Assembly (NCBI GenBank): GCA_024679065.1
Contig: JAGIQG010000017.1
Span: forward strand, 34,162,001-34,226,000
Length of the DNA: 64,000 nt
From: Sphyrna mokarran
Taxonomy: Eukaryota
Direction of reading: 5' to 3'
The translations under genes and the position numbers were made by a program. A model generated the notes under the pieces. That model did no database searches. It had not been told where the DNA came from and was given only the letters and a program-made list of their open reading frames with translations. Positions 1 through 64,000 of the stretch are shown here, one piece after another. Position 1 is the stretch's first letter. Each line of letters begins with the position of its first letter.

Positions 1-327
1 CTGGACAGAGCAGGTATGGAGAAACAGTTTGTGTCGCAAAAGGATCAAGAATTAAAGGGCACTGATTTAAAATAATTTGCAAAAGAAACAAATGTGATGT
101 GAGAAAAGAACTTTTCACACAAGTGGTTCCGGTCTGGAATACATTGCCTAGAAGTATGGTGGAGACAGATTCAAGAGGATGTTTGATGATTACTTGATTG
201 GAAGCAATGTACATGGGTATGGGGATAAGGCTGGAGAATGGTACTAAAAAATGCTCATTTAGAATGCTGATGCAGATATGAATCATTGAATAGCCTCCTT
301 CTGCACTACAACAATTCTGTGATTCTG
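1..327 (+). mobile_element. CR1 LINE 3' end (decayed ORF2 C-terminus and 3' UTR)
   Basis: Matches the CR1 end pattern (RGH-FK...FFTQ-V-WN-LP) and ends with 'gcctccttctgcactacaacaattctgtgattctg'. Confidence 0.8.
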
Positions 328-770
328 CTTAATGACAATTTATCTAGCTCTGCCTTAAACATATTCGACCACTTTTTGGAGAAGAAAATTCCAAAGTGTC
401 TCACTCCTCTGAGAAAAATATTTGTTCCGCATCTCTCCAAAATGGATGACCCCTTATTTTGAAACAGTGACCCCAAGTTTGATTCTGCCACAAATGTCGT
501 TCCAAAACTCCTCAAGACCTTGTAAGTTTCAACCAGGTCACCTCTTACTCTTCTAAACTCCATTAGATACCAACCTAGTCTGGCCAGCCTTTCTTTATAA
601 GATAACACACCAATTCCAAATATTTAGTAAATATTTTCTGAACAGCTTCCAATTTATTTATGTCATTCCTTAAATAAGGTGACCAATACTGAATGCAGTA
701 CTCCAGATGTGGTCTCACCGATGCCCCTTGCATTCAATTCCCCTTGTAATAAACAATAACATTATATTAG
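328..770 (-). mobile_element. CR1 LINE fragment (ORF2 C-terminal region)
   Basis: ORF 306-608 reads LSYKERLARLGWYLMEFRRVRGDLVETYK, the CR1 YEERL..LGL.SLE.RRLRGDLIE.YK motif. 'gcagtactccagatgtggtctcacc' encodes VRPHLEYC on the minus strand. Confidence 0.9.
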
Positions 771-774
771 TTTG

Positions 775-1285
775 AGACATTGGCATTAGAGGCAGTTCAG
801 AGGATGTTCACTAGATTGATTCTAGAGGTGTAAGGTTTGTCTTATGAAGAGAGATGAAGCAGTTTTGGCCTATACTCTCTGAAAATTAGAAGAATCAGAA
901 CTAATTTAATTGAGATATATAAGATACTAAATGGTATTGCCAAAGTCAACTTAGAGAGGATGCTTCCACATGTGGAGAAATATAAACATGAGTTTTAGAA
1001 CACAATGTAGCAGATTTACAACAGAAATGAGTAGAAACTATTTCCCTTAAAAGATTATGAGTCTGTGGAATTCATTACCCCAGAGTGTGGAGGATATAAG
1101 GGCATTGAGTAAATTTAAGGAAGAGATAGACAGATTTTTATTTAATAAAGGGTCAAAGGATTATACAGAGTAGGCAGGAACGTGGAGCTGGGGGCCAAGA
1201 TGAGATCAACCGTTATTGTTTTGAATTGCAGGCTTAAGGGGCTGAATCGTCAACTCTTGCTCCTAGTTGTTGTGTTCTATGTTCT
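775..1285 (+). mobile_element. CR1 LINE 3' fragment
   Basis: Starts with LALEAVQRMFTRLI and ends in the CR1 3' UTR 'gggctgaatcgtcaactcttgctcctagttgttgtgttctatgttct'. Confidence 0.88.
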
Positions 1286-1870
1286 AAAAACATGCTGAGT
1301 TCACCTGAAAAGGCAGAAGCCATCGCAGCTTCTAAACTAAACCTCAAGTTTTGATTCCTTCACTTGGGGAAGAAGGCATTCGGGCCATGTGTCAGCAACA
1401 ATGCGTCACAGTTACTAATTTGAAATCACATTAAGTATTTTAAAATATTTGCTTTTAATCGTTGTATCTGTATTTTAGTTAATTTTTATCGCTTTTACAT
1501 TAGTAACTTTCACCTTTATCTTGTTTAAGATTAGAGCTTGTCTGCTGGGTTATTTTCAAGTTGAACAATACAATTTAAAAGGGGGCTTCATACACAAATT
1601 CTTATCACGGATAATTATATGTGATCATGACACACCTGTAAATGGCAGAAAATAGATAGTCGTTTTTGTTCTTTTTAATCTTTTCTGTGCAAGTTTAATG
1701 TCAGAATTAAATATTTACTCATTTTTAAATTATAATTGCTCTCATTTTTAAACTTTTTTAGTCGACCATTTATCTCCAGCTCTTTTTAAATTTTGAAATG
1801 TTCTGTTCGATCATCTATAAGTCATGCTTTTAGTCAAGCCCAGCGTTTCCCTATTTACATAAAATTTGAT

Positions 1871-1960
1871 GTTAAAGTTTATTTATTTGTGTCACAAGTA
1901 GGTTTACGTTAACACTACAATGAAATTACTGTAAAAATCTCCTAGTCGCCATACTCTGGC
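1871..1960 (-). mobile_element. 3' tail of a SINE (same tail as the SINE at 55634-55913)
   Basis: 'ttaaagtttatttatttgtgtcacaagtaggtttacgttaacactacaatgaaattactgtaaaaatctcctagtcgcc' aligns by eye with 55634-55730. Confidence 0.75.
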
Positions 1961-1964
1961 AACT

Positions 1965-3250
1965 GAAAACAATTAGAAGCAGAAGTAGGCCATTTGGCCC
2001 TTCGAGCCTGTTCCCTGCCATTCGTAATGATCGTTGCTGATCATTAAATTCAAAATTCTGATCTGCCACACCTTCCCCTGCTTCCCCCCACCCCTCCAAA
2101 CATCCTTTGACCCTTTTAGCCCTAAGAGCCATATGTACTTTCTTCATGAAATCACACAATGTTTCAGCCTCACCTATTTTTTGTGGTAGTGAATTCCAAA
2201 TATTCAGCATCCTCTGGGTGAAGAAATTTCTCCTCACCTCAGTTCTAAAGGTTTACTCCTTATCCCGAACCATCACCCCTCGTTCTGGACTTCCCCACCA
2301 AAGTGAACATTCTTTCTGAATCTACCCTGTCTAATCTGTACTCCACAAACAACCCCACATGTCCACAACTCCGCAAAAGAAAAGATTAATATGAATAAAA
2401 ATGGAAGAACCTGGGACAACAAGCCACAATATAAGGACAAGGCATTACAAAGGACAATGCCTTTGTAATTGTCCAAGGATTGGATGTTAGCTGGATGAAA
2501 AGAGGCCGAGCAAGAAGAAAAGGAGACCTGTCCCCTCTCTGTCCGACCACAAAAATCTGTTAGAATTTAAGTTTCTGAGAGATTTTCTCTCACTCTTCTG
2601 AACTCCAGGGAATATAATCCTAACTGACTTAGTTTTTCTTCATATGACAGACCTGTCAATCCAGGGGTCAGCCTGGTAAACCTTTAGTATAATCCCTCTT
2701 TAGCAAGGACATCCTTCCTCAGATAATACCAAAACTGCATACAATACTCCAGGTGTGGCATCACCAATGGCTTTACAATTGCAGCAAAACATCCCTATCC
2801 CTATACTCTCATCCTTTCTCTTTGAAGACCAACATACCATTTACTTTCTTTGCTATTTGCTGTTCCTGTGCGTTTTCTTTCAGCAACTGATGCATGAGGG
2901 CACAAGGTCTTGCCGAGTATCCATCTCTCTCAATTTGCACCTATTCAGATAATAATCTGTCTCCCTATTATTGCTACCAAAATGGATAATCTCACATTCA
3001 TCTTCATTATACTGCATCTGCCATGCAAATGCCCACACAGTCAGTCTATCAAAATCATATTGAAGAATTTCTGCATCCTTCTCACAGCTCTCCTTTGCAC
3101 CCAACTTTATATCATCTGCAAATTTGGAGATAATACTTTCAGTTCCTGCTTCCAAATCATTAATATATCAATGCGAACAATTGGAGTCCTAGTGCAGATC
3201 CCTGCGGTATCCCACTAGTATTGCCTGCTAATCAGAAAAAGACCCATTTT
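1965..3250 (-). mobile_element. 5'-truncated CR1 LINE (RT C-terminal half to 3' UTR), interrupted at 2340-2553
   Basis: ORF 2880-3155 has ISKFADDIKLG...LQYDFDRLTVWA..WQMQYN..ECEIIHFG. ORF 1926-2237 has MRRNFFTQRMLNIWNSLPQ. A CR1 3' UTR lies at about 1965-2050. Confidence 0.93.
2340..2553. mobile_element. Unidentified 214-bp insertion with 7-bp TSD inside CR1
   Basis: AATCTGT occurs at 2333-2339 and 2554-2560, and the CR1 sequence is continuous when the insert is removed. Confidence 0.65.
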
Positions 3251-3392
3251 ATGACAATATTTAGCTTCTTCTTATAGATTTTAAGTGGATATGTGTATTT
3301 TTTAATTTTTAAACTCAGATGTGTGAAACTTTTTATTGTTTCTTGACGTGTTTTCTGCACTTTTGTATTAATTTGTTTATGTTGTTCAAGGC

Positions 3393-3555
3393 AAATCTTT
3401 AAGTGGCATCTAGACAAGTACAGTTATAGGATGGGAATAGAGGAATATTGTCCCTGGAATGGTTAGGGGGTTTTAGTTCAGATGGGCAGCATGATTTGGA
3501 GCAAGCTTGGAGGGTCTAAGAACCTGTCCCTTTGCTGTAATTTTCTTTGCTCTTA
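3393..3555 (+). mobile_element. CR1 3' terminal fragment
   Basis: Very similar to 61435-61594 (ctagacaagtac...gggaatagagg...cctgt...gctgtaattttctttg). Confidence 0.82.
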
Positions 3556-3559
3556 GCTA

Positions 3560-3970
3560 ATTGAGGTGTCAGCACAATTCAATTCATATTTCCATGTCAG
3601 ATGATTGCGAGTTTAAGTCCCACCAAAGGGATTGAGGGGATAACTTACACTGACATTTCTGACATAGTTGAATGTGCTGTCTTGAACGAAACATTAACTT
3701 GAACCCCCCATCTGACTATTCAAATAGTTCTGGTAAAAATTGAAGTTCCCATGACACAGTTGAGAGAAGAACAGGGAGATCTCTGTGTCCTGACCAACTT
3801 CTCCTTTCAAGTAATAATGCTTGCAAAAAGATTGAACAACAATTCATTCCATGGCATGTCGTGGAAGGATGAGTGATGGAGAATGATTACTATTTTTGCC
3901 TTCTTAACAGTCACTGCCCTCTGAGCAATATTTCACAATACAAGATGCTTGAGATGTGAAAGGTGTTATT
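3560..3970 (+). mobile_element. Decayed Deu-domain SINE (SacSINE1/AmnSINE-like)
   Basis: tRNA-like head remnant, Deu core 'cccatgacacagttgagagaagaacagggagatctctgtgtcctgaccaac' and tail 'gtgaaaggtgttat'. Confidence 0.65.
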
Positions 3971-6892
3971 GGGTGGAGCTTAGCTGGAGTGTGAGGTGAT
4001 CACTGAGATGAAGGAAGTATTTTAAATCTTATTGTAGTTTATTGTTTGTTGTGAATGAGAACTGGGCATCTGTGCTATCAGAAATTTATTGCTACTCAAA
4101 AGTAGCTAAACTCATGATTGTGTTCATGAACTTCTGTACATAAGGGAGATAAAAACAATTGGATTATGCTGCAGAATTCAACATAACTCCCATACAATAT
4201 CCATGTTGTTCAACTGGGTAGCTAAGGCAGATAAATCACTTTTCTAACATTCAACAGTGATCAGTATGATGGCTTGTGATTCCATTATGTTCTTGGATTC
4301 AAACAACTTTGTGATTCTTTGGATTTATTTTTATGCCTGATATGAATTAATACATAATTGAACAGTTCTTCCTTCGAACTTGGTGCTTGTATGCCATCAA
4401 GAAATTACCTAGTTATGTCATCACTACAGGGACTGAATGTTTCACCGTCTGCTTTGTGCTTTCAAATTCAGTTGATCAGACCTCCTTTTAGTCATAAACA
4501 TATGAATTTCACAGCACAGCAGAAATCGCTGCAGCAATATTGAAGTGGAATACTCACAATATGCTTGGCCATTTATATTAGCATAAAAATGTGACATTTG
4601 TTGTAAAAGAAATTGCTGAGCCATCTGCATATAAAAGGTTTGAAGTTTAAAAATATAAAAGGCCCTGTAGTGTGAGGAAAAATGCCGCAGATGCATATGC
4701 TTTTTCAAAGTCATGTAACAGGCAGATACCTGGTAAGTTGTGCGCTTCTGTACAAAACATCAAGTCATAAATCATAATATTCTCACCAATAAATCTTGTA
4801 CAACCTTTTTTATCCTCATTTATTATTAATGACAAGTAGGACTTAATATTTTATTTTTTGCTAACCATGGATATTCCATTTTTATGCATAGAATTTAATA
4901 TAATCAAATATCTATATTTTTTCTCTGGGTTCAGACATTACTTTTGTATAAAAGTGTTGATGGCAATTAGTTTGCAGTCTTTTCTGTGTATCAGCTGGAA
5001 TCTGATATATTCTCTGAAAAAGACTTTATAAATATATTTTTGGAACTATTAGGTAGTTTCAGATGTTTTAACATAAGGTTGCTTGACTAGAGTGTAAGTT
5101 TATAGATGCTCCACTTTGAACACTTCTTATTTGAATGCTTTGGTGCATGATAATTAACTGTAAGTCAGTGCTGTCTGTAATCTGGCGTTCATAATGGAAT
5201 TCAGCTGTTGCATGTGCTTTTGTGGTTTGCTTGATGCATTGGGAAAACAGAAAAAAGCTGCAACGGGAAGTGCAGGAATATAATCAAGGCAAGTAGGAGG
5301 CAAATAGGCGAGACAGATGAAGGAACTAGGAAGAAAAGCAAAAGGTTAAGTTATGAATTACAAATTAAGAAATGCACAACAAAGAAGTAGCTGTCAAAAG
5401 AAAGCATGAGTAAGAAAAAATGAGAAGGAGAGCATAAGGGAAAAATGTAGAAAGCGCAGAGTTGAACGAAAAATATTGGGGCGGAAGCTTAAGCCAGAAT
5501 GAAAATACAGGAAAAAGTTAAATTGTTTTGTTTTATTTTCTTCTGAGGTATCATTGCTTTGCAAAACTTAAATTAATTGTTTCTGATCAATGAGTGGCTT
5601 CAGGTCTTTATGATATCAGTATTTTTGTGGTTATTGTTAGTAAAACTTGGATCCTCACTGGCTGTTTTGTGATCACAGCATGGGTGCCCTGTTCATGTCA
5701 CACACTCAGCAAGGCTACTCAAAGTAGCTTGTGGTGAAAATCCACATCTCTGTGGTTGCAAAATACAAATATTATTCAAAATTGCTTTTCTTGTGTCAGC
5801 TTTGCTTGTAACTGTTACTCTACACAACTGTTTGTAAGTATTTTCATGGAAAGTATGTGCCTCCAGAATACTCTGAGTTTTGGTGGTGGGGGTGGGGAAC
5901 GCGGTGGTGGAGGATCAATGTATTGTTCCATCAAAAGTTTTCTCCTTGAATGAGTTCTAAAAGATGACAAACAGAACAAATCTCAGCAGATATTATGGGG
6001 GTGGGATGCAAGGGTGGAATTAGAACAAGACGTGATGGAAACCGACTGATCATACTGGCAGTAATGCTAGAAAGCAGATGTGTTCTAATAGGATCCCCAT
6101 AGTTTACATCACAAAGTGTGCCTACCTCACTGCTTGACTGATAGAATGGAGGATATGCAAAGTCCAGTGGAGTGAAATATTTTGAAAAAGCGCTATCCAC
6201 AGCTCCAGATGCTTACTTTATATTTGCAGTCCCTGTCCTGTTTTTTCCTCCCCCTTTAAAATGTTTTTTCTTCTTGATAGTCTTGCCATGCTCTAGTAGA
6301 GGGGAAACAGTGGTCACGGTTGCAGTCTTCTCCATTGTGTATTTGTCAATACTTTCTCTTGATAAACCAGCAGGAGGTGTAATTCAAGCATTGCAAGCTG
6401 GTACATATCAGTTTTTTCTCACCAGGATGGAACAGCTCCCTCCACTTGGTACTGCAACCTGCAGCCTGGCCAAGACCTGACAAAACTCACCCAACCAAGG
6501 CAAGGAAATTGGACAGACAGGCAGTTGTGTAATTTAGGATTTCAAACCTCTTGCTGGGAGTTAAGCGTTCAACCACTTGAACCTCAACCCTCTGTAATTT
6601 AAGAAATTCTCTAGATGTATGGTAGGTAATTCAATCATGCACAATTTGCAGTAAATTTCACAGTATAGTGCGAATGTGAAAATAATTTTAACAGTAACCC
6701 TTTAAAGACTGCAACAGCCTCCATTCTAAAAAGAAGACACTGAGTTCTGGGAAAAGTTACTACTGCACAAGTCAAATCCCAGGATAAGATATGTGGACAA
6801 ATAGTCACAGGACAACTGATGAACTTTCAATAAAAGAGGAAAATATTTACCAGATGAAAAATGACTGACCAAAATGCCTACTGTGTCACTGT

Positions 6893-7215
6893 GGGCAGTA
6901 CGGTGGAACAGTTGTTAGCACTTCTGTCTCTCTGCACGAGGAACCCGGTTTCGATTCCTGGCTTGGGTCACTGTCTGTATAGAGTTTGTACATTCTCCCT
7001 GTGTTTGTATGGGTTTTGTCCGGTTTCCTCCCACACTCCAGAGATGCGCGGGTTAGGTTGATTGGCCATGATAAACTGTCCCTAGTTTCAGAGGATTAGC
7101 AGGGTAAATATGTGATGTGATGGGAATAGGGCCTGGGTAGGATTGTGCTCGGTGCAGACTTGATGGGCCAAATGGTCTCCTTCTGCACTGTAGGGATTCT
7201 ATGATGATTCAATGA
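6893..7215 (+). mobile_element. HE1-type V-SINE, near full length
   Basis: tRNA head (gggcagtacggtggaacagttgttagcac...ggtttcgattcc), V-domain 'ccggtttcctcccacactcca...gttaggttgattggccatg' and CR1-derived tail 'gatgggccaaatggtctccttctgcactgtagggattctatga'. Confidence 0.92.
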
Positions 7216-7681
7216 ACTCTTTCATTCCAGATGTGCCATTACTTTCTGTTCTTTAGGTTCTGGAATTTACTTTCTATCCCTCTACATTGTAATGTCTGTT
7301 CTAACAGTTTCTATGGAAAGCTTCTTGCTCTAGGTTGCCAGGTTCCAGACTGAAAGTCAAGTTTTTTGATTTTCAGTGCGGACCTCTGGCTGCAAAGCAA
7401 CAATTTAGTTTTTTTAAAAAAAAAACACTCCAATTACATTTACGTTGTAAAACCTTTGTCATTACAGTGCCTGCAAAGTTTAAAGTGAACTTAAATCTAC
7501 AGACTTGTAGGCACCTTTGCTTAACATGAAGTTAAACAGAAATTTTAACCCATTTTTTAGCATTTGAATACAAAAACGCAAATTCAACTTAAAATTCAAC
7601 TTAAATTTCAACATGTGGCATTATTCCTAACACATAATGCGAATATCAATTATTTTGACATCTTTATTTCCTAACACACAA

Positions 7682-7860
7682 TACAGCATAGAAAGAAGCA
7701 ATTTAGTCCATTGAATCGGAACCAGCTTATTCAAAGAGTTGATTAATTATTTCAAAAACCTTTTTTGTCTCCCTGTGCACGTCCCTGTCTATTTTCCTAA
7801 TTTGAGTATTTATCCACTTCCTTTTTTAAAGTTAGTATTGAATCTGGCCCTGACAGTTTT
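7682..7860 (-). mobile_element. Decayed CR1 3' UTR fragment
   Basis: 'acagcatagaaagaagcaatttagtccattgaatc...tatttatccacttcc' resembles a reverse-oriented CR1 end. Confidence 0.55.
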
Positions 7861-9292
7861 CAGCCAATTCAATTCACTCCACGTGCTATCAAGAAATGGC
7901 TGAAAGCACTGGATATTATAAACGCTATGGGTCCTGATGATATTCCAACAATAATACTGAGGATGTGCTCCAGAAATTACTGCATTCTCAGCCAAGCTGT
8001 TTCTACTACTGGAACACTGAGATCTAACCAGCAATGTAGAAAACTGCCCAGATTTGACCTGTCCACAAAATGAGGGATGAATCCAAACTGGCCAATTACT
8101 TGATCATCAGGAAAATGATGGAGGGAATCATCAATGATGCCAACAAACAGCATTTCTTCAACAAAAACCTGCTCATTGATGATTAGTTTGCATTCCACCA
8201 GGGCCCTCAGCTCCTGGCTTTATTACAGCCTTGGTTTAAACGTGGCAAAAGAGCTGAACTCCAGAGATGAGAGAAAGATGCCCTGTCATCAAGGTAACAT
8301 TTGACCAAATCTGGTAAAAAGGGGCCCTAACAAAACAGGAGTTAATGGGAATTGGATAAAACTCTTTGCTGGTTAGAGTCATACCTGGCACAAAAGAAGA
8401 CAGTTGTGGTTGTTGTAGGTCAGTCATTGCAGGTCCAGGACATCACTATGAGAATACCTTAGGGTAGTGTCCTAAGTCCAATAATTTTCTGCTGCTTCAT
8501 CAATGATCTCCCTACCATAACAACATAGAAGTGAGAATGTCCACTGATGACTGAACAAAGTTCAACACCATTCCTGAGTTCGTTGAAGTAATCTATGTCC
8601 AAATGCAGTAAGGCCTGGACAATATTTAGACCTGGGCTGACAAGTGGCGAGTAATGATTGCCTAGCACTTATGTTGCACAATCTCCAATCATCTCCAACA
8701 AGGGAGAATCTAACCTTTTGACCCTTAACGTTCAATGTTATTCCCATCACTGAAAATCCCACTATCAATATCTTGGGGGTTGCCATTGGCCAGGAACTGA
8801 ACTGGACTAGTCATGTAAATCCTGTGGCTACAAGAACGGGTCAGAGGCTAGGAATCCTGTGGTGAGTAACTCGCCTCCTGATTCCCCAAAGCCTGTCCAC
8901 ATACCCCAAGGCACAAAATCAGGATTGTTCTGGAACGTTGTCCACTTGCCTGAATAAGTACAGTTCGAAAAACATTCAAGAAGCTGAACACCATCTGGCC
9001 CACTTCCTTGGTACCCTCTCCTCAAAACATCACTTCTCCGCCACTGATGCACAATGGCAGCAATTTGTAGCATCTACAAATACACATCATGAACTCAGCT
9101 AGGCTCCTTAACCACCACCTTCAAAATCCACAACCATTACAAATCAAGACAAACAAGGATAGCAGACGTGTGGGAGAACCGCCACTGGGAAGTTCCTCTC
9201 CAAGGCGCTCACCAACTTGACTTGGAAATACATCACTGTAGCTTCACTGTTGCTGGGTCGAAATTCTGGAGTTCCCTGCCTGACAGCACAGC
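7861..9292 (+). mobile_element. CR1-group LINE ORF2 (RT) pseudogene, distinct subfamily
   Basis: Frameshifted translation QPIQFTPRAIKKWLKALD...MGPDDIP.IIL.MC, followed by QGSVL-P.IFCCFINDLP-like and TDD (ADD-like) RT motifs. It continues into the C-terminal 'WSSLP' region. Confidence 0.88.
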
Positions 9293-12200
9293 TGTTGTGA
9301 GTTTGAAAGATACTGTGTAAGGGGTCCAGAGATTATTTGTGGAGTGTTTGCCAAATAAGTGGGTTGCTTTGCTCTGGATGCTATTCAGCTTCTTGAGTGG
9401 TCCGTATTACGAAAGTTATTAAAAATGATTCTAAGTAAAAACATACCCTAATTTATAAATGTCTCTAATTTTATTTTTCAGGCTTTTAACTGGTAACCTC
9501 GATTTACTTTGACTATGCTGTTTCATGATTTACATAGCTCTGCCGCATCCACTTTTGACCCCACCTTCTCTTTAGATTGTAATCATTAAGATCATGGCAA
9601 ATTGCCTTTTAATAAAAATCATTATCTGCTGGTGATGATTATATTCCTGCACTGTGTACTAGCTGTTGTTGCAAATGGTATTTAAATACAACCAAATCAT
9701 CAAGAAATGTAACTTACAATGTGACGATTTCACACCACTTCAGGAAACTCTTTAGTATTATATCCTTATTGATAGGTTGGAAGCAATAAGATGGAGAGGT
9801 GGAGGTAGGAACAAGAATGAGCCACAATTTACCAGACTTCCAATCACCCTGCTATTTGCTATTTCCAATTTAATCGTCTATGTCTGCTTCAGATATTTCA
9901 TACCGGATACTATTGCAATTGAGTCCAGAATGATAGGGATCATCAGTCTCATCTATTAAATTGCACGTTTCCTATTCAACTACTTTTACTGAGATAGTAT
10001 GTTGGTTAGAGACAATTCTTCACTGCTACCAGCTGTTAAAGTGTTAGCCCTCTTTTCTGTTTCTTATTACAGCTGCTACACAGCAGTAGATAGTAATACC
10101 GGAAAATGTGCCAGACTCACTTAAAACAGCAGGAAATGTTTAAAACTTCTTTCTGTGTTCTTTCTTGCTTTTGACAGTTTTAAAATTGAACTATTTGCAA
10201 GAGTCACAATGTTCTATAAACAGAAGCTGGAAATTAAAATCCTTAAAAAATGATATGAAGCGGAAGAAATCAAATTCAGAGAAATAAATAATTTATAACA
10301 ATGTTTAATTGTCTAACCTGCAAATTATTAGTTGGATACCATAAAATCTTTGTCTGAATTTTGTCAAAATTATGGTGGCCGATCAGGTGAAACCTCAAGT
10401 CAATTCCAAACATGTCACGTGTTTTGAAAATTTCTCAAGCATGCATACAAGCCATTGTCATGTTATGTTTTACTGAGTTATAATTTGTATAAAATATACA
10501 TAATTTTGGCATATTGTAAGAACTTTCTTGAGAACCTAATACTTATCCTTAGTATAGTTAAGTAAAGAGTGATTTTTAGTTATTGAGTTTTTGGCTGAAT
10601 TCAGTTAAACTGATCCTGTTGAAAGGGTTATTTGGTTCCCCTCCCCAAAATCAATCGTACACTATAAGATTCAAATGAGTATATAACTTGATAAGAGTTT
10701 AGACAATATTGGACTATTTTAGAGTTGAGAAATTAATGTGATAAACACCTTATTGCCTATATAATGTATATGTATGGATTTTTTGTTGGTATAAAATAAA
10801 ATTACTTTGTTACAATACAGTTTGTTACACTGTGCAGTTTTCATTTAGTCATTGATATACAGCGTACCAGTAATCATCAATTTATAAAAATGATGGTGTA
10901 TCATTATATAATCCAAAGTACATGGAGAATACCAAGAACTGAAAACAATTGCCCTTGCTCTTTATAAAATAGTTCAACTGAACTCTTGTAAATCAGCCCT
11001 CATTTCAGTAATGTTTTAATAGTGCACTATTTAGCCACTCTATATTTAAAACTTAGATGTCATTTATTCTGCATTACCTGCAGATTGTAATTTTTTTAAC
11101 AGAAAATCTGTTTAAAAGCTTTTTAGTTTCTCAGCAGAGAGCAACATTTATTTATTAGATGTTGGATATTTTCTAAGATAAAAGACAGCAAGTTTATATT
11201 GTTCCTCATGTTTGAATTTGGATAATCAAAGCAGCTCCTGTAAATAATTTCACTGACAAACATTCTTTTCAGTATACCATTGCTGATCAAAGTTCTGAAT
11301 GTATATATTTCCTTCCAGTAACCAACTATACATCCTGTAATCTGTTAAAAGGGAATTAAAGTTTGAATTGTTTATGGTGGCATTCAGATATAGATAATGG
11401 TCATTTTCTTTATTTTTTTTCTCCAGCTTGTAAAAACAATTCTGTAGGGCATTGCATTTGTCACCCAATTCTGAACTACATGAGAAAGGCAATACTAGGA
11501 GGAGGCTAAGTAAAGATGTCTAAAGTCAATGAAGAATGGTATTTTGAACGGTAAATTCTGCAGGCAAAATAAGCAAAGGATATCTTTGACATTGTAAAAG
11601 TATCTCAGCAGAGATAGATGGTATCATAGGCATTAACAGGAAAGTCATAGGATGGAAGTGAATGTGTTTCTATGGAAGCTGTAAATCTGAAGATCAGGGC
11701 CACAGGGTGACACTTTATCATCTGAATCATTTGAACTCGGGCCTTAGTTATAAGGGACTGACACTTCTTAAATGGATGAAGTACTGGGTCACTGCAAGGG
11801 AAAAAAATAGGTACATATCTGAGATACACCTGAGTAGTATGTCAGCCTCAAGATTAGCAATCACATGGGTCATGTCTTTTAAAAGCATGATTTATAACAA
11901 GCGCTTTCACTTACTAAACTTAATGGTAGGTATAAAAGAAAATTATTCTTTTTGTCTTATTTACTTACAGCTTACAACAAATAATAGGCAATTTAAGCCC
12001 TTGACTTTCAGTTGTTAAATATTTAATCTATGTATCACAGTGATCTAGTTACTTATCCACCCGCCCCAACCTCTCCAAACATTCCGGATTCATTAAGTTA
12101 CCTCTTGACAAAGGAAAAACTGTAATTATTTTTTTAAATATTTTTTAACATGATGAATACTTCAGTTTTTATTTCTTGCTAAGGGTTTTTGTGTTCTGTA

Positions 12201-12714
12201 CTCACTCACTTCTATGTCCTTTAATTTCCGCCAGTGTGATTTCATGTAATCTAATGGCAATAATGAATATTTTAAACCTGAAATTTAAAAATGCAGCAAA
12301 CCAGAGAAAAATGCTATCATGCATAATGTTGCCTGAATAAAGAAAATAGCATGATTTAAAATAGTTTTTAACCAGCTCTAGTAAAATATTCAATTTGAGA
12401 ACTAATTTTTTAGAGTTTTGATTTTTTTTATTATTTTTAATACCGGTTTGGCATAAAATAGTTGGCAGGCAGTTTTCTGAGGATACTTCTACTTTGCATT
12501 CGGAGCTCTGCAGAAACAGTTTTGTAAATCATTTCTGCAGGTTGCATTAAATACCAATTTGGTTGTTCTTCCTATGGTGAAACCTTAAATTGAATTTTTT
12601 TTGATCTGTATACTGGCTTTGAAATTGCCCTAATCTGTTTACCCCCAGAAATTCATTCTGCGTTCTGGCAAGTAGATTGTATGTACATATTGATATAAAT
12701 AAATGCTCTTGTTA

Positions 12715-12980
12715 GACCATTTCAGAGGTTAATTAAGAGTCAATAATATTATTGTGGGGTCAGAGTCACATTGGGCTAGATCAGGTAAGGATGTCAGATT
12801 TTCTTCTCAAGGTCATTGACCAGATGTGTTTTTGGAACAATTGGTAGTTTCATGCCCACTATTACTAAGGCTAGCTTTATCTTCCAGATTTTTGTCAATT
12901 GAATCCCAATTTCATAAGCTATGATGGTGGGATTTGGGCACCAGAGATTACTGGGCCAGTGAGATTAACACTGTATCAAC
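12715..12980 (-). mobile_element. tRNA-derived SINE (family also at 20353-20696 and 28621-28957)
   Basis: Shared core 'caggtaaggatgtcagatttt...gaccagatg...atggtgggatttg' in reverse orientation. Confidence 0.7.
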
Positions 12981-13495
12981 ATAAGTATGATGATGTGTAC
13001 ATGATTATGTGGAGGAATTCTCAAGTTTATGTAGAAGTAGAAATTATATTGGCTTTGATCAATGAACCTTGACTAACAAAAGTGAAGCAGTGTTGTTTAA
13101 TGTGTTTCATTGGTGATGATCCGTGTTTAGTTTCATTCTTAGTTATCCGATTATAGCCAGCATGGCCCAGATCTTCCAGTTGACGGATCATTGGAAACCA
13201 CCTATACTCCAGAAAATGTAGGGATCCCCTTGGAAGTCTCAGCACACTGACTTTATAGGAATTACCTAGGAAATATGAACTTTTATTAAGCAATTCCTCT
13301 GCTTCCTGGAGCCTTCCAAGTCTGGGTTAGGTTTGAAGAATTGGACAGTTCTGACTTAATTACATGGATTGCTACCCAGGAAATGTTAAATAAATTAAAA
13401 TCTAATCTAATTCCTGCATAACCATACAATAGGACCCACATTGACTCCTTCTGACCCCATTTGACTAACCCACACCGTACTGACTCACTCTCACG

Positions 13496-14290
13496 TGTTA
13501 TGGTTCAGGTCAGGAGTTCTGAAGTGTTTTATGGAAACTGCCTGAATCAAAAGTTCTGCATCTTGAATTTGGTAGGATAAGCATGATATGGCTATCTTAG
13601 TCTGATTCAAATGACCCACTAGGGAGCTTTTATCAAACAAAATTTATTTAATAAGTTAATATGTATAGTAAAAACATTAGCAAAATCTTCTATTGATTAC
13701 AAGCAACACCAAAATAGCTACGATAATGTATAACTCTTAACAGATATAAGAGCTGTCTCAATCAAACCAATCCCATAAACAAGATTCTTCAAATAGGTTT
13801 AATACAGCATAGACTAATGCTCACGTGATACTGGAATTGAGTCCTTTGGATGAAGCAATTCTCTGGATAGACTCAGAACAGCTTCCCAAAACACCAGGAA
13901 CTCTAGGCAAGCCAGCAACAGCAGATTCCCCCCTTCAAAAAGGTAAGACCTTGCTTTCAGATGATCAGCAAAATTTCCAAAACCAGGGATAGAGAGACTT
14001 CTTTCTAGCTTGATGCCCCTCCTAAAACTAAAACTCAAACTACAACTCCAAATTGAAAATGAAAAAACTCCTATTACCTGACCTGCCAACCAGTTTTTCT
14101 CCTAATAATGCAGAATCATAAACATCCCAGTAAAAATAAACAAATCACTGTTTAGACAGCAATAAAATGACATTTCCAGTCAAGCCAGTGCCGTAACGAC
14201 ATCAGCTAAGGCTGTAAGCTGAGAAACACAGAAGCTGTGAGAACTGCAGAGACATTAATTTAAAACAAATCTCTTAAGGATGCACTAACG
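13496..14290 (-). mobile_element. Solo LTR-like element (probably Gypsy)
   Basis: Begins TGTTA and ends TAACG (near-inverted termini), about 795 bp, with TTTATT (minus-strand AATAAA). Flanked by TCTCACG at 13489-13495 and 14291-14297. Confidence 0.6.
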
Positions 14291-14816
14291 TCTCACGCCA
14301 CTATCGCATAAAGTTCATTGATTCCTACTGACCCAGTCCATCATCTCAGATCCACTGACTTCCCAACTCTTCAGACTCAACCAGAGTAGATCCGAGCAGA
14401 TCTTGACTCACTCTCAATACAACCTGGTTAATCCCTGACCTAGCAATCCCTCTTGACCCAACCCTTTTGCCACACCTCCCATTCGCTACCCACTTCAATT
14501 TTGCCATTCATGCATCGTACCACCTTACCCCTGCCATGGTATTGTCACATCCATCATCCGCCCTACTCACCTGCTGCCTTTCCTACTTGCTCCTGTACCC
14601 ACCTTCTGCCACCTTACCCCCCCCCCTCCACTTGAGGCTAATTGCCACTTTGCAGAAGATTTGAGCCCATATCTTTAGCAATGACTTCTCTTCCCATCCC
14701 TGTGTGGCCTTAGAAATGCCTTATAAATCTATCCTTTGAACCCTTCACTTTCTCAATTGCACTCTGCCTCTTAGTGAATCATCAATAGACATTGATCAGA
14801 TTCCAAAAGAAAATGA

Positions 14817-14972
14817 AAGACTTATATTGATATAGCACTTTTCATGATTATTGGAGGCCTCAAAGCATGTTATGAGCAGTGAAATATTTTTTGAAGATGA
14901 GTCACTGTTGTAATAAAGGAAACTCAACAGCCAACTTGTACATAGCAAACTCCTAGATTCAGCAATGTGATA
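14817..14972 (-). mobile_element. Deu-domain SINE 3' portion
   Basis: 'atatagcacttttcatg...tttgaag..gagtcactgttgtaat...cagccaacttgtacatagcaaactcc...cagcaatgtgata' is the reverse complement of the Deu-SINE tail. Confidence 0.78.
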
Positions 14973-17900
14973 GAGATGAGAGTGCCACCACAAATACTGA
15001 GCTACAGCTTACACTAAACAGTTAACATTAAAAATCTACAATAAGACTATTACTTTAGTAAATGTTTTCATAATGGAAAATCAGTTTTGAACTTGATCAT
15101 TTGGATTCTTGTTAAGAATTTACTTGATCAATGTAATTTATTAAGTAAATTGGAATAGATTAATATATACATTCTCAATGACTATTCATTGGACAATAAT
15201 ACCCTGTTGATTACAACGTACCTTCTCCTTATTCTCAGCCTCAATGTATGGATAATTGCAAAAGATGAGTTGATAAGGCTATTCAATTAAAATGTTTTCA
15301 TGAAACAGAGAGCTGGTTAATCTAAATTATCACAATATTGACAGGCTAATTCCTAGATTATCATCCTAAACTCTGATAACCTGATCATTTGAACATGTTC
15401 TGAATCTTGCCCGTCTAGTCTTATTGTCATTAGCCATTCTCGGGGCTTATTATTATGCATTGAGACAGAATAAATGTTGGGAAGTAACAGTTGAGCATCT
15501 GTATAGAAGTTATGAGGAATATTTTTCCTTCATTATCCTTGGCTGTTGAAATCATTAAAAGGAAACTTCAAAAATAAAATGTAAAATTTGATTGTTGGTG
15601 TGCAGCCATCTCTCAATTTATTCTGCTCCCTGGCCCCTAACTTTTGTTTTGTTAGTAATTTAGTATTTTTATTGGATTCCTGGAAGTCTGCATATACTAC
15701 ATCCATTTCATAGCCTTAATCTAATCTTTATATTATTTCTTTAAAGAATTTATTAACATTGGTTAAACATAATTAGTTTCCTAAAAGGAAGATTATGTTT
15801 GTGGTCTCCGGATATTTTCTTGATCTAAATATGCTGAGATTGCCCTTTCTAAGTGTCCCCATTTTTATCGTCAATTTCAGATTCATGCCTTCTTTGCTTG
15901 AGTTGTATCTCATTTTATGCAATATTGTTGCAACTTAAACACTAAGTATAGTAAGAGCCAACATGAATATTTGCCACAGAGGGACATGTTATTATTTGTC
16001 AATAAGTGTATCACTGAGTCAGACACTGCCCTTTATTAATGTAAGAGATCCTTTGGGCTTCCTGTTTATCACCTGTTACTTTATTGTCACATCTTTCTGT
16101 GACTATCAGTTGTTCACCTGTAGGCAAGCTGAGATACACAAATCAGAACTTAATTTGAATTTTGGGTATCTTAATAAAATCATGTTCTTCTAAACTGGAT
16201 CTGCACTTTGAGGTTCTGTTGTAGTTACCCAAGTTTGAATAGAAATGTATCATAATGACTTCTCAGATCCAGAAGAAAAGATGAGGTTCTTAATATTAGC
16301 ATCCATTAGTTTTTTTAGGACGTATTATTGTTTATTAGTTAACAATGTACACACAAATGATTTTTGTCTGTAATGGTGGGGTTGATTTTAACTGGAGCAG
16401 GGGAAGGGGGGGGGGGGGTGCAGGGGTATTGCTGGAGTTACAGGTTTGGAGGAAATCTCCTCCAGTGAGCACATTGTGTTGCATGGGTCCAATTTACATG
16501 ACCCAGTCAGTGTCCTGTCCTTCTGCGGTAGTGGCATCAGGATTGGTAGTGCAGGAGGAAAACTCACAGGAAGATATCAGTGATTCAATGAAAGTAAACT
16601 CCTGCCTGTCTGCAGCATGCACCTTGACCGATTTTTGGAATTATTGACGATAAAATGCTAGCGAAGGGGAATGGTGTGGCCTTAAATATGCTCAGACAAA
16701 TTTAACCTTCACTACACACACTTCCTGCTGGATGGGCTACTTAAATCAATCCCAGTAGAGCAAGGATAATTTGTACATTTCAATGAAGATTATCAGCCAT
16801 TTGTTTAACTGTGAGTTTATCACAAATATTAATGTATTTTGTTTGAAAATTAAAATATGAAAATTGCGCATCCTTTTGTATTTGGAGAATAGGACAAAAT
16901 TAATTTCACTCTCCCACAGCATTAATAAACTTGCATTTGTTCTAACTCTCCAAAACTGAAAGCAACTGCAATTTTATTTTGAGCCTTAAAAATGAAACCA
17001 GCTAAATTAAATAAAATACCGAGTTCAGGGAGTGAGTCCAAGGCAGTAATTTAATCCCAGGGTTCAGTTAATATTCATAAATCACTGATGCCATCTGAAC
17101 GCTTTGATTAGATTATAGTCATGTTATTCTTCAATCTTGGGTATCCATTTTCTAATATATAATTGTGTGTGATTTATGCATGTCAAAGTGCCACATTGTA
17201 ACAGGAAATGAACCAGTTGTTTTCCCCATTTTCCTCTTGGTAAAATGGCAAAAGATTCTCGGCATTAGCTCTTCCATTTTATATGAGACAAGAGACTGGA
17301 ATTCTACCTATTTTATAGTATGGGTCTTCACTTCTGAGTGAGGAGCATATTTCTTAGTACATCTTAGTTGTTCTGACCAGACTGCAGTAGCTGTGTAACC
17401 TGCTCCCAAGACTCGCCTCAGAAGTATCATGATGGCCTTATTGGAATGGGAGGAGTTGGGGAGGCATGTTTAAAATTGCCCCAATTGTTTCAAATCAATG
17501 GCTGTTTTAGAGTTTAATTTGCTGGACTTTTCTCCATCAGAATAATGATTGAACAATCAAATTTCACTTTATTTAAGGCATCTTCAGGGAATAGTCAAAG
17601 TTTATGTAAATCAAGTTGTTTTATACACTTGAGTTATCTAATGTAGATTAATAAGTTTTTCTATGTTCAAGCCCTTTTCTTCATTGCTTTTCAACGTAGC
17701 GTAACCTTTTAAATATGATTTTGTTTAGGACAACATTCTTAATTGCAATATATTTATATTCATATTTTTGTTACCTTGTGAATATATTTCTAATTATGCC
17801 ATTTTTAAATAAATTGAAAAGTGCACTAATGCACTAGTGACAGATGTTGTGTTTTGTACCACTCTCTGTATATCAGTGATATTATTGTACAGTTCAAATG

Positions 17901-18356
17901 AGTAAGGCAAAAAAAAATGACAGTTGGTGTAACCACAGTTAATATGTGTGTGACGTTCAGTATCTTCAAAAAAAATTGAACAAATGCAAATGGTGACACG
18001 ACCAAATGTTCCATCGAGACTGCCCCATCACAGTCATAGAATTTTACAACTTCACTCAACCCAAGACTGGAAAATCCTCACCAAGGTCAATGGACATTTC
18101 TATTGTCCGTCACACTGATTCCATAGTGGGTGGGGCGGTAGAATTTTGGTGGTGGTGCCTCAATCATCATGACTCATAATAGATCCCGCTAGCAAGAACC
18201 AAGTGGAAGGCAAAAACTTTGCTTCTTGAAAGGGCTGATTTAGAAAGAATGAAATTTGGAAAGTTCTTCTCCGTCTCCTTTGATGTACCAAAACTGGTCC
18301 ACGAGGAAAGACGTTAACAGTGACAACTAAAGACTAAATTTTCCACTGACACTGAA

Positions 18357-18434
18357 GCAGCACTTGTGGATCTGTAATTTCCAAAATTGCAGATCCACAA
18401 GTGCTGCAATTGCACAGATCTGCAATTTCCAAAA
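18357..18434. repeat. Near-perfect 24-bp inverted repeat plus adjacent direct duplication
   Basis: gcagcacttgtggatctgtaattt-cca-aaattgcagatccacaagtgctgc (one mismatch). gatctg(t/c)aatttccaaaa occurs at 18369-18386 and again at 18417-18434. Confidence 0.9.
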
Positions 18435-18914
18435 ACCATTTAATTTTCTCAATGTGCCTTCATTAGATATTAATATTGGGCTTCTATTAATATTGGTCTA
18501 GGGATGTGGGGAAGGGAGCAAATGAAAGGATTGAAAGGATTTGGTATCAGGTGCAATGTGGATTCTGAGAGTTGTATTACTTAAGGTACAACTGTTAAGT
18601 CTCCATAGTTCAGGTATAATTATTTGAATTACACCCAAAATTTTAGACCTGAGGGAAAGAAACTCAGGGCGGGTTTCTCTGATCTCATCCATTCCCACTC
18701 CACTGACTGTGAGAATGGAGAATTTGGCACTTAACCAATACTCTATTCACTTCAATGGCACTGGAGATTCCCAGCCATGGATGAGGTCAGAAGTTTTGGA
18801 ATTAGACACGGCATCTGTGGAAAAAGCGGACCTGACAACTAGTGCCATTTCATGCAAATGCCAAAGAAGACACTGAACCAGTCAGCGTACATGTAAAAAA
18901 AAAAATAATGCTGT

Positions 18915-19700
18915 GCTTCAGATGATGTTGCTGATGGGCACCCTGTAGATGAGAAGTAGGAAGTAGCCAAGGAGACTTGGGGACAACAGAGTCTCAATGC
19001 AGGAGTTTGAAGAAAAGACTATGAATGATTCTCTGGCTGCGATTAGGTTGATGAGAATGGAACCAGGTGAGAGCAGTCCCACTTAGCTGGACAACAGTCG
19101 AGAGGCATCAGAGGAGGATGGTGTGGTCAGCTGTGTGAAAGTTGCAGACAGATCACAAAGGATAAGGGGAGGGAGAGTTTACCTTTGTCACAATCACATG
19201 GAATGTGATTTGATAAAACCATTTTGGTACTGTGTTTTGGAAATCTCCTGATTGAAAGGGGTTCTAGCATAGATTTGTGCAAAAAATGAGAATGGTATTT
19301 TTCAAGGAGATCAAGGATTGTTTATGAGGAGTAGGATGATAGGAGATTTAAAGGACAGAAGGACAACACCTGAAGTGAATGAACCTCTAATAATATCTGC
19401 TGACACAAGGTCGAGGAGGTGAAAGTTGTATGATCAGCGTTGAGTGGGAACAAGATGAGCTCAAAGAAACCATGAGATTTCATAATCCATAACAGGAGAG
19501 AAACTAGAGAAAGATAAGAGTTCAGGATGAGGCAGATGGGGGATTGGCCAGTTGTCTGGTGAAAGGAAGATGTGCAGCTGAGGCAACTGATCAGATTGTT
19601 TCAATCTTGGGACGAAGAGCTTCTTACACTCATTGTTGGAGGTGAGATGGGTTTGGAGAGGACAAGTAGGAGGAAGAGGTTTATGAAGACAGTTTGTTGG
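18915..19700 (-). mobile_element. L2-clade LINE RT fragment
   Basis: Minus-strand translation with frameshifts CDCDKGK.SL.ILCDLSATF.TADHTILL..LSTVVQLSGTALTWFHS matches the L2 RT pattern DLSAAFDTVDH.ILL..L...G.AL.WF.SY. Confidence 0.85.
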
Positions 19701-19855
19701 GAAGCAATGGGAGATTCAAATATGATCTCGTTTCTAGCATCTGGTCCTGCTCTCCTTTAAGGAAGCTTTCTGGAATGCTTCCAGATTGTATTCTGTATGT
19801 GTCAACTACAGTTCAGTAAGTAGTATACTCACTTCTGAGTCAGAAGGTTTAGAGT

Positions 19856-20140
19856 TTTTTTAGTTATCCTATTCAATCAAATCAAGTTCAATTCGTGTCC
19901 CAACAAGTTGAGACATTTTGATCCAAGCTGACAAGACAAGGCTGTCACCTCCTGTCTTGGGCTTGATCTAGATCTACATGATCCAAGCAGATTGGAGTAG
20001 GTATAGCTCCTTCTCCAAGGCTTAATCTCATTTGCATCTTAAGCAAAAGGCTGAGATGCTGCTTTTAAAAATTGCTTCAAATGAAGTTAAAATGTAACCT
20101 CATGACTTCAATCAATTACAACATGTCGATACTACACTTG
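19856..20140. repeat. Interspersed repeat fragment inserted in the Deu-SINE head (family not identified)
   Basis: Interrupts collinear SINE sequence and contains 'gatccaagc' twice and 'gacaagacaagg...cctgtcttg'. Confidence 0.5.
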
Positions 20141-20188
20141 ATTTGAGCCTTTAAGTCACAAAATCTACCCTGGCATTTCCATGCGGTA

Positions 20189-20236
20189 CTGCATCCATGC
20201 TGCATCCATGCTGCATCCATGCATTCCATGCTGCAT
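20189..20236. repeat. 11-bp tandem repeat (CTGCATCCATG x3 plus a degenerate copy)
   Basis: Seen directly in the sequence. Confidence 0.9.
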
Positions 20237-20352
20237 TATTGAAGGTGCTATCTTTTAGGTATGATGTTGAATTGAAACCCAAACCGCTCACTCTCAGGTA
20301 GGGATAAATTATCCCAAAACATTGTGAAGAAGAGTAGTAGAATTCTTGTTAA

Positions 20353-20696
20353 TTTTTTTTTTCTGATGTGTTCATGTGATATTACCGTTGTTGGCTGGAC
20401 TAGCGTGAACTACCCACCCTAATTGCTCTTGAGGAGGCATTTAATCCACATTGTAGTGGATCTGGAGTCACATGTAAGTCAAACTAGGTAAGGATGTCAG
20501 ATTTCCTTCCATGAAGGACATTAGTGAACCAAATGGGTTTTTATGACAACTTTATTGTCAACATTATACTTTTGATTCCAGATTTTTATTGGATTCAAAT
20601 TTCACCATTTGTCTTTGTGGGATTTGAACCCGAGTTCCCAGAGTATTGCCTGAAATTTTAGTCCAATAACAATGCCACTATAGCATCACCTCCTCC
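20353..20696 (-). mobile_element. tRNA-derived SINE, near full length, with CR1-group LINE-like tail
   Basis: Minus-strand head 'ggtgatgctatagtggcattg...gggttcaaatccc' (A/B boxes), core 'aaacccatttggttcactaatgtcc', tail 'caagagcaattagggtggg'. Confidence 0.85.
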
Positions 20697-23600
20697 TTCC
20701 TGGTATCTTGACAAAAAGTAAATTTGTAAAATATCATCAGAAATTCTGCTGTTTATGGGAGCTTGCTCAATTGACTGTGTTTTTTACCTGACATTTGCAA
20801 CTGCATTTTAAAAGTATTTAATTGTAAAACATGTGGGATGTCCTGTCATGGTGAAATTTAAGGTACAGTTTTACTCTTTCATAGGGTGGCACAGAAACCT
20901 TTATCCTCTTTATTTACTTTCAATGGGGAATCAGAATACAGATGACACAGTGAAATGCCACTTCAGTCTCCCAAAATATACTACTACCAGTACACAAATT
21001 GGAGGCTACGATTGACAAACCATACGACAGGAGGCACCAAGGAAAGACATAATGGCCTTTAACATTAGGGAGATTGTTAGATATATTTTCATCAATATTG
21101 GGAAAAGTAAAGCACAATTTGGGGCAAAGTAAGAGAATGCCTCTGAGAAAGTGTAGCAGAATTTTTTCGGAATGTGAGCTGTGGTAATTCTGGAGCTATG
21201 TCAGCAAAAAACTGAGTTCAGTTTCTTGCCAAAGGGGAACCATGATAGCAAGACTCATTTAGCTGAACATCTCCCTTGTGAGCTCTGCCCACAGCTGGCT
21301 AGCATCTGGCACGACTCAGTTATTGCTTTGTGAGGGAAGTGCAACCTCATCTAGCATTGAAAGTTGTTAGATTGAAGTAGAGGTGTATGTACCAGTGGGT
21401 GAGGAATATGGTCTTGGGACAATTGGGGAAATAAAAGAAGAAAGTAGAACATTACCTGAAAAATTGTAAATGTATTAAAACTAAACACACAAGTCAGTGC
21501 TTTTTTCCTTCCACCCACAATATCTGCCATCCAAACCGCTACCTTGTTCAAATTTCTGAATATAATTACTGAACCATAAGTGCTCAAAGGATTAATATAG
21601 TTTAAAAAAAACTCTTGGCTGGTGTTAGGACAGGAGGGGGTGATTGCTTAAACACTTATAAGGACCAGTGATTTGTTCATATAGGTTGCCAAGAAGAACA
21701 ACACAAACCACTGCAAGCAAGTGACAGCAGCTCTGCAAAGTCCTATTGGTACCATACAAGTATCCGGCTGTGAAGAAGGCATTCACTTCATTCAGCTCCA
21801 GGAGAGTTTTGTACCCAAGGACAGGTGTGTATACTATGAATGGCCTTCATATATTTGATTGATTAAATAATTGGCAGAGAAAGAAAGGCCCCATGTAATA
21901 ACACATTTGATCAAACCAAAGCTCTTTTATCAAATAATAAAGCAAGAGCTTAAGTTGAATTAATGAACAGGATTTAAAGAAAAAAACTCGGAACTAACAT
22001 AAGTAAATTGCTTAAAAATGCTGAATCTTTATCTGTATTTTTTTTAACTAGAAATGAAATTTCAACCAACGTAAGTTATTCACTAAAACGAATGAAATAT
22101 CTTTTTGTTGATCATTTTGTAACATGAAAATTAAATCATAAACTTTTAGACTTAGTAATATTAAAGAAAATTGCCATTGCTGGAATGGCATGGTACCATT
22201 TGTGGTTACATTATAAGTGTATTACAAATTTCTAATAAAAGTGTTGAGATAGCGATCTGAATGTTGTAACTGGAAGTGGTGAAACTCATTCATAGTAACC
22301 CGAATCTCCTTCAATTAACTCTTTTAAAAATAATAGTGAAAAAGAATGTTAAGTGTGAAAAGAACTGTCTGCTTAAGACTGACTTACACAAAGCTTTATA
22401 TTACGGAATTACTTTTTTAGACCATCGTCCGCCACACATTGCAGTTGTATTGAAATGATACCACTAAGTAAAGATATGAGAGTTATTCTTTGGATAGGCT
22501 TTGCAGGAAAAAAATGATACGAACAAATCTTTCTGTTATTAATACACAAACAGGCCAACAGTTTATTACACAGTAGAGTCACCACTAACTTATGTTGCAT
22601 GAATATGTTGTACCACCAATTGCTCCGTGAAAACAGGATATCACACTTCCTGTGATTTTGATGAAGTTGCTGCATAACTTTCTATCATGTGTTTGATGGG
22701 AAATTAAATCAACAGTTATCAGCATAAGCATCCTTTTAACAGTGTCACGATTGTCAGTGATTGTTGATCAAACACTCTTGCCCAGAAAGTAAACAATTAT
22801 AATTATGGAGACTTATTCCTTCAATTGTGCTTTTTATATTATAAAAATGCTAAACATAATTTTTAAATTTTTTTGTTTGCCTTCATCCTTTCAATCTAAT
22901 TTTTTCCTCTTGTTTATCCCTCTATACCTAATTTGAGTTCAATTCACTGACTCTATTTTTCATTCATTCTTCATCTTACTTCTGTTTCCTTCCCAATCTC
23001 TTAACCTTATTGGTTAACGAGATACTCCATTCTGTTATTCACCAACAATACTAAACCTTGTTGCCCTCATCACATCATTATCCATGGCACACCAGAAACT
23101 TTGTGACTAAATAATTTCAGACCTAGTCTTTCACAATTCAGAAGTATATGTGCATAAGTGCGCTACAACACCCCGCAATCTAATAAATGAGATCCCTTTC
23201 ATTAGCTGGTGCACATATCTATGTTGTGCTTTCTTTGGCTTAAATAAGTTGAGTGTGGGAATTTTGCCTCTTAACTCAACTGGAATGGGATGCAGTACAT
23301 GTTTCAAGCTGAACCAATAAATAGTCAAATGTCATTTTTTTGTCACACTAGATTGTTGTAGTTTTTTTCTTCTTTCTGTTTGGTACGTACGTTTGAAATA
23401 AACTGTGTTGTGTTTGATCTGATTTGAAGGCATGCTGAACCATATAGCTGCATAATGTGTATTATTTGCATTTTTTAACTGAGGCAAGCCAATATCCTCG
23501 ACCCAATCATTGAAAAATCCCTTAGTAGTGTAATCTGTTCCAGTAATATGCTTCATTTGGTACAGCAAGCATTTTTTTTTACATCATTTACTATTTAGGA

Positions 23601-24338
23601 TGAAAAACAGTGTCCCAGAATTTGTATAATCAGCAGATTGTGTGTAATAATTAGACTGGGTTTCTAACTGCAGTATTGAGTCTGGAGTTTATGAACACTG
23701 TTCTACGATTGACAGTTTTTATTGGAGTACAACTGCTTAACAATTACAGGATTATAGAAACATTCAGAAAAGATATCTGAGAAAAATGGTGTTTTAGATT
23801 ATTTTGACATGGCTCATATTGTTAAAATGAATGACAAAGTGCTAATATATTAGATAACTGAGTTTTTTGTACTCATAATTACTCTTGGAGCGTGGTTAAA
23901 TTGTTAGGATTTTGAGTTCAGAAGGATGTATATCTGAAAGTAGCCATTTGATACATGATATCCAGTAAATTGAAAATGTTAGTCATTGAGTTGTTCAGTT
24001 GTTTTGGAGACTGACATAGTTCCTAAAATAGCTATAATAACGGAAGACTATTATTTTAAATCTTCGTATTTTATTTCTCTAGTGTTATTGTTATTTCCAG
24101 GGAACAAAATAGATGAATACTAGAGCTAGATTCATCTTTTGTCATTTTGTTAGCGGTATTTTTAGAGATAGAAAAATCCATATTCCACTGGACAGTTGGC
24201 TGAATTACTAACAAATAAGTGCCTTGAGATTGATAATTTTAGAAATAATATCTAGGGCAATAAACAGAGACAGAATTAGTCAGAATGCTGGGATCATAAA
24301 AAAGAAGCTATGTTAAGAAATGCAAATAGTTGATACAA

Positions 24339-24531
24339 TGGCCAGAATTCTCTGTCATTCACATGGTGGGATTCCCTGGACCCACCAACAGTGCATCTCC
24401 TGGTTTTCCAGTGGTATGAGGTGGCTTCATTGAGAATTCTCATTGATAGCGGTGGGACCAGAAGATCCCGACACCAACGAATGACATACCCTCTCCTGCC
24501 ACTGAGAAAAACGCTGAGGAGAGGCCAGCCA
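24339..24531. mobile_element. Short MITE-like non-autonomous repeat (similar remnants at about 18060-18150, 18665-18800, 35300-36005, 37400-37535)
   Basis: Starts 'ggccagaattctc' and is imperfectly self-complementary (gggattccctggacccacc ... ggtgggaccagaagatccc). Locally GC-richer. Confidence 0.55.
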
Positions 24532-27500
24532 TTTCTGTCATTATGTATTTTGTAAAAAAAAAATGCAAGTATAGTGTTTGACTAGTATAGCAATGATGCA
24601 AACTTAATCTCAAAATAAAATGAATGTGATCGACTTGTGTGTGACCCAGAGGTTTCCTGACATGTGAAGTAGGGAGTCATTACTTGGTAAGCACCATGGA
24701 GGCAAGCAAGCAAGCACATGATAATGTACCTTATCTTTCCCGTAGAAATGAGATCTCTAGAGTGGTAAAATATAACCAAAGTAAGCATGGCAATCAATTC
24801 AAAAATCATATTCTGCAGCTACAGTCAATTGTTGGTAAAGTAGTTTTACTGAGACGCAGGAAGCTTCTCCAAATTTTGCACGGTCACTGATAGTTTCCCT
24901 AGTGGTATAATTTAAGCTGCCATTACTTAAAAAAAAATCAATTAATCTATCATGAAACCAATTGTATAACTCACAATTATATGATTGATCCGATAGGTCT
25001 GATCTGCTGACTACCTATATACTACAACTGGCCAATTGTCCATTACAGGAAACCAGCCAGCTGTCTTACTGGCTGTAGCTCACCAGTAAAAGATTAATGA
25101 GGCTTGAACCCAAAAGTCATTCCAGATTCCCAGATGCTGTGTTGGGAGGGTGCTACTTGTGCATTACTGATATCTGACCCTTTCAGCACAAAAACTGAAG
25201 TCCCCACATTTTTCTTTTGACAGATGTGTAATTTTCATGCCTTAATCAACATTGTTATTTCTAAACTCAGCACCTGGACCTGTGAATCATTATGTAAATA
25301 AGGTTAAACAAGAGATTTTAGTTGCCATTAAAGCAGTTCAACACTGTTTTATACCTGAAAATGAAAATCATCCCTACTTTGTTTCTTCTAGCTAACCATA
25401 CAAAATTCACTAATGAAAGGGTAAATAATTCAGAAGGGATAGATCTGAAAACAAAACTTAAATTGACTGAGTAGAGCATTATTGGAGGGCTGAAGGGCCT
25501 TTTTCTATGCTGTACTTTTCTTTGGAGTATAGGTTTGCAAATTTTGAATGACGGTCAGAAAGTTTTGCTTTATGCTAAAAGGAATCAATGTATTGAATAG
25601 ACTTCCTGGTGGATAAGTGTAATAAAAGCAAGAGCCCAGAATTATTTGAGAAATCATTAGAATTATCATGAATGGATTACAGTGTTTGTAACACAGATGA
25701 ACTCATCAGCTAAATGATGTCCTCTTCCATATTAATCTTATGAATTCAGGAGAAGACACAATGACTATTTTTAAGTAATTTGTTTTGGAGAAGGAACAAG
25801 CAAAAGGATATGAGCCCCATAGAGAGGTCAGCACAAGATAAAAGGTGCAAATACATTATACCTAAAATAAAAAATTGATGGATCAGATGCAGGGAGGAAA
25901 AGTCAGCTAGATTCTACAGAATGATGAAGATTTAGCCTGAGCAAGTAATCTAGTGAAATCAGAATTAAAGGAAGTGGATGCTGCTAAGATCTGTGAATGA
26001 TGGTGTTAGTAATTTTGATTTATCCAACATTTCTTGTTGGATAGGCAGCTTAACTGCACATCTGCCCTTAAACAGTGGTTACAAAGAAGTAGAATTGACA
26101 TATCCATAAAGGCTGACCCATGTGTAAGTGAACTATATTGCCCACGGGTGGTTTGTAGTTGGGACAGACTTGGTTATGAGGCATAAGTGCAATTTGGATG
26201 CACTTGTGTTGATAGATGAGAAGAAGCCATTTAAGGAAGTTATGTGACTTGATTAGACTGGGTATGGCAGAATAAAGCAGTGTCGTTGAAGTAGATGACA
26301 GGAATGCGTGATAATGGAGAATGTAATGATTAGTGTTTTTGAAGAGGTAAAACCATTGAGGATGAATGACAAAGTTTTGATATCAATCTACAAGTATATA
26401 ACTGGTATTTTTACCACAATTGCTTTCTATTATGGTCTCATCATAATTCAATAGTAGAACCAATGAGAGAACCAACTATGAATCCAGAGATGTTGGAGAG
26501 ACAAAGGGAAGCTCAATATAAAACCATAGTTTGTAAAGAATGAGGGGCCAACTTCTGTGCAGCTATTTTAAGCTCACTGGAGCCAAATTTCAAGTTTGAT
26601 GGGCCAAATATCCTATTCCTGCTTCTATAACTTATGGTCTTCCAGTCTTATTAATTGGCTCACGGTAAGACATCCACCCTGACATGATAGAAGGAAGTCC
26701 TGCCTTAACTGGCATTTCTGTAGTCCCAGCACCACTAGATGTGAATGGTGGTCATCACTGGGACCAGAGGTACACCCCAAAGAAGAGGCCAGATTGAAGT
26801 CAAGTCTCTGGTATTAATGGGCCCAGTAAGCATGCCCAGCAATTGAGATGAGGGGAAAGGAGGCCTAGTTTGAGAGTCCTGTGGGATGAGACATTTAACT
26901 TGGGAGGGTGGGTGCATTCAATATGCATAAGGAACTCCCCCATCACTGGAAGTAAAAATATTAAGGATCTCATTAGTTGAAACTATCCACATCTAATTTG
27001 AAACAAGATAGGATAGCTTGGGGTTGGGGGGGGGGGGTGCGTGGAGTTGGGCAAAAGCGGGTAGCGCATTTAAATGTTTTAATGAGTTTACTAACTGAGG
27101 TATTTTCTCTCGGTTTTAATGATGAAACATTAGTTTTAAATCTGGCAACTAAAGATGGGTGGGGAAGTGTTATGGCCATTGATCTACCCAACTCCCCACC
27201 CTCTACCCGCAATGTCCTCAGCACTCTCTGATCTTTTCTGGGTTCCCAATGTTTTTCAAGGGCACTCCACCAATATTCTCTCCAATCCCTTCTGTGTTCT
27301 TCACACAAACTCTCTCAGTTCCTTTCACAATCTTCTTATTTCCCTCATCCTGACCTCAACCTCCTAAGAGTCCAGACGAACATCAGTTCATCATCTCTGG
27401 CTCCACCATCAACGTAACCAATGCCAAAACCTCTGAACTCCACTTCCCACCAGCACTCTGTTTCTTGGATGCAATCTGGTGCCATTTCTTAATCTGACTG

Positions 27501-54581: not shown

Positions 54582-54852
54582 ACAGTAAGAGGTCTGACTG
54601 TTACTGTTTAAGTCCAACCCATTTATTTGATAGTAAACTCACAAGCTTTAAGGTGTTTCAACCTCTTCGTCAGGTGAATGAGGTGTTCTGGTCTCAGATA
54701 GAACCAGAGCACCTCATTCACCTGACGAAGAGGTCGAAACACTTCGAAAGCTTGTGAGTTTACTATCAAATAAATCGGTTGGACTTAAATCTGGTGTTGT
54801 CAGACCTCTTACTGTGTTTACCATAGTTCAATGCCGGCATCTCTACGTCATG
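54582..54852 (+). mobile_element. Penelope-like element remnant: inverted pseudo-LTR pair plus 37-bp tail, 8-bp TSD
   Basis: Arms 54582-54692 and 54703-54815 are inverted repeats. Tail 54816-54852, AATAAA at 54769-54774. GAGATTTA at 54574-54581 and 54853-54860. The host CR1 is continuous after removal. Confidence 0.88.
54716..54759 (+). ncRNA. Minimal type I hammerhead ribozyme motif (Penelope-associated)
   Basis: AUUCAC-CUGACGA-A-GAGGU(CGAAAC)ACUUC-GAAA-GC-UU-GUGAGU. Stem I 6 bp, stem II 5 bp, CUGANGA and GAAA core boxes, palindromic AGCU in place of stem III. Confidence 0.78.
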
Positions 54853-55633
54853 GAGATTTACCAGCCAGGAGAACATTCTTCCTCTATGTACAATGTCAGG
54901 TCCTGAAAGATGTTTGTAAATTTCAGTGAGATACTCTTGTGTTCTTTAAAAGCCTAGAGAATACAGGTCTAGTTCTCTTCGTCTCTCCTCATAAAACAAC
55001 ACCACCATTCCAAAGATTGGTCTGGTAAATCTCCATTTCACTCCACCTATGGCAAGTATACCCTTTTTTAGAGATCAAAACTATATGCAATACTCCAAGT
55101 AGGTCTCACAAAGCTATATAGAATTATTGGAAGACATCATTACTCTGGTATCAAACACTCTTGCAATGAAGGCCAACATACCACTTGCCTTCCTAATTGA
55201 TTGCTGAACATGTAAACTACCTTTTAGTAACTCATGAACAAGGACATCCAAGTGTCTTTGAACACAATACTTCTCAACTGCTCTTCATTTAAAAAATACT
55301 CTACCTTTTGTTTTTCTCCCAAAGAATAACTTCACATTTATATTTCACCAGCCACATGTTTATCCATTTTCTTAGCCTGTTCAAATCTTGAAGCCTCCTT
55401 GCATCCACTTCACAACTTAAATTCTCACCTAGTTTTGAGTCATCAGCAAATGTGGAACAACTATTTTTGGTCCCCACAACCAAATCATTTATATAAATTG
55501 TGAACAGCTGTGGTCTCAGCACTGATCTTGTGGTATCCAATTAGTAATATCCAGCAATACTGAGAATGACTTATTTATTCCTACTCTCGTTAACAAGTTC
55601 TCAATCCACACCAGAATTTATCCCAATCCTATG

Positions 55634-55913
55634 TTTAAAGTTTTACAATCTGTTTATTAGTCACAAGTAAGGTTTACATTAACACTGCGATTAAGTTACA
55701 GTGAAATTTCCTAGTTGGCACACTCCGGCGCCTGTTCAGGCCAATGTATCCAACCAGCACGTTTTTCAGACTGTGGGAGGAAACCAGAGTACCCGGAGGA
55801 AATACGGGGAGAATGTACAAACTCCGCACAGACAGTAACCCAAGTCGAGAATTGAACCCAAGTTCCTGGCACTATGAGGCAGCAGTGCTAACCGCTGTGC
55901 CACCATGCTGCCC
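55634..55913 (-). mobile_element. V-SINE (HE1-related) with alternative 3' tail
   Basis: Minus-strand head gggcagcatggtggcacagcggttagcactgctgcctcatag...gggttcaattc and V-domain 'ggtttcctcccacagtc'. Confidence 0.9.
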
Positions 55914-55929
55914 CGGGCCAGACTTGCCA

Positions 55930-56797
55930 GCATCTTTTCAGAGTGGTTGAGATGCTAAAAGGGGTTAGACAAGGGTGTGCCCTCGTACTATATTTATTCA
56001 AGATCCTAGCAGAAATTGTTAGGAGAGAGACATTTAAAGGATTCAAAGGTGGATACACATTGGTGGGTGGTGCGTATCAAATCTTTGATATGATGATGAC
56101 ATTCTGCTCGCTAATTCAATGGAGTTACTACAGGATTGGTGGATTGACTTGACCAGTTTCACCAGAAGTATAATCTGATGATCGTTATCGATAAGATGAA
56201 GGTAAGTAGGATGGCTGAAAAGACTTGCTAGATTCTGATTAGTGGAGTTCAGCTTGAACAGTTTCATGTCTTGAACCACTCATCATAGAAAATTCAGAGT
56301 CTACCAAACAAACTCAGTCGAGACTTAACAAGCGTTGTGTTGTGAACTCGCTTAAATGAGTATAGAATAACATAGATTCTCAATTATGATGAAGATGTGT
56401 CCTCTGAAAGTCCTTATGTGGCTGAGGACAATGTATGGCTATGAAAGCTAGACCATCCATAAGAGTAACGAAAAGAGCTTTGAAATGGAAGGACTCACAT
56501 GAATATTGTGTATGTTATGGCATCCAAGACAGATGCTCAAGAAAGCTGGTAGCAAGTGGAACTTGTTTGAGGACATGTGATGCAAACAGAAGGGGTATGT
56601 TTGGAAGAAGAGTAAAACACCTGAAAAAACATACACAAGGAAAGCCCAAGATGGCATGGCTGAGTAATATCAGAACATTGACTGGCCCCTCAATGGAACA
56701 GACATTGGGGGCAGCAGAGAATAGAAGTCAGTGGAGAAAGATTGTTTATAGTGCAGCCAACCATCATAAAGAGGACATGAAAGACATGATAACAACC
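55930..56797 (+). mobile_element. RTE-clade LINE fragment (second RTE family), internally deleted
   Basis: KGVRQGCAL..YLFKILAEIV.RE.F.GF.GG is the RTE GVRQGC.LSP.LF motif. C-terminal GKPKMAWLSNIRTLTG.SMEQ.L.AAENRSQWRKIV. Confidence 0.88.
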
Positions 56798-57070
56798 AAT
56801 ACATTTACGATCTATAAAGCTAACTTCAACATCTTGTGACATAGTTCATCTGGTCCAGAGGATTTATCAACCTTCTACCCAATTAATTTTTCTACTGCTA
56901 TCTATTAATGCTAATTTAATTTAGTTCCTTATTTTCACAAGTTCCTTGTTCTCTTATATTTTTGGGAGATTTTCCACATTGGTCTCCATGATGGACACAA
57001 ATTGTTTAATTTCTCTGCCATTTCTCTATTCTCTATTTCTGTCCGCAATATATTTGCATTTGTCCTTGCT

Positions 57071-57286
57071 AATCATAGAATCACTACAGTGCAGGAGAAG
57101 GCCACTTTGTACCAACCACAATCCCATCCAGGCATAATGTCATGTATTTACCTGACTAATCCCCCTGACACTAAGTGGCAATTTAGCATGGCCAATCAAC
57201 CTAACCTACACATCTTTGGACTATGGGAGAAAACCAGAGCACCCAGAGGAAACCCACGCAGACAAGGGAAGAACGTACAAACTCCA
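57071..57286 (-). mobile_element. 5'-truncated HE1-type V-SINE
   Basis: 'aatcatagaatcactacagtgcag...atttagcatggccaatcaacctaacc...ggaaacccacgcagaca'. Confidence 0.88.
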
Positions 57287-57889
57287 AGCACACATCTTTT
57301 CCTAATCTTTTCCCTTCCATATATCTAAAGAAGCTTTTTACAATATGCCTTTGTTTCTTGTTATTTTGCGTTCAGATCGTCTCTTCCTTTTCTTTATCAA
57401 TACCTTTGCTCTCCTTCGCTGAATTCTAAGTTGCTCCCAATCATCAAACTTACCATTTTTCTGGCAACCTGATGAGCCACTTTCTTTGATCTAGTGCTGG
57501 CTGTCCACCTTGGGCAGGGTGGGGGGTGGGGGGGGGGTTCGGCAACAGTGTGTGAGAGAGTCAGTGTATGTAAGTGGGTAAATGTAGTCATGGTGTTGAG
57601 AGTTATTGAGTAAACTGAGATTGGGCATAAGAGAGTCTCACACTCACTTCAACACGTTCACTCAATATCTTGCACTAACCTCCACAAATCCAGTCACTTG
57701 CTCATTCATGCTCACCTCTATATGAATATTGTCACTCACTCCCACATACACACCTCCTCATGCCAGACATGATCTTGCACTCCCACTTGAGGACAAAAAT
57801 TGAAGCTGTCTGAGGTTTGGGCAGCCCTCAGCTCTGAGTGCCACACCACCACCAATGTACCCTCCCCCACTGCCACTAGACACTAATGA

Positions 57890-58225
57890 ATAGTTTTTTC
57901 TCTGTCTTTTTCTCTCTCTCTCTCTTACACAATTTTTTACTCTCAAGACACAGAGAGCGGGATTCTCTGGTCTCTCAACTGTGTTAATGGGATTTCCCCA
58001 TTGAAGCCAACCCAAACTACTTGGAAACCCATGTGTGGAGACCCTGTTTTTCTTTCTCTGTCTCTCATGTACACGCATTCTCTTTCTCACACATGCACAC
58101 ACATTCGCTCGCTCTCTCTCTGTATGTCTCTCTCTCTCTATCCCGTGCACATAGACACACATTTTTTCTCTCTCTCTCTGTCATATACACACACACATGC
58201 ACACACATTCTCTCACACACACACC
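57890..58225. repeat. Compound (CT)n/(CA)n low-complexity microsatellite tract
   Basis: Seen directly in the sequence. Confidence 0.88.
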
Positions 58226-58484
58226 AGTTCCTGAACTACAGGCACCCAGCAGCAGGTTTATACCACAGCTTGCTAGTTGCTCCCTTCTCCACTGCCCCCA
58301 TCCATTCCCTGTTCTCACCTGCCTGTCTCCCCCAGTTCCCACCAGTTCTGACTCATCTACTCGCATTTAATTTAATTTTCGATTGTGAGCTCCCCATCCA
58401 TAAGGAAAGATATTAAAAACTTAGCAGGTAACTGATGACATTCCATTTGGCCAATCACAGGCTGCTTTTCATCCTACATGTCAT

Positions 58485-58702
58485 GAATCAATGGAATTTG
58501 CTACCTTAAACCCAGTTAGATAACGTGTCTTTGAGCAAAGTTAAGGAGGAGTGGACAGATTTTTAATTAGTAATGGGTTTAAAGGGCTAATGTGAATGAG
58601 CAAGTAAGTGGAGTTGAGGCTGTAGATGAGATAAGACGTAATGGCATTAAATGGAGCAGGCTTGAGGTCTGAATTGTCTACTCCTGCTTCTTGTTCTTAT
58701 AT
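58485..58702 (+). mobile_element. CR1 3' end fragment
   Basis: Similar to 1065-1280 (tggaatttgctacc...gacagatttttaatt...gtggagttgagg...ctactcctgcttc). Confidence 0.8.
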
Positions 58703-60280
58703 TTAATGTATAAAGGGATTTTCACAGTAACTGCATTGCAGTGAACAAACTAAAGAATGTGTTATAGAACTGGTAGTACTTTGAAAGCTAGCTATTGCCT
58801 GTCGACCTTCAAACCTCTCCATGTATTTCGTCAATCCACCAGATTGTCGTTTCCTTAGTTCAAATTTAAGATCGCTGTTTTCAAAATGAAAAATATCACT
58901 TCAAAACTCAACGTGAAATTCTGTCATATTATGGTTGCTATTTTCTAGAGACTACTTTTCAGCAAGATTATTAATTAGCCTGTTCTCATTATCTCATACT
59001 AAGTCTAAAATAGCTTGATCCCTCATTGGTTCTTCAACGTACTACCCCAGAAAGCGATCTTGTACACACTGCAGGAATTCGTCCTTCACACCATCGGTGC
59101 TAATTAGGTTTACCCATCAATAAATAAATTGAAGTCACCCATTGACATTCTTTTACATATGTTGCATGGAGCTCTAATTTCCTGATTTATATCATGCCAT
59201 CTAGTATTGCCACTACTGGTTGGTAGTCTATAAACAACTTCCACCAATGTTTGCTGTCTCTTAGCTTTATCCAAACTGATTCTACATATTTATCCTTCAG
59301 TAGCAGTAATGTCTTCCTTTATTAACAGTGATACCTGACCTCCTTTTCCTTTTTTCCTATTATTCTTAAATGCCAAATATCCTTGAATATTCTATTCTTA
59401 GCTTTAGTCACCTATAATGATAATTCAGCCATAGCCATTTTTCTTCATTTGTGCCTTTAAATCATCCACTTCATTGCACAGGTTGTATGCATTCAGATAG
59501 TATGCCCTTAACTTGTCTTTTTAACAACATTCTCCACTGTTATCCTAATTGATACTTGCTTTTGCTTTGAATGCCTTCTAATTTTGTTTATTATTTTTCT
59601 ATTTCCTGTTACCAGTTTTGCTACGCTCCAATCTGAGCTCCCTCTCGGGTATCAAATCCCTGCCAATATAGTTTAAACCCCCTCCAGCAGCACCAGTAAA
59701 TTATCCTAACAGGACCAGAGTTAACTAGGATGCAACCCATCCATCTTGTACAAATCCCACCTGTGTTGGAACCAGTCCCAACATTCAGAAATCTGATATC
59801 CTCCCTTCTGCATCAATTTTTCAACCATATGTTCGATCTTCCTATTCCAATGCTCACCAGCACATGGAATTGGAGTAATCCCAAGATTAATGCCTTTGAG
59901 GTCCTGTTTTTCAGTTTCTTTCCTAACTCCCTAATAACTGCTTTCAGGATTTCATCCCACTTCCTACCTATGTCCTCAGTACCAAACTAGACCATGACTT
60001 CTGGCTGTTCATCCACTTAGTCATTCTTGATGCTGGCACCAGAGAAACAATGTACCAAGATAATTTTAACTACAAGCTTTGTTCTATCTGCCTGTGGTGT
60101 TTTCTTCTGCAGCTGTTGAACAGGAAATACATTTCTGTTGGGTGCAGCTAATTTTGCCAGTATTTCTTTCTTCCCCACTCATAAAAATGAAGAATTGCCC
60201 TTCAAAATAATTGTCTACCAAAGCAATGGAGCACTTCCATATAGTGTGACCTCCATAGAGACTGATCACTTTTGCAAAAA

Positions 60281-61594
60281 TAGTGGTAGGGAAATTATTG
60301 GACAGGATTCTTCGAGACAGGATTTATTCTCACTTGGAAATATGTGGATGTATTAGTGAGAGGCAACGTGGTTTTGTGAAGGGGAAGTAGTGTTTTTCAA
60401 GGAATTGATGATGATGATTGAGGGTAGGGCAGTGGATGTTGTCTACATGGACTTTAATAAGGCCTTTGACAAGATCCCTTATAACAGATTGGTGCAGAAG
60501 ATTAAGTTGTATGGGATCAGAAGTCAGCTAGCAAAGTGGATACAAAACTGGCTTAGTTAAAGAAGAAAGAGGGTAGCAGTGGAAGGGTTGTGAATGGAGG
60601 GTTGTGACTAGTGGTGTTCCTCGGGGATCAGGGCTGGAACCTTTGCTGTTTGTAATGTATATAAATGATCTGGAGGAAAATGTAATTGGATTGATTAATA
60701 AGTTTGCAGACAACATAAAGGTTAGTGGAATAGTAGATAGCGATGAGGACATCAGAGGATACAGTAGGATATGGATCAGTTAGAGACTTAGGTGGAAAGA
60801 TGGTAGATGGAGCTTCGTCTGGATAAATGTGAGGTAATGCATTTTGGAAGGTCTAATACAGATAGGAAATATACAGTAAATGGCCGAACCCTTAAAAGTG
60901 TTGATAAGCAAAGGGATCTGGGTGCATAGGTACACAGGTCACTAAGTGACAATGCAGGTGGAGAAGGTAGTCAAGAAAGCATACAGTATGCCTGTCTTCA
61001 TCAGCCGGATATTGAGTTTAAAAATTGGCAAGTCATGTTGCTGCTTTACACAACCTTAGTGAGGCCGCACTTGGAATGTAGTATTCAATTCTGGTCACCA
61101 CATTACCAGAAGAATGTGGAGGTTTTGGATAGGGTACAGAAAAGATTTGCCAGGATGTTGTCTGGTATGGAGGGCATTAACTATGAGGAGAGATTGGAGA
61201 ATCTTGGTTTGTTCTGACTGGAATGACAGCTGTTGAAGGGAGACCTGATAGAAGCATACAAGATTATGAGACGTATGGCTAGAGTGGACAGTCAGAAGCT
61301 TTATCCCAGGGTGGAAGAGTCAGTTAGTAGGGGGCATAGATTTAAGCTGCGAGGGACAAATTTTAAGAGGCAGATTTTTTACACAGAATCATGGGTGCCT
61401 AGAACTCGTTGTCGGGGGAGGTAACAGACGCTTTTTAAGGGGCGTCTTGACAAGTACATGAATGATATGGGAATAGAGGAGTATAGTCGCCAGAAAGGTT
61501 AGGGGGTTTTGGTTGAGCTGGGTAGCATGTTCAGTGTAGGCTTAGAGGCCAAAGGGCCTGTTCCTGTGCTGTAATTTTCTTTGTTCTTTGTTCT
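60281..61594 (+). mobile_element. 5'-truncated CR1 LINE (RT to 3' UTR)
   Basis: AVDVVYMDFNKAFDKIP, VTSGVPRGSGLEPLLFVMYINDL, NKFADN, LYTTLVRPHLECSIQFWSPHY and a (TTCTTTG)n tail. Confidence 0.95.
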
Positions 61595-62216
61595 GTACGG
61601 ATTTTGCAGTGACAAATATAAGGAATCACACAAGATTCTACATTTTAAGACTTTTACTCTAACAAATTAAAATCAGTTCATTTAAGCATTACTTAGTAAC
61701 TAATAACCAAACGATAGCTTTTGTAACACAATCAAAAACCCTATGCCGTGTTTATACACGACACTGCTTTCTCAGCACAGATGTAGTCTGGTATTCTCAG
61801 CTTGAACAAGATTTCTCTCCTCACCCCACCAGGTCAGTTTTCAAGTATCCCTTTCTGGCAGTTCTCTTCGTTCAGTCTTATGAATATACTCAGATTCCCA
61901 GTACCAAGGCACCCTCTGCCAATTCTTTGGTCTTTAACTGTCTACCCACTCTCTATTGTTTCTTTGAATTGAGAATCCAAAAACAGACCTGCTCTTCTGC
62001 CTGGTAAGCAACACCTTGTTGTGGCTCTTCTTCCTCAAACTCTCAGTATAACTTCAGAATTACCCCAGGAGCATTTTATTGAAATGAATATTGAAATAAA
62101 TCAACATCATTATGTACATAGTGATGATAGCCTGTTTATGCACAGCAAGATCTCACAAACAACAAGTAAGATTAATGACTTGTTTACATTGCTATTAGTG
62201 TTCTTCAAAGGAGGAT

Positions 62217-62337
62217 ATTTGATTTGATTTATTGTTCACATGTATGGGTATACAGTGAAAACTATTGTTTCTTACGCTATACCGATAAAGCATACCATCC
62301 ATAGAGCACATTAGGGAGAAGGGAAGGAGAGGGTGCG
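62217..62337 (-). mobile_element. Non-LTR retrotransposon 3' tail fragment
   Basis: 'tttgatttgatttattgttcacatgtatgggtatacagtgaaaac' gives AATAAA plus (ATCAA)n on the minus strand. Clade uncertain. Confidence 0.6.
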
Positions 62338-62499
62338 TGAAGATTCTTTGAGAAGTCACTGATCTTTTTAAGCAATTGTTTGCACCCCTATCAGGTATAA
62401 AGAGGTGTAGTTTAATATTTTCTCCTAAAAATCTTAACTTTTGACATTTCAGCAATCTTTCATGCTGTATCAAAATGTTTGCAAGATTGTGGTGTGTTT

Positions 62500-63662
62500 T
62501 TTTTTCAGAAATATACTTTAGTCATAAAATTTATGAAAATGCATTACAGAACAATTCAAATGTGACTTTAGAGTGCAAGACAGAATAATTTCCTTTAAAA
62601 CGGTACATGGTATTTTGACATGCTTCTCTCCACTTACATTTCAGTTAGTGTTTACAATTTACATTTATATTTGATTTGAAACATCCTCTGGTATATAAAG
62701 CCCAAGGGGTTTATGTGGGTATCAGCTCATTGGGATACAGAAGGAGGGCCCAAACTCTGTTTATTCCTCATTAAGCTTTTGTGTCTGGTCACCGAACTTG
62801 CACCTCTTAGCACGCAGTCCTAGATCTTGGAATGTTCAATGACACCAGGTAATGATCAGCTGGAAGGTCTACAAGTCCTGGCTATACCAGTGAGAGTCTT
62901 TCAGAGCTGTTGGCCTTCAGCACAAATTTGTTTGTCTTGATATGCGATTCAAGTATAAGTACCTGTGTTACCTAGCTATTTACGATGAACCTTGACAAAA
63001 AACACTGCATTTTTTTTTTCAGACACCTTCTTTGTAAAAGGACAAAGAAGGTGGGTAACAATTTTTTCGCGACTGTTCTATTTGAAAGACAGCATGTGCT
63101 AGCACTGAGATTGTATATTTGCAAGAAAGAGCTGAGCCCATCTCATCATCAGTTAAGTCATGTCTTAATGCTGATTTGAAAGTCCTGATGTGCTCTTCTG
63201 CCAATTGGCTTTGACAGTCTGCTCAAGGAACCATCCAACAAGATCCATCATCTCCCTTTGCTTCAGACCATTACATGCAGACAACTGTAGCCAAGATGCT
63301 TTACTGCACCAACCTTTCCATGAAGGACAGGTTGACTGGTATAGTCCAACTGAATGTGCTATTCGCAGCAATAGGATCGGATCTATCCTTTGCAATACTG
63401 GGACAAATAGAACCTTGGCATGTTCTGACACTTGGGGCAAGATTTTCTCCACAGGCTTCGGGACTCTGATGTCTGGATCAGATGAGGGTTAAAAGTCCTC
63501 ACTGCTAGTACTAGTCACCCAGCAGTGATTTTTCCCAAATTGTCCAATGGGCTAAGAATGACTGCAGCTTGGTCCTCACCAGTAGCAGTGGGAGCTACTA
63601 GAAGGTGACCAGCTGCTCGTTGTTCGGAGCCAGGGCATACGTATTGAATAATAGGAGTGGAA
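62500..63662 (-). mobile_element. Tx1-like (L1 clade) element, heavily deleted
   Basis: ORF 63165-63452 LKQREMMDLVGWFLEQTVKANWQKSTSGLSNQH resembles the Tx1-type ORF2 C-terminus. HSKI*DCVLR at about 62805-62835. APE-like PLLLFNTYA at about 63635-63660. A/T-rich 3' end near 62500. Confidence 0.72.
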
Positions 63663-63794
63663 CTTTTTTTTTTAAAATAATGCTTGCCTTTGATGGTAAA
63701 GTAGCCTCCTTGCAACAGAATACATAGACCAGATCAATGGCTTGTGAAACCACCAGCATCTCCATTGCCTCTAGGTCCTGAGGAACAGTGATCT

Positions 63795-64000
63795 GCAGAT
63801 TCAATGACCCCTCCTACCCGCCTTTTCCACCATGTTCTGAGGCAGAGTTCCAAAGTCGCACAATCCTCGAAGACAAGAATTTTCCTCATCCATGTCTTCA
63901 AAGGGTGACCCCTAATTTTGAAACAATGCCCCCTGATTCTGGACACCCAAGCAGAGGGAACACTCTTTCTATGTCCACCTTGTCAATACCACCCAGGATC
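63795..64000 (-). mobile_element. CR1 LINE 3' region, runs off the window
   Basis: ORF 63734-63946 MSRIRGHCFKIRGHPLKTWMRK. Confidence 0.88.

Follow-up and report, generated by a model that had tools for sequence, protein, structure and literature searches.

Architecture of the locus

The window, by which we mean the whole stretch of 64,000 nucleotides analyzed here, carries a minimal hammerhead motif at 54716–54759. The motif forms part of the right arm of a head-to-head insertion of about 270 bp (54582–54850), and a repeat scan and a two-strand alignment revealed that the left arm is antisense to the right. This inverted repeat context around the hammerhead was overlooked in the first-pass annotation. 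The features of the locus, with the parts of the + strand hammerhead read directly from the sequence, are:

54572–54581, + strand: target-site duplication, left copy, TAGAGATTTA (sequence; 279-base offset, the same length that contigs from two other organisms skip)
54582–54704, − strand: left arm, an inverted 5'-truncated pseudo-LTR with no tail
54637–54679, − strand: second hammerhead copy, broken (two-strand alignment)
54703–54850, + strand: right arm, a 5'-truncated pseudo-LTR of a Penelope-like element with a 3' tail
54716–54759, + strand: minimal type I hammerhead, core complete, H17 = U54753, predicted site 54753/54754 (sequence; descriptor against shuffles; family covariation)
54716–54721 with 54754–54759, + strand: stem I, AUUCAC with GUGAGU, 6 bp, one U-G
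54722–54728, + strand: C3–A9 box, CUGACGA
54729, + strand: extra A after A9
54730–54734 with 54741–54745, + strand: stem II, GAGGU with ACUUC, 5 bp, one G-U
54735–54740, + strand: loop II, CGAAAC
54746–54749, + strand: G12–A15.1 box, GAAA
54749–54752, + strand: palindromic AGCU
54753, + strand: position H17, a U
54817–54850, + strand: optional tail of about 34 bp, right arm only, 5' border approximate (two 3'-end classes among 97 arms; such tails appear in the available text of PMC8557442 and PMC11167929)
54851–54860, + strand: target-site duplication, right copy, TGGAGATTTA (9/10 identical to the left copy, 8 exact)

Every core position (C3 U4 G5 A6 N7 G8 A9, G12 A13 A14 A15.1 and U16.1 H17) is present in the 54716–54759 copy, as are the extra nucleotide after A9, the G10.1–C11.1 pair and the palindromic 15.2–16.2 positions. 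Each part listed in the first-pass annotation, namely the core boxes, stems, loop, extra A, AGCU and U54753, was found where that annotation had placed it. The annotation had also proposed searches by motif and by covariance model, and these diverged in outcome. The core boxes alone match twice in the window against 1.02 expected, with 26 of 100 shuffles reaching two, and so without the stems they are no rarer there than chance. A descriptor combining the core with both stems gave a single window match, the 54716–54759 copy, and no match in any of 300 dinucleotide shuffles. The covariance-model search, run against Rfam, returned no hammerhead family up to E 10, together with weak matches to miRNA hairpin models that all fell far below gathering scores. 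Rfam hammerhead models expect helix III. By itself the 44-mer is marginally structured (z −0.7), and its stem II departs from the family majority in that a C to T change at 54743 turned a G-C pair into G-U. Cleavage sites with U17 are slower; a literature search on rates at U17 yielded no ranking that could be applied here.

The insertion and its empty site

The duplication copies TAGAGATTTA and TGGAGATTTA lie 279 bases apart, and a contig from organism B and another from organism C pass directly from 54571 to 54851, with exactly 279 bases absent. Both empty-site contigs are about 7–10% diverged from the window. Contigs of organism A (two runs, one sample) enter the left arm for 17 bases and then end. 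The insertion flanks read as an older repeat, which we take to resemble a LINE fragment.

Within the insertion, 9 of the 149 aligned bases of the right arm depart from the subfamily majority (51 copies). The minus-strand hammerhead has lost G12 through a one-base deletion or change, and the base of its stem II is disrupted. Coding sequence is absent from both arms. The arms carry one common non-majority base, at 54806 and its mirror, which is what a single template RNA would give; they have also diverged, through unpaired changes and a rearranged stretch near 54597–54606. The short replaced stretch at 54597–54606 of the left arm reads as that arm's outer end in inverted orientation and looks like a local template switch.

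These two mutually inverted arms (54582–54704 and 54703–54850) are the only arms of the family in the window. Tandem same-sense hammerhead units are absent, and we rejected a non-LTR retrozyme on this basis.

Elsewhere in the window, no host gene was identified by Pfam on 30 of 118 frames or by homologue, PDB, splice-site and composition scans. A 219-base direct repeat (33256–33474 and 34307–34525, 93% identical, 1051 bases apart) lies beside a decayed RT-like frame, and a 119-codon frame at 39426–39782 (− strand) has a protein-like composition; it matched no Pfam family, and a search of longer proteins gave no homologue.

The parent Penelope-like family

A DNA search of the same genome returned 2053 candidates, of which 40 were scored. 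The exact 31-mer directly downstream of the ribozyme occurs 2248 times in the genome, against 0 for its reversed control, and a 35-mer from the window with one free position occurs 44 times. One locus of the same stem II subfamily as the window copy, L022, carries broken RT and endonuclease frames upstream of its pseudo-LTR; Pfam on these broken pieces alone gave no RT or GIY-YIG match. All 30 loci found with L022-derived coding DNA have a related pseudo-LTR, and in one of the related copies, L049, the frame upstream of it matches RVT_1 (E 1.5e-9) and GIY-YIG (E 3.6e-4). Taken as single frames, L049 and L047 score above the cut-off for RVT_1 and at 21–22 bits for GIY-YIG, just under the 22.6 cut-off. 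Near-intact coding frames of the element, up to several hundred residues long, occur in this genome. Searching the PDB with the protein encoded by the element gave no match.

Judged by these sequences, the window copy is evidently a member of a high-copy, endonuclease-bearing Penelope-like retroelement family. The placement of a minimal type I hammerhead within a Penelope pseudo-LTR, as first annotated, is accordingly borne out by the RT and GIY-YIG domains upstream in related copies. In translations of the parent family, RT and endonuclease are separated by a CxxxxCxxC linker, a feature that the available text of PMC8557442 names for the Neptune/Nematis type; the linker suggests that the parent family may be of this type rather than Poseidon.

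At L049:1509–3920 (− strand), an 804-codon open frame has an unbroken RT-to-endonuclease region and, at its N-terminal end, an unrelated repeat frame.

Head-to-head copies across the genome

Inverted pairing is frequent in the family. An inverted partner lies within 1.5 kb in 21 of 30 rows of one sample, 12 of them covering the ribozyme, and in 20 of 30 rows (17 of 27 places) of another. The 3' ends of 97 arms in 54 loci fall into two main classes, at about +88 to +105 and +122 to +133 from C3. Among 80 loci, exactly one end is tailed in 47 of the 50 head-to-head pairs; the remaining three are short at both ends, and no pair is tailed at both. In the available text of PMC11167929, the anole element has two reverse-transcription start sites and both target strands are nicked, and our two end classes and one-tail pairs match those start sites and that double-strand nicking. 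A published alternative for such palindromes is self-priming on an antisense template (PMC3846280, in the part available). A preference for fold-back at the 5' edge of the ribozyme was not confirmed, the first samples being edge-selected and the alignments of a less biased sample being cut by stem II variation.

The palindrome might instead spread as a unit in its own right, as a self-propagating non-autonomous element or a retrozyme, a notion encouraged by its own target-site duplication and empty site and by the number of palindromic copies. Against it, arm lengths and junctions vary between loci, with 5' starts ranging from −900 to +90 relative to C3, and the arms grade into copies with a coding frame. 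There is also no tandem same-sense array here, unlike in retrozymes as presented in the available text of 10.64898/2026.07.22.740005. The variable junctions largely refute the idea, and we regard it as almost certainly wrong.

Conservation and covariation of the ribozyme

We parsed 88 ribozyme copies in 59 loci and dropped seven rows misparsed through indels, including the left arm of the window, which left 81 rows and 64 distinct copies. G5, A6, A9, A13 and A14 are invariant in all 64; 53 copies retain G8 and 56 retain G12. The extra A after A9 occurs in 63 of 64, the G10.1–C11.1 pair in 49, and the palindromic 15.2–16.2 positions are G in 63 and C in 61. Both stems exchange one pair for another across the same 64 copies: A-U (30 copies) and G-C (27) at pair 2.2–1.2, and C-G (30) and G-C (19) at pair 10.3–11.3. 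Stem I has 274/384 Watson-Crick pairs against a shuffled mean of 231, and stem II has 153/192 against 114, values that none of 2000 shuffles reached for either stem; the copies are related by descent, so these covariation counts amount to a handful of independent compensatory changes. Conservation of the core and of stem pairing in the family, on which the first-pass annotation had staked its reading, was thus found, and both stems covary. Covariation across the subfamilies shows what appears to be selection on the hammerhead fold in the master elements, and the family is well suited as a natural resource for studying covariation in minimal hammerheads.

Several further observations concern variation among subfamilies. 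Stem II and its loop together span 10–17 bases across copies. In L034–L061 and L092–L121 they are hypervariable between subfamilies, with many loop sequences, and the pseudo-LTR on either side is nearly constant; position 17 in these same loci is U, C or A according to subfamily. In an N7 = G subfamily (L051, L053 and L059), the outer part of stem I is broken (3/6 pairs) in several near-intact, young-looking copies, which may mean that a master element spread while its ribozyme was weakened. Many subfamilies in L034–L061 have, about 19 bases upstream of C3, ...TGCAG followed by the conserved ACCAGAAC, which is splice-acceptor-like. In a Drosophila virilis element, an intron ends at helix I (PMC4209133, available text).

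Fate of catalytic bases after insertion

A genome-wide pattern with free CpG positions matched 253 copies; the pattern fixes the other core bases, so the decay test is limited to G8 and G12. G8 is kept in 178 copies and changed to A in 75, while a neutral loop G is kept in 202 and changed to A in 51. The loss of G8 thus exceeds that of the loop G (Fisher p 0.018), and it is similar to C to T change at the same CpG, which turned C7 to T in 60 of 253 (p 0.16). G12 is changed to A in 35 of the 178 copies with intact G8, a rate equal to that of the loop (p 1.0). G8 and G12 are thus lost no more slowly than a neutral loop CpG, and these catalytic bases are not protected after insertion. The G8-to-A change is somewhat more frequent than strict equal-rate drift would have it, and this excess could come from CpG context, from a sub-lineage or from mild selection against active copies. 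Both G8 and G12 are kept in 143 of 253 copies, and an intact core is therefore a common, majority state.

Predicted folding at the locus

All energies given here are nearest-neighbour secondary-structure predictions, which leave tertiary contacts, proteins and editing outside. The stretch 54570–54830 is predicted to fold as one hairpin at −176.4 kcal/mol (z −25.5; 0 of 200 shuffles). Forcing the hammerhead fold carries a predicted cost of 61.1 kcal/mol in 54581–54851 and in larger contexts. The cost falls to between 2.6 and 7.6 kcal/mol without the left arm, the lower value being that of the bare 44-mer, and is 2.4 kcal/mol in a context where the left arm is cut back to its innermost portion (54680 onward). 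In a growing + strand transcript, 48 of the 51 bases of 54703–54753 are predicted to be paired with the left arm once the cleavage site emerges; on the minus strand, 43 of 44 hammerhead bases would be paired with the other arm. The hairpin argument covers read-through on either strand. Transcripts initiated between the two arms would not be subject to the antisense lock.

The first-pass annotation had suggested that a + strand transcript of this copy could self-cleave. In its fullest form, this reading would have the copy cutting host transcripts or read-through RNA in vivo, either by dimerizing in trans or with the aid of a Penelope protein. It has real points in its favor: every core base and both stems are present, the family motif covaries, the lizard Penelope hammerhead cleaves upon addition of its protein (PMC11167929, available text), and near-intact coding frames exist in this genome. 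The predictions run the other way, with an antisense copy directly upstream, a penalty of 61 kcal/mol and co-transcriptional zipping. Even with the left arm excluded, the predicted probability of the hammerhead fold in 54700–54780 is 5e-4. This fragment, put forward in the first-pass annotation, omits the antisense arm and is thus uninformative about the locus itself. The active dimer is predicted at −16.7 kcal/mol against −34.1 kcal/mol for the best cofold, placing active forms 10–17 kcal/mol above the best, and the 64-kb window holds no same-sense partner copy with which to dimerize. The intactness of the core, being commonplace (143/253), does not single this copy out. Published single motifs are, in the available texts, inactive (PMC4209133) or protein-dependent (PMC11167929). 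We therefore consider self-cleavage here very unlikely. Should the copy cut host pre-mRNA after all, it would show a Penelope ribozyme at work on a host gene; the evidence runs against this.

The hairpin might rather be the relevant unit itself, furnishing, if transcribed, about 120 bp of dsRNA for A-to-I editing or for small RNAs against Penelope. The hairpin is predicted to be very stable on both strands, inverted partners are common (20/30 and 21/30 rows), and the weak miRNA hairpin model matches, all far below gathering scores, point the same way. The arms have nevertheless diverged, by unpaired changes and by the rearrangement near 54597–54606, and the insertion is absent in organisms B and C, so that a conserved role is not seen. 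The literature on Penelope hairpins and siRNA yielded reviews only. We hold this role to be quite improbable.

A probably hairpin-locked stump

We conclude that 54716–54759 is a real minimal hammerhead in a dead-end, head-to-head Penelope stump, and that it is very probably inert here through a predicted antisense hairpin. Predicted pairing with the antisense twin would tie both up in one long hairpin, which makes cleavage unlikely, and the copy is an ordinary case of a known kind. In the sequence of events that we envision, a single integration event would have copied the element RNA two times, once from the tailed and once from the untailed start point, and the resulting short cDNAs would have been joined head to head. 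The ribozyme would have been under selection while in active elements and would have drifted since insertion. Upon + strand read-through, the antisense arm would be made first and would zip up the ribozyme as it emerges; read-through of the − strand would give the broken copy only, likewise zipped. Counting against the inert reading, the + copy retains every core base and the − copy does not.

The locus itself matters little, as one among thousands of decaying copies. Its lesson is that intact-looking hammerheads need folding with their flanks, because an inverted arm shifts the prediction by about 60 kcal/mol. The one-tail rule is a testable constraint on the mechanism of Penelope integration. 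A wider conjecture, which we think rather unlikely as a whole, is that such stumps record twin priming, in which the two nicked target strands prime reverse transcription from different positions along the RNA. The antisense lock would be a by-product that lets thousands of hammerheads sit unharmed in transcribed DNA as dsRNA sources, with locked copies favored in genes over unlocked sense ones.

Comparison with known systems

Searches of the literature on hammerheads, Penelope and sharks returned no paper devoted to this lineage's families, supplements aside. A 2026 preprint includes one cartilaginous fish and, in its available text, reports cleavage in one of nine tested elements and depletion from introns (10.64898/2026.07.22.740005).

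One of the closest counterparts is the min-HHR of metazoan Penelope-like elements, of which the available text of PMC4209133 reports that a single motif is inactive and that dimers have low activity. Our copy shares with it the core boxes, the extra nucleotide between 9 and 10.1, the G10.1–C11.1 pair, the palindromic 15.2–16.2 positions and the lack of helix III, as well as the pseudo-LTR location, the strong variation of stem II between families and the prevalence of single truncated copies. The window subfamily is set apart by its stem lengths (stem I 6 bp, stem II 5 bp) and by U17 (C or A in sister subfamilies). The same text also has opposite-strand pairs, 100–700 bp apart, whereas the window copies are fused directly into one hairpin.

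As an insertion, the locus resembles the units of endonuclease-bearing Penelope elements described in the available parts of PMC3846280 and PMC8557442, with a head-to-head inverted 5'-truncated pLTR, a 30–40-bp tail at one end and a short target-site duplication (8–10 bp there). It differs from those published units as an extreme short form in which both arms are without coding sequence. The PAc Poseidon element of the green anole offers a further parallel, with two start sites defining the tail, a hammerhead just upstream and an AT-rich target (PMC11167929, available text). Its hammerhead is reported there to cleave only with protein, and RNA-seq ends at the site are absent. Unlike PAc Poseidon as described in that text, the parent family here has the CxxxxCxxC linker and is known from sequence alone.
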